DNA from: a virus
Taxonomy: Duplodnaviria > Heunggongvirae > Uroviricota > Caudoviricetes
IMG/VR virus record: IMGVR_UViG_3300042339_000806
Length of the DNA stretch: 48,709 nucleotides
Direction: 5' to 3' (one strand)
Shown: positions 1 to 48,709 of the stretch, piece by piece
How positions within the stretch are numbered: the stretch's first letter is position 1
Layout of the letters: each line of letters starts with the position of its first letter
Made by a program: the position numbers and the translations under genes
The notes under the pieces: model-generated
What the model was told of the DNA's origin: nothing
Seen by the model: only the letters and a program-made list of their open reading frames with translations
Database searches by the model: none

Positions 1-2
1 CT

Positions 3-143
3 AAACCAGCCGCATTAAAAGAGCACAGATCTTTTGCTTCTAAAGCAACAGGTAACGCAAACACAACTGCACCAAAAGAAATCTTATCAGAAGTATCTGA
101 GCAAGTATCAAGATGGCAGAAGTTAGCAGGAATTATTAAATAA
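3..143 (+). CDS. 3' end of probable prohead core/scaffold protein (partial, runs off left edge)
   Basis: Open frame KPAALKEHRSFASKATG...SRWQKLAGIIK* ending at TAA 141-143, directly upstream of the capsid gene; position is typical of scaffold genes. Confidence 0.6.
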   Translation, partial: KPAALKEHRSFASKATGNANTTAPKEILSEVSEQVSRWQKLAGIIK

Positions 144-169
144 AAAAATAAAAAACACAAAAAACCACA

Positions 170-1795
170 ATGGAATTAAATCAATTATTCGAAGGGGCGA
201 ACAACTATAAGACTTTACAAGCTGATGCAGCTCGTTTGTCTGGTAAATGGGCCAAATCAGGTTTGTTAGAAGGAATTTCTAACGAAATCGAAAGAAACAA
301 CATGGCTATGATTCTTGAGAATCAAGCAAAACAAATCGTATCAGAAAATACTACAGGTACAGGTGCAATGGGTACTTCTACAGGTGGTGCTGAGCAATGG
401 GCTGGAGTAGCTTTACCATTAGTACGTAAAGTATTCGCTCAAATCGCAGCTAAAGATTTCGTTTCTGTACAACCAATGAACTTACCTTCAGGACTTGTAT
501 TTTACTTAGACTTTAAATACGGTACAAACGCAGTAGGTAGAACAGACGGGGATAACCTTTACGGTAACGTTTCTACAGCTAACTCTAAAATTGGAGTAGA
601 TGTTGATCCATCAGGAGGTTTATACGGAGCAGGTCAATTTGGTTACTCAATCAACTCTGCATCTTCTGCAGGAGTTTACAGTACTACTGGATCAGCAGTA
701 TCTTCTTCTATCGCATACCAAGATGGAATAAATCCTTCAAACTATTTTACATTAGCATTCGGAACAGGAAGTATCGCAGGATTCGATCCTAAAGGTGTTA
801 GAGCATTCAGACTTTACTCTGCTTCAGTAGATGTAACTTCTAACCCAGAACTTACTTTCTTATCTTCTTCTGCAGCAGGAGAATATGTGAAATTCGTAGG
901 ATTAGCATCAGGAATCACTACAGGATCTTTCACAGCTACTGTAAAATACCAAATGCAACCAACTGACAGATCAAGAGGTGACTTCGAAGACGGAGGAACT
1001 AACCCAGCAGGAAACAACAACGGAACTATTAAAATTCCTGAAATCAACGTATCATTAGCTTCTGAAGCTATCGTTGCTAAAACAAGAAAATTAAAAGCAC
1101 AATGGACTCCAGAGTTCGCACAAGATCTTAACTCTTACCATTCAATTGATGCTGAAGCAGAATTAACTTCATTATTATCAGAGTACATCTCTATGGAGAT
1201 TGACTTAGAGTTAATGGATATGTTAATCCAAGATGCAGCTACAACTGAAAGATGGTCAGCAGTTAACAACAAAAACTGGAACCCATCAACTAATGCTTGG
1301 GAAACAGGTACATTCAATGCAGGAACTAGTTTCTACAACACTCAAGGTCAATGGTTCGGAACTTTAGGTACTAAAGTACAAAAAGTATCTAACAAAATTC
1401 ACCAAAAAACTTTAAGAGGTGGAGCTAACTTCTTAGTATGTTCTCCAACTGTAGCTACAATCTTAGAATCAATTCCAGGATATGCAGCAGATACAAACGG
1501 TGACAAAATGGACTTTGCAATGGGAGTTCAGAAAGTAGGTAACTTGAATTCTCGTTTCAGAGTTTACAAAAACCCTTACATGACTGAAAACGTAATCTTA
1601 TTAGGTTACAGAGGATCTCAATTCTTGGAAACTGGTGCAGTTTATGCTCCATATATTCCATTAATCATGACTCCATTAGTGTACAATCCAGAAACCTTTA
1701 CACCAGTAAAAGGTATCATGACTCGTTACGCTAAGAAAATGATCAGACCAGAATTCTACGGTAAAATCTTCGTTAGCGATATCGCTACTGTATAA
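170..1795 (+). CDS. Major capsid protein, T4 gp23-like (HK97 fold)
   Basis: 541 aa; motifs KWxKSGLLEG, LPLVRKVF, VSVQPMNLPSGLVFYLDF, AKTRKLKAQWTPEFAQDL, YAPYIPL, KGIMTRYA are characteristic of gp23-family capsids. Confidence 0.95.
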   Translation: MELNQLFEGANNYKTLQADAARLSGKWAKSGLLEGISNEIERNNMAMILENQAKQIVSENTTGTGAMGTSTGGAEQWAGVALPLVRKVFAQIAAKDFVSVQPMNLPSGLVFYLDFKYGTNAVGRTDGDNLYGNVSTANSKIGVDVDPSGGLYGAGQFGYSINSASSAGVYSTTGSAVSSSIAYQDGINPSNYFTLAFGTGSIAGFDPKGVRAFRLYSASVDVTSNPELTFLSSSAAGEYVKFVGLASGITTGSFTATVKYQMQPTDRSRGDFEDGGTNPAGNNNGTIKIPEINVSLASEAIVAKTRKLKAQWTPEFAQDLNSYHSIDAEAELTSLLSEYISMEIDLELMDMLIQDAATTERWSAVNNKNWNPSTNAWETGTFNAGTSFYNTQGQWFGTLGTKVQKVSNKIHQKTLRGGANFLVCSPTVATILESIPGYAADTNGDKMDFAMGVQKVGNLNSRFRVYKNPYMTENVILLGYRGSQFLETGAVYAPYIPLIMTPLVYNPETFTPVKGIMTRYAKKMIRPEFYGKIFVSDIATV

Positions 1796-1816
1796 TTTAC
1801 TACAGAATAATAAATT

Positions 1817-1845
1817 AAAGAGAGCTAAAAGCTCTCTTTTTTTTT
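1817..1845 (+). terminator. Rho-independent terminator after capsid gene
   Basis: AAAGAGAGC-taaaa-GCTCTCTTT 9-bp stem followed by a T-run. Confidence 0.85.
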
Positions 1846-1859
1846 ATAAGATAATTTCG

Positions 1860-1869
1860 TATATTTATA
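1860..1869 (+). promoter_or_regulatory. TATATTTATA: TATTTATA motif overlapping a TANNTT-type box
   Basis: TATTTATA at 1862-1869, 13 nt before ATG 1883; motif recurs before many genes. Confidence 0.55.
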
Positions 1870-1882
1870 TAAAATAGATAAT

Positions 1883-2482
1883 ATGATTGTAGGAGAATTA
1901 ACCTGGCAGCAATTTAGGTCTTTAGATTCAATAAGAAACTTAGACGAAAACAGGCAAATGCAGCATTACCATGAATACCTGGTATCACTTAACGAATGGA
2001 CTATTCATCAAAATAAAGGTCCTATACCTTCAGCAATATCTAATTGCTTAAGTTCTTTGGAGTTTATAGTACAGTATAATGATGAATTGGGAGAATGCCC
2101 GGGAGGGCACAGCTGTGATGCAGCAACTTTTTACTTAAGAGCAAATACAACAACAGTAGGTACAGTCTATTTAAGTAATACAGGTGGAGTAACAGATCAA
2201 TTTAACTACCCGCCAGGAGAAACATCTGGACCTAATCGATATAACGTACTAACACTAACACCAGAGCAAGTTCAAGAAATAGCAACAACATCAGAAGACA
2301 GTAACATATCTCTATCTCTAATATGTGCTACCCCTATTGATGTAGACTATGGATGGGGATTAGGAGGATGTCACTCTAATGTAACATGGGTTACATTAAA
2401 ACTAGACGGAACAGAGGTCTACAGCGGATGTCCAGAAAATAACTTTTTAACAATAAATCCTTGTACAGGAGTAGTAATATAG
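1883..2482 (+). CDS. Hypothetical protein (helical N-terminus, Cys-containing beta-rich C-terminus)
   Basis: 199-aa ORF with its own upstream motif; no family recognised. Confidence 0.75.
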   Translation: MIVGELTWQQFRSLDSIRNLDENRQMQHYHEYLVSLNEWTIHQNKGPIPSAISNCLSSLEFIVQYNDELGECPGGHSCDAATFYLRANTTTVGTVYLSNTGGVTDQFNYPPGETSGPNRYNVLTLTPEQVQEIATTSEDSNISLSLICATPIDVDYGWGLGGCHSNVTWVTLKLDGTEVYSGCPENNFLTINPCTGVVI

Positions 2483-2486
2483 TAAT

Positions 2487-2747
2487 ATGGGAAGACAAGC
2501 ATCATACACTTTAGAAAACCGTACAATCAATCTAGGAGACATATTTAATGTAGAAGGAACTAGAATGATGGTCAAAGAAATATTTACACTAAATAATCAA
2601 ACATATATTAGTTACGATATTGAAAAACAAGAAGGATTGTCTATTGAATTAATAGATAAATTTATAGAAGATAAGTTTAATTACTTTAACACAGTAATTC
2701 CAAATCCAATTGCAGATACAGTCTGCGGATTAGGAGAAAAGAAATAA
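2487..2747 (+). CDS. Hypothetical protein
   Basis: 86-aa ORF tightly packed after the previous gene and followed by a terminator. Confidence 0.65.
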   Translation: MGRQASYTLENRTINLGDIFNVEGTRMMVKEIFTLNNQTYISYDIEKQEGLSIELIDKFIEDKFNYFNTVIPNPIADTVCGLGEKK

Positions 2748-2756
2748 ACAACAGAG

Positions 2757-2781
2757 AGCCTAGTTTTTACTAGGCTTTTTT
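2757..2781 (+). terminator. Rho-independent terminator
   Basis: AGCCTAGT-tttt-ACTAGGCT perfect 8-bp stem plus TTTTT. Confidence 0.85.
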
Positions 2782-2783
2782 CG

Positions 2784-2793
2784 TATATTTATT
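2784..2793 (+). promoter_or_regulatory. TATATTTATT candidate promoter box for phoH
   Basis: cgTATATTTA context as at 1860; TAG lies 20 nt upstream (1 mismatch to TTG). Confidence 0.45.
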
Positions 2794-2816
2794 GTAAACA
2801 AATACAGTTTATATTT

Positions 2817-3503
2817 ATGGCTTCTAACCATCACACCGATGAGGTTTTTACTCCAAAGAGAAAACCAAAAAACCCAATTAAGTTTCAACTCCAACTTAAT
2901 GACGAACAAAAATTAGCAAAAGCACTTATCGTAGAAAATCCAGTAGTCGTTCTAAAAGGAATGGCAGGTTCAGGAAAGACTTTAGTAGCAGTACAAGCAG
3001 CTCTAGATATGTTATTCTGTAAAGAGGTAGAGAAGATTGTTATCACAAGACCTACAGTGGCTAAGGAAGAATTAGGCTTTTTACCAGGCGATCTTAAAGA
3101 AAAGATGGATCCGTGGTTAGCACCAATATACCACAACCTTTATATGCTATACGGAAAAGATAAAGTAGATAAAGAATTGGAATACGGAAATATTGAAATT
3201 GTACCATTTGCATTTATGAGAGGTAGAACATTTGTTAACTCTTTTGTAATTGTAGATGAGGCACAAAACGTTACTCAAGATCAAATGGAAACAGTATTGG
3301 GGAGACTTGGTAAAAATTCTAAAATGGTAATCTGCGGGGATTTAGCTCAAATAGATTTAAAAGTAAAGAAAGAAACAGGATTTTCTTTTCTTACAAGAAT
3401 TGAAGAGCAAGTAAAAGGTTTTAGAGTATTTGCTTTAAAAGCTAATCACAGACATGAGATTGTAGCACCTATACTAAAGGTATATCAAGATTTTAGGGAT
3501 TAA
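2817..3503 (+). CDS. phoH: PhoH-family ATPase
   Basis: Walker A GMAGSGKT, ITRPTV, LGFLPGDLKEKMDPWLAPIY, FMRGRTF, IVDEAQN, GDLAQID, HRHEIV. Confidence 0.95.
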   Translation: MASNHHTDEVFTPKRKPKNPIKFQLQLNDEQKLAKALIVENPVVVLKGMAGSGKTLVAVQAALDMLFCKEVEKIVITRPTVAKEELGFLPGDLKEKMDPWLAPIYHNLYMLYGKDKVDKELEYGNIEIVPFAFMRGRTFVNSFVIVDEAQNVTQDQMETVLGRLGKNSKMVICGDLAQIDLKVKKETGFSFLTRIEEQVKGFRVFALKANHRHEIVAPILKVYQDFRD

Positions 3504-3513
3504 AGTAAGTCGC

Positions 3514-3521
3514 TATTTATA
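3514..3521 (+). promoter_or_regulatory. TATTTATA motif
   Basis: Exact copy, 16 nt before ATG 3538. Confidence 0.55.
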
Positions 3522-3537
3522 AATAAACTATTTGGTA

Positions 3538-3957
3538 ATGGCAAAATTTACATACTTTATACGAGAAAGACTTAAATTAAACGGAGTTGAAAGAGGTACA
3601 AACTTTGAAACATCTATAACAGGTGTTAACTATGCAGATAGCAGAGTAATGTCAGTACCTTCAGGATCAATGACTGAGATTATTAACTTAGCAGCACTTC
3701 CAGGAGCAGGTACTTTTGTATCAAGCAGTGTAAGGTATGCTAGAATTTCAAATCTTTCAACAGGATCTGTTAATTTACAACTATCTGGTTCAACACATCA
3801 ATTCAACTTCCTACTTCGAGGAAGCGGTAGCTTTATATTTAATTCAGAATACGTAAGCGGTCAGTTTAATAACTTTACATATGGAGATTTAAGATCAGTA
3901 AAAGCTTCTCCAGTTGACTCAGAAGCTACTATTGGATACTTAGTAGTAACTACTTAA
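3538..3957 (+). CDS. Hypothetical, probably virion structural protein
   Basis: Track opens at TTG 3532; ATG 3538 (MAKFTY...) preferred. Beta-rich and SGS-rich; lies before the neck genes. Confidence 0.7.
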   Translation: MAKFTYFIRERLKLNGVERGTNFETSITGVNYADSRVMSVPSGSMTEIINLAALPGAGTFVSSSVRYARISNLSTGSVNLQLSGSTHQFNFLLRGSGSFIFNSEYVSGQFNNFTYGDLRSVKASPVDSEATIGYLVVTT

Positions 3958-3969
3958 ACTTTTTAAAAC

Positions 3970-5172
3970 ATGGCAAATATTCAAATCTGGGATGGTAGTA
4001 CAAACTTCATAGCAGGGGAATCAACTCCCTTTGGCTTTTATGATGATGACTTATCTTTCCAAGAAGATGCACCTAAGGTAGCACGTTATTGTGCTGAGAA
4101 ATTAGGATGGCCGGTACTAGATATAGAATTACACGAAAGACAACTTTACGCAGCTTTTGAAGAAGCAGTTACTGCTTACGGAAAAGAAGTAATAGAAGCT
4201 ATAACTGCAGAGACATTATCTTCCCAATTAGGAGGAAGTGCTGGAGGTTCAGCTGTAAATCAAACTATATTTAGACCTAGTTTACAGAATGTAATTCTAA
4301 CAAGTGCACAATACGGAACAGAAGCAGGAGTAGGAGGACCAGTTACCCTAAGAACAGCAATGATTGATCTTGTAGCAAACCAACAAGACTATAACCTTAC
4401 AACTCTAATAGGACAAGGAGCAATTGAAATACGAAAAGTATTTTACGAAGCACCTCCTGCTATTATGAGATACTTTGACCCATATGCAGGAACAGGAACA
4501 GGTATTCAGTCTCTTATGGATGCATTTGATTTTGGATCATTCTCACCAGGGGTAAACTTCTTATTGATGCCAGCATCTTATGATGTATTAAAAACACAAG
4601 CAATTGAGTTTAACGATCAAATAAGAAAATCAACTTACTCTTTTGAGATTCATAATAATATATTAACTTTATTTCCAGTACCAGCAAAAGCCGGTAAATT
4701 AAAAGTACAGTATTATATACTCAGTGAAAAAACAGGTCAATACATAAGTGATACTATTTCATTTGCAGCTTCTGCAAATTCTTCTGGAGCAATAACAGGA
4801 ACAGGAGGAAGTAGTTCAACAACAGGTGTAACAACCAATATGTCAAATGCTAATGCACAAAATTTAGTATACTCTGAAATAAACGCAATAGGACGTCAGT
4901 GGATATTCAAGTATGCAGCAGCTACCTGTAAAGAGATATTAGCATACGTTAGAGGTAAGTACGAAACAGTACCAGTACCAGGATCAGAAGTTAGGTTAAA
5001 TGCAGCAGATTTATTAGCAGATGCAAGAACAGAGAAAGCTACTTTGGTAGAATCTTTAAAAGCAACAATGCAAACAGCATCTCTAACAAACCAGCTTTCC
5101 TTACAAGCAACACAAACACAATATATCAATGATGCTTTATCTAAAGTACCAATGTTAATATACGTAGGATAA
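3970..5172 (+). CDS. Neck/head-tail adaptor protein (T4 gp13-like)
   Basis: 400 aa; LGWPVLDIEL...QLYAAFEEAV, QQDYNL, WIFKYAAATCKEILAYVRGKY, VRLNAADLL; position after the capsid gene. Confidence 0.75.
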   Translation: MANIQIWDGSTNFIAGESTPFGFYDDDLSFQEDAPKVARYCAEKLGWPVLDIELHERQLYAAFEEAVTAYGKEVIEAITAETLSSQLGGSAGGSAVNQTIFRPSLQNVILTSAQYGTEAGVGGPVTLRTAMIDLVANQQDYNLTTLIGQGAIEIRKVFYEAPPAIMRYFDPYAGTGTGIQSLMDAFDFGSFSPGVNFLLMPASYDVLKTQAIEFNDQIRKSTYSFEIHNNILTLFPVPAKAGKLKVQYYILSEKTGQYISDTISFAASANSSGAITGTGGSSSTTGVTTNMSNANAQNLVYSEINAIGRQWIFKYAAATCKEILAYVRGKYETVPVPGSEVRLNAADLLADARTEKATLVESLKATMQTASLTNQLSLQATQTQYINDALSKVPMLIYVG

Positions 5173-5471
5173 TGAGAAAACTAATAAACGAAGTAACTTT
5201 TGGAATATACCAAGGCCTTATCAGGGTTGGTCACAAAGATGAAATTACAGCTTCAGAGGTTGCAGATTTCGTTAGAGCTATGCCAGGTGTTACAAGAGTT
5301 ACAGCTATTGATTCAGATGAAGATAGAAATATAGTTGTACTAAAAGTAAAAATATTAACTGCCAAACCAGGTCCAGTTGTATTTGAAAAGTTAAAAAAAG
5401 ATACATTTAAGTTAGTACCTAATATTAAAAAGGTAGACTTGTCTTTAAAATCAATTGAAAAAATAGAATAA
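5172..5471 (+). CDS. Hypothetical protein
   Basis: 99 aa, translationally coupled on both sides (TAATG overlaps). Confidence 0.75.
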   Translation: MRKLINEVTFGIYQGLIRVGHKDEITASEVADFVRAMPGVTRVTAIDSDEDRNIVVLKVKILTAKPGPVVFEKLKKDTFKLVPNIKKVDLSLKSIEKIE

Positions 5472-6019
5472 TGATATTCGGAAGCCAAAGAGATTTTAAT
5501 CTACTTATAAAGATAAACAGAGAGTTATTATCAGATGTAATAGAACAAGAAATTCTCTATTACAAAATGTCTTTGGAAGAAACTCAAGCAAACATATACG
5601 GAGAAGCTCAGGAAAAAGTTTATTGGTCACCAGTAAAAGTTAATTGTCTTATTGATAGAGGAGAGCCAGGAATGTCTGTAGATGATTTTGGACCTGATAG
5701 AGGAAGATCTACAAGTTTTAAATTTTTAAGAGAAGATTTAAAAGATGTAAATACTGTACCTGAAGTAGGGGATATTATACAGTGGCAAGAAGATTACTAC
5801 GAAGTAGATAACACTGTAGAGAACCAGCTATTTGTAGGTAGAGACGAGAATTATAACCTAACTGACTACGGACCAGACTATGCAGGAACACTTTCTATTA
5901 TATGTGTATGCCATTTAACAAGAGCAGATAAAGTTGGAATAGTTTCAAGATATGAAGCAACACCAATAGACTCTAATTCAATTACAACGGCAACTACACA
6001 AGCAAATACAATATTATAA
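5471..6019 (+). CDS. Head closure/neck protein (T4 gp14-like)
   Basis: NIYGEA, PEVGDIIQWQEDYYEV motifs and synteny between gp13-like and gp15-like genes. Confidence 0.7.
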   Translation: MIFGSQRDFNLLIKINRELLSDVIEQEILYYKMSLEETQANIYGEAQEKVYWSPVKVNCLIDRGEPGMSVDDFGPDRGRSTSFKFLREDLKDVNTVPEVGDIIQWQEDYYEVDNTVENQLFVGRDENYNLTDYGPDYAGTLSIICVCHLTRADKVGIVSRYEATPIDSNSITTATTQANTIL

Positions 6020-7245
6020 TGGCATTAACAAGAAAACCTGTACCGAAATCACAAGTCGAATTGTCTCAAGAGACTATTCAACCTTACTTAAGTCAAGGTA
6101 AATCTCTTGTACCTGCTAATAAAAAAAGAGAGAATCAAAGAACTGTAAAAGGAGATGATGTAAAGCAGTTTCAAGTAGGATTAAAAGATGTAGATGAATC
6201 TATATTCTACTACTTCAACAATATAATTAGACCATCAGTAATTCAGAACAGCATAAAAGTAAACGTTCCGGTTATTTATGGATCACCAGAAAGATGGGCA
6301 GCAATGCAAAAAGATGGATTTTACAGAGATAAAAACGGTAAGATTCAAACACCTCTTATAATGGTTAAAAGAGATTCTATTGAAAAGAATAGATCACTTG
6401 GAAATAAAATGGATGCAAATAATCCTGTACATTTTGGAGTATTTCAAAAAAAATATTCACAAAAAAATGTATACGATAGATTTTCTACTTTAAATAATAG
6501 AGAACCTGTTAAAGAATATTACGGAGTTATTATGCCGGACTATGTAAACCTGGTTTACTCATGTGTTATTTTTACAGAATACGTAGAGCAAATGAATAAG
6601 ATAGTAGAGTCAGTGAACTTTGCATCAGATTCATACTGGGGAGATCCAGAAAGATTTAAGTTTAGAGCAGCAATTGATAACTATTCAACAACAACTGAAT
6701 TAGTTGAAGGAGGAGACAGAACAGTAAAGACTTCTTTTCAAATTAAAATAGCAGGGTATATTGTATCGGATGCAATTAATACAAATGTAGGTAATCCAAA
6801 TAAGTTTTTCTCCAAAGCTGCAGTAAGTTTTGGAATAGAAACAGCAACTAGTAGCACCTCCCTACAGAGACAAGCTACAACCTCAACTAAAGCAGGTTCA
6901 ACAAGGTTTTATGATCAACTCCCAGTAACTATAGTACAGGATAATAGTATGACAACAGCACAGATAGAATTTATCTCACTTAACAACACTGAAGTAGTAA
7001 CCGGTACAAGTATTGTAAGTGGGGATACAGCAGTATTTTCAGGTAAAGCATTTGCAATACCTCCACCTGGCTTCACAATAACTCAGGAATCTTTTGCTAT
7101 TTATATAAACAGTACCTATATTCCAAATAGTCAGAGAACAGTTTCTCAAGAAAGTGGGGATATAGTGGTAGTATTCGATACCGCTAGCATCAAGTATACT
7201 CTTTCAGGAGCAGACGAAATAGTGATAGTAGGAAAATTTAATTAG
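6019..7245 (+). CDS. Tail terminator/sheath stabiliser (T4 gp15-like) with C-terminal extension
   Basis: VPVIYGSPERW, TPLIMVKR, PDYVNLVYSCVIFT, EQMNKIVE motifs; synteny. Confidence 0.7.
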   Translation: MALTRKPVPKSQVELSQETIQPYLSQGKSLVPANKKRENQRTVKGDDVKQFQVGLKDVDESIFYYFNNIIRPSVIQNSIKVNVPVIYGSPERWAAMQKDGFYRDKNGKIQTPLIMVKRDSIEKNRSLGNKMDANNPVHFGVFQKKYSQKNVYDRFSTLNNREPVKEYYGVIMPDYVNLVYSCVIFTEYVEQMNKIVESVNFASDSYWGDPERFKFRAAIDNYSTTTELVEGGDRTVKTSFQIKIAGYIVSDAINTNVGNPNKFFSKAAVSFGIETATSSTSLQRQATTSTKAGSTRFYDQLPVTIVQDNSMTTAQIEFISLNNTEVVTGTSIVSGDTAVFSGKAFAIPPPGFTITQESFAIYINSTYIPNSQRTVSQESGDIVVVFDTASIKYTLSGADEIVIVGKFN

Positions 7246-7250
7246 AAGAA

Positions 7251-7616
7251 ATGGCATTAATACGATGGAAACAGTTAACAGGTGACTTAAACGGAGCACC
7301 TGTATTTACCGGATCACTCCAGATATCTGGATCTATTGTACTGAACGGAATTGATTTATCTATCAATCAAAGTATTTTTAGACAAACAGGGTCCTATTGG
7401 AATACAACAAGAAATATAGGAATAACAGGATCTTTTCAACTTAATCTTAGTGAAGTAGGTCAGTATTTTGCAATATCAGTTGGAGGAAATGAAAAGATAA
7501 AAGTGAATACAGAAGGAACTTTGCAATTAGCACCACAGAGCGTAACACCGACAGCAGTAACAGGGGGTATCTTTTATAGTTCAAGTGATGCTTTCTTCTT
7601 AGGGTTCAATAATTAG
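7251..7616 (+). CDS. Small virion structural/fibre-associated protein
   Basis: 121 aa, TGS/SGS-rich beta-strand pattern; N-terminal RWKQL resembles the WKK starts of downstream fibre genes. Confidence 0.65.
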   Translation: MALIRWKQLTGDLNGAPVFTGSLQISGSIVLNGIDLSINQSIFRQTGSYWNTTRNIGITGSFQLNLSEVGQYFAISVGGNEKIKVNTEGTLQLAPQSVTPTAVTGGIFYSSSDAFFLGFNN

Positions 7617-7619
7617 AGA

Positions 7620-7627
7620 TATTTATT
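7620..7627 (+). promoter_or_regulatory. TATTTATT variant of TATTTATA motif
   Basis: Intergenic; TATTTAT core (7620-7626) ends 22 nt before ATG 7649. Confidence 0.45.
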
Positions 7628-7648
7628 AATAAAATAAAACAATAAAAC

Positions 7649-8719
7649 ATGGCAAATTGGAAAAAAGTCATTGTCAGCGGCTCGTCAGCGCACTTACTAA
7701 GTGTAACAGCTTCTAACTTAACAGATGACAACTTAGTAATAGCAGGTGCAGGAGGAGCATTAGAAAGCAGCGGACTTACCTACAATGGAACTTTATTAAA
7801 CCTAGGAACTGCTCAAGTACAAGCAGCAGGATTCTCAGGATCATTCTCTGGATCTTTTCAAGGGAATGGAGCAAACCTAACAGGAATTGTAGCAACAGGT
7901 ACATCTTTACAAAACGCTATAGCAAGCGGAGAAGGTATTGCACCATTTAGCTATACAAATATAGCACCAGTTTCAGTAGCAGTATCTGGAGCAATAGATT
8001 TAACAGATAACGCTATTACAAAATGGGATAACGATGCAGGTAAGTTTCAAACTTCTTCTTTACTTGATAATGGTATTGAAATTACAGGTGTTACTTCAAT
8101 TCAGTTAACAGGAGGTGCTTCAAATCTTTCTGGATCTTTTTCAGGATCTTTCCAAGGAAACGGAGCAGGGTTAACAGGATTAGTTTCTACCTTAAACGTA
8201 TCTGGCTCAGCAGGTAATGGAGCAGTTGACCTAAAAACTCAAACGTTTACTATTGCAGGTACCTCTCTAGAGGTTGAGACATCAATGTCAGGTCAAACTC
8301 TTACAATTGGTTTACCAAGTGATGTTACAATTGGAAATAATTTAACAGTAACAGGAGATTTATTTGTAAATGGTACAACTACTCAGGTAAACACAACTGA
8401 CTTGTATGTAGAAGATAAATTCATTATCTTAGCATCAGGATCAGCTTCAGCAGGAGATGCAGGTATTATTATTGATAGAGGATCAGATGCAGCAGGAAAT
8501 ATTGCTTTTGGATACGATGTAGATACAGATAGATGGGGATTCCAAAACGGATTAACAGATACACAAAATGCTATTACAATCGGTACAAACGGTAATAGTG
8601 CATTTGTAGGATATGTATTCACAGAAGCAGCTCACGTATCAGCACCAACAACAGGAGAATTTGTAGCAGCAGGAGCAATATACACAGCAACATCAGGAGA
8701 TATTTTTATATATTCATAA
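7649..8719 (+). CDS. Fibre-like virion structural protein
   Basis: 356 aa; repeated SGSFSGSFQGNGAxLTG; segment GDLFVNGTTTQVNTTDLYVEDKFIIL...DAGIIIDRG is typical of phage fibre proteins. Confidence 0.7.
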   Translation: MANWKKVIVSGSSAHLLSVTASNLTDDNLVIAGAGGALESSGLTYNGTLLNLGTAQVQAAGFSGSFSGSFQGNGANLTGIVATGTSLQNAIASGEGIAPFSYTNIAPVSVAVSGAIDLTDNAITKWDNDAGKFQTSSLLDNGIEITGVTSIQLTGGASNLSGSFSGSFQGNGAGLTGLVSTLNVSGSAGNGAVDLKTQTFTIAGTSLEVETSMSGQTLTIGLPSDVTIGNNLTVTGDLFVNGTTTQVNTTDLYVEDKFIILASGSASAGDAGIIIDRGSDAAGNIAFGYDVDTDRWGFQNGLTDTQNAITIGTNGNSAFVGYVFTEAAHVSAPTTGEFVAAGAIYTATSGDIFIYS

Positions 8720-8744
8720 TAGTTATTAAATAAAAAAAGTTATA

Positions 8745-8927
8745 ATGGGATTAATAGACAAGATTAGGCCTCAACTAAAACAAGAAGAGACTGAAAGTTT
8801 TACAGCAGAAGAGTTAAAGTTTTTACTCTTAAAATTGAGATCGGCAACCTACACAGGACATGAATTTGAGACGTTTTACAATATATGGGTTAAGGTAACA
8901 AAAGAATTAGAAAGATTAGAAAAATAA
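8745..8927 (+). CDS. Small helical protein (putative fibre chaperone)
   Basis: 60 aa; aligns without gaps to the next ORF (EE..L...L......G...........K...E). Confidence 0.65.
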   Translation: MGLIDKIRPQLKQEETESFTAEELKFLLLKLRSATYTGHEFETFYNIWVKVTKELERLEK

Positions 8928-8929
8928 AC

Positions 8930-8951
8930 AAGAGCCTTAGGGCTCTTTTTT
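8930..8951 (+). terminator. Rho-independent terminator
   Basis: AAGAGCC-ttag-GGCTCTT plus T-run. Confidence 0.8.
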
Positions 8952-8956
8952 GTTAG

Positions 8957-8987
8957 TTGATTCTTTAAAAAAAATCTCATAACTTAA
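8957..8987 (+). promoter_or_regulatory. TTG-N20-TAACTTAA promoter (Bacteroidota -33/-7-like)
   Basis: TTG 8957-8959, exactly 20 nt, then TAACTTAA 8980-8987; same spacing at four other sites. Confidence 0.6.
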
Positions 8988-8999
8988 AAAGAAAAACAT

Positions 9000-9224
9000 A
9001 TGAACTTATTTAGCATAGATAACTTATCCTTAGAAGAAATAAACCTCCTAAGACAATCACTTAACGTAATCGAAATAAAAGGGGCTTCGGCTATCTTTGT
9101 AGCTACTCTTCAAGTAAAACTAGATCAAGAGATTTCTCAAATCCGTACTATGATTGAGGAAGAAGAGAAAAAAAAGCAAGCAGGTATTCTAAAGATAGAA
9201 AAAGCTGCTAAAGCAGAACTATAA
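9000..9224 (+). CDS. Small coiled-coil protein (putative fibre chaperone)
   Basis: 74 aa, heptad-like; paralogous pattern with 8745..8927. Confidence 0.7.
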   Translation: MNLFSIDNLSLEEINLLRQSLNVIEIKGASAIFVATLQVKLDQEISQIRTMIEEEEKKKQAGILKIEKAAKAEL

Positions 9225-9226
9225 GA

Positions 9227-9234
9227 TATTTATA
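9227..9234 (+). promoter_or_regulatory. TATTTATA motif
   Basis: Exact copy, 68 nt before ATG 9303, ahead of a structured leader. Confidence 0.55.
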
Positions 9235-9246
9235 TTATATATTATA

Positions 9247-9288
9247 GACCTGAAGAAGGAAGTGGGCCGGCAATCCGGTAACCAATCG
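9247..9288 (+). promoter_or_regulatory. Candidate structured 5' leader RNA
   Basis: 24/42 nt G+C in an AT-rich spacer; hairpins CCU-gaaga-AGG and GCCGG-caau-CCGGU closed by UGG/CCA. Confidence 0.4.
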
Positions 9289-9302
9289 TAATAATACTTA
9301 AT

Positions 9303-14287
<4,985 letters not shown>

Positions 14288-14288
<1 letters not shown>

Positions 14289-15022
14289 TGGCTGAGATTC
14301 ATGGACCAAGACATAATAAAGTTTCAGACGTAAGAGGTCCTTCAGGTTTTTATTCAATAAAACTTGGAGGGGAATACGTTACTGTATATGTAGACCAGGA
14401 GTATGATGGCGGTGGTTGGATATGTGTTTTAGCCAATAGAATTAATACAGGAGGTATGTCAAATTTAACATACTCAAATGCTGTAAATACAAGTAACTAT
14501 AGAACTGGAGGTTCTACAAATACAGCAGGACCGGTAGTAGACCCGTATTCACCTCTATCAGGATTATCAAATTATAATATTTGGATAGGAACCAAATATT
14601 GGGAATTATTAGGAAAAAGAGCAAATTCAAGCTATGTAACAGTAGTAAATTTTGTATCAACAACAACAGGTGCGGCATTAGGATCAACTGGATTACATAC
14701 AAAAAGGTATAGATGGAGATTTAATAACTTTACTTCGACATATGCATTTAGCGGTGCAGCAGCCATAAGTGATGAGACATCAACAGGATCACCAGGTATG
14801 TACTCCTATCATGCTCTTAATGGATTTAGTCTAACAACATACGATGGTGATCAAGATGCAAACGGGGATGGAAACTGTTCAACATATTACAACAATAACC
14901 CATTCTGGTATGGATATTGCTGGTCAGGAAACTGGTTCGCAGGAGGAGGGTATCAAGATACATCTTATTGGGATAGTTCTACTACAGATTATCATAATTA
15001 CGGAGCAGTTTATATAAAATAA
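14288..15022 (+). CDS. Fibrinogen-related domain (FReD)-like protein, putative lectin/adhesin
   Basis: SGFYSIK...VTVYVDQEYDGGGWICV at the N-terminus and FSLTTYDGDQD...NCSTYY..PFWYGYCW at the C-terminus match the fibrinogen-C pattern. Confidence 0.65.
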
Positions 15023-15024
15023 TT

Positions 15025-15246
15025 ATGCCAGCAAATACAGAATTAAAACCTATGAAATTAATACTCACTCAAGGAGAGGGTACATGGGATAAAGTAATTA
15101 CAGATTTAGAAGGAAATATAATCTTTGAACAAAGAGGATTGATTTTATCTGAAGAAAATACTAATAAAGAATACTTCGACGGATGGGAAACTCAATTAAA
15201 AGGATTACCATTTTGGAACATAGTAGAAGTAGAAAGATTTATATAA
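15025..15246 (+). CDS. Hypothetical protein
   Basis: 73-aa ORF packed with 1-2-nt gaps to its neighbours. Confidence 0.7.
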   Translation: MPANTELKPMKLILTQGEGTWDKVITDLEGNIIFEQRGLILSEENTNKEYFDGWETQLKGLPFWNIVEVERFI

Positions 15247-15247
15247 T

Positions 15248-16366
15248 ATGCCAGTAGCAGGAGGACCAAATACATTAGGAGAAAATAATTTAGTATTCGC
15301 TTACGATACAGGTGATGTGAAGAATTCGTACAAAGGACAACCTACCACTAATCTAGCAAATACAAATTCAGCTAGAACTATGTTTTTACATTACGGTTCT
15401 CACGCTATGACTTTTGCAGACGCACCTGAAAGAGGAGATGGTTGGAAAAAAGTTACAGTAACAACTGTTAACGGCGATAATAATAGATTATCACAGTTTC
15501 CGTACATAACAAGTGCGATAGGTCAAAGAACATACTCAGTAGAGTATGATGTAGGGGCACTCACTACATACAGTTGGAAACTAGACGGTTCAGGAGGGTA
15601 TGAAATTATTCCTATTACAGGTCAAGGAAAATTCCAGTTTACAGTAACACATGGTTCGGTAGGATCTTTTGCTCTTTTTTTAATAAATGGGACAGCAGCA
15701 ACAGGACTAAACCATGTAATATATTATAGATATTATCAAGTAGAAGATAAACCCACAGCTACTCCTTTCACAGCAGGTACTCGATCAGCAACACAAGGAC
15801 TTCTTCCAGTAATAGGTACTAGTTCAATAGATTTAACAAATGTATCTTTTGATTCAAATGCTAAAATGGTATTTGATGGTACAAATGATTATATGGTTAC
15901 ATCGACAGCAATTCCATGTAACTTTGGTACAGGAGATTTTACAGTAGAGGTATTAATATATCCAGAATCGTTTGCAAGTTATGCACACATGGTAGCATTA
16001 CCGAACCAAAGTACTTTTGCATTAAAAGCTAATATAAGCGACGGAGTAATATACTACTACGACCCAGCTTTTTCAACATATGGATCAACATCTGGATGGA
16101 CATTAACATTAAACCAGTGGAACCATGTTATCTTAACTAGATCAGGAAACGTAGCATATGCATATTTGAATGGAGTACCAAAAGGATCTAAAACTGGATT
16201 CAATACAAACTTTTCATCAACTCAAATAGTGAATGTAGGAAACGGAGGTGTAACTGAGTACACACAGAAAAAAATAGACGTAGTAAAAATATACAACAGA
16301 GCATTAACAGCCCAAGAAGTAAAACAAAACTCCCAACAATACAAAACACGTTTTAATTTAAGTTAA
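15248..16366 (+). CDS. LamG/ConA-like domain virion protein (paralog 1)
   Basis: FDGTNDY, DFTVEV, LNQWNHVILTR, AYLNG, VKIYNRALTAQEV. Confidence 0.8.
   Translation: MPVAGGPNTLGENNLVFAYDTGDVKNSYKGQPTTNLANTNSARTMFLHYGSHAMTFADAPERGDGWKKVTVTTVNGDNNRLSQFPYITSAIGQRTYSVEYDVGALTTYSWKLDGSGGYEIIPITGQGKFQFTVTHGSVGSFALFLINGTAATGLNHVIYYRYYQVEDKPTATPFTAGTRSATQGLLPVIGTSSIDLTNVSFDSNAKMVFDGTNDYMVTSTAIPCNFGTGDFTVEVLIYPESFASYAHMVALPNQSTFALKANISDGVIYYYDPAFSTYGSTSGWTLTLNQWNHVILTRSGNVAYAYLNGVPKGSKTGFNTNFSSTQIVNVGNGGVTEYTQKKIDVVKIYNRALTAQEVKQNSQQYKTRFNLS
15825..15862 (+). repeat. 38-bp perfect direct repeat, copy 1
   Basis: CAATAGATTTAACAAATGTATCTTTTGATTCAAATGCT, identical at 17038-17075. Confidence 0.9.
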
Positions 16367-16367
16367 T

Positions 16368-17612
16368 ATGGCAGTAGCACAAGGATATGGAAAAACAGTC
16401 ACATCAGGATCGGTGTTTGCTTATGATGTAGCAGATTTTAGAAATTCATATAAAGGAAAACCAGGTTACAATGTAACAGGAACACCAGCAGCTTGGGTGG
16501 GGAACAATAACACCTCTGACTTTAAGACAACTATAGGAACTACTACGGTAAATATACCTGCTATAGGAACTAGAGAAGTATCTTTTGTGGATATATGGAA
16601 TACAGGAGCTTCGAACTGCTGTCCATCATTATTTAGATACGGGGATTGGGGCATAACAGCTGGAGTAGTAGGAAGTACATTATATACATATTCTATAATA
16701 TATAAAACTAAATCAGGATATACGCATCCTAATTTTATGTATCGATACGAATATAACGGAGGAAGTTATATTACAGAAGTTGGAGTATTTGATACAGCTA
16801 AAAGAATAGACTTAGGAGATGGCTGGTATCAGGCATATAATACATTTACCACAAATGCATCTACAAACGTAATGTATTTAGGGATGTGGTATTATCAATA
16901 TAATGTATACGATACAGTTTACTTATACAAAGCATCACTCACACAAGGTACTCATACATTTCCACCAGAACAAATTATACCACCATATACAACCCGTTCT
17001 TCAACACAAGGACTTGTCCCGTTGGTAGGAAATTCAACAATAGATTTAACAAATGTATCTTTTGATTCAAATGCTCAAATGACTTTTGACGGTACGAATG
17101 ATTATATTGCTGCAGGAAATCCTACAGCCTATAGAATGGGTACGAGTAATTTTACATTAGAATGTGTAATGAAGCAATCAAAAACTTCTGGGCATTGCTT
17201 ACTAGAGTCTAGGGGAGATAGTTTAGCAGGGTATCTGTGGGTACATAATTACGGAACAACAGGACGAGGATCTCTTTTCCTGAATTACGGAGGTAATCAG
17301 TATGTATATCTTCAAGATGGAGGATATGTTGCAACAACAACTACGCAATACTACCACATGGCGGTTATAGCTAATAGGTCAGCAGGAACTCTTTCCTTTT
17401 TTGTTAATGGAAATAAAGTAGGAAACGATGTATCGATTCACAGTAATTCGATTACACCTACAGGAGGAGACAGGTACTGGGTAGGAGCAGATTTAGGAGG
17501 AAGTCCATGGCAGGGAGAGATACCCGTATTTAAACACTACAACAGAATACTTTCAGCATCTGAGTTAAGACAGAATTATTTACATTATAAAACAAGATTC
17601 AACTTAAGTTAA
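16368..17612 (+). CDS. LamG/ConA-like domain virion protein (paralog 2)
   Basis: FDGTNDY, NFTLECVMK, YYHMAVI, FFVNG, YNRILSASEL; shares N-terminus, linker and YKTRFNLS end with paralog 1. Confidence 0.8.
   Translation: MAVAQGYGKTVTSGSVFAYDVADFRNSYKGKPGYNVTGTPAAWVGNNNTSDFKTTIGTTTVNIPAIGTREVSFVDIWNTGASNCCPSLFRYGDWGITAGVVGSTLYTYSIIYKTKSGYTHPNFMYRYEYNGGSYITEVGVFDTAKRIDLGDGWYQAYNTFTTNASTNVMYLGMWYYQYNVYDTVYLYKASLTQGTHTFPPEQIIPPYTTRSSTQGLVPLVGNSTIDLTNVSFDSNAQMTFDGTNDYIAAGNPTAYRMGTSNFTLECVMKQSKTSGHCLLESRGDSLAGYLWVHNYGTTGRGSLFLNYGGNQYVYLQDGGYVATTTTQYYHMAVIANRSAGTLSFFVNGNKVGNDVSIHSNSITPTGGDRYWVGADLGGSPWQGEIPVFKHYNRILSASELRQNYLHYKTRFNLS
17038..17075 (+). repeat. 38-bp perfect direct repeat, copy 2
   Basis: Identical to 15825-15862. 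Confidence 0.9.
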
Positions 17613-17620
17613 TATTTATT
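17613..17620 (+). promoter_or_regulatory. TATTTATT variant motif
   Basis: Fills the short spacer before ATG 17625. Confidence 0.35.
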
Positions 17621-17624
17621 ATAT

Positions 17625-17966
17625 ATGAGTACACAATTTCCAAATAGAAGATGGTTGATAATACCAACCACAGTAACAGGATCAATTGATTTCAATCAAG
17701 TATTAGAATCATCACCAGAGAGTTTAAGACTATCTGTAGATGGAACTAAAACTTTTATTAAATATGAAATTATAGAAGTACCAGTTACATGTCAAACTGA
17801 ATTTGTAAATGCAGAAACAGGAGAACCTGAAGTATGTACTACAGAAGCAGGAGTGTACGGAAGACCGGATATTTACCAGGAAGGTGATACAGAGTATAAT
17901 CATGAAGAAATTCTTCATATATTATCAACTGAAGAGTGGTCAAAACCTCTACAAACTTTAGACTAA
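17625..17966 (+). CDS. Hypothetical protein of the fibre cluster
   Basis: 113 aa; RRWLIIP...[10 protein letters not shown]...[14 protein letters not shown]; tight packing. Confidence 0.75.
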
Positions 17967-17967
17967 G

Positions 17968-20124
17968 ATGCCAGATATTAGAATAGTACCCGGAAATGCA
18001 ATAATGAGCTTTACAAGTTCATTAAATTACATAGAAAGAATAACACAAGATCCTTCTGGATCTCTAAACCTGTACGGTTCAGGGTCAACAGGAAGAACAG
18101 ATTTACTTTCAATAGACGGAAATAACGGAAGATTATTTACAGTATCTGACGACCTATCTGATTCTTTATTCTCAGTAAATACTATAGCAGGACTTCCAGT
18201 AATAGAAGCTTTTGCCGATAATAGAGTAAACATAGGACAGTACGGAGCAGAAGCTATTAAAGTATCAGGATCACGAGCCTTCATAACAGGTTCGTTATTT
18301 GGTACAGCTTCTTATGCGACTTTTGCACAAACACCAACAGTAACAGGAGCAACAGGAGTAATCGGAGTAAGCGGAGCTACAGGACCGATAGGTGTAACAG
18401 GAGCAACCGGACCAATTGGAGTAAGCGGAGCTACTGGAGTAATAGGAGTATCTGGAGCAACAGGCGTAATAGGAGTATCTGGAGCAACAGGCGTAATAGG
18501 AGTAAGTGGTGCAACCGGAGTAGTAGGTGTAAGTGGAGCTACTGGAGTAATAGGTGTAAGTGGAGCAACAGGAGTAGTCGGGGTATCTGGGGCAACTGGG
18601 GTAATAGGTGTAAGTGGAGCTACTGGAACAGTAGGGGTAACCGGTGCAACAGGGCCAGCAGCAGGATCAGCAAACCAAGTAGTATACAAAAATAGTTCAA
18701 ACGTTGCAGCAGGATCATCTAATTTAACATTTGATGGAACTACATTATTTGGAACACAATTCAGTGCACCAGCTCTAAGTGCAGGAAGCTCAGGAAACTT
18801 AAACACAGACTTTAACAATACACCAGCAAATACTTTTAGGTACCAAGGAGATCAAGCTAGTTTAACTAACAGTCCAGGAAATACTTGGTGGTTCTACCAA
18901 AATATGAGACATAGTAATGCGTCAAACTATTGGGGAACACAAGTAGCATGGGGTTGGGAGGATAACGCAAATAAATTAGCAACAAGAAATATAACCGGAG
19001 GTTCTTTTGGATCTTGGGTATATTACTTAAACAGTGCTAACTATAACTCATACGCACCGACTCTAACAGGAACAGGAGCATCAGGTAACTGGGGTATTAA
19101 TATAACAGGAAATGCAGGTACAGCTACTACTGCAGGTGTAATTGCATACTCACCTAACAGAACAGATGGAACAGCATACCCAGTTTTATGGGGAGCTGGA
19201 TCTACAACTACTCAGGCGTATTCTGCAGCAGCAGTTACTATTCAATCTAGCACAGGTACATTAAACGCAACTACTTTAGCAGCAACAACTCAAATCACTG
19301 CACCAATATTCTACGAGACTGGCACCACATCATATTATGTAGATCCAGCAAGTACATCTAGATTATTTCAGTTGGAAGTATATGAAAAAGTTCGAGCTGG
19401 GAACGGTTATGCAGGAGAGCCAACATTCACATTCACAGGAGATACCAATACAGGTATGTATAACATATCAGCAGATGTATTAGGATTCTCAACAGCTGGA
19501 ACTGCTAGAATGGCAATTCATGACAACGGAAAAGTATCTGTAAATAATACTGATAATACATTAGGGCAATTCTCAGTAAATAATAATGCATCAGTTACAT
19601 CATATAATACAACATTTCGTATGCTTGAGGGAGCTACTTTTAAAAATGATACTATACTTGGCTGGAATGTAGCAGGACAATATTCATTTTTTGGTAACTA
19701 TCAGAACTTTCCGTTAATACTTAGAACAAACGATCAAAATAGAGTTTGGATTACTGCTGGTGGCGCTATGGGATTAGGTATAACACCTACCAATACTGCC
19801 GGTAGATTTGAAGCCTCAAATGATATAGTAGCTTATTCTACTTCAGATAAAAGATGGAAAAATAATATTGTAAAAATAGATTCTCCATTAGAAAAAATAT
19901 CTCAAATTAGTGGAGTTGAATTTGATTGGATAGAAGATGAACCATTCCATGGTAATAAAGGACATGATGTTGGAGTTATTGCTCAAGAAATTGAACTAGT
20001 AATACCAGAAGCAGTTCAAACTAGAGAAAGTGGAATGAAAGCTGTTCAATATGATAAAATTATACCTTTATTAATTGAAGCTATAAAAGAATTGCAAAAA
20101 GAAATTAAAGAATTAAAAAAATAA
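17968..20124 (+). CDS. Tail fibre with collagen-like tract and C-terminal peptidase S74 intramolecular chaperone
   Basis: SDKRWKNNI at 19843, [38 protein letters not shown] coiled coil; 35 GXY triplets. Confidence 0.9.
18346..18660 (+). repeat. Collagen-like tract 3 (35 Gly-X-Y triplets; 9-aa unit GAT-GVI-GVS)
   Basis: Counted; contains a perfect 27-nt tandem repeat at 18439-18504. Confidence 0.9.
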
Positions 20125-20136
20125 AAAATAAATGTT

Positions 20137-21357
20137 ATGAGTAATGCATCTTGCGGGATAGCAACGGTTATTATAGGTAGAGAATTTTCATTAACACCTC
20201 TACTAAGTTATTTTAAAAATGTAGAAGTACCTGAGAATATAGATGTGAATCTGTATATAGTATTAGGATGCGATGCAGACTTTGAAATATTGGTAAAAGA
20301 TAGAATTAAAGAGTTAGAATTAAGTAGTAAATATAATAACATTTCTTATATAAAAGGAGTTTCAAAATGCTATTCTGATTTGAGTTGGAATGAATGGGAA
20401 ACATTTACAAGACAACAAGACCCAGAAAAAAAACATAGAGCTGCATTAGAGAATATTGAGATAGGATTAGATGCTGCAAAAAATGAAACATACGTTCATT
20501 TTGTAGATGACGATACAATACCGCCAGTTAATGCTTTAGAAGATTTATTAAAATCTTATCAGAGTATTAATAATTGCGGAATAGCAAGTGGTATTTATTT
20601 TAATAAGACTTGGGTAGAGCCTACAATAGCAGTACGGAAAGTAGAAACATCTAGAAGAATAGTAGGAAGTTTTAAGAAAGAGACTTGGAAAGGATGTTCT
20701 ATTGATGATTTAGCAATTGAAAATTATCAAGATGTAGGATTTGTAGGAAATGGATGCATGTTGTTATCAGGTAGTGATGTAAAAAAAATAATACCCCTAC
20801 CTAAGTGGCATGAGGATGGAGATGATATAGCACCACCGGATTTTATAATATGTAGACGAATTAGAAGATTAGGTAAAATAATATCCATAGTTCCATCTGT
20901 TATAGCTGAGCATTTAGATCAATCAGGTGAACCAGTAGGACTTACATTAAAGTATTTAGAGAATATAAAAAACTCAACAGGTACTTTAAAATGCCTAGTT
21001 ACACATTATAGTAAGTATCTGAATTATGAAATACTAAGTAAACAGTATGATAAAATATTAGTTATCTACTATACTGAAACTCATAAGGAAGTACCAAGCA
21101 AATTATATAACCTCAGTAATATAGAAATTATAAAGAGGAGTATAAAAGAAACTTGTAACAAATACTCAGATATTAGGAACTACAAGGAAATTAGAGGAGA
21201 GACTATGCAGTATGATATTTTAGAAGAAATGCATAATTTTATTAAAGATAAATTTAACTATGTAATATACTACTATAACATATTAGGTAATGTAATAACA
21301 AAAATACCTTTACTAGACAGTAGAAATTTAAAAAAATTATTGAATACAAAACCATGA
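20137..21357 (+). CDS. GT-A fold (GT2-like) glycosyltransferase with C-terminal extension
   Basis: YVHFVDDDTIPP (DxD at 20506-20514), GIASGIY, VGFVGNGCMLL, PDFIICRRIRRLG.IISIVPSVIAEH. Confidence 0.7.
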   Translation: MSNASCGIATVIIGREFSLTPLLSYFKNVEVPENIDVNLYIVLGCDADFEILVKDRIKELELSSKYNNISYIKGVSKCYSDLSWNEWETFTRQQDPEKKHRAALENIEIGLDAAKNETYVHFVDDDTIPPVNALEDLLKSYQSINNCGIASGIYFNKTWVEPTIAVRKVETSRRIVGSFKKETWKGCSIDDLAIENYQDVGFVGNGCMLLSGSDVKKIIPLPKWHEDGDDIAPPDFIICRRIRRLGKIISIVPSVIAEHLDQSGEPVGLTLKYLENIKNSTGTLKCLVTHYSKYLNYEILSKQYDKILVIYYTETHKEVPSKLYNLSNIEIIKRSIKETCNKYSDIRNYKEIRGETMQYDILEEMHNFIKDKFNYVIYYYNILGNVITKIPLLDSRNLKKLLNTKP

Positions 21358-21605
21358 ATGAACAAATTAGGTTATCAGAAGAAGAAATAGGAGTAAGTAG
21401 TACTCTTTATAAAAAAAGAATTGAATATTTGATTAAGCTAGGTGAAGTGAAACTTGCAGAAATTACTAATGAAAAAATTACTGAAGAGACTTACTTTAAC
21501 CTACTGGAGTTAAACACAAGAGAAATTCAGTTTAAAGAATTACTAACTGAAAGATATGGAATAGGATCTATTGATTCAGCTACAGGATACTATATAAAAA
21601 AATAG
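21354..21605 (+). CDS. Small coiled-coil protein, YGxGSID family (paralog of 23425..23697)
   Basis: C-terminal ERYGIGSIDSATGYY vs TAYGKGSIDLEKGEF. Confidence 0.7.
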   Translation: MNEQIRLSEEEIGVSSTLYKKRIEYLIKLGEVKLAEITNEKITEETYFNLLELNTREIQFKELLTERYGIGSIDSATGYYIKK

Positions 21606-21626
21606 AAACAGCTAATAGAGTAAATT

Positions 21627-21950
21627 ATGACTTATACTTGGAAAGTAACAGGAGTTAAAACAGTAGATACAGGAGATGTAACAGACGCAGTTATACAGAC
21701 CTATTGGGAAAAAACAGGAACTGATGAAAACGGAAATGAAGCAACATTTACAGGAGCAACACCATTTCCGCAATCTACAATTAATTCAGAAACGTTTGTA
21801 CCATATACAGAATTAACAGAAGAAATTGTACTAGGATGGATTCAAGCTGTTGTTGTAGGTTCTTACGAAGAACACGTAAATGATCAAATACAAAAACAAA
21901 TTGACGCTAAGGCTATTAAAACACCAGGACTTCCTTGGGCATCTGAATAA
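21627..21950 (+). CDS. Putative fibre assembly chaperone (paralog of 22963..23379)
   Basis: YTWKV...W...GTDENG...F.P..E....V.GW pattern shared with 22963..23379. Confidence 0.7.
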   Translation: MTYTWKVTGVKTVDTGDVTDAVIQTYWEKTGTDENGNEATFTGATPFPQSTINSETFVPYTELTEEIVLGWIQAVVVGSYEEHVNDQIQKQIDAKAIKTPGLPWASE

Positions 21951-21974
21951 ACTAATAAATTAAAAGTAAAGTAA

Positions 21975-22382
21975 ATGGCATTACCAGCTAGTGGAGTATT
22001 AAGCTTCTCAACAATAGCAACAGAGTTAGCAACAGCCCCGCCATTCTCTCTAAGAAGTATGTCTTCAATAGCAGGATTTTCTACTCCTGATGCTGTAAGT
22101 GAGTTTTATGGATACGGTGCTGTGACTTATACATACCTTAATAACTATGCTGCAGGAGATCCTTGTAACTATGACTATTGGGAGATCTATTTAGGAAGTG
22201 ATGGGATATACTACAGGTTTGATGGAGCATATTACGACCCAATGTATAATTATACAGACCTCTGGTACGAATACCTATATTATGAACCATTATTTCCTGC
22301 TGATATATACCAAGAATGGGAGATTAATTCAGCCTCAACAGTATTGACAAGTAATGGAAATGTAGCAGTTAACTGTTTTTAA
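21975..22382 (+). CDS. Putative fibre-tip adhesin (MALPxSG...SEFYG N-terminus, Tyr-rich C-terminus)
   Basis: N-terminus of the type often seen in small genes after S74 fibres; 19 Tyr in the last ~92 aa. Confidence 0.6.
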   Translation: MALPASGVLSFSTIATELATAPPFSLRSMSSIAGFSTPDAVSEFYGYGAVTYTYLNNYAAGDPCNYDYWEIYLGSDGIYYRFDGAYYDPMYNYTDLWYEYLYYEPLFPADIYQEWEINSASTVLTSNGNVAVNCF

Positions 22383-22388
22383 GTAAAG

Positions 22389-22940
22389 ATGAAAGAGAAA
22401 ATAGAGCCATATACAATTGAAGGTCAAGGAGTAGCTACAGAAGCTTTAGTTGAAATACAAAGTCGGTTTACAACACAAGACAAAGCAGTAATCTACTACG
22501 ATTTAAGAGATAAAACTCAGACAAGTACTGTACGCGTACTCACCACAGGTGAAATACTTACTCTACCTTATAAAATACTATCTTATCAAAAAATAACAGT
22601 TACAGGAGATGATCGTGCCGCTATTGGAGCAGATGCAACATTTGCATCAAATATAGTATTTAGAGAGAGAACAGATGTAGTAAAAAGATCAAGTTCGACT
22701 GCTATTATGGTAGGAATATCTTATGGTGATTCAAAAGAAGCTTGTATGAATTTCATTAATGGAAAAACAAAAGTATTTTATATAGATAATGAAGACTTCA
22801 GTCTTGCTACTCTACTGGCCGAAGACGAAGGTATGACTATGGGAGTAAAAGATGCAGTATATATCGCCGGCGATTCAATAATCAGGTACTGGAAAGGAGA
22901 TGGTTTTGATCAGGAATTCCTAGACGTTTGTGAAGAGTAA
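22389..22940 (+). CDS. Hypothetical protein of the fibre cluster
   Basis: 183-aa ORF, tightly packed. Confidence 0.7.
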   Translation: MKEKIEPYTIEGQGVATEALVEIQSRFTTQDKAVIYYDLRDKTQTSTVRVLTTGEILTLPYKILSYQKITVTGDDRAAIGADATFASNIVFRERTDVVKRSSSTAIMVGISYGDSKEACMNFINGKTKVFYIDNEDFSLATLLAEDEGMTMGVKDAVYIAGDSIIRYWKGDGFDQEFLDVCEE

Positions 22941-22962
22941 TAATAAAAACAAATAAAAACAA

Positions 22963-23379
22963 ATGACAACATTTAATTGGACAATCTCTGCAGTAGAGAG
23001 AGAAGTAAACCTAGACGGTTTAGAAAACGTAATTAAAACAATTCACTGGAGGTACAAAGGTACAGACGAAAACGGTGTAACAGCTGAAACTTATGGAGCA
23101 ACCGCTATTGGAAATCCAAACCCCGAAAGCTTCACACCTTGGGAAGAAGTATCAGACCCAGTAGCAATTGGATGGTTAGAGGATATAATGAATACAACAC
23201 CGGCGCTAATGCCAGAAGGAGCAGAGACAAGCCCTACTACGTTAGAGAGACTACAAGCAAATATCGAAGCACAAATTGCACTACTTGTTGCACCTAAAAC
23301 AATTACAGGTCCTTTATATAGCGCACCAGTTGTAGAGGGAGTAGTAGGAGAAGAAGTAGTGTTGGATACTCAAGAATAA
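22963..23379 (+). CDS. Putative fibre assembly chaperone (paralog of 21627..21950)
   Basis: FNWTI...VIKTIHWRYKGTDENG...FTPWEEV...IGW. Confidence 0.7.
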   Translation: MTTFNWTISAVEREVNLDGLENVIKTIHWRYKGTDENGVTAETYGATAIGNPNPESFTPWEEVSDPVAIGWLEDIMNTTPALMPEGAETSPTTLERLQANIEAQIALLVAPKTITGPLYSAPVVEGVVGEEVVLDTQE

Positions 23380-23392
23380 ATTACTATATTAT
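23362..23392 (+). promoter_or_regulatory. TTG-N20-TATATTAT promoter
   Basis: TTG 23362-23364, 20 nt, TATATTAT 23385-23392. Confidence 0.55.
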
Positions 23393-23424
23393 AGTATTAA
23401 TCGATTAACATAAAAATAAGTTTC

Positions 23425-23697
23425 ATGGAAAACAAAAAATTAACACAAGAAGAGTTACAACAAATTGAAGCAGTAAAACAAAAAAGCCAAGCAGTTGTAC
23501 AAGAATTAGGTCAGATTGAATTATTAAAATTAAATCTAAAGAGTAGAAGAGAAAGTGTACTTGCTTTTTTAGAAGAATTAAAACAAGAAGAAAAAGCATT
23601 GGCTGAAGCATTAGAAACTGCTTACGGAAAAGGTTCAATTGATCTTGAAAAAGGAGAATTCACACCTCTAGTAGAAGAAGTAGAAGTAGCAGAATAA
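23425..23697 (+). CDS. Small coiled-coil protein, YGxGSID family
   Basis: 90 aa, Glu/Lys heptads, then YGKGSIDLEKGEF. Confidence 0.75.
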   Translation: MENKKLTQEELQQIEAVKQKSQAVVQELGQIELLKLNLKSRRESVLAFLEELKQEEKALAEALETAYGKGSIDLEKGEFTPLVEEVEVAE

Positions 23698-23722
23698 TTA
23701 CTGTAAAAAGTAAGAGGAATAT

Positions 23723-23745
23723 AAGGAGGGTTTTGACTCTCCTTT
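23723..23745 (+). terminator. Probable terminator hairpin
   Basis: AAGGAGGG-ttttga-CTCTCCTT (8 bp, one G-U); weak U-tract. Confidence 0.55.
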
Positions 23746-23805
23746 CCTATTTATTAGAGAATATAGAACCTCTAATCATATAAGATGGTTATCGAAATCC
23801 CAAGA

Positions 23806-23813
23806 TATTTATA
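23806..23813 (+). promoter_or_regulatory. TATTTATA motif before sheath gene (second TATTTATT copy at 23748-23755)
   Basis: Exact copy, 25 nt before ATG 23839. Confidence 0.55.
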
Positions 23814-23838
23814 ATAAATTAAAACAAATTAAATAAAC

Positions 23839-25962
23839 ATGGCAGAATCAATTATCTCTCCAGGAGTATTTACAAGAGAAAACGACCTTTCTTTTATACA
23901 ACCAGCACCGGTAGCGGTAGGAGCAGCATTTATTGGACCAACAGTTAAAGGGCCTGTAGAAATGCCTACAGTAGTAACTTCTTATAATGATTATGTAAGA
24001 AAGTTCGGAGTAACTTTCGCCTCAGGTTCAGACAAATTCGAATATTTAACTTCATTAGCCGTTAAGAATTACTTCTCTCAAGGAGGTAATACAGCCTTAA
24101 TCACTAGAGTCGTAGACCACATTGGCCCTGATTACTCAGAAGCACAAAGTACAAACATTGCTTCTAACAAAGTAACAGGAGTAAATAGAGCAACTGGATC
24201 AGGAACTTTAACAAATGACATTGCAGTCAATCAAGAGTTTAAAGTACAGTACGGAACAGCAGCTTATAGATTTATTCCAGCAGGTACCCCACTTCCAGCA
24301 GATAGTGGAACAGGTAATGTATACTTCTTCCAATCAGGTTCAACAATTGCAGCAACAGTAACTAGCTTAGCAGCAGAAATTAACAATGCAATCCCAGGAG
24401 TATTACAAGCAACAGGATCAGGAGCAAATTTACTTTTAAGCGGATCAGTAGCTGGTACTTTAAGAAATGGAATTACATTCTTTACAGGATCTATTACAGA
24501 CTCTACCGTATCATCAAGCTTATTCACAATAGCAGGAGGTACAGACGCAGCAGCTTCTTCTTTCCCATTCTCAATTAATACAATAGGTAAAGGAGCTATT
24601 TACAACAACTCTCCTCTAGCAACAGATGCAGGAGCTCAAAACTCTGACGGATCTTTAGTATCAGGTTCAGAAGATAACTTAAGATGGGAAATCACAAATG
24701 TAAATAACTCTAGAGGTACTTTTACATTATCAATAAGAAGAGGAGACGATAGTACAAATACTAAAGTAATCTTAGAAACGTTTAACAACCTTTCATTAGA
24801 TCCAGCTTCAGATGATTATATCGAGAAAAGAATCGGTAGTCAATATACAACAATTGGTACAGACGGAAGTTCAACATTTTTAAGACTAGTAGGAGATTAT
24901 CCAAATAGATCAAACTTTATTAGAGTAAGTGCAGTAAATTTACCTACAATTAACTACCTAGGAAACGACGGAGTATCAGTTAATGCAGATGCAGCAGGAC
25001 TTTCTTACTCAGCATCTTTACCGCAAGCAGTTTCTGGAGCATTTCATAGTGCAGGAGGTACAATTATAGCAGGAGCTAACTTCTTTAAAAACATAGACGC
25101 TCAAACACAGGGATTAATAGCAGGAGATTATACAGATGCAATTGCATTATTAGAGAATAGAGATGATTATCAATTCAATGTAATAACAGCACCAGGAGTA
25201 ACTACAGCAGATCACTCAACAGTAACAGACGCACTTATCTCTTTAGCAGAAAATAGAGGAGATTGTATTGCAGTAGTAGACTTAGTAGGATATGAATCTA
25301 CACTTTCTCAAGTAACAGATGAAGCAGCAGTATTAAATAGTTCTTACGCAGCATCTTACTGGCCTTGGTTACAAACTAAATCAGCTACAGGTAAGAATGA
25401 ATGGATACCAGCTTCAGTTGTAATACCAGGAGTTTATACATTCACAGATGCAGCTTCAGCACCATGGTTTGCACCAGCAGGACTTGTAAGAGGAGGTATT
25501 CCAGGAGTAATTCAAGCACAAAGAAGATTAACAAAAGGAGAAAGAGATACTTTATACTCAGGAAAAGTAAATCCAATTGCTTCTTTCCCAGGAACAGGTA
25601 TATCAGTATTCGGACAAAAAACATTACAAACAAAAGCTTCAGCTTTAGATAGAGTAAACGTTAGACGTTTGTTAATAGAACTTAAGAAGTTCATTGGTGA
25701 CCAAGCTAAAAACTTAGTATTCGAACAAAATACTATTGCAACAAGAAATAAATTCTTAGCGACGGTTAATCCTTACTTAGAATCAGTAGTACAAAGACAA
25801 GGTCTTTATGCATACAGAGTAGTAATGGACGAATCTAACAACTCAGCAGATGTAGTTGATAGAAATCAATTAGTAGGACAAATCTACATTCAACCAGCTA
25901 AAACAATTGAATTCGTAGTATTAGACTTCACAATTGAACCAACAGGAGCAACGTTTGTATAA
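23839..25962 (+). CDS. Contractile tail sheath protein (T4 gp18-like)
   Basis: ISPGVFTRENDLS, AAFIGPTVKGP, YWPW, WFAPAGLVRG, VNPIASFPG, GQKTLQ, ALDRVNVRRLLI, IQPAKTIEFVVLDF. Confidence 0.95.
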   Translation: MAESIISPGVFTRENDLSFIQPAPVAVGAAFIGPTVKGPVEMPTVVTSYNDYVRKFGVTFASGSDKFEYLTSLAVKNYFSQGGNTALITRVVDHIGPDYSEAQSTNIASNKVTGVNRATGSGTLTNDIAVNQEFKVQYGTAAYRFIPAGTPLPADSGTGNVYFFQSGSTIAATVTSLAAEINNAIPGVLQATGSGANLLLSGSVAGTLRNGITFFTGSITDSTVSSSLFTIAGGTDAAASSFPFSINTIGKGAIYNNSPLATDAGAQNSDGSLVSGSEDNLRWEITNVNNSRGTFTLSIRRGDDSTNTKVILETFNNLSLDPASDDYIEKRIGSQYTTIGTDGSSTFLRLVGDYPNRSNFIRVSAVNLPTINYLGNDGVSVNADAAGLSYSASLPQAVSGAFHSAGGTIIAGANFFKNIDAQTQGLIAGDYTDAIALLENRDDYQFNVITAPGVTTADHSTVTDALISLAENRGDCIAVVDLVGYESTLSQVTDEAAVLNSSYAASYWPWLQTKSATGKNEWIPASVVIPGVYTFTDAASAPWFAPAGLVRGGIPGVIQAQRRLTKGERDTLYSGKVNPIASFPGTGISVFGQKTLQTKASALDRVNVRRLLIELKKFIGDQAKNLVFEQNTIATRNKFLATVNPYLESVVQRQGLYAYRVVMDESNNSADVVDRNQLVGQIYIQPAKTIEFVVLDFTIEPTGATFV

Positions 25963-25978
25963 TATTTAGAAACACAGA

Positions 25979-25986
25979 TATTTATA
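25979..25986 (+). promoter_or_regulatory. TATTTATA motif before tube gene
   Basis: Exact copy, 21 nt before ATG 26008. Confidence 0.55.
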
Positions 25987-26007
25987 ATTAAATAAGTAAA
26001 CAATAAA

Positions 26008-26496
26008 ATGGCAGTATTAGATCCAAACGAAATAATGTTCAGAGCCTTCGAACCAATGGTTCAGCACAGGTTCGTAATGTACATAGACAATATCCCAGCA
26101 TTCATGATTAAAAACGTGAAAGCTCCTAACTTTCAAGATTCTATGATCAAACTTGATCACATTAACTCTTACAGAAAAATAAGAGGAAAAAGAGAGTGGC
26201 AGGATATGGATATGACTTTATACTCACCAATCACACCTTCAGGGGCTCAAGCAGTAATGGAATGGGCTCGTTTAGGATATGAATCAGTAACAGGTAGAGC
26301 TGGATATTCAGATTTCTATAAGAAAGATTTAACTTTAAACATTCTAGGTCCTGTAGGAGATATCGTAGGGGAATGGATTATCAAAGGAGCTTTCTTAACA
26401 AAAGGAGATTTTGGACAATTTGACTGGACTTCTGCTGACGGAGTAGTAGAGATAGGAATTTCAATTGCAATGGATTATTGTGTATTAAATTACTAA
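26008..26496 (+). CDS. Tail tube protein (T4 gp19-like)
   Basis: 162 aa after the sheath; HRFVMYI, REWQDMDMTLY, AVMEW, YKKDLTL, EWIIKGAF. Confidence 0.9.
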   Translation: MAVLDPNEIMFRAFEPMVQHRFVMYIDNIPAFMIKNVKAPNFQDSMIKLDHINSYRKIRGKREWQDMDMTLYSPITPSGAQAVMEWARLGYESVTGRAGYSDFYKKDLTLNILGPVGDIVGEWIIKGAFLTKGDFGQFDWTSADGVVEIGISIAMDYCVLNY

Positions 26497-26518
26497 TAAC
26501 CACTCAAATAAAATTAAC

Positions 26519-26549
26519 AAGCCTGGCAGTAGCCGGGCTTTGTTGTTTT
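26519..26549 (+). terminator. Terminator after tube gene
   Basis: AAGCCTGGC-agta-GCCGGGCTT (9 bp, one U-G) then tgttgtttt. Confidence 0.75.
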
Positions 26550-26575
26550 AAAAAAGTTTTTTTCATATATTTATA
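26543..26575 (+). promoter_or_regulatory. Composite promoter: TTG-N20-TATATTTA overlapping TATTTATA
   Basis: TTG 26543-26545; TATATTTA 26566-26573; TATTTATA 26568-26575. Confidence 0.55.
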
Positions 26576-26605
26576 TATAGAAAAAGTTACTAACAAATAA
26601 AATTT

Positions 26606-27346
26606 ATGGAACAAAAGCAAAAATTTCCTACCGAAATGGTAGAATTACCATCAAGAGGGTTACTCTATCCTAAAGATTCTGCATTAGCAGAAGGTAAAAT
26701 CGAGATGAAATACATGACAGCTCGTGAGGAAGATATTCTAACAAATCAAAACTACATACAACAAGGAGTAGTTATTGATAAATTACTACAATCTCTTATT
26801 GTAACTCCAATCAACTACGGAGATCTTTTATTAGGAGATAAGAATGCAATTCTAGTTGCTTCTAGGGTATTAGGGTACGGTAAAGATTATGAATTTGAAT
26901 ACAAAGGACGAAAAGAAGTAGTTGATCTTGCAGAATTAAAAACTAAAGAAATTAATTACGATGCTCTTAAGGGAGGTAAAAATGAATTTGCATATATAAT
27001 GCCATCTTCAAGTACCAATGTTACTTTCAAATTACTTACTCACGCAGATGAGCAATTTATCGATCAAGAAGTAAAAGGATTAAAAAAATTAACAAAAGAT
27101 GCTTCTCCGGAATTATCTACAAGATTGAAAAGAATAATTACTTCTGTAGAAGGAGATTCAACACCTAAAGCAATTAGAGATTTTGTCGATAATTACTTAT
27201 TAGCAAGAGACTCTAGAGCATTTAGAGAACACATTAGACAGGTACAACCGGATGTTGACTTAAAATTCTTCCCAGAAGATGGACCTGAAGGAGGGGTAGA
27301 TATCCCAATTGGGGTTAGCTTTCTTTGGCCTGACGCCGGAATATAG
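26606..27346 (+). CDS. Tail assembly chaperone / baseplate hub assembly protein (T4 gp26-like)
   Basis: VELPSRGLLYP, MKYMTAREEDILT, LLLGDKNAIL, FKLLTH, LLARDSRAFREHI, ends SFLWP; lies between tube and tape measure. Confidence 0.75.
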   Translation: MEQKQKFPTEMVELPSRGLLYPKDSALAEGKIEMKYMTAREEDILTNQNYIQQGVVIDKLLQSLIVTPINYGDLLLGDKNAILVASRVLGYGKDYEFEYKGRKEVVDLAELKTKEINYDALKGGKNEFAYIMPSSSTNVTFKLLTHADEQFIDQEVKGLKKLTKDASPELSTRLKRIITSVEGDSTPKAIRDFVDNYLLARDSRAFREHIRQVQPDVDLKFFPEDGPEGGVDIPIGVSFLWPDAGI

Positions 27347-27575
27347 AGCCGGGTTATTTGCTCAACTACATGACATAGTTTTTAACGGACAAGGAGGGTA
27401 CTCTTTCGATACAGTATACGAGTTTCCGATATGGTTAAGAAAGTATATTCATAGAACTATGGTAGAACATTATCAAAAACAGAATAAGGAACAGCAGCAG
27501 CAATCCGGTAAGGCATCGGTATTGCAAAACGGACATATAAAAGCACCGGATTATAGTACAAAAGCTTCTAGATAA
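27309..27575 (+). CDS. Overlapping +1-frame ORF, probable frameshift extension of the chaperone (gp51-like / lambda gpT position)
   Basis: Frame open 27300-27575; no ATG until near its end; FFGLTPEYR...LHDIVFNGQGGYSFDTVYEFPIWLRKY looks like real protein; 5' end overlaps the previous gene. Confidence 0.65.
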   Translation: MGLAFFGLTPEYRAGLFAQLHDIVFNGQGGYSFDTVYEFPIWLRKYIHRTMVEHYQKQNKEQQQQSGKASVLQNGHIKAPDYSTKASR

Positions 27576-27585
27576 TAGAAGCTTT
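27561..27585 (+). other. Perfect 10-bp inverted repeat with the ORF stop codon in its loop
   Basis: AAAGCTTCTA-gataa-TAGAAGCTTT; no U-tract. Confidence 0.6.
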
Positions 27586-27588
27586 AGC

Positions 27589-27596
27589 TATTTATA
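27589..27596 (+). promoter_or_regulatory. TATTTATA motif before tape measure gene
   Basis: Exact copy, 16 nt before ATG 27613. Confidence 0.55.
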
Positions 27597-27612
27597 TTAA
27601 AATCTTTATTGA

Positions 27613-30600
27613 ATGTCAGATCAATACGAAAATAAAAATGCCGGGGAATTAAGAGACATTCTTAAGTCCATAACAGGGGAACTTTCTAAACAGAGAACTA
27701 TACAAGCTGAATCAGCAGCAGAGTATAGAAAAATGGATAGTATTGCAAGGAACCTTCAGGACACTTCTATGGGGATAAGTAATCTGACTTCTGAAGAGTT
27801 AGACAAACTTAGATCAAAAAACCAAAACCATATAAAGGAGTTACAGTACCAAGCTGAAAGACTAGCTAGACAAAAGATAGGTTTAGGGTTTGAAGGAAAA
27901 ATAACTGCAGAAACTATAGAAAGGTTAAAGTACCTAGATAAGTTATCAATACAGGAAGAGGCAATCTTACGAGCAGCAGCTGATCATTTTGAAATTGAAA
28001 AATCACTTACAGCAGAGGTAGAAGATCAGTATAAAAAAAGACTGGCATTTGAAAAGCAAGTAAGTAACTCATTAGGAGTTAGTGGAGCAATCATAGGTGG
28101 TATAGATGGGATAATGAGTAAACTGGGAATGAACTCAGGAATATTCAAAGACTCTATAGAAGAATCTAAGAAAGCAATGCAAGAGGCTGCAGAAGCAGCA
28201 GCAAGAAATGGAGAGCATATAAGTAAGACCGCTATCATGATGAAAGGCTTAGGTCCCTTAGCTTCCGGCTTTGGAAAAGCTCTTTTAGATCCATTAACAA
28301 TAATTACAGCAATATTAGACGGATTCTTCCGAGTAAATAAAGCATCTGTAGAAGTACAACAGTTAACAGGTCAATACGAAACATCTATTGCAGGAGTTAA
28401 TGATAGATTAGCAACATCAGCACAATTTTTACAAACCGCAGCAGAACTAACAAAACAGTTAGGAGTATCCGCAACTCTAGTATTTGCACCAGATCAAATA
28501 GCACAATTAGCAGAAGCTAAAAATTTATTAGGACTTTCAGCCGAACAAGCAGGTAGAATGGGAATCTTAATGAAGACTACCGGAAAGTCTGCAGATCAAG
28601 TAGGACAAGGAATTTACGATACAGTAAATGCGTATAATGGAGCAAATCGAGCAGGAATAGCGCACGGAGTAGTGTTACAGGATGTACTAGGTGCTTCAGA
28701 TAGTATAACAGCTTCTTTAGGAAATAGTGAGAAGAAGATAGGAGCTGCAGCAGTAGCGGCAAGAGGATTAGGATTAAGTCTAAGCGAAGTAGATGAAATT
28801 GCAGGAAGCTTTCTTAATTTTGAAGATTCTATATCTGCAGAATTAGAAGCACAATTACTTACCGGGAAAAACTTAAACCTATCTAAAGCAAGAGAACTTG
28901 CATTGAATAACGACCTAGAAGGAGTAGCTAATGAACTAAAGAAGAACGGAGCATCAGCAGCAGAGTACGCTGGTATGAACCGTCTTGAACAAGAAAGTTT
29001 AGCTAAAGCATTAGGAATGTCCAGAGATCAACTTGCTAAAAGCGTACTAACGCAAGAAGCAATGAAGAACATGACTGACGAGCAAATAGCAAAAGCAAGA
29101 GGAGTTACTTTAGAGCAGTCAAAAGCAATGGATGTTCAAGAAAAGATGCAAGTAGGTATGCAAAAATTAGCAGAAGCATTTGCCCCAGTCTTGGATGTAG
29201 TTGTTAATTTAGTAGATGCATTGATGTTTGTAATAACACCTGTAGCAAAGCTTATTGCAATGGTAGTAGGAAACCCTATAGGAAAAGCAATACTTCTAGC
29301 AGTAGTAGCAGCTAATTTCTTAGGAGTAGCAGTATCGGGAGTAGGGAAAGCTTTTGGATCAATGTACCAGTTAGGAGCAAAAGCTCTAACAGGTATAACA
29401 AGTTTATTTAAAAGTGGAGGATTAAAATCCGCTTTAGGAGGCCTTAAAGATAATTTAACAGGAGGATTTAAAGGAGGAGCTGGAGGCTTAAAAGATAAGA
29501 TAATGGGTCCAGCAGCTGATAAGACGAAAAGTCTTGCAGGAGATGCCGGAGGAGCAGACGCAAAGAAAGGTGGAGGAATAAAAGGATTTTTAAAAGGACT
29601 AGGAGATGGTTTAGCCAGTATGGGTAAACAAATGGGCGATATAATAAAAGGAGCAATAGCATTAGGAATTGCAGGAGTTGCAATAGCAGGAGGATTAGCA
29701 ATTGCTATGATGATTATTAAAGATGTTGATCCCGCTAAGATGTTAGCATTTACAGGATCAATAGCTATGTTAGGGCTTACTTTAGCCATTATGGGTAAGA
29801 TAGGAGGTAACGTTATACAAGGAGCCTTAGCTTTAGGAATAGTCGCTCTAGCTTTAATACCAGCAGCATATGCATTCAGTTTATTAAAAGATGTAGATAC
29901 AGATAAGATTATAGCATTCTCAATAGCAGTACCTTTATTAGCTCTTGCAGCAGCAGGTTTAGGATTCTTACTAACGCCAATTGCTATGGGAGCATTAGCA
30001 TTAGCAGCTTTAGGAGTTGGATTAATGGCAGTAGGAGCAGGGTTTATGGTGTTAACAGCTGGACAAGCAGGCTTTGGCCTATTCAACCAGTTACTAGATA
30101 CTATGGCAGACAAAGGAGTAGCAGCAGGACTAGGATTAGGAGCAACAGGAATAGGGATGGGGCTACTAGGAGCAGCAGGATTCCTTGCATTCCCAGGAAT
30201 GTTATTAGCAGCAGTCGCAATGAGTGCGATGATTATACCACTAACACTACTAAGCGCAGTCGCATCAGCCGGAGTACTTCCAATACTAGCAACAACCTTA
30301 ATGCAAATAGCAGCCGCAGCACCAGGATTATTAGGAGTTGGAATGGCTTTATTTAGTATAGCAGCAGGATTAGGAGCAGTAGCCCTAGCAGGAGTTCTGG
30401 CAATACCGGCAATCGGAGGAGCAGTAATGCTTGCAGCAGTATCACCAGCATTAGTATCTTTAGCAGAAGCTTTTGGAATGGGAGGAGATAGTGCAGGAGA
30501 AGCTAAAGGAAAATCAGAGGAAGGATCTATGGCAGTAGTAGAAGCTAAATTAACAGAACTTATAGCAGTAGTAAAAGCAGGAGGAAATGTATACTTAGAT

Positions 30601-30651
30601 TCTAACAAAGTCGGTAGAGCACAAGTACTCGGAAGTTATAAATCTTCATAA
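27613..30651 (+). CDS. Tape measure protein
   Basis: 1012 aa, helical Ala/Glu-rich N-half (NFEDSISAELEAQLLTGKNLNLSKARELAL) and hydrophobic Ala/Gly-rich C-half; follows the chaperone. Confidence 0.85.
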   Translation: MSDQYENKNAGELRDILKSITGELSKQRTIQAESAAEYRKMDSIARNLQDTSMGISNLTSEELDKLRSKNQNHIKELQYQAERLARQKIGLGFEGKITAETIERLKYLDKLSIQEEAILRAAADHFEIEKSLTAEVEDQYKKRLAFEKQVSNSLGVSGAIIGGIDGIMSKLGMNSGIFKDSIEESKKAMQEAAEAAARNGEHISKTAIMMKGLGPLASGFGKALLDPLTIITAILDGFFRVNKASVEVQQLTGQYETSIAGVNDRLATSAQFLQTAAELTKQLGVSATLVFAPDQIAQLAEAKNLLGLSAEQAGRMGILMKTTGKSADQVGQGIYDTVNAYNGANRAGIAHGVVLQDVLGASDSITASLGNSEKKIGAAAVAARGLGLSLSEVDEIAGSFLNFEDSISAELEAQLLTGKNLNLSKARELALNNDLEGVANELKKNGASAAEYAGMNRLEQESLAKALGMSRDQLAKSVLTQEAMKNMTDEQIAKARGVTLEQSKAMDVQEKMQVGMQKLAEAFAPVLDVVVNLVDALMFVITPVAKLIAMVVGNPIGKAILLAVVAANFLGVAVSGVGKAFGSMYQLGAKALTGITSLFKSGGLKSALGGLKDNLTGGFKGGAGGLKDKIMGPAADKTKSLAGDAGGADAKKGGGIKGFLKGLGDGLASMGKQMGDIIKGAIALGIAGVAIAGGLAIAMMIIKDVDPAKMLAFTGSIAMLGLTLAIMGKIGGNVIQGALALGIVALALIPAAYAFSLLKDVDTDKIIAFSIAVPLLALAAAGLGFLLTPIAMGALALAALGVGLMAVGAGFMVLTAGQAGFGLFNQLLDTMADKGVAAGLGLGATGIGMGLLGAAGFLAFPGMLLAAVAMSAMIIPLTLLSAVASAGVLPILATTLMQIAAAAPGLLGVGMALFSIAAGLGAVALAGVLAIPAIGGAVMLAAVSPALVSLAEAFGMGGDSAGEAKGKSEEGSMAVVEAKLTELIAVVKAGGNVYLDSNKVGRAQVLGSYKSS

Positions 30652-30657
30652 ATAAAC

Positions 30658-30665
30658 TATTTATA
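30658..30665 (+). promoter_or_regulatory. TATTTATA motif
   Basis: Exact copy, 19 nt before ATG 30685. Confidence 0.55.
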
Positions 30666-30684
30666 ATAAATTAAAACAATTAAT

Positions 30685-30909
30685 ATGGGACTATTAGACT
30701 TATTACCATCGTCAAACTTAGGATTACAGGGATCTACACCAGCAACAATTGCAAGTGCTAATCCAAATTCAACACTACACAATCAATCATCAATCAATAA
30801 CACACCAGCGATTGATCAATCTCCTTCTGCTTTAGACTTAGACGGACAAATACCAGTAGTGTCTCCATCAGGACAAGGACTTCCTTACATGAGTAACCTA
30901 CCAGGATAA
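30685..30909 (+). CDS. Hypothetical small virion protein
   Basis: 74 aa with upstream motif and A-rich leader. Confidence 0.7.
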   Translation: MGLLDLLPSSNLGLQGSTPATIASANPNSTLHNQSSINNTPAIDQSPSALDLDGQIPVVSPSGQGLPYMSNLPG

Positions 30910-30916
30910 AAATTAA

Positions 30917-33067
30917 ATGGCAAACGGACTATTAAATCTCCAGACAGACCTTAAAAGTCTCCGTTATGGAAGCGATAAACCCTACATTACTAAGGATATA
31001 AACAACCCTCCTTCTAGTAATCAAACGGGTATGCAAATAACTAAGCGTATAGATGACACTTCCCGTATTGCCCAAATGCTTATTGACCGTCCTGGATTAA
31101 AGTACCTAGGAAACGAAGCTTTACTTCAACAGGTAAATGTTGGAGATAAAATAAGAAAAGCAAAAGATAAAGGTAAGAGTACAGTAGGGGCTGTTTTACA
31201 GCAAGCTGGAAATACTTTAGTAAATACAGTTAAAATTGCAGGTTCAACTCTTGCACAAGTTCCAGTAAATGGAACAGGTACGCATTTCTTAAAAGGATTT
31301 AGAACAGATACATACTTAAGACCAGATCCAGAAGGAGTAAAACCATCAGGCTTTGCTCAATTTTTTGGAGCAGGAGGAGTAGAAGGAGCACCTTACGCAC
31401 TTAGTGGGAAAGAGGTTCCTATGTATATCAATTCAGATATATACGACCAAAAGACAGGAGAGTTAATTACAGGTAGTAAATTTGGATATGATGAAAAAAT
31501 AAACAAACCAATTCCTCAAGGTGAAAATAGAACATATTCACAAGGGGATGGAATTATTATACAAGATAACGAAGGTCAAGAAGGCTGGAAACCTTGGTCA
31601 TCACTTTCAGTAACATCAAGTCTAGTTTCTAGAGACGATACAAAACTATTAAAAGATAGTAAATACGATTCTGACGATACTAAAGACAGAGATAAGCAAT
31701 CAAGATATTTAGCAGAAGAAGGAAAACCAGTACCAGTAGGTCCTGTTCAGAAATTTGCAAATGGAAATCCACAGCAAAATCAAACAACAGCACAGACAGG
31801 TTCCTTAAACAGTCTACCAAACTCAGTAGACTACACAGACCTTATTGCTTCAAAAGATACAATACAGAGTATTGCAGCTTCGGCATTACAGTTAGGAAAT
31901 AAGTATAAAGATAGATCAACTTTCACAGGTGTAAACACTCAAGACAATGTAAATAGTGTAGCAGCAGGTACTCCAATAAAAGTAAGTAAACAAGCAGGTA
32001 TAAGAAATACAACTCTAGCATCAGGAAGTATGCCAGGGGGTAGTTTAATTAACTCAGGAGAATATGCCGCACCAATTGCTGAAACCACAGTACCTTCCTC
32101 AAGTAAGTATACAGACGGAGCAACTTATACCGGAACAAATACACAGAGTAATATTAACAGTGCAAATGAAGGCGGTTTTATTACAGTAACTGATAAAGTA
32201 AATACTGAACAGACTTATAAAGTAGAAGGAAGTATACCTCTATCAGGAAAAGAAGATAATAAAGTTGTTGATGAGAATAGTGTTAATAGAAATGTAAGTG
32301 ACTTTAGAACAGGTCCAACTTCTTTTGCATACGGCAGTCCTACTATCAATAAAGAAACAAGAGTTAATTTAGGTAACCAAGGTAAGAATATAGGAAAAGT
32401 TAGCTACAGTAATATAGATCCAGATAAAGTAGATCAATTAAATGCTTTACAGGAGAGTGAAACTAGAATAGATGGAACAAGCGCAGCAAGAGATTTAGCT
32501 AAATTCTACTTTGAAATAATAACACCAGACAATGTAGATGACGGTGATGGTACCTTTCTACACTTTAGAGCACATATTGACAGTATAGATGATAGTTACT
32601 CAGGAGACTGGGATTCACATCAATATGTAGGTAGAGCAGAAGAGTTCTTTACATACAAAGGATTTAAAAGAGATATATCAGTAGGGTTTAAAATATCAGC
32701 TCAATCTAGAGCAGAGATGAAACCTCTTTACAGAAAAATGGTATACCTAGCCTCAGCTACAGCACCAACTTATGGAGGTGGGTCAAAATTTATGAGGGGT
32801 ACGCTTGTTAAATTGTCAATTGGTTCGTATTTTAGTCAAATACCGGGGATAATAACCTCTGTTAAGTATACATGGAATCCAGACTATATGTGGGAAATAG
32901 CAATGCAAAACCCAGAAGGCGGAGTAGATGATGATCAGCAAGAGTTACCAATGACTTTAGACTGTAGCATTTCATTTAAACCAATTCACAATTTTGCTCC
33001 ACAAACAGGATTACATCATTACTTTACAAGTCCAGCACCATTAAACGGATCAAAACCGTTTTTTTAA
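30917..33067 (+). CDS. Baseplate/tube-initiator-like protein with long low-complexity middle
   Basis: C-terminal FRAHIDSIDDSYSGDW...YVGRAE.FFTYKGFKRDISVGF...GIITSVKYTW resembles gp48/gp54-type tube initiators. Confidence 0.6.
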   Translation: MANGLLNLQTDLKSLRYGSDKPYITKDINNPPSSNQTGMQITKRIDDTSRIAQMLIDRPGLKYLGNEALLQQVNVGDKIRKAKDKGKSTVGAVLQQAGNTLVNTVKIAGSTLAQVPVNGTGTHFLKGFRTDTYLRPDPEGVKPSGFAQFFGAGGVEGAPYALSGKEVPMYINSDIYDQKTGELITGSKFGYDEKINKPIPQGENRTYSQGDGIIIQDNEGQEGWKPWSSLSVTSSLVSRDDTKLLKDSKYDSDDTKDRDKQSRYLAEEGKPVPVGPVQKFANGNPQQNQTTAQTGSLNSLPNSVDYTDLIASKDTIQSIAASALQLGNKYKDRSTFTGVNTQDNVNSVAAGTPIKVSKQAGIRNTTLASGSMPGGSLINSGEYAAPIAETTVPSSSKYTDGATYTGTNTQSNINSANEGGFITVTDKVNTEQTYKVEGSIPLSGKEDNKVVDENSVNRNVSDFRTGPTSFAYGSPTINKETRVNLGNQGKNIGKVSYSNIDPDKVDQLNALQESETRIDGTSAARDLAKFYFEIITPDNVDDGDGTFLHFRAHIDSIDDSYSGDWDSHQYVGRAEEFFTYKGFKRDISVGFKISAQSRAEMKPLYRKMVYLASATAPTYGGGSKFMRGTLVKLSIGSYFSQIPGIITSVKYTWNPDYMWEIAMQNPEGGVDDDQQELPMTLDCSISFKPIHNFAPQTGLHHYFTSPAPLNGSKPFF

Positions 33068-33076
33068 AAAAAATAA

Positions 33077-33382
33077 ATGGCAGATAGATATAAAAATATA
33101 AAAGAGGTAATAACTTCAGATAACGTAAGGTATAGGTTAAATGCTATATACCCTGAAATACCTTTATCTCAAGATGACTATTATGTTATCTCCACAGGAG
33201 GTGACAGGTATGATACACTAGCTCAGCAATTTTACAAAGACCATACTCTATGGTGGATAATTGCATCTGCAAATAATTCAGAAAGAGCCTCTCTAATAGT
33301 AGAGCCAGGCGTACAGTTACGAATTCCCGCTAATAAAGAATATATATTACAATTATATAGTGAGGTAAATAAATCAAGGTAA
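33077..33382 (+). CDS. LysM-like baseplate wedge protein (gp53/tail-X-like)
   Basis: GDRYDTLAQQFYKDHTLWWIIASAN...PGVQLRIP. Confidence 0.8.
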   Translation: MADRYKNIKEVITSDNVRYRLNAIYPEIPLSQDDYYVISTGGDRYDTLAQQFYKDHTLWWIIASANNSERASLIVEPGVQLRIPANKEYILQLYSEVNKSR

Positions 33383-36189
33383 TGGGATTAGAAGTAGGAA
33401 CAGGCATAAGCCCAGGAATCGCAGAACAGCTCGAAGCAAGAAAAAAAGTCATAGGTAAAACAAAAGATAGAACCAATGACGACTTAATGTACATGAACAG
33501 TAAGACTGGATGGGTAAAATTATCTTCCGGTGTTAATACATTAACTGATGATGAAGTAGCTCAACTTAGAATACAGAAAGGCAGACTTACAATAAAAGGA
33601 GACGATACATTAGCAAAAGAAAATGTGCTTTTTGGAGGTATAATGAAACCAGGGGGAGGTCTACGACAAGGGATAGACACCTCAGGAAATGTAAACACAA
33701 ATAGTGCATACTTACTAAGACCTAGTATGGGATTTAGACCTATGGGAGGTATAACATCCATGACAGTAAAGTCAAAGAATACTTACGGTACCTTAAGAGA
33801 AGCAGATGTTAAATTTTCTGTATGGTCTTTAGAAGAGTTTGAAGTAATGGAAAGACTTTATCTACGACCAGGATTTACAATGCTACTTGAATGGGGACAT
33901 TCTCTTTATATTAATAATGATACTACATTAGAGAAAACAATTAAGACAATAAGCCCAGACTTATTTTTTAAGAAAGGTTTAGAAATGTCTAAAATTACAG
34001 ATGAAATAAAAAAAATAAGACAAGAGAGTGATTACAATTACGAAGGAATGATTGGGTATTGTAAAAACTTTTCTTGGAATTATAACTCAAACGGAGGGTA
34101 CGACTGTAGTGTAAGTATAATATCAACAGGAGAGATACTAGAATCAGCACCGGTAAAACTCTCCCCAGGTAATTTAATACCTAAAGATGAAATGGATTCT
34201 GCAACTAGTGATGAAGGTAAGGAACAGAGAAAAAGTATCTTCCACTACTTCTTACAAAAACTAGCATTACTAAAACAAGGTGTAGTCGGTAAAGAAACCC
34301 TTGCCAGCGAAGCACCATCATTAGCTGCCCCGCTACAAGACTTTATAGTATTTTGGGCAGCTGTTGAAATAGATGATAGTTGGCTTTGGGATACAGAGGC
34401 ACCGATGCATTGGGTACCGCTGGCACTTATCTTAGATATATACAATAATTTTGTAGCGATAAAAGATCTTACAAAAACACCGGGTACTCCAAATGCTACT
34501 ATGTGTAAGTTTAATACAGATATTAAGAAATCCACAAAGTTTATAACAGGTCCTAAGCACTTTTCACCGGATCCGTTGGTATGTGTAATACTGGCTCCAA
34601 ACGACGAAGGGTTAGGCGTACTGCCTTTTATACACGGAGCTACCCAAGGTCTGCCAGCGGAAATAACTAGTGATGTACTTAATATATATATTAACTCTCT
34701 ATACCTAAAAAGCAAGTTTGATGAAGCTTTGGATACAGATGGAAAGTTTAACAAAAGTATGTCCGATGTATTGAAGAGTATTCTAGATGGAGTATCTACA
34801 GCACTGGGAGGTATAAATGATTTTGATATAGCATACGATGATGAAGATCAAGGAGGAACTTTTTACGTAATTGATAGAAACTTAACACCAGAAACCAAAC
34901 CACCTGCAGAATTAACACTAGTAGGGGTTAACAGTATCTATAAAGAAATAAGTATTAGTAGTAAAATTAGTAACGAGACTTCCTCTCAAATTGCTATTGC
35001 TGCACAAGGGACAACACAGAACTATTCTGAAAATGTGGAGAACATGTTAAAATGGAATCCAGGTATTGTAGATAGGGTTGTAGTAACTAAAGATGTTCAA
35101 GCTAAAAATAAAGACGGAGAAGAGGCAGTAAAAGCAGATCAAGAAGAAATTCTACAGGATTGGAAAGACTCTATAAAAACATTCTTTACAGATTTTACAG
35201 GAGGAGGATATGATAAAGACGAGTTAGAAGCTGTAAAAACAGAACACGCTCACTATACTGTAGAAAACGTAACAAGAAGACCGGCTTCAGGAACAGATGC
35301 AGGACCATCTCCAATACCTGTTGAACTTACTCTAAAACTAGACGGTATTGGAGGACTTAGAATAGCATCAACCTTTAGAATATCTCCAGGACTTTTACCT
35401 GACAAGTATAACGGTAAGTTCGGATATATCATAACAGGGGTAGAACACACAATCGGTACCAATAGTGTATGGGAAACCTCAGTAACAACTCAGTTTTATT
35501 TATTAGAACAGTTAAAACAAGAAGCAAGACAACCACAAGTAATTAACCCAACACCGCCACCTTCACCAAAAGCAGTTGGAGCAGCAAATTATACACCACC
35601 AGGACCAGTACAACCAGGAGAGGACCCAGCACCTATTATTAATCCTAAGAAAGTAGGAGCAGTAGGTTATAATGCATCACCACTTGTTGCAAACTCAAAA
35701 ACAAATGGAGGACAGAATGGTTTACTAAGTCAAACAAATCCTAAACTACTTGTATTTATAGGGGAAACTAGCGGAGCAAGTACTTATTACAAAAACCCTG
35801 CTACAAAAGCACCAGAATACATGTTACATCCAGCAGCTGCTAAAGCATGGAAAGCCTGGAAAGCAGATATGAAAGCTGCAGGAATTTCCTACAGAATGTC
35901 CAGTGCATATAGAAGTAAGGTACACCAAGGAGGATTAAAACCAGGCAGCACTGTAGCAAGCCCAGGATCATCACCACATGGATGGGGAGGAGCATTAGAC
36001 TTTGGAAACCTTCATGGAATTGTGAATGGAAGCGGTGATCCAAAGAGAAATCAAGAAGGAAGAAAAACTCCTATCTATAAACAAATGGCAACACTGGGTG
36101 CTAAACACGGATGGTATAATCCTTGGAGATTATCAGACGTATCAGGTACAGATGAATTATGGCATTTTGAATACTGGGGACCAGCTTAA
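33382..36189 (+). CDS. Baseplate hub protein with C-terminal M15-family (VanY-like) peptidase
   Basis: Hub-like N-terminus (RPMGGITSMTVK, LYLRPGFTMLLEWG); C-terminal SSAYRS...SPHGWGGALDF...ELWHFEY zinc-peptidase motifs. Confidence 0.75.
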   Translation: MGLEVGTGISPGIAEQLEARKKVIGKTKDRTNDDLMYMNSKTGWVKLSSGVNTLTDDEVAQLRIQKGRLTIKGDDTLAKENVLFGGIMKPGGGLRQGIDTSGNVNTNSAYLLRPSMGFRPMGGITSMTVKSKNTYGTLREADVKFSVWSLEEFEVMERLYLRPGFTMLLEWGHSLYINNDTTLEKTIKTISPDLFFKKGLEMSKITDEIKKIRQESDYNYEGMIGYCKNFSWNYNSNGGYDCSVSIISTGEILESAPVKLSPGNLIPKDEMDSATSDEGKEQRKSIFHYFLQKLALLKQGVVGKETLASEAPSLAAPLQDFIVFWAAVEIDDSWLWDTEAPMHWVPLALILDIYNNFVAIKDLTKTPGTPNATMCKFNTDIKKSTKFITGPKHFSPDPLVCVILAPNDEGLGVLPFIHGATQGLPAEITSDVLNIYINSLYLKSKFDEALDTDGKFNKSMSDVLKSILDGVSTALGGINDFDIAYDDEDQGGTFYVIDRNLTPETKPPAELTLVGVNSIYKEISISSKISNETSSQIAIAAQGTTQNYSENVENMLKWNPGIVDRVVVTKDVQAKNKDGEEAVKADQEEILQDWKDSIKTFFTDFTGGGYDKDELEAVKTEHAHYTVENVTRRPASGTDAGPSPIPVELTLKLDGIGGLRIASTFRISPGLLPDKYNGKFGYIITGVEHTIGTNSVWETSVTTQFYLLEQLKQEARQPQVINPTPPPSPKAVGAANYTPPGPVQPGEDPAPIINPKKVGAVGYNASPLVANSKTNGGQNGLLSQTNPKLLVFIGETSGASTYYKNPATKAPEYMLHPAAAKAWKAWKADMKAAGISYRMSSAYRSKVHQGGLKPGSTVASPGSSPHGWGGALDFGNLHGIVNGSGDPKRNQEGRKTPIYKQMATLGAKHGWYNPWRLSDVSGTDELWHFEYWGPA

Positions 36190-36201
36190 TAATATACCAC
36201 A

Positions 36202-37176
36202 ATGGCAAACATAGAAGTAAAAAGCTTTACATACAGAACATACCTTGAAGGTATGGACCCTGTTATAGAGGTGTACGCAGATGGGGCATTTGTAAGAAAA
36301 GAAGTATGGTCAGGAGTAAATTTTAATATAGATTCCGCAAAAGGACATGTTTCTAGAACAGTAGAAAATTTTGGAGCATTAGGAAAAGGTAATGTAAATT
36401 TTTATAAATTAGCACCACCACCACCTCCGCCTCCAACACCGGAAATAGTACCACCACCACCACCACCGGAGCCACCACCAGCACCGGATAGAAAAAAGAA
36501 AGGATCTTGGTACTTACCAAAATCTAGATATAGAAAACCTAAATCAACTAACGGAGGAGAATTTGTTATTAAATCTACAAAAGAACCATACACAGGGAGT
36601 TATATAGAGACTTTCAAGAAAAAATACTATGCAGGGAGCTCTCCAGAGCAAATGGGTGAGGAGTTAGAAAAGGTAAGAGATAGAGGAGATTTTGACTTAT
36701 TGGGGGAAGCTTTTGCAACCCTAAGTCCATTACTACTCAAGGCACTGAAAGGAGGAGTAATTAGAAAAAAACCAACCACAAGTGAAGTAGTATTAGGAGA
36801 GGTAAAAAGATACTTTACACAAGATCCGGTAACAAATAAAATTGTAGAATTAACAAAACCGGATTATGTAGAGCTTAAAAAACAATTACCAAATAGGAAA
36901 TATGCAGAAGTGAATTGGAAGATACAAGGTCCTGCAGAAGATATAATGTTTGGAAATTATAAATACGAAGGAGCAGCAACTAAGAATCTAAATACTATAG
37001 TAGCACTGGAAAAACAAATGCCAGGAATTACTAGAGTTGTAAGAGACTTTGCATACCTTGTACCGCCAACACGTCCAAGTCAACTATTCATACCAGACAC
37101 ACTTTCAGCAACAGTAAAAGATCCTCTGATAGAATTAGAAAATTACCGAAAAGCAAATTTCGATACAAAAGAATAA
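36202..37176 (+). CDS. Hypothetical protein with poly-Pro linker, probably baseplate-associated
   Basis: 324 aa; PPPPPPPTPEIVPPPPPPEPPPAP linker; last gene before a terminator. Confidence 0.75.
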   Translation: MANIEVKSFTYRTYLEGMDPVIEVYADGAFVRKEVWSGVNFNIDSAKGHVSRTVENFGALGKGNVNFYKLAPPPPPPPTPEIVPPPPPPEPPPAPDRKKKGSWYLPKSRYRKPKSTNGGEFVIKSTKEPYTGSYIETFKKKYYAGSSPEQMGEELEKVRDRGDFDLLGEAFATLSPLLLKALKGGVIRKKPTTSEVVLGEVKRYFTQDPVTNKIVELTKPDYVELKKQLPNRKYAEVNWKIQGPAEDIMFGNYKYEGAATKNLNTIVALEKQMPGITRVVRDFAYLVPPTRPSQLFIPDTLSATVKDPLIELENYRKANFDTKE

Positions 37177-37180
37177 AAAT

Positions 37181-37206
37181 AAGGCTTGCTTTTGCAGGCC
37201 TTTTTT
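37181..37206 (+). terminator. Terminator ending the tail module
   Basis: AAGGCTTGC-tttt-GCAGGCCTT plus T-run. Confidence 0.8.
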
Positions 37207-37216
37207 CTTATATTAA
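37186..37216 (+). promoter_or_regulatory. TTG-N20-TATATTAA promoter for the polymerase gene, embedded in the terminator
   Basis: TTG 37186-37188; TATATTAA 37209-37216. Confidence 0.55.
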
Positions 37217-37233
37217 AGAAAAGGTTATAGAAA

Positions 37234-38559
37234 ATGTTTTATATAGTAGAGACAGAGGAGCAAATACAGCTTCTAAAAAATTTAGGAAGGAAAGGAGGGT
37301 ATGTAGAAGTCATTTCTTCAAATGATAACTACCATCCACTTCTTACAACTACTGTAGCAATCTACTTAAGACCCTTAGATCATCCAGAAGGATACATTAT
37401 TCCAATAAGCCATGACGAAGGATTAAACTTATCAAAAGATTGTGTCTCTGACATACTAAAAGAATACACAACCCTTTATACGTTTGATAAGAAAGAATTG
37501 ATGTACCACTTTATATTAAAGGATGTTATAGATCTTTCCCTACTTTATTCAATGACTTCTTACAATAGACTTGAACTTCCAAGATCTAATTCAACTTGCA
37601 ATTGGTATTACAATCGCTTTCATGATTTTAAAGAAATAAATGCTATAATTCCAATATCAAAGCTATTTGAAAAATGTGAGGAGAATTATAAGTCATTACA
37701 AAAGATATTGCAGATTGCAATACCCAATGGCTTTGATTTCTATAATAAAACTGCAACGTCTGTTTTCTTTATGATTGAGAGAGCTGGACTGAGAATAACC
37801 TATCAATCTTTTCTAGAATTGTTTAAACCAAACAATCCTGTATATAGTATTGATAACAATATTATATATACTTCGTATAATTTATATAATACAACTTCTC
37901 GTCCAACAAATGCTTTTAATTCAGTAAATTTTGCTGCAATACCAAAAGCACCTGAATTTAGAAAAGCAATTATTCCTCAGAACGATGTATTTGTAGAAAT
38001 GGACTTTGATGGATATCATTTAAGACTATTATGCGAACAAATAGGTTATGAATTAACAGATGAATCCGCACACGTTCAATTGGCTAGACTGTACTTCGGT
38101 AAAGATGAAATAGCTGAAGATGAATATGCGAAAGCAAAACAAATTAACTTCCATGCCATTTACGGAAAGATTCCACCTGAGTATGCTTTCTTAGAAATCT
38201 TCGATAAGATTCAGAATTATATAAACGGTCTTTGGAAGCAATTTAAAGAACAAGGATATGTAGAAGATCCAATATCAGGAAAAAGATTTACACAAGATCT
38301 TCCAGAGATGCATCCGCAGAAGCTTATGAACTATATGATGCAGAGCTTGGAAACCTCAAGAAATATTCTTATATTAAAAGATGTGCTTATGTTTCTTCAA
38401 GATAAGAAGAGCAGTTTAGCACTCTATACTTATGATGCTTTTGTATTTGACTTTGATAAATCAGACAGCAAGGAAACACTAGAATCTTTAGAAAAAATAA
38501 TGAACCAGGGAGGAAAATACCCTATAAAGTTCAAATACAGTAGTAACTTAGTTTTATAA
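37234..38559 (+). CDS. Compact family A DNA polymerase
   Basis: TSRPTNAFNSVNFAAIP, motif A FVEMDFDGYHLRLL, motif B AKQINFHAIYG, motif C LYTYDAFVFD; only 441 aa. Confidence 0.8.
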   Translation: MFYIVETEEQIQLLKNLGRKGGYVEVISSNDNYHPLLTTTVAIYLRPLDHPEGYIIPISHDEGLNLSKDCVSDILKEYTTLYTFDKKELMYHFILKDVIDLSLLYSMTSYNRLELPRSNSTCNWYYNRFHDFKEINAIIPISKLFEKCEENYKSLQKILQIAIPNGFDFYNKTATSVFFMIERAGLRITYQSFLELFKPNNPVYSIDNNIIYTSYNLYNTTSRPTNAFNSVNFAAIPKAPEFRKAIIPQNDVFVEMDFDGYHLRLLCEQIGYELTDESAHVQLARLYFGKDEIAEDEYAKAKQINFHAIYGKIPPEYAFLEIFDKIQNYINGLWKQFKEQGYVEDPISGKRFTQDLPEMHPQKLMNYMMQSLETSRNILILKDVLMFLQDKKSSLALYTYDAFVFDFDKSDSKETLESLEKIMNQGGKYPIKFKYSSNLVL

Positions 38560-38569
38560 AATAAAAACC

Positions 38570-38577
38570 TATTTATA
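38570..38577 (+). promoter_or_regulatory. TATTTATA motif
   Basis: Exact copy, 1 nt before ATG 38579 and 70 nt before alternative ATG 38648. Confidence 0.45.
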
Positions 38578-38578
38578 A

Positions 38579-39034
38579 ATGATACAAAATAATGTAGCGC
38601 CAACAATATTCGATTATGACATCGAGTATAATTTTAATGCAGCCGACATGAGCAATAAGTTATTTTGTACTTTTTCTTCTGAACAACAACTAGAAGGTAT
38701 ATTAAGTACAATACAGACCAAATACAAGATCATTTATAACAAAATTTTCGTTCTTTATTCAAAGAGCCAAGATGAATATATCTGTACATATAATGTAGAA
38801 TTTGGAAACGTTTCTAATTTCTTAGAAAATACTATCTTAGTACATAGAAAAAAAGAATCAAACACCCTATACACAATCAATTCACTAAATCGTCTAATAG
38901 AGTCTTTAAACGGAGGAGTATTAGATACAAGCTTTAAAGTAGATTGGAATGACTATCAAAACTGCATACTATTAACAAAAGGTGCAGAACTAAAAAGAGT
39001 CAACACAAAATTATTTAGAATTATAGAACTATAG
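38579..39034 (+). CDS. Hypothetical protein (start may be ATG 38648, MSNKLFCTF)
   Basis: 151-aa ORF between the polymerase and SSB genes. Confidence 0.75.
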   Translation: MIQNNVAPTIFDYDIEYNFNAADMSNKLFCTFSSEQQLEGILSTIQTKYKIIYNKIFVLYSKSQDEYICTYNVEFGNVSNFLENTILVHRKKESNTLYTINSLNRLIESLNGGVLDTSFKVDWNDYQNCILLTKGAELKRVNTKLFRIIEL

Positions 39035-39065
39035 TTGGAATATCCAATTATATTTCTTATATTAT
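39035..39065 (+). promoter_or_regulatory. TTG-N20-TATATTAT promoter for SSB/recombination genes
   Basis: TTG 39035-39037; TATATTAT 39058-39065. Confidence 0.6.
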
Positions 39066-39100
39066 ATAGATAAAAGTTTTAATTAAAAATCAGTTACATT

Positions 39101-39952
39101 ATGGACATTAATGCTATCAAAGCTAAACTGGCCGCTTTAAACAGCACCGGAAATCAAGACCGTGAAAAAGTAGACTTCGACAAAATCTATTGGAGACCTG
39201 CAAACGGAAAATCAACAATTAGAATCGTTCCTTCAGCTTTTAATGCTGCAGATCCTTTCACAGAATTGAAACTGCACTACAACATTGGGAAGTTCCCTAT
39301 GATGTCATTGTCGAATTACGGCAAACAAGATCCAATCGAAGAATTTGTAAAAGAGTTAAGAAAGACTTCTGATAAAGACAACTGGTCATTATCTGGAAAG
39401 TTATCTCCTAAGTCAAGATTTTTTGCTCCTGTTATTGTAAGAGGTGAAGAAGAAAAAGGAGTTCGTCTTTGGTCATTCGGAGTAAACATCTACAAAGCAT
39501 TACTTGCTTTAGCAGAAGATGAAGACATTGGAGATTTTACAGACGTAATGAGCGGATGGGATATGGTTGTAGAAAATACACCAGCAGCAGGACCAGGTCA
39601 ATTCCCAACAACTACAGTTCGTATTAAACCTAAACAAACAACATTGTCAGATGATAATACTAAAGTTGACTTGTGGTTAAAAGAACAACCAAATGCTTTA
39701 GAAGTACAAACTCAGTACGACTACGAATACATCAAGAAAAAATTACAAGAGTACCTTAACCCAGGAGAAGAAGTTGCTACACCAGCAAACATTCCAGCAG
39801 AATCAATTGCACCAGCAACTCCGGTTGCAGTAGTGGCAGAAGAAACTGATCTATCAGCAACTTTAGGAAATCATAAAACAGATTTCACTTTAGAGACTGC
39901 AGTAGAGGGTAACAAAAGTACAGTAAATAAATTTGACGAATTATTTAACTAA
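39101..39952 (+). CDS. Single-stranded DNA-binding protein (T4 gp32-like)
   Basis: YWRPANGKSTIRIVP, DPIEEF, GVRLWSFGVNIYKALL, FTDVMSGWDMVV, acidic tail ending FDELFN. Confidence 0.8.
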   Translation: MDINAIKAKLAALNSTGNQDREKVDFDKIYWRPANGKSTIRIVPSAFNAADPFTELKLHYNIGKFPMMSLSNYGKQDPIEEFVKELRKTSDKDNWSLSGKLSPKSRFFAPVIVRGEEEKGVRLWSFGVNIYKALLALAEDEDIGDFTDVMSGWDMVVENTPAAGPGQFPTTTVRIKPKQTTLSDDNTKVDLWLKEQPNALEVQTQYDYEYIKKKLQEYLNPGEEVATPANIPAESIAPATPVAVVAEETDLSATLGNHKTDFTLETAVEGNKSTVNKFDELFN

Positions 39953-39954
39953 TA

Positions 39955-41034
39955 ATGGCAGTTAAAAAAACAGCCCCTAAAACCGCTAGCGAGATAATCA
40001 AAGGCGGTTTCAGTCTTGATAACTTTAAGAAAAACAAAGGATTTAGTAATTCTTCTGTAAAATTTAAAGAACAAGACTGGATTAAAGTCTCAGATGCTTT
40101 TACTGAAGTAACATCTCTCAAAGGAATTCCTATGGGACATATTACTCTCTTAAGAGGACATTCTGATACAGGTAAAACTACTCTATTACTAGAAGCAGCC
40201 GTTGAAGCACAAAAGCAACAGATACTTCCAGTATTCATTATTACTGAGATGAAATGGTCATGGCCTCATGCTCAAATGATGGGTCTTCAAGTTGAAGAAG
40301 TAGTTGATCAAGAGACAGGAGAAATAACTGACTACAAAGGATTTTTCTTATACGCAGATAGAGGAACTCTAAACACGATAGAAGACGTAGCAGTTTACAT
40401 ATTAGACTTAATCGATGAACAGAAGAAAGGAAATCTTCCTTATGATCTACTATTCTTATGGGATTCAGTTGGATCAGTTCCAAGTGATTTATCAGTAAGG
40501 TCGAATAAGAATAATAATGAATGGAATGCCGGAGCAATGTCTACTCAATTTGGAAATAACGTAAATCAAAAGATTATGTTATCAAGAAAAGAAGCAAGTA
40601 AGTATACAAATACTCTAGTAGCAATTAACAAAGTCTGGACTGCAAAACCTGAACATCCAATGGGTCAACCTCGATTGGAGAATAAAGGAGGAAAGACAAT
40701 GTGGTATGACGCAACAGTCATCATTACATTTGGAAACATTACCAACTCAGGTACTTCTAAAATTAAAGCTGTAAACAAAGGAAAGGAATATGAATTTGCT
40801 AAAAGAACAAAAGTTCAGATAGAGAAGAATCATATCGATGGAGTACAGTCAAGAGGAGCTATCATTATGACAAGTCATGGATTTATTGCAGACGATAAGA
40901 AAGCAATTGATGCATATAAAGACGCACATAAAGGATCTTGGGCTAATACTTTAGGGTCAACAGACTTTACAGTAACAATAGAAGCCGAAGTAGGAGAAGA
41001 TGTAAGAACCGATATGGAAATGCTCGATGAGTAA
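39955..41034 (+). CDS. uvsX: RecA/UvsX-like recombinase
   Basis: Walker A GHSDTGKTT, Walker B FLWDSVGS, GGKTMWYDA, KVQIEKNH. Confidence 0.85.
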   Translation: MAVKKTAPKTASEIIKGGFSLDNFKKNKGFSNSSVKFKEQDWIKVSDAFTEVTSLKGIPMGHITLLRGHSDTGKTTLLLEAAVEAQKQQILPVFIITEMKWSWPHAQMMGLQVEEVVDQETGEITDYKGFFLYADRGTLNTIEDVAVYILDLIDEQKKGNLPYDLLFLWDSVGSVPSDLSVRSNKNNNEWNAGAMSTQFGNNVNQKIMLSRKEASKYTNTLVAINKVWTAKPEHPMGQPRLENKGGKTMWYDATVIITFGNITNSGTSKIKAVNKGKEYEFAKRTKVQIEKNHIDGVQSRGAIIMTSHGFIADDKKAIDAYKDAHKGSWANTLGSTDFTVTIEAEVGEDVRTDMEMLDE

Positions 41035-42049
41035 TTATTTAGACATCCTAAATAAAATCGAAAAAAAACCAGACAGGAAACTAAACGACCATGTTTTGAT
41101 TGTAGATAGTATGAATACCTTTATAAGGTCTTTTGCAATGCTACAGTCTATGAATCCACAAGGCCATCACACTGGTGGTCTTGTTGGTTTTTTAAGGTCA
41201 CTGGGTTTTCTAAATAGAACAATTGACCCTACTAGAATCATTTGCGTATTTGACGGACAAGCTTCCTCTTCAAGTAGAAAGAGTATTGATCCTGAATACA
41301 AAGCAAATAGAAATATTAAGAGGATTACCAATTGGGAAATATTCGATGATAAAGATGATGAATTCCAGAGCATGACAATGCAAATGGGACGATTGGTTGA
41401 GTACCTACAATGTTTACCTCTTACTCTAATCTCTATTGATAAGATAGAAGCAGATGATACTATATCCTATCTAGCTCAGAAATTTGGAGCTAATGGTAAA
41501 AAGGTAACAATTGTTTCTTCTGATAAAGATTTTTTACAGATAGTGGACGAAAATATAGAAGTTTATTCCCCTATTAAGAAAAAAACCTATGGAAAAAAAG
41601 AGGTACAGGAAGAAGTAGGAGTACTTCCTGCGAATTATTTAATCATGAAAGCACTTCTAGGAGATAACTCAGACAACCTGACAGGTATAAAAGGGTTAGG
41701 ACCTAAGACATTACTAAAAGAATTTCCAGGACTAGTAAAGCATCCTTTATTTGAATTAAAAGATATTCATAAAATTTGTACAGAAAAATTACAGACTAAG
41801 AAAATATTTGCACAAATACTGTATGATTGGAATAAAGTAAAAACTAACTATGAATTAATGAATCTTTTAGAGCCAAGGTTGGGAGATTACGAAATAGTTC
41901 ATATATTAGATAAGATAAGAGAGCCAATACCTGCTCTACAGGTTGTTACTTTTTTAAACATGTTAGAGGCGGATCAAATCGAAGCTCTAAACAAAAACGT
42001 TGAAGGATGGCTTGAAATATTTAGACCGCTTTCAACATATAAAAAATAA
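41027..42049 (+). CDS. 5'-3' exonuclease / flap endonuclease (T4 RNase H, Pol I N-terminal family)
   Basis: LIVDSMN, VFDG, YKANR, EADDTI, IVSSDKDFLQ, LLGDNSDNLTGIKGLGPKT. Confidence 0.9.
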   Translation: MSNYLDILNKIEKKPDRKLNDHVLIVDSMNTFIRSFAMLQSMNPQGHHTGGLVGFLRSLGFLNRTIDPTRIICVFDGQASSSSRKSIDPEYKANRNIKRITNWEIFDDKDDEFQSMTMQMGRLVEYLQCLPLTLISIDKIEADDTISYLAQKFGANGKKVTIVSSDKDFLQIVDENIEVYSPIKKKTYGKKEVQEEVGVLPANYLIMKALLGDNSDNLTGIKGLGPKTLLKEFPGLVKHPLFELKDIHKICTEKLQTKKIFAQILYDWNKVKTNYELMNLLEPRLGDYEIVHILDKIREPIPALQVVTFLNMLEADQIEALNKNVEGWLEIFRPLSTYKK

Positions 42050-42069
42050 GTTATAATAAAATAAGTTAC

Positions 42070-43422
42070 ATGACATCATTAGCAAAATTATCTTCTTACG
42101 GAAAAGGGTTCCAATTAAAAGTATTGGGAGCATTATTAACAGACAAAAAATTCTTGCTTAACACAAGAGATTTATTACGACCAGATTATTTTGATTCAGA
42201 TGCTCACAAATGGATTCTAGAAACTACTATTAAGTATTATGATAAGTATCATACTACAATTTCTTTAGAGGCATTAAAAATCGAATTACAGAAAGTAGAG
42301 AATGATATTCTACAAGTAGCAGTTAAATCAGAATTGAGAAATTGTTATGAAGCAACTCAGGAAGATTTAGCATACGTTGTAGAAGAATTTACTACCTTTG
42401 CCAAGAACCAAGAACTTAAAGCAGCATTATTAAACTCAGCAGATCTTTTAAACCAAGGAGACTTTGATGGAATCAGAGGATTGATTGAAAGAGCTATGAG
42501 AGCTGGTATGGATAAGAATATGGGTCATGAGTATAATAAGGATGTAGAGAGCCGTTATAGAGAGAACTACAGACCAACTATTCCAACACCTTGGCCGATT
42601 ATGAATGAGACTATTGGAGGAGGATTCGGACCTGGAGATTTAATTATTATGTTTGGTAACCCTGGAGGAGGAAAGTCTTGGACGATGGTTGCAGCAGCAG
42701 CACATGCAGTACTAATGGGTTATAATGTAAATTACTATACTTTAGAACTTGGAGAGGATTATGTAGGTAAACGCTTTGACTGCTACTTTACAGGTTACGG
42801 AATTGAAGAAGTAAATAAGCATAGAGGAGAAGTAGAAAAAATTGTAGGTAAGTTAAAAGGAAAACTTATCGTAAAGGAATATCCACCAAAAGGAGCTTCA
42901 ATTAATACAATTAAATCTCATATTCAGAAATGTATGGATATGGATCACAAACCAGATATGATTGTTATTGACTATGTCGATTATTTAAAAGCACCTTCGA
43001 AATCTCGTTTCACAGAGAGAAAAGATGAAATAGATGACGTATTCATTGCAACGAAAGGATTAGCTAAGGAACTTCAAATACCTATTCTAACACCATCTCA
43101 AGTTAATAGAATGGGTGCTAAGGATTCTGTTATTGAAGGAGACAAAGCAGCAGGTTCTTACGACAAGATGATGGTAGCAGATGTTTGTTTATCTCTATCG
43201 AGAATGAAAGAAGATAAAGTTTTAGGAACAGGAAGAATTCACGTAATGAAGAACAGATATGGAATGGACGGTATGACTTGGGATGCTAAAGTTGATACAA
43301 ATAATGGACATATTGAGATCTTAGGGCACATGTTAATCGACGAATCAGGTGACAAACCAAGAGGGAGTTACAAAGATATTGCCAATAAGTTCTTCGAATT
43401 AGAATCTCAAGTTCCAGGATAA
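42070..43422 (+). CDS. DnaB-like replicative helicase (T4 gp41-like)
   Basis: Walker A GNPGGGKS, YYTLEL, VIDYVDYL, ILTPSQVNR, VMKNRYG. Confidence 0.9.
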   Translation: MTSLAKLSSYGKGFQLKVLGALLTDKKFLLNTRDLLRPDYFDSDAHKWILETTIKYYDKYHTTISLEALKIELQKVENDILQVAVKSELRNCYEATQEDLAYVVEEFTTFAKNQELKAALLNSADLLNQGDFDGIRGLIERAMRAGMDKNMGHEYNKDVESRYRENYRPTIPTPWPIMNETIGGGFGPGDLIIMFGNPGGGKSWTMVAAAAHAVLMGYNVNYYTLELGEDYVGKRFDCYFTGYGIEEVNKHRGEVEKIVGKLKGKLIVKEYPPKGASINTIKSHIQKCMDMDHKPDMIVIDYVDYLKAPSKSRFTERKDEIDDVFIATKGLAKELQIPILTPSQVNRMGAKDSVIEGDKAAGSYDKMMVADVCLSLSRMKEDKVLGTGRIHVMKNRYGMDGMTWDAKVDTNNGHIEILGHMLIDESGDKPRGSYKDIANKFFELESQVPG

Positions 43423-43427
43423 AAGCC

Positions 43428-43435
43428 TATTTATT
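43428..43435 (+). promoter_or_regulatory. TATTTATT variant motif before nrdB
   Basis: Intergenic; TATTTAT core (43428-43434) ends 42 nt before ATG 43477. Confidence 0.35.
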
Positions 43436-43476
43436 TCTACAGCCATAATCTATAACAAATATTAAAAAAAGCCGAT

Positions 43477-44454
43477 ATGAGTCTAAAAGACGAACGCATA
43501 GTTTATAAACCATTTGAATACCCACAAGCACACGATTACTGGCTTAAAGCGCACCAAGCGCACTGGTTACATACAGAAGTTCCAATGTCACAAGACGTAA
43601 CAGATTGGAATTCAAACCTTAAACCGCACGAAAAAAACCTTATAGGAGGAATCCTAAAAGGCTTTGCTCAAACAGAAACAGTTGTAAATGATTACTGGAC
43701 ATCTTTAGTAACAAAATGGTTTAGAAAACCAGAAGTTATTATGATGGCAGTTACTTTTGGAGCTTTCGAAACAATCCATGCTGAAGCATATGCTTTACTA
43801 AACGAACAATTAGGATTAGATAATTTTGCAGAATTCTTAGAAGACGAATCAACTGCAGCTAAAATTCAATCTTTAATGGATGTTAGAGATGGAAATGCAG
43901 GAGAAACAGATTGGCATGAAGCAGCTAGATCTCTAGCAATATTCTCAGCATTTACTGAAGGAGTAAATTTATTCTCTTCTTTTGCAGTATTGTTATCATT
44001 TAAAATGAGAAACAAGCTAAAAGGAGTAGGGCAGATAGTTGAATGGTCTGTAAGAGATGAATCACTTCACTCAGAAGCAGGATGTTGGTTATTCAGAACT
44101 TTAATGGAAGAATATCCAGAATTAAAAACAGAAAGACTTATCAACGATATTAGAGAAGCGGCAACGCTTGCTTTAGAATTAGAATTCAATTTTATTGATA
44201 AAGTATTTGAAATGGGAGATTTAGAAAACTTATCTAAAAACGAACTAAAAAACTTTATTAAACACAGAGTAAATACTAAGATGGGAGATTTAGGATTAAA
44301 ACCATTAATACCTTCAGATCAAATCGATAAAGGAGCTTTAAAACAAATGTTATGGTTTGATGCTGTAGTAGCAGGAAAACAGCATACAGATTTTTTCGCA
44401 TCAAGAGTAACAAATTATGCTAAAGGGCATATGGATTGGGACAACGCATTTTAA
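43477..44454 (+). CDS. nrdB: Ribonucleotide reductase class I beta subunit
   Basis: FETIHAEAY, FTEGVNLFSSF, RDESLH diiron ligands; HTDFF...NY tail. Confidence 0.95.
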   Translation: MSLKDERIVYKPFEYPQAHDYWLKAHQAHWLHTEVPMSQDVTDWNSNLKPHEKNLIGGILKGFAQTETVVNDYWTSLVTKWFRKPEVIMMAVTFGAFETIHAEAYALLNEQLGLDNFAEFLEDESTAAKIQSLMDVRDGNAGETDWHEAARSLAIFSAFTEGVNLFSSFAVLLSFKMRNKLKGVGQIVEWSVRDESLHSEAGCWLFRTLMEEYPELKTERLINDIREAATLALELEFNFIDKVFEMGDLENLSKNELKNFIKHRVNTKMGDLGLKPLIPSDQIDKGALKQMLWFDAVVAGKQHTDFFASRVTNYAKGHMDWDNAF

Positions 44455-44463
44455 TTTAATTTT

Positions 44464-46173
44464 ATGGGAGTAGATTACAGTACCTGGAAACCAGGTGTAG
44501 ATTATCCGGAATGGATGAATGAAGTATCTTTGGCTACAATTTCAAATGGTTATTTATTACCTGATGAAAATCCAAAGAAAGCTTACAAAAGAGTTGCTGA
44601 TGCAGTAGCTAAGAGATTAGATCGTCCTGATCTAGCAAATAAATTTTACAAGTACATGTGGAAGGGTTGGTTAAACCTAGCTTCACCTGTATTATCAAAC
44701 ACTGGAACTGACAAAGGACTTCCAATCTCATGTTTCGGTATAGATACTCCTGATTCAATCAGAGGTATAGGATTAACTAATGCAGAACTAATGAGACTTA
44801 CTTCTTTAGGAGGAGGAGTTGGAATTGGATTAGGAAGAGTTAGAGGAAGAGGAAAGAAGATCGCAAATGGCGATACAGGTAACTCAGAAGGAATTGTGCC
44901 TTGGGCTAAGATCTATGATTCAACTATCATTGCTACAAATCAAGGATCAGTTCGTAGAGGAGCAGCTTCTGTAAACTTAGATATTAATCACGAAGACATA
45001 AAAGAGTTTTTACGTATTAGAAGACCTCAAGGAGATCCAAACCGTCAGTGTTTAAATTTACACCAATGTGTTTCTATTGATGATAAGTTTATGCAGAGAT
45101 TAGAGCATAGAGATCCAGAGGCAATGGAATTATGGGTTGAGATTTTAAAGTCAAGAGTTGAGACAGGAGAGCCTTATCTTATGTTTAAGGATAACGTTAA
45201 CAACGCTAATCCACAGGCATACGTAAAAAACAACTTAGATGTAACAATGACTAATATCTGTTCAGAGATTGCATTACATACTGACGAAGAGCATTCATTT
45301 GTTTGTTGTTTATCTTCTTTGAATATTACAAGATACGATGAGTGGAAAGATACTGACTTAGTTGAAACAGCAATCTATTTCTTAGACGGAGTATTAGAAG
45401 AATTTTTAGTTAAGACAAATGGTAAAGATTCTATGATTAGAGCACACCGTTCTGCTAAAAAAGGAAGAGCATTAGGATTAGGAGTATTAGGATGGCATTC
45501 ATTCTTACAATCAAAAGGATTACCATTTAATTCAATCGCATCTACTTCTTGGACAAATAGAATATTTGCACAGATTAAAACACAAGCAGAAGCAGCTTCT
45601 AGAAAATTAGCTGAAGAGTATGGTGAACCAATCTGGTGTAAAGGAACAGGAATGAGAAATACGCATTTAATTGCTATTGCTCCAACAGTATCCAATTCAA
45701 CAATCTCAGGAGGAGTATCAGCAGGTATTGAACCAATTCCAGCAAACGTTTATACTTTTAATTCATCTAAAGGAACTTTTATTAGAAAGAATCCAGTATT
45801 AGAAAAGTATTTAGAAGACAAAGGACATAATACAGAAGAGGTATGGCAACAAATTTTAAAAGATAGAGGATCAATTGCAAATCTACCTGAAGACATTATG
45901 CCGTTTGACGATAAAGAAGTATTCTTAACATTTGCAGAAATAAATCAATTGGCTTTAGTAGAACAGGCTTCAGTAAGACAGAAGTATGTTGACCAGGCTC
46001 AATCATTAAACTTAGCATTCGATCCGGGAGATAGTCCTAAATTTATAAACCTTGTTCACCAGACAGCTTGGAAACTTGGATTAAAAACGTTATATTATCT
46101 AAGAACCGATTCTGTCATAAACGGAGATATTGGAAGTAGAACTTCTGAAGACTGTTTAAGCTGTGATGGATAA
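44464..46173 (+). CDS. nrdA: Ribonucleotide reductase class I alpha subunit (short, no evident ATP-cone)
   Basis: PISCF, GGGVG, RRGA, TNICSEI, IAIAPT, GIEP, DQAQSLN, LKTLYY, C-terminal CLSCDG. Confidence 0.95.
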   Translation: MGVDYSTWKPGVDYPEWMNEVSLATISNGYLLPDENPKKAYKRVADAVAKRLDRPDLANKFYKYMWKGWLNLASPVLSNTGTDKGLPISCFGIDTPDSIRGIGLTNAELMRLTSLGGGVGIGLGRVRGRGKKIANGDTGNSEGIVPWAKIYDSTIIATNQGSVRRGAASVNLDINHEDIKEFLRIRRPQGDPNRQCLNLHQCVSIDDKFMQRLEHRDPEAMELWVEILKSRVETGEPYLMFKDNVNNANPQAYVKNNLDVTMTNICSEIALHTDEEHSFVCCLSSLNITRYDEWKDTDLVETAIYFLDGVLEEFLVKTNGKDSMIRAHRSAKKGRALGLGVLGWHSFLQSKGLPFNSIASTSWTNRIFAQIKTQAEAASRKLAEEYGEPIWCKGTGMRNTHLIAIAPTVSNSTISGGVSAGIEPIPANVYTFNSSKGTFIRKNPVLEKYLEDKGHNTEEVWQQILKDRGSIANLPEDIMPFDDKEVFLTFAEINQLALVEQASVRQKYVDQAQSLNLAFDPGDSPKFINLVHQTAWKLGLKTLYYLRTDSVINGDIGSRTSEDCLSCDG

Positions 46174-46184
46174 AAAATAAAAAT

Positions 46185-46640
46185 ATGACACTATTAATTA
46201 TTTCACTATTTCTAGCAGTTGTAATTTTTCTACTAACAGTAAAGCTAAAAGACTATGTAGAAGAAGTAGCGCAATTGAGAAAACAAATTGAAGAAACAGC
46301 TGCAGCTCATATAATTGAGAAAGCAAAAGTAAAAAAAGATTCAACATTTAGATCTTCAGCAGTTAACTGGGGTAAAACAATTGAACACTTTGTTCCGTTT
46401 ATGACAAAGTTCCCTATACCGGCAGAAGATGTAGTATTCCTAGGAATGCCAATCGACTATGTAGGGTTTACTAACACAGAGAGTAAAACCAAATGTGAGG
46501 TACATTTCATTGAAGTAAAATCAGGAAATGCATTTTTAATGGGAAAACAAAAGAATATTAAAAAAGCAATTCAAGAAGGAAGAGTTCACTGGCATGAAAT
46601 TGCAGTAGATGGAAACCGAGTAGAGATCACGGAAGAATAG
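46185..46640 (+). CDS. Holliday-junction-resolvase-like PD-(D/E)xK endonuclease with N-terminal hydrophobic helix
   Basis: GKTIEHFVPF, FLGMPIDYVGF, FIEVKSG, QKNIKKAIQEGRV. Confidence 0.75.
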   Translation: MTLLIISLFLAVVIFLLTVKLKDYVEEVAQLRKQIEETAAAHIIEKAKVKKDSTFRSSAVNWGKTIEHFVPFMTKFPIPAEDVVFLGMPIDYVGFTNTESKTKCEVHFIEVKSGNAFLMGKQKNIKKAIQEGRVHWHEIAVDGNRVEITEE

Positions 46641-46641
46641 C

Positions 46642-46649
46642 TATTTATA
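46642..46649 (+). promoter_or_regulatory. TATTTATA motif
   Basis: Exact copy, 4 nt before ATG 46654 (31 nt before alternative ATG 46681). Confidence 0.5.
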
Positions 46650-46653
46650 TGAA

Positions 46654-47652
46654 ATGAATATATTAGCCAAAATAGTAAAAATGTTATACCCTCTACTAAT
46701 ACTAGGGGGTATTTTATCTACGTACGGTCAAACCTTTACGCACTCTGGTTATATCTATGGATCAAACGCTACAGGTATACAAGGAGTACAGGTGCAGTTA
46801 TATAGTAGAACAACACCTACTTTAACAGGATTTACAAACCAGCAAAATTATAACGGACATTCCTATTATAGATCAACAAGTTCAATGACATGGACAGCTG
46901 CAAGACAGGCTTGTGCTAATATGGGAGGATATTTAGTAACTGTAACTACAGCAGCTGAAAATAACTTTATATTTAACTTATGGTCTGATGGATGGATAGG
47001 ATTAACAGATGAAGTAGTAGAAGGCCAATGGAGATGGGTAACAGGAGAGCCGTACACTTGGGGAAACTGGAACTCAGGAGAACCTAATAATTCAAATAAT
47101 GAAGATTATACTCAATTTGTAGGAAACGGTAAATGGAATGATTTACCAAATACATCTTTACCGTATGTATTAGAATTTGACTATATAGTGACTTTTACAC
47201 CCTGGACTTTGGTAACAACAGCAACAACAGATGTAACAGGGAGATATGTATTTTCAACACCAACAAATCCTTCTGTAGAATATTACATAACTTTTACTCC
47301 TCCAACCCTACCTACATTGCAAATAAGTGATGCACAGATTTCAAACACTGTAACTCTAGGATCACTGGCTTTAAAGAGTAGAGACTATTTTAGATTTGAT
47401 GTTAATAATGATGGTAGAGTAACAATATCAGATACTTATTCAATATTTGCTAGAAGAAACGGAATATTTACATCCTTTCCAGCATCCCCTCCAGACAGTA
47501 GAATATTTACAACAACTCAATGGAGTACAATTAATGCAAGTACAACAAACCTGAAAGCAACATTTCCAGGGGTACAGACAATTACAATTAATACACCTGT
47601 ATCGGGTGGAGTTTCTTCTTACTATATTACTAGACTAGGGTATAGCAACTAA
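46654..47652 (+). CDS. Secreted C-type lectin domain protein with C-terminal dockerin-like module
   Basis: Signal peptide ...STYG|Q; CTLD 46849-47178 with WIGL, EPN (47080) and WND (47134); DVNNDGRVTISD loop at 47398-47433. Confidence 0.8.
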   Translation: MNILAKIVKMLYPLLILGGILSTYGQTFTHSGYIYGSNATGIQGVQVQLYSRTTPTLTGFTNQQNYNGHSYYRSTSSMTWTAARQACANMGGYLVTVTTAAENNFIFNLWSDGWIGLTDEVVEGQWRWVTGEPYTWGNWNSGEPNNSNNEDYTQFVGNGKWNDLPNTSLPYVLEFDYIVTFTPWTLVTTATTDVTGRYVFSTPTNPSVEYYITFTPPTLPTLQISDAQISNTVTLGSLALKSRDYFRFDVNNDGRVTISDTYSIFARRNGIFTSFPASPPDSRIFTTTQWSTINASTTNLKATFPGVQTITINTPVSGGVSSYYITRLGYSN

Positions 47653-47661
47653 AATCAGTAC

Positions 47662-47669
47662 TATTTATA
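47662..47669 (+). promoter_or_regulatory. TATTTATA motif
   Basis: Exact copy, 61 nt before ATG 47731. Confidence 0.5.
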
Positions 47670-47730
47670 AAAGGTATGAGAGTGCATAAGCACCCGGTTG
47701 TGAAATAAAAATAACTTAAAAACAAAAGAA

Positions 47731-48708
47731 ATGAAAAAATTACTTTTAGTATTGAGTTTAGTTTTAGTATCATTAACAGGATTTGCACAAACTATCGCAC
47801 CTGATGCTACTAAGCCTTACTTAATATTTGACGCTAGTTACAACCTGGCACCACTTGGAGCAACACCTACAAACGTTGCAATTTATTATGATAATGCTGG
47901 TTCTACAGCTATCAAAGCAGTACAGTACAGATTTTGGTACGACAAAAACGTATTTGCTTCTCCTACAGTGACTTACACTGGAACTGAAGCAAACAATTAT
48001 TTCCAAACATTAGTAAATGCTACTGAAGGAAATGTAACAGTTACATGGGTTTACACAGGAGCAGATGCTGCTTTCAATATTGCTGACGGAGCAATGTTCA
48101 ACGTAGCTTTACCATTTAAAGCAGGTTATACAAACGGTGCAGTAACAGCAATGGCGTTTACAGGAGCGACAGCTTACCCGGCTTACGGTACTCTAGCAAA
48201 TGGAACTGATACTACACTAGGATTACATAATTACGGAGGAGCGTTCACAGAACCAGTATTTAACTATGCTGCTACATTCTTAAATGATCCAACCAACCCA
48301 GCTTCAGACGTTCCAGTAATATTACAAAAATCTTCAAACGGAACAACTTGGGTAGATGTAATGACAGTTAATACAGCAACTACAACAGGAGTAGCATCAT
48401 TCACAACTAACTTAGATCAAAACTACTGGCAAATTAGAGTAAAAGTAGCACCAGGATTAACAGCACCAGGAGCATTAGCAGCAGCAGATGCAAATATGAT
48501 TGCTCAAATCGCTACAGGAATACAAGCTCCAACTGGAACTCAATTCTATACTGCTAACCCTAACCAAGCAAATGGAATAACAATTTCAGATTCATATACA
48601 GTATTCTCTAGATTGGCTCAAGGTTTATCAGTTTACCCAAACACACCTGATTTACTATTCTTTACAGAAGCTCAATACAACACTATTGCAGCAGCTACAA
48701 CAGATCAG
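47731..48708 (+). CDS. Secreted cohesin-like + dockerin-like protein (partial, runs off right edge; absent from the ORF track)
   Basis: Hand-translated 326 open codons: MKKLLLVLSLVLVSLTGFA|QTIAP...; cohesin pattern VAIYYDN..IKAVQYRFWYD..GNVTVTW..DGAMFNVALPFK; later segment aligns with the dockerin-like module of the previous gene. Confidence 0.8.
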   Translation, partial: MKKLLLVLSLVLVSLTGFAQTIAPDATKPYLIFDASYNLAPLGATPTNVAIYYDNAGSTAIKAVQYRFWYDKNVFASPTVTYTGTEANNYFQTLVNATEGNVTVTWVYTGADAAFNIADGAMFNVALPFKAGYTNGAVTAMAFTGATAYPAYGTLANGTDTTLGLHNYGGAFTEPVFNYAATFLNDPTNPASDVPVILQKSSNGTTWVDVMTVNTATTTGVASFTTNLDQNYWQIRVKVAPGLTAPGALAAADANMIAQIATGIQAPTGTQFYTANPNQANGITISDSYTVFSRLAQGLSVYPNTPDLLFFTEAQYNTIAAATTDQ

Positions 48709-48709
48709 T

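What the first reader, a model, noticed from the sequence alone, without database searches (positions are those of the whole stretch)
26606..27575. Probable +1 programmed frameshift in the tail chaperone gene at AGC_UUU_CUU_UGG
Seen: the chaperone ends ...GVS-F-L-W-PDAGI* (TAG 27344-27346). A second frame, offset +1, is open only from 27300 (TAG at 27297) to 27575 and has no ATG until its last quarter. At 27320-27326, a +1 slip moves UUU to UUC (both Phe) and CUU to UUU, giving F-F-G-L-T-P-E-Y-R and a predicted 322-aa fusion (239+83). Established: genes between tube and tape measure commonly use G/GT frameshifts, usually -1; +1 slips occur at UUU_C (influenza PA-X UCC_UUU_CGU) and CUU_U (prfB). 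Inference: a +1 (or -2) G/GT system in a T4-like myovirus. The alternative is initiation at TTG 27309.
Basis: partly seen in the sequence, partly recalled or inferred. Interest (0 to 1): 0.75.

Follow-up and report, generated by a model that had tools for sequence, protein, structure and literature searches.

The report
Conserved +1 frameshift in tail chaperone
A Flavobacterium phage gene between the tail tube and tape-measure genes very probably makes a 28 kDa and a 37 kDa protein because some ribosomes slip one base forward on a U-rich site; the site is conserved and unannotated in over a hundred related phage sequences, but the general kind of device is already known.

Summary
ORF1 (26606-27346, 246 aa) ends in ...GVSFLWPDAGI*, and a +1 frame is open only from 27300 to 27575.

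In 78 of 78 related IMG/VR loci with enough DNA, the ORF2 homologue lies in the +1 frame. Across 65 unique sequences:
- The 15-nt block TTT-YTT-TGG-CCT-GAC is almost invariant.
- Codon-position variability switches from the ORF1 frame to the ORF2 frame exactly there.
- 17 loci have no ATG/GTG/TTG before the motif.
- ORF2 has dN/dS of 0.09-0.30.

The same junction recurs in distant phages of Microcystis, Rhodothermus, Bacillus, Listeria and Streptococcus. One huge-phage clade uses a canonical -1 heptamer (U_UUU_UUC) at the same Phe-Phe position. Two loci carry ORF2 as a separate gene.

ORF1 belongs to the T4 gp26/gp51 family and ends where gp26 ends. The extension aligns weakly with the gp51 tail.

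Best reading: a low-level ribosomal +1 slip at UUU_C and/or CUU_U gives a 322-aa long form, working like lambda G/GT. Interrupted T runs argue against transcriptional slippage.

A 2022 paper that I could not read already identified short and long chaperone genes in T4-like phages. This is therefore a new variant of a known kind. No protein-level evidence exists yet.

The parts
26606..27346 (+). ORF1, the short form (246 aa, 27.8 kDa). A tail or hub assembly chaperone of the T4 gp26/gp51 family.
   Evidence: ORF and translation. phrog_150 E 1.8e-8, and the same PHROG holds T4 gp26 and gp51. The AF2 model (pLDDT 90.9) matches the Bacillus phage SP-15 baseplate hub subunit at TM 0.80, E 6e-16, and T4-like hub assembly proteins.
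27320..27326 (+). Proposed +1 slip site UUU_CUU_U. tRNA-Phe moves from UUU (27320-22) to UUC, and/or tRNA-Leu moves from CUU (27323-25) to UUU.
   Evidence: In 65 unique loci, T0-T2 and T4 are 65/65, position 3 is T35/C30, and T5 is 63/65. Some relatives can slip only at the first codon (TTT CTA T) and others only at the second (TTC TTT T).
27320..27334 (+). 15-nt nearly invariant dual-coding block TTTCTTTGGCCTGAC. It reads F-L-W-P-D in frame 0 and F-F-G-L-T in frame +1.
   Evidence: Information content is 1.8-2.0 bits at 14 of 15 positions. It uses GGC, CTG and ACG, which are 3-4% of their codon families in this genome.
27300..27346 (+). Overlap of the two frames in this genome. The shift must occur inside it.
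   Evidence: Across the 65 loci the common part of the overlaps shrinks to -8..+15 around the first T of the motif.
27321..27575 (+). ORF2 frame: an 84-aa C-terminal extension of the long form (322 aa, 36.7 kDa), stop TAA at 27573-27575.
   Evidence: dN/dS 0.09-0.30, against more than 1 in the wrong frame. 242 homologues, all short stand-alone calls. The AF2 model has three helices, with pLDDT above 94 for residues 11-60.
27302..27315 (+). Candidate stimulator. Either an SD-like GGGG (27311-27314) 5 nt before the UUU, or a 5-bp hairpin AUCCC-AAUU-GGGGU.
   Evidence: GGG fills the Gly codon at -9..-7 in 38 of 58 loci, against 8-9% of Gly codons elsewhere. All 5 pairs are kept in 45 of 65 loci. 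The pair made of two synonymous sites pairs in 48 loci against 38.8 expected. Function is inferred only.
27309..27311 (+). TTG, the only candidate start codon for independent initiation of ORF2 in this genome (rival explanation).
   Evidence: It is not conserved: position -10 is T in 31 of 65 loci, and 17 of 65 loci have no ATG/GTG/TTG before the motif.
26008..26496 (+). Tail tube gene (context).
   Evidence: phrog_4542 E 1.6e-15 and a weak PF06841 match. Annotated as tail tube in phage immuto.
27613..30651 (+). Tape measure gene (context).
   Evidence: The homologue in phage immuto is annotated as tail tape measure protein. It had no profile hit here.

Best explanation
**What it is.** ORF1 is a tail or hub assembly chaperone of the T4 gp26/gp51 family. 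It sits in the classical chaperone slot between the tail tube and tape measure genes.

**What happens.** Most ribosomes stop at TAG 27344 and make the 246-aa short form. A minority slip one base forward on the U-rich site at 27320-27326. In that slip, P-site tRNA-Phe moves from UUU to UUC, and/or tRNA-Leu moves from CUU to UUU. These ribosomes then read GGC CUG ACG... to the TAA at 27573, giving a 322-aa long form that carries an 84-aa helical extension.

**How it probably works.** By analogy with lambda G/GT and with T4's short (gp26-like) and long (gp51-like) chaperones:
- The two forms probably act together in assembling the tape measure and hub complex.
- The long form is probably needed in small amounts.
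- Neither form is expected in the finished virion.

**Shown and inferred.**
- Shown: the conserved +1 arrangement, the conserved slippery block, the switch of selective constraint at that block, the lack of start codons in many relatives, and family membership.
- Inferred: that the shift is ribosomal, which codon slips, its efficiency, any stimulator, and the assembly role.
For: **The +1 arrangement is conserved.**
- In all 78 IMG/VR loci with enough DNA (ORF1 identity 61-92%), the ORF2 homologue is in the +1 frame.
- In 65 unique sequences, TTT-YTT-TGG-CCT-GAC is invariant except for Y. Low-information positions are ORF1 third positions upstream of the block and ORF2 third positions from +15 onward.
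- The overlaps common to all loci leave only -8..+15 for the shift. 17 of 65 loci have no ATG/GTG/TTG in the ORF2 frame before the motif.
- In a further clade (L088-L103) the +1 frame opens only 23 nt before the ORF1 stop, and no Met occurs until about residue 32 of a conserved peptide.

**ORF2 codes for protein but is never found fused in frame.**
- ORF2 has dN/dS 0.09-0.30, against more than 1 in the wrong frame.
- A phmmer search of 1.8 billion representatives found 242 ORF2 relatives. The 150 listed are short calls, none an in-frame fusion of about 320 aa.

**Distant phages share the junction.**
- Mel-JY01, RM378, SP-15, LIS04, HSE3, GXN1, LR756508 and L114 all have a +1 ORF at the same Phe-Phe or Phe-Leu junction.
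- Their extensions are homologous to this one (hhalign probability 97.5%, E 5e-12).
- The LR756511 clade (4 loci) has the extension in the -1 frame behind a canonical U_UUU_UUC heptamer at the same residues.

**Family evidence.**
- phrog_150 holds gp26 (profile positions 14-235) and gp51 (13-280). PF12322 ends exactly where ORF1 ends in SP-15, HSE3 and RM378.
- Fold match to SP-15 at TM 0.80.
- The complete immuto genome has only one gene of this family.
- The extension aligns to gp51 residues 221-246: hhalign P 0.0026, score 18.1, against column-shuffled controls of mean 9.6, sd 2.0 and maximum 15.6 over 60 shuffles.

**Predicted ORF1 and extension complex: weak support only.**
- ipSAE 0.44, best of 3 controls 0.01.
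- The mark was reached by 58 of 80 solved complexes and 2 of 110 mismatched pairs.
- At a score of 0.60 or under, only 7 of those 80 solved complexes reached it, as did both mismatches that passed.
- The runs agree in at least 86% of their contacts, and partner pLDDT is at least 81.

**Literature and own knowledge.**
- T4 gp26 and gp51 are listed as hub assembly chaperones, and gp51 is absent from the particle (PMC3004832).
- UUU-pyrimidine sites are known to be prone to +1 shifts (Fu and Parker 1994; Schwartz and Curran 1997; own knowledge, not checked here).
Against: - There is no protein, ribosome-profiling or reporter evidence. Everything is comparative.
- No obviously slow A-site codon follows the site: the next codon is CUU or UGG, not a stop or a clearly rare codon. 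No conserved downstream RNA structure was found. Efficiency may therefore be low and is unknown.
- The SD-like GGGG lies 5-8 nt from the slip codons, further than the 3 nt of prfB. Its conservation could equally reflect a small hairpin.
- Two relatives (L098, L104) carry the extension as a separate gene with its own ATG, so covalent fusion is not indispensable.
- One clade (L115-L119) lacks a UUU_Y site at the junction. It would have to slip elsewhere, perhaps at CCC_A.
- This genome does have a TTG at 27309 in the ORF2 frame.
Confidence: 0.85

Rival explanations
1. ORF2 is a separate small protein, translated from its own start. The start would be TTG 27309 or a near-cognate codon in the overlap, possibly coupled to termination of ORF1.
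For: - TTG 27309 exists.
- Gene callers routinely call ORF2 relatives as stand-alone small proteins.
- In L098 and L104 the homologue really is a separate gene with its own ATG and about 25 extra N-terminal residues.
Against: - 17 of 65 unique loci, and the L088-L096 clade, have no ATG/GTG/TTG before the conserved N-terminal peptide F-G-L-T....
- The TTG is not conserved.
- Amino-acid constraint in the ORF2 frame starts exactly at the slippery block.
- A U-rich slippery site is kept at the same residues whether the extension lies in +1 or in -1.
Confidence: 0.06
2. The long form arises from transcriptional slippage: RNA polymerase drops one U in the T run, and ribosomes then read the edited mRNA normally.
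For: - 34 of 65 relatives have an uninterrupted T7 run, and Mel-JY01 and RM378 also have T7.
- A deletion of one U gives the +1 frame.
- The title of Vladimirov et al. [quoted passage not shown] I could not read the paper. One citing paper says this refers to separate short and long genes.
Against: - This window has TTTCTTT, as do 26 of 65 relatives.
- Others have TTTCTAT or TTCTTTT, with runs of only 3-4 T.
- The C/T alternation is what a UUU_Y ribosomal site tolerates and what a polymerase slippage site does not.
Confidence: 0.04
3. The shift is -2 rather than +1. The product would differ from the +1 product by one residue at the junction.
For: A -2 shift reaches the same frame. From CUU (27323-25), a tRNA-Leu could re-pair with UUC (27321-23) using one G-U pair (inference).
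Against: In the L088 clade (GGC TTC TTT TGG, with a TAG just upstream), no codon re-pairs after a -2 move. UUU_U, by contrast, re-pairs perfectly after +1 (reasoning from the sequence).
Confidence: 0.03

Closest known systems
Lambda G/GT and the conserved tail assembly chaperone frameshift (Levin 1993; Xu, Hendrix and Duda 2004; reviewed in PMC5009743)
   Same: - Two overlapping ORFs lie between the tail tube (major tail) gene and the tape measure gene.
- The second ORF has no start of its own.
- A conserved slippery site sits near the end of the first ORF.
- A short abundant form and a long rare form are expected.
   Different: - The direction is +1, not -1.
- There is no X_XXY_YYZ heptamer.
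- ORF1 has the gp26/gp51 (PF12322) fold, not a gpG-type chaperone fold, and at 246 aa it is about twice as long.
T4-like phage tail assembly chaperones, short and long genes (Vladimirov, Gautam and Davidson, Virology 2022, PMID 34826709). The paper is not held, so I know it only from its title and from citing text in PMC10274946 and PMC12846349.
   Same: - Same protein family. T4 gp26 ends where ORF1 ends, and gp51 carries a C-terminal tail.
- Citing papers say some T4-like phages carry a short gene plus a longer fused gene.
- Citing papers also say poly-T slippery sequences occur in the short chaperone (TAC-N) genes of T4-like phages.
   Different: - Here one gene plus a +1 slip makes both forms, and the whole immuto genome has a single family member.
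- I could not check whether that paper names gp26 and gp51 or covers +1 cases.
E. coli prfB (RF2) +1 frameshift, CUU_UGA_C with an upstream Shine-Dalgarno-like sequence
   Same: - CUU_U with re-pairing to UUU. The window reads CUU_UGG_C, one base different from prfB.
- A G-rich SD-like element lies upstream.
   Different: - The A-site codon is Trp UGG, not a stop.
- The SD-like GGGG is 8 nt from the CUU (5 nt from the UUU), against 3 nt in prfB.
- No autoregulatory logic is apparent.
UUU-pyrimidine +1-prone sites (Fu and Parker 1994; Schwartz and Curran 1997) and influenza PA-X UCC_UUU_CGU (own knowledge)
   Same: - P-site tRNA-Phe on UUU followed by C or U, re-pairing with UUY.
- HSE3, GXN1 and L117 read TTC TTT CGT, the same UUU_CGU core as PA-X. 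HSE3 and GXN1 continue with C (CCC), L117 with T (TCT).
   Different: Those bacterial sites are error sites or engineered sites, and PA-X is eukaryotic. Here the site is fixed by selection in a phage structural operon.
Pakpunavirus and Andersonviridae chaperone locus with -1 frameshift at GTTTTT (PMC12846349)
   Same: A myovirus chaperone gene followed by an unannotated or 'hypothetical' ORF. It was recognised by the same kind of comparative argument, and it has a T-rich slippery site.
   Different: It shifts -1, and it was not shown here to belong to the gp26/gp51 family.
Two-gene chaperone of Bacillus phage 0305phi8-36 (PMC2147016)
   Same: It shows that the short/long relation can be encoded without frameshifting, as in T4 and in loci L098 and L104.
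   Different: It uses paralogous genes of a lambda-G-like helical protein, with no slip site.

Membership tests
G/GT-type frameshifted tail assembly chaperone (functional class) | [quoted passage not shown] | tested here: met
   Gene order is sheath 23839-25962, tube 26008-26496, ORF1/ORF2, then tape measure 27613-30651. The same order holds in SP-15, HSE3, LIS04 and Mel-JY01.
G/GT-type frameshifted tail assembly chaperone (functional class) | A conserved slippery sequence in the overlap, and a second ORF that lacks its own start. | tested here: met
   The shift is +1 rather than the usual -1.
G/GT-type frameshifted tail assembly chaperone (functional class) | Both products are made at a fixed ratio, both are required for tail assembly, and both are absent from virions. 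| not testable with these tools
   This needs proteomics and genetics. For T4 gp51, absence from the particle is reported (PMC3004832).
Lambda gpG-like chaperone protein family (homology) | Sequence or fold similarity to gpG-type chaperones. | tested here: not met
   No Pfam or PHROG chaperone hit. The fold search returns gp26/gp51-type hub proteins. ORF1 works like G/GT but is not a homologue.
T4 gp26/gp51 family (Pfam PF12322 T4_baseplate, phrog_150) | A profile match. | tested here: met
   - phrog_150 E 1.8e-8 over residues 4-172. The same PHROG gives gp26 E 7e-71 and gp51 E 3e-84.
- The window protein itself does not reach PF12322.
- Its tblastn relatives do: SP-15 (E 1.5e-28), HSE3 (E 1.3e-22) and RM378 (E 2.4e-9).
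T4 gp26/gp51 family (Pfam PF12322 T4_baseplate, phrog_150) | A shared fold. | tested here: met
   The AF2 model (pLDDT 90.9) matches the SP-15 baseplate hub subunit at TM 0.80, E 6e-16, and 'Baseplate hub assembly protein, T4-like' at TM 0.72. There are 52 hits at E <= 1e-3.
T4 gp26/gp51 family (Pfam PF12322 T4_baseplate, phrog_150) | Two Cys pairs (zinc-ribbon-like), seen in gp26, gp51, SP-15, HSE3 and LR756508. | tested here: not met
   ORF1 and the fusion contain no cysteine. The alignment shows the Cys pairs in the other members. This looks like a lineage-specific loss, and I do not know whether the pairs are defining for the family.
gp51-type long form (C-terminal tail after PF12322) | An extension homologous to the gp51 C-terminal 48 residues. 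| tested here: inconclusive
   - hhalign P 0.0026 (z about 4 against shuffles). Against full-length gp51, P 0.024, with the best match at residues 221-246.
- No hmmscan hit of ORF2 to phrog_150, phrog_634 or Pfam.
- The fold search of the extension was uninformative.
prfB-type +1 frameshift site | CUU_U slip codon, a stop codon in the A site, and an SD 3 nt upstream. | tested here: not met
   CUU_U is present. The A site holds UGG, and the SD-like GGGG is 8 nt from the CUU. The re-pairing is the same, but this is not the same device.
UUU-Y +1 shift-prone site | An in-frame UUU followed by a pyrimidine. | tested here: met
   UUU_C lies at 27320-27323 and is present in 65 of 65 unique relatives. 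In the L088 clade and in HSE3 and GXN1, the UUU_Y is the second codon.

The most novel reading that the evidence does not exclude
The Phe-Phe junction at the end of the gp26/gp51 domain may be an ancient recoding point that different myovirus lineages have resolved in four ways:
- ribosomal +1 slippage (this large aquatic clade and the Firmicute phages);
- canonical -1 slippage (a huge-phage clade);
- a split-off small gene (L098, L104);
- duplicated short and long genes (T4).

On this reading the T4 'exception' to the conserved chaperone frameshift is a derived state. In a Bacteroidota host, which does not use Shine-Dalgarno sequences for initiation, the +1 event would be tuned by a selected upstream GGGG element that acts through the anti-SD or as a refolding hairpin.
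Probability: 0.4. Interest if true: 0.7.

Novelty: new variant of a known kind. Interest (0 to 1): 0.55.

Why it matters
**Annotation.** The frameshift is missing from the closest GenBank records. In phage immuto, ORF2 is a 36-aa 'hypothetical protein' called from an internal ATG. In LIS04, 231 nt are left unannotated. The family is very abundant in aquatic metagenomes: more than 8000 clusters at 90% identity matched the fusion query.

**Recoding biology.** +1 frameshifts in phage tail chaperone genes are rare next to the -1 type. This is a deeply sampled natural series for studying +1 slippage at UUU_Y and CUU_U without a stop codon, in a host phylum with unusual ribosome-mRNA interactions.

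**Phage assembly.** The result ties the poorly understood T4 proteins gp26 and gp51 to the short-form and long-form chaperone logic. It predicts that the helical extension carries the function that gp51 adds to gp26.

**Limit.** A 2022 paper already identified short and long chaperone genes in T4-like phages, so the conceptual step is modest.

Tried and rejected
- **Fused protein structure.** I did not resend it. ORF1 and the extension were folded separately instead.
- **afdb_swissprot fold searches**. Nothing useful came back, apparently because that library lacks phage proteins.
- **BFVD search with the extension**. No hit at E <= 1e-3 and no gp51 hit. Some weak hits are the small neighbours of gp26-like genes, such as Leptospira phage LE4.
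- **hmmscan of ORF2 and its distant counterparts** against PHROGs and Pfam. No family was found.
- **A mixed alignment of ORF1 pieces and ORF2 pieces under the fusion** (A3). It was misaligned and I discarded it.
- **tRNA genes in the window.** None.
- **Whole genome of the window.** Not held. The immuto genome was used instead.
- **Literature.** Searches of the held library found no paper that describes a +1 frameshift in a gp26/gp51-family gene. The most relevant paper, Vladimirov et al. 2022, is not held.
- **Assembly error at the T run.** Rejected, because over 100 independent contigs agree.
Full report
**1. The observation**

The window is a relative of Flavobacterium phage vB_FspM_immuto, a 160-kb myovirus, with 86% nucleotide identity over this region. 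ORF1 (26606-27346) encodes 246 aa ending ...GVSFLWPDAGI. The frame offset by +1 has a TAG at 27297 and is open from 27300 to the TAA at 27573-27575. TTT CTT TGG lies at 27320-27328.

The only ATG/GTG/TTG in the overlap is TTG 27309. The first ATG of that frame is at 27459, codon 54 of 92. Reading through with one +1 step gives 322 aa and 36.7 kDa, against 27.8 kDa for ORF1.

The immuto record annotates ORF1 as 'baseplate hub subunit'. It annotates only a 36-aa 'hypothetical protein' from the internal ATG and leaves the rest of ORF2 unannotated.

**2. Conservation of the arrangement**

A scan of IMG/VR returned 80 loci with ORF1 identity of 61-92%. In every one of the 78 with enough DNA, the ORF2 homologue (40-91% identity) is in the +1 frame. 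After removing duplicates, 65 unique sequences remain.
- **The block.** In these, TTT-YTT-TGG-CCT-GAC is invariant apart from Y (T35/C30) and a handful of single changes.
- **The switch of frame.** Upstream of the block the poorly conserved positions are third positions of the ORF1 frame. From position +15 onward they are third positions of the ORF2 frame, although ORF1 continues for another 1-3 codons. That switch of constraint is the signature expected of a recoding site.
- **The room for the shift.** The region common to all overlaps is only -8..+15 around the first T.
- **Start codons.** 17 of 65 loci have no ATG/GTG/TTG in the ORF2 frame before the block.
- **Selection on ORF2.** The non-overlapping part has dN/dS 0.09-0.30. 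The same DNA read in the ORF1 frame gives values above 1.
- **No in-frame fusions.** A search of 1.8 billion representative proteins with ORF2 found 242 relatives. All 150 listed are short stand-alone calls, except one 266-aa protein with the domain at its N-terminus. None is an in-frame fusion of about 320 aa.

**3. Distant relatives**

The module sheath, tube, ORF1, small overlapping ORF, tape measure recurs in several cultured phages (sequences; annotated gene order).

| Phage or locus | Junction sequence (ORF1 frame) | Frame of the extension |
|---|---|---|
| Microcystis phage Mel-JY01 | TTT TTT TGG CCT | +1 |
| Bacillus phage SP-15 | TTT TTT CAC | +1 |
| Listeria phage LIS04 | TTT TTT AGT | +1 |
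| B. cereus phage HSE3 | TTC TTT CGT | +1 |

The same junction and +1 extension occur in further phages where the neighbouring genes are arranged differently, are not annotated, or were not examined.

| Phage or locus | Junction sequence (ORF1 frame) | Frame of the extension |
|---|---|---|
| Rhodothermus phage RM378 | TTT TTT TGG | +1 |
| Streptococcus phage GXN1 | TTC TTT CGT | +1 |
| Uncultured huge phage LR756508 | TTT CTA TTC | +1 |
| L114 | TTT TTT CGT | +1 |

The Firmicute-phage extensions are homologous to the Flavobacterium-type ORF2 (hhalign probability 97.5%, E 5e-12).

Three kinds of variant are informative.
- **Clade L088-L103.** It reads GGC TTC TTT TGG with a TAG just upstream in the +1 frame. 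The overlap is only 23 nt, so only the second codon (UUU_U) can slip. By contrast, L019, L028 and LR756508 (TTT CTA T) allow only the first codon.
- **The LR756511 clade (4 loci).** The extension lies in the -1 frame behind GGT/AAT/AGT TTT TTC, a canonical U_UUU_UUC heptamer at the same Phe-Phe residues.
- **L098 and L104.** The extension is a separate gene starting just after the ORF1 stop, with its own ATG and about 25 extra residues.

One clade (L115-L119) reads TTA TTT/TTC AAT CCC AGT and has no UUU_Y. A CCC_A slip two codons later is possible there.

**4. What the protein is**

ORF1 hits phrog_150 'baseplate hub' (E 1.8e-8). That PHROG contains both T4 gp26 (208 aa, profile positions 14-235) and T4 gp51 (249 aa, positions 13-280).

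Pfam PF12322 (T4_baseplate) covers all of gp26 and residues 1-201 of gp51, which leaves a 48-aa tail. In SP-15, HSE3 and RM378 the model ends exactly at the end of ORF1, which is at the slip site.

The AF2 model of ORF1 (pLDDT 90.9) matches the SP-15 protein at TM 0.80. It also matches many T4-like 'baseplate hub assembly' proteins. ORF1 is therefore a divergent member of the gp26/gp51 family. It has lost the Cys pairs present in the other members.

A MAFFT alignment places the gp26 C-terminus (...EFFELL) on the slip site and the gp51 tail on the ORF2 extension. Profile comparisons support this modestly.
- The extension family against the gp51 tail gives P 0.0026 and score 18.1. Column-shuffled controls give mean 9.6, sd 2.0 and maximum 15.6 over 60 shuffles.
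- Against full-length gp51 profiles, the best match for both the Flavobacterium-type and the Firmicute-type extensions falls at gp51 residues 221-246 (P 0.024 and 0.27).

The complete immuto genome has only one gene of this family.

The extension is predicted as three helices. A complex prediction of ORF1 with the extension gave only weak support.
- The score was ipSAE 0.44, and the best of 3 controls scored 0.01.
- The mark was reached by 58 of 80 solved complexes and 2 of 110 mismatched pairs.
- At a score of 0.60 or under, only 7 of those 80 solved complexes reached it, as did both mismatches that passed.
- The runs agree in at least 86% of their contacts, and partner pLDDT is at least 81.

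The T4 tail review lists gp26 and gp51 as hub assembly chaperones and says gp51 is required but absent from the particle (PMC3004832).

**5. Mechanism**

Established knowledge:
- tRNA-Phe on UUU followed by a pyrimidine is prone to +1 shifts.
- CUU_U re-pairs with UUU in prfB.
- Influenza PA-X uses UUU_CGU.

These come from the review PMC5009743 and from my own knowledge of Fu and Parker 1994 and Schwartz and Curran 1997.

The window offers both UUU_C and CUU_U. Every relative that keeps the Phe junction offers at least one. The two products differ only at one residue (F or L).

A -2 shift does not fit the L088 clade.

Transcriptional slippage needs a long homopolymer. The window and about half of its relatives have an interrupted run (TTTCTTT), and others have TTTCTAT or TTCTTTT. 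A ribosomal event is therefore the economical explanation, although polymerase slippage could add to it in T7-run relatives.

The search for stimulators gave the following.
- No conserved downstream structure.
- No tRNA genes in the window.
- The Gly codon at -9..-7 is GGG in 38 of 58 loci, against 8-9% of Gly codons elsewhere. This makes GGGG 5 nt before the UUU.
- The same bases can instead form a 5-bp hairpin with the Pro codon upstream. It is kept whole in 45 of 65 loci, with four pair types at two synonymous sites.

I cannot decide between these two readings, and neither is shown to act.

The strict conservation of TGG-CCT-GAC is fully explained by dual coding: W-P-D in frame 0 and G-L-T in frame +1. 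That dual coding forces the rare codons GGC, CTG and ACG.

**6. What is known**

Frameshifted tail assembly chaperones are textbook. They are usually -1, and a +1 case has been suspected in the archaeal myovirus HSTV-2. T4 has been called the exception (PMC5009743).

[quoted passage not shown] The paper is not held, so I rely on citing papers.
- One says some T4-like phages carry a short gene and a longer fused gene instead of frameshifting (PMC10274946).
- Another says poly-T slippery sequences occur in the short chaperone (TAC-N) genes of T4-like phages (PMC12846349).

I reached the short/long reading of gp26 and gp51 from profile coordinates. It is therefore probably not new.

Within the literature I could search, three things appear unreported:
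- a conserved +1 ribosomal site in this family;
- its unannotated presence in a very abundant aquatic clade (more than 8000 clusters at 90% identity matched the fusion query);
- the series of +1, -1, split-gene and duplicated-gene solutions at one junction.

**7. Verdict**

- Confidence is about 0.85 that ORF2 is expressed as a +1 frameshift extension of ORF1.
- Confidence is about 0.6-0.7 that the extension corresponds to the gp51 tail.
- The slip codon, the efficiency and any stimulator remain open.
- This is a new variant of a known kind, of moderate interest. There is no protein-level evidence.

Noticed in passing
window 27561-27585: A 10-bp perfect hairpin (AAAGCTTCTAG-ATAAT-AGAAGCTTT) spans the ORF2 stop codon just before the tape measure gene. 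It is conserved in phage immuto with one loop change. It could be a terminator, an attenuator or an RNA stability element between the chaperone and tape measure genes.
   Followed up: no
window 26519-26540: A terminator-like GC-rich hairpin followed by T-rich sequence lies right after the tail tube gene, and an AT-rich stretch lies before ORF1. The tube gene and the chaperone gene may be on differently regulated transcripts.
   Followed up: no
L001 5459-5569 (NC_055915) and L110 2230-2459 (Listeria phage LIS04): Public records miss the extension. Immuto gp038 (36 aa) is an internal fragment of ORF2. LIS04 leaves 231 nt unannotated between 'baseplate hub' and the tape measure gene, where a 102-aa +1 ORF lies.
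   Followed up: partly
window 26606-27346 compared with L085, L086, L083, L087: ORF1 of the Flavobacterium-phage clade contains no cysteine. T4 gp26 and gp51, SP-15, HSE3 and LR756508 keep two Cys pairs (zinc-ribbon-like), so this clade appears to have lost a metal site.
   Followed up: partly
L098 2208-2543 and L104 2214-2513: In two IMG/VR contigs the ORF2 homologue is a separate gene in the -1 frame, starting right after the ORF1 stop, with its own ATG and about 25 extra N-terminal residues. ORF1 there keeps F-L-[WY]-P-D but has no long +1 ORF.
   Followed up: partly
L112 2180-2200; L120-L122 about 1890-1910: A huge-phage clade (LR756511, 595 kb, and relatives) has the extension in the -1 frame behind a canonical U_UUU_UUC heptamer, at the same Phe-Phe position where the other clades shift +1.
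   Followed up: partly
L115-L119 about 1900-1930: This clade reads GAA TTA TTT/TTC AAT CCC AGT with a 29-nt overlap and no UUU_Y. A CCC_A slip is the only obvious +1 option. HSE3 and L114 also have CCC_A two codons after their UUU.
   Followed up: no
window 29136-30608, minus strand: A 490-aa antisense ORF lies inside the tape measure gene. It is probably a by-product of the Ala/Gly-rich, G+C-richer composition of that part of the gene.
   Followed up: no
P0264 (266 aa, metagenomic): A predicted protein with the ORF2 domain at its N-terminus followed by about 200 unrelated residues. It may be a fusion with a downstream gene or an assembly or gene-calling artefact.
   Followed up: no

Follow-up and report, generated by a model that had tools for sequence, protein, structure and literature searches.

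Two tandem genes on the + strand close the 48,709-nt window (the whole stretch of DNA that was analysed), g1 at 46654–47652 and g2 from 47731, as called by an ORF search. A sequence-only reading of the window had described two such genes, each following TATTTATA, and we found both ORFs and both boxes. The 332 aa of g1 comprise a signal peptide, a split Ig-like domain with an apparently inserted C-type lectin, a dockerin-like module and a C-terminal extension. g2 encodes a putative adaptor or scaffold subunit and is open at the window end, with 326 of its ~363 codons present (47731–48708, + strand). The full-length protein has 363 aa in the relatives L002 (94% identical) and phage immuto (76%). 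Just past the window end, as judged from relatives, lies a third gene, g3, with a cohesin and a T9SS anchor, which the first reading missed.

The stretch comes from a lake Flavobacterium phage. Its DNA is ~85% identical to and syntenic with Flavobacterium phage vB_FspM_immuto (Immutovirus), of which genes 13, 14 and 15 correspond to g1, g2 and g3. This identity and synteny, along with a box common to virion genes, support the initial view that the genes belong to the phage and not to flanking host DNA. Immuto genes carry the GenBank labels 'lectin C-type' and 'cohesin domain-containing', while a PHROGs search with g1 and g2 yielded nothing.

The promoter-like box TATTTATA is located at 46642–46649, 4 nt before the ATG of g1, and at 47662–47669, 61 nt before the ATG of g2, both on the + strand. 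The window holds 15 copies, where 8.0 ± 3.1 would be expected. The + strand has thirteen of them, of which 11 fall inside the 3,615 intergenic bases that make up 7.4% of the window. Several copies sit immediately 5' of tail fibre, sheath, tube and baseplate-hub genes. A further copy lies upstream of a replication-module gene at 38579, so the box is no proof of late timing. In related loci the box is retained at position -12 of g1 (9 loci) and at -65 to -72 of g2 (6 close relatives) or -30/-35 (two distant relatives). Four freshwater metatranscriptome runs contain contigs of g2 relatives, although contigs from RNA libraries may be DNA carry-over. One metatranscriptome contig of a g2 relative starts at ~47668, a position that contigs cannot prove to be a transcript start.

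The lectin subunit and the shared C-terminal module

g1 begins with a signal-peptide-like N-terminus (aa 1–25; 46654–46728, + strand) that is conserved in homologues and places Gln26 after the predicted cut. The equivalent part of g2 (aa 1–19; 47731–47787, + strand) is followed by Gln20, which is invariant in 24 homologous sequences. By inspection, both genes have a signal-peptide-like start with Gln at +1, as had been ascribed to them.

By sequence, g1 is firmly assigned as a Ca/mannose-type C-type lectin. The domain spans approximately aa 60–180 (46831–47193, + strand) and matches Pfam Lectin_C (PF00059) over residues 77–168 with an E-value of 2.6e-17 and 63.9 bits against a cut-off of 22.6. 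Searches of the PDB gave E-values down to 4.5e-27, with CTLDs of the mannose-receptor family. As in animal Ca-dependent C-type lectins (MBP-A, DC-SIGN, mannose receptor CTLDs), the residues of Ca site 2 are in place: EPN (aa 143–145; 47080–47088, + strand), the downstream Glu (NED-Y) and WND (aa 161–163; 47134–47142) align with EPN/ED/WND of a mannose receptor 2 CTLD. Unlike the animal proteins, g1 stands in a viral and prokaryotic context, and its lectin appears to sit in a loop of a bacterial Ig-like domain. It also contains a single Cys (Cys87) in place of the four canonical ones, which means that neither conserved disulfide can form. The intact EPN and WND motifs and the lone Cys agree with the first reading. 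The EPN motif predicts a Ca-dependent lectin with specificity for mannose/GlcNAc/glucose-type sugars.

The lectin is flanked by what may be the two halves of one Ig-like (CarboxypepD_reg/SdrD_B-like) sandwich, with the first strands at aa 26–56 (46729–46821, + strand) and the second half at aa 183–222 (47200–47319, + strand). The second half matches Pfam SdrD_B at 0.0013 (residues 185–219 against profile positions 37–69 of 112). It is the best-modelled part of the AF2 model of g1, with pLDDT 82–89 in a model of pLDDT 53 in which the lectin is also low and the C-terminal module unreadable. The first strands are conserved in homologues that have a PA14 or LamG head in place of Lectin_C. An in silico deletion of aa 57–182 let the g2 profile match without a break over positions 184–358 (51.5 vs 48.1 bits). 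These observations are suggestive, short of proof, of a lectin inserted within the Ig-like domain.

The C-terminal parts of g1 and g2 are homologous. BLASTP aligned them with an E-value of 5e-7 and 31% identity over 67 aa, and the g2 profile matched g1 residues 165–332 at E 1e-13 to 1e-15. The homology thus covers ~168 aa, more than the ~75 residues recognized at first. In g1, a dockerin-like F-hand pair (aa 223–270; 47320–47463, + strand) precedes a conserved extension (aa 271–332; 47464–47649, + strand) that ends in YYITRLGYSN and has its homologue in the corresponding part of g2. Of the two loops, the first is degenerate and retains only the position-12 Asp and its helix SDAQISNTVTLG. The second is the dockerin-type loop noted before, DVNNDGRVTISD at residues 249–260 (47398–47433, + strand), which is canonical (D249, N251, D253, D260) and is followed by the helix TYSIFARRNG. 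The module of g2 (aa 243–326; 48457–48708, + strand), whose extension is cut by the window end, contains the helix ADANMIAQIATG and the loop NPNQANGITISD, which is degenerate as originally read. Both Ca loops are degenerate in this copy, compared with the two tandem F-hands (DxNxDGxxxxxD) that are the norm for type I dockerins. At the position of NPNQANGITISD, g2 homologues at greater distance carry DVNGDNQITISD or DVNGSNGITIAD. Relatives with a canonical loop match Dockerin_1 there at E 0.002–0.017 (15.8–18.8 bits, profile positions 9–52 of 57).

Overall, the shared tail is dockerin-like only, judged by sequence. The g1 module matches Pfam Dockerin_1 (PF00404) at E 0.019–0.075 and 13.7–15.6 bits, below the gathering threshold of 22.9. 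Of 26 module copies, 8 gave a match (best E 1.5e-4) and none passed the cut-off. The top PDB match of the module profile is a dockerin (4dh2_B, E 0.013). The module is ~118 aa long and always C-terminal, and its conserved extension closes with an aromatic-rich strand and has no family match in Pfam or NCBIfam. The original designation as a dockerin is upheld insofar as a model docks the g1 tail on a cohesin, but not in full, as the module scores below the Pfam cut-off, has one canonical loop instead of two and carries an extra 60–70 aa. In protein P0290, a homologous tail follows an Mtd_N tail-fibre-type N-terminus without a signal peptide, indicating that the module can work in a virion-type protein. 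Searches with Pfam and NCBIfam detected neither a type A nor a type B T9SS sorting domain on g1 and g2 at E ≤ 1. A likeness to the PNGDG motif had made divergent T9SS type B sorting domains a candidate for the tails, and this was rejected with no NCBIfam or Pfam match at the same threshold.

Cohesin domains, the T9SS anchor and the docking model

The N-terminal part of g2 (aa 24–176; 47800–48258, + strand) is a candidate cohesin domain. It is followed by a putative Ig-like or transthyretin-like sandwich (aa 179–242; 48265–48456, + strand) with weak Big_1, Transthyretin and MG4 matches in homologues and fold matches to MG, pilin and transthyretin domains (Z 5–6). The window's own g2 has no match to Pfam Cohesin (PF00963) at E ≤ 1. 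Its relative P0179, 78% identical, matches at 1.5e-5 over residues 37–147 (25.7 bits, cut-off 24.1), and the relative P0226 at E 0.011. Comparison of the g2 and g3 alignments with hhalign gave a probability of only 4.7%. Against PDB sequences the g2 profile returned nothing, and g2 alone nothing meaningful. The fold search used only the N-domain and Ig part of a low-confidence AF2 model (pLDDT 48; cohesin domain 56–77; C-terminal module unreadable). With VIA-align, the N-domain retrieved cohesins at all of ranks 1–7 among 48,161 chains (Z 6.1–6.8, 98–107 residues aligned, rmsd 3.3–3.9), and Foldseek returned cohesins at probability 1.0. The Atlas clusters nearest to g2 carry Cohesin and Dockerin_1 (0.97). 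These models, with the Pfam score of P0179, point to a divergent cohesin-type domain, in line with the cohesin-like domain proposed from the sequence.

As read from relatives, g3 is a cohesin with a T9SS type A sorting domain. In L002 and phage immuto it matches Pfam Cohesin at ~7e-9 (36.4–36.6 bits, cut-off 24.1), and the g3 of relatives matches Por_Secre_tail (PF18962) at 1e-8 and TIGR04183 at 6.6e-10. The sequence-only reading had suggested looking downstream for a T9SS C-terminal domain (CTD) and surveying related phages for the gene pair. The domain lies on g3, and the survey recovered the pair in all 34 related IMG/VR loci found with g2. In each of these loci a g1-type gene is followed by g2 and then g3, with g2 identities of 52–94%, and most of the sufficiently long loci also contain g7, g8 and g9. 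Distant relatives of 630–670 aa unite g2, cohesin and CTD (2.5e-10) in one polypeptide. The fused gene is still found beside g7-like, g8-like and Lectin_C+LamG genes, and its product retains the dockerin-like tail. Since g2 and g3 are covalently joined there, the tail must have another or an additional role. The g1-type genes place different heads (Lectin_C, PA14, LamG, GEVED) on a constant tail, with g1 identity down to 38–52% next to g2 at 92–96%, and one related locus has two of them. The language-model neighbours of g7 are the CsgG/HfaB secretion-channel families (0.94), an assignment that Pfam and NCBIfam did not support, and those of g8 are outer-membrane barrels, weakly (0.88).

We modelled the g1 tail together with the g2 cohesin, the g3 cohesin and two Ca in one set of runs holding both cohesins. 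Such a prediction had been proposed as a check of the original cohesin-dockerin pairing. The tail docked with an ipSAE of 0.82 (0.80–0.83) and a partner pLDDT of 84–86, and the three runs shared at least 78% of contacts. The cohesin chains of g2 and g3 reached pLDDT 88–90. In the controls the ipSAE dropped to 0.00 and 0.01 with the partner replaced and to 0.50, the best control, with the g2 cohesin replaced. In calibration of the tool, 58 of 80 solved complexes and 2 of 110 mismatched pairs reached its mark, counts that are only roughly valid here because we used our own alignments and Ca. The lowest-error contacts to the g2 cohesin involve g1 aa 228–235 and 257–265, which comprise helix 1 as well as loop positions 9–12 with the following helix, i.e. 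the canonical two-helix face of dockerins. Residues 321–332 of the extension also take part in the modelled interface. The models thus support docking of the g1 tail on a cohesin, with a score that may mirror likeness to solved cohesin-dockerin complexes rather than affinity. They favor the g2 cohesin and give a weaker signal for that of g3, and with both cohesins in one run the partner is not cleanly assigned. The residues of g3 in the modelled interface are its most conserved (entropy 0.44 vs 0.85, p 0.002). Compared with the rest of the domain, interface conservation was not enriched on g2 (p 0.47) or on the g1 tail (p 0.86), and the g1 tail showed no co-variation with either cohesin (r 0.13–0.24).

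Proposed place of the assembly in the infected cell

We consider it likely, if only just, that this conserved phage cassette builds a small cohesin-dockerin-type assembly in the envelope of infected Flavobacterium. All three proteins would reach the periplasm via Sec. Its type A CTD would make g3 a cargo of the host type IX secretion system, destined for the cell surface or for attachment to it. g2, with its cohesin, Ig-like part and dockerin-like tail, would serve as an adaptor tied to g3, and g1 as an exchangeable lectin head that would insert its tail into a cohesin. Lectins of the phage's choice would then be borne by the infected cell and later by its debris, where they would bind glycans of surfaces or of the environment. 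Such lectins would most likely serve to mask the phage's own glycan receptor, which would exclude superinfection and reduce the loss of progeny on debris, or to stick the infected cell to hosts or particles. The swappable lectins are probably displayed on the infected cell's envelope. We infer the surface location of g1 and g2 and the biological role; both proteins are devoid of an outer-membrane export signal of their own and may stay periplasmic until lysis.

The Sec-type N-termini of g1 and g2 without such a signal would also fit a rather improbable alternative, in which the same parts are periplasmic late in infection and act there or after lysis instead of being displayed by T9SS on living cells. 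Peptidoglycan or envelope glycans might be their ligands, or they might cover cell debris or stick to released virions. The box TATTTATA on both genes and on tail genes suggests late co-expression, one MAG locus has the cassette 3' of a peptidoglycan-binding, lysin-like gene, and the tail of P0290 is borne by a tail-fibre-type protein. However, the significant type A CTD on g3 and on the fused g2-g3 is sensible only if the host T9SS exports them. Moreover, neither a cohesin nor the tail module was found in the virion genes of the window, and the box at the replication-module gene leaves late timing unproven.

Somewhat less probable still, the C-terminal module could be an export or anchoring device in its own right and not a cohesin-binding dockerin, with the cohesins binding something else. 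One option is a divergent sorting signal, possibly one that serves the CsgG-like g7 and the barrel-like g8 of the cassette; another is binding of the module to LPS or the outer membrane. Its constant C-terminal position, length and aromatic-rich closing strand would suit such a device, as would the insignificant Dockerin_1 scores, the presence of g7 and g8 in the cassette and the fused g2-g3, which keeps the module although docking to g3 is needless. Nevertheless, dockerins rank first among the module's matches in both Pfam and the PDB, type B and other sorting domains gave no match at E ≤ 1, and the model sets two helices on the cohesin sheet with a score that collapses when the module is replaced. 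We also know of no partner class of cohesins besides dockerins. Very improbable is that the genes are independently acquired 'morons' of host origin, neighbours by chance that do not cooperate. CTLD, cohesin and T9SS CTD are typical of cellular proteins, and g1 is exchanged independently of g2 and g3. On the other hand, 34 loci share one gene order, even where identity falls to 52%. Distant relatives have a fused g2-g3 with a lectin gene still in the cassette, and g1 and g2 have the 168-aa homologous region in common. Relatives of g2 occur in just 2 MAG contigs among 185,579 species genomes and, among 50,697 phage records, only in four immuto-phage records (three isolates and a RefSeq copy).

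Returning to the cohesin-dockerin-type assembly, it may, though we rate this as unlikely, amount to a lectin display of three tiers, similar to a cellulosome. The CTD-less adaptor and lectin subunits would be carried or captured by one T9SS-tagged cohesin via contacts of the cohesin-dockerin type, and the heads would track host glycans and mask the receptor on infected cells and debris. To our knowledge, export of CTD-less cargo by riding on a CTD protein has not been shown so far. If this reading is true, g1 and g2 would be the first proteins to arrive at the Bacteroidota surface by docking to T9SS cargo, without a tag of their own.

Relation to known systems and significance

The proposed assembly resembles the cellulosome-type and non-cellulosomal assemblies of Clostridium thermocellum (CipA/OlpB, type I/II dockerins; PDB 1ohz, 4dh2, 3kcp) in its cohesin-fold receptors and in a Ca-loop-plus-helix module modelled on the cohesin sheet, with contacts by loop positions 10–11 and the next helix. 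Like the cellulosome, it would have tiers of anchor (g3), adaptor with cohesin and dockerin-like part (g2) and effector (g1). In contrast to the cellulosome, its genes are those of a phage whose host is a Gram-negative member of the Bacteroidota, and a lectin takes the place of an enzyme as effector. Instead of SLH or sortase, a T9SS sorting domain serves as anchor, and the dockerin-like part has one or no canonical loop, scores below the Pfam cut-off and carries the 60–70 aa extension.

Lectins on T9SS-delivered surface proteins are also known from hosts: in the RemA-type adhesins of Flavobacterium johnsoniae, lectin and CTD lie on one host-encoded polypeptide. Here the two lie on separate phage proteins, which cohesin-dockerin-like contacts are proposed to link. 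Curli-like CsgG/CsgF gene clusters reportedly occur in pelagimyophages and the Methylophilales phage Melnitz. They are similar in being phage-borne sets of exported envelope proteins with a CsgG-like component (in our case g7, which in relatives lies beyond the window end and is a language-model lead), but belong to phages of different hosts.

Our literature search found no published account of a phage cohesin-dockerin-lectin system. The earlier statement that no such phage system has been described is borne out to that extent, but GenBank labels exist and phage T9SS cargo has been published (PMC7468147). In that study of the 'Cryophage' (Bellas et al. 2020), Bacteroidota phage genes with T9SS type A sorting domains encode cargo that is highly variable among phage variants, including a PA14-domain gene, and each cargo has its own CTD; the words cohesin, dockerin and lectin do not occur in it. 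Unlike the Cryophage cargo, the variable heads described here are devoid of a CTD and have a docking-type tail instead, next to a single CTD-bearing cohesin.

If the assembly is real, a widespread group of large Flavobacterium phages of fresh and brackish water remodels the infected cell's exterior by means of a modular kit of one host-secretion-tagged anchor and exchangeable sugar-binding heads. Viruses and T9SS-based display on cell surfaces would then join the known settings of cohesin-dockerin assembly, and a compact, naturally orthogonal docking pair would become available for display on Bacteroidota surfaces. The system is testable, as phage immuto, which grows on Flavobacterium sp. LMO8, is a cultured relative with the same three genes. 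Such a kit would offer a candidate explanation of superinfection exclusion, masked receptors or cell clumping among the abundant Bacteroidota of aquatic habitats.

Two tandem genes behind a phage promoter-like box

The final 2 kb of the window are occupied by two ORFs on the + strand, g1 (46654-47652, 332 aa), which encodes a lectin, and g2 (47731-48708, open at the window end, 326 aa within the window), which encodes a putative cohesin-type adaptor. Judged by eye, both N-termini pass from a few basic residues through a hydrophobic segment to a cut site of small residues, with Gln directly after it; Gln20 of g2 shows no variation across 24 homologues. The sequence-only reading had described such a pair of tandem genes, and the ORFs, the lectin and the homologous tails are all present. 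Window positions 44000-48709 share ~85% identity and the same gene order with Flavobacterium phage vB_FspM_immuto (Immutovirus, 160 kb, Baltic Sea), and further window genes encode a tail fibre, tail sheath, tail tube and baseplate hub. The tail fibre protein (9303-14288, 1,661 aa) matches numerous PHROGs of collagen-like and tail-fibre type (best 2.7e-104). Immediately 5' of g1 lies an archaeal-Holliday-junction-resolvase-like endonuclease (46185-46640; Endonuc_Holl 4.3e-22), whose first 20 residues are strongly hydrophobic, unusual for a nuclease; the immuto annotation places the start of this gene further in.

The motif TATTTATA was observed 15 times in the window versus 8.0 +/- 3.1 expected. 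The coding strand carries 13 of the 15, and 11 of those 13 are intergenic; intergenic DNA makes up 7.4% of the window. The strand-specific intergenic copies are spread window-wide (1862, 3514, 9227, 23806, 25979, 26568, 27589, 30658, 38570, 46642 and 47662, all +), and the motif lies 1-70 nt 5' of ORFs. It precedes the virion genes for tail fibre (start 9303), sheath (23839), tube (26008) and baseplate hub (26606) as well as g1, g2 and one replication-module gene, and its offsets before g1 and g2 are the same in several relatives. The box is a promoter-like element of the phage, and because it is common to virion genes and to g1 and g2 we argue that the latter two are phage-controlled. Their timing is not fixed by the box, given the copy before the replication-module gene. 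The box resembles the T4 late promoter TATAAATA and does not have the G found in the -7 box of Bacteroidota. The 61-nt leader from the box to the g2 start contains, around 47680-47712, a 10-codon mini-ORF (ATG at 47676) and a small hairpin (GTGC-ATAA-GCAC).

An exchangeable head and a shared dockerin-like tail

Residues 77-168 of g1 match Pfam Lectin_C (2.6e-17), with matches to animal mannose-receptor-type CTLDs of up to 4.5e-27. EPN (143-145), the next Glu and WND (161-163) are in register with Ca-site-2/sugar ligands; the profile score and these aligned columns confirm the C-type lectin with EPN and WND proposed earlier. With its single Cys, g1 lacks the canonical disulfides. An Ig-like (CarboxypepD_reg/SdrD_B-type) sandwich seems to carry the lectin as an insertion within one of its hairpins. 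This is supported by the first 30 mature residues, which are conserved also in homologues with a PA14 or LamG head, by Pfam detecting just the second sandwich half, C-terminal to the lectin, and by in silico deletion of residues 57-182, after which the g2 profile aligns unbroken across the junction. Since the gain from this deletion is a modest 3 bits, we infer the insertion rather than assert it. Across relatives, the gene in the g1 position combines a constant tail with a variable head (Lectin_C, Lectin_C+LamG, PA14 or GEVED), and its tail is only 38-52% identical beside g2 copies that are 92-96% identical. One related phage carries two tandem g1-type genes (L012:6060-7325 and L012:7329-8333), each with a dockerin-like tail.

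In g1, the C-terminal tail shared with g2 consists of helix SDAQISNTVTLG, then the EF/F-hand loop DVNNDGRVTISD (249-260), which is canonical, then another helix and ~62 residues without a family match. The two tails align by BLASTP across 67 aa (E 5e-7), and the g2 profile matches g1 165-332 with E 1e-13 to 1e-15. Twenty-six g1-type and g2-type tails align over 118 columns almost without gaps, with N37, D46, Y48, G92, Y110, G115 and N118 invariant. Dockerin_1 is their most frequent Pfam match (8 of 26 copies, best 1.5e-4), none of the 26 reaches its curated cut-off, and the best PDB match is the type I dockerin 4dh2_B (E 0.013). The loop site of the g2 tail reads NPNQANGITISD in the window versus canonical DVNGDNQITISD in more distant g2 homologues, which match Dockerin_1 positions 9-52 of 57 (E 0.002-0.017). 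Because it offers no more than one good loop, carries an extension absent from dockerins and scores below the cut-off, the tail is graded from its sequence as dockerin-like, not as a dockerin. The same Ig-like domain and tail also follow an Mtd_N (major tropism determinant, tail-fibre-type) N-terminus without signal peptide in a 266-aa protein (P0290; L036:272-1072) on a contig of only 1.2 kb, making a virion-linked role of the module possible elsewhere.

A putative cohesin-type adaptor, its proposed anchor and modelled docking

A Pfam search gave no match for the window copy of g2. A 78% identical homologue scores above the Cohesin gathering score (25.7 vs 24.1 bits, residues 37-147), and another yields Cohesin at E 0.011. 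The AF2 model of g2 is poor overall (pLDDT 48; N-domain 56-77). Searching its N-domain against 48,161 chains independently of Foldseek returned cohesins at all of ranks 1-7 (Z 6.1-6.8, about 100 residues aligned, rmsd 3.3-3.9); as Z below 8 is middling taken alone, weight is given to the unbroken run of one family. Foldseek found cohesins at probability 1.0 and E about 1e-2. Language-model neighbours of g2 are viral clusters with Cohesin, Dockerin_1 and T9SS sorting domains (0.97) and equal-sized bacterial cohesin/beta-sandwich/dockerin proteins. Residues 179-242 are Ig/transthyretin-like.

At the window end g2 lacks 37 codons. The next gene, g3 (243 aa), follows it in phage immuto and in 34 of 34 IMG/VR loci found with g2, and encodes a Pfam-significant cohesin (about 7e-9, relatives' copies) and a T9SS type A sorting domain (CTD; Pfam 1e-8, TIGR04183 6.6e-10). 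In distant relatives g2, cohesin and CTD form a single 630-670 aa polypeptide (P0242, P0243, P0252, P0254, P0280, P0288; L037:8001-9926), ordered cohesin-like, Ig-like, dockerin-like, cohesin and T9SS CTD. The cassette around the fused gene retains a Lectin_C+LamG gene (542 aa) with the same tail, at L037 located after a g8-like gene and not before g2. The CTD (g3 residues 161-243) is swapped independently of the cohesin: in L003-L008 against L009-L012, CTD identity is 55% at a cohesin identity of 86-90%, compared with 88-89% in other loci.

Downstream of g3, most related loci encode the signal-peptide proteins g7 (L002:11783-12505), g8 (L002:12505-13938) and g9 (L002:14024-14479). g7 has CsgG/HfaB-like language-model neighbours (0.94) and no match in Pfam or NCBIfam, while g8 has a Ser/Gly/Thr-rich middle, a barrel-like C-terminal half with terminal Phe and weak outer-membrane-barrel neighbours (Phage_OMP, 0.88). 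The full cassette (g1-type, g2, g3, g7, g8, g9) also occurs at 4330-11001 of L039, a contig of 248 kb assigned to a Flavobacteriaceae MAG, directly 3' of a peptidoglycan-binding, lysin-like gene; the contig may represent a prophage, a phage placed in the wrong bin or a larger relative.

We predicted the complex of the g1 tail with the g2 (21-178) and g3 (18-160) cohesins together and two Ca. It scored 0.82 (0.80-0.83) versus 0.50 for the best control, with partner pLDDT 84-86 and at least 78% contact agreement between runs. In calibration, 58 of the 80 solved complexes attain the mark used, as do 2 of the 110 mismatched pairs; these figures are only a rough guide here (own alignments, Ca included). 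Swapping out the g1 tail gave 0.00 and 0.01, and when the g2 cohesin was swapped out, a score of 0.50 and 49 confident contacts remained; the model thus favours the g2 cohesin and also sees that of g3. In the tail, the lowest-error contacts fall on loop positions 9-12 with the helix after them (residues 43-51) and on helix 1 (14-21); they meet g2 residues 62-65, 90-94, 103-111 and 150-160, and the tail surface used in the model is the one by which dockerins classically bind. At the modelled interface, g3 shows enriched conservation (p 0.002) and g2 does not (p 0.47). The model makes binding of the g1 tail to cohesin plausible, its score being a likeness to solved complexes and no proof of binding. 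For the cohesin-dockerin pairing of the sequence-only reading, the predicted g2 fold and docking speak in favour, and the sub-threshold Dockerin_1 scores against. The g3 anchor, g2-g3 fusion and head swapping extend this interpretation.

Proposed assembly and distribution

The cassette is best read as encoding an anchor-adaptor-head assembly within the infected cell's envelope. g3, a T9SS cargo, would be the anchor, g1 the exchangeable lectin head and g2 the adaptor between anchor and heads, joined by cohesin-dockerin-type contacts. Export is the weak link of this reading, because a profile search found no sorting domain in g1 or g2; both might ride on g3 or leave via the cassette's own envelope proteins (g7, g8). 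That same result would also fit a less likely reading, in which g1 and g2 may act solely in the periplasm or post-lysis. For the envelope assembly, the role may be receptor masking, exclusion or adhesion.

In metagenomes, g2 relatives group into at least 281 clusters when clustered at 90% identity, and a search of 1.84 billion representatives recovered 103 with E <= 1e-3. Of 50,697 phage records, the only ones with a g2 relative are those of immuto phages (four: three isolates and a RefSeq copy), and 185,579 species genomes yielded just two MAG contigs. Window DNA was found in 15 lake-water metagenome runs at 100% of sampled words and in three more at 99%. Four freshwater metatranscriptome runs contain contigs 90-97% identical to g2, possibly from DNA carry-over, one of which begins just 3' of the TATTTATA box; no such contig in these runs matches the variable g1.

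Phage-encoded T9SS cargo has already been published (PMC7468147), as have phage CsgG clusters (PMC7029224, PMC9004378). Our literature search found no paper in which a phage displays lectins or uses a cohesin-dockerin system. The cassette is of interest because it is widespread, without description in the searched literature and open to testing with a phage and host that are both in culture.
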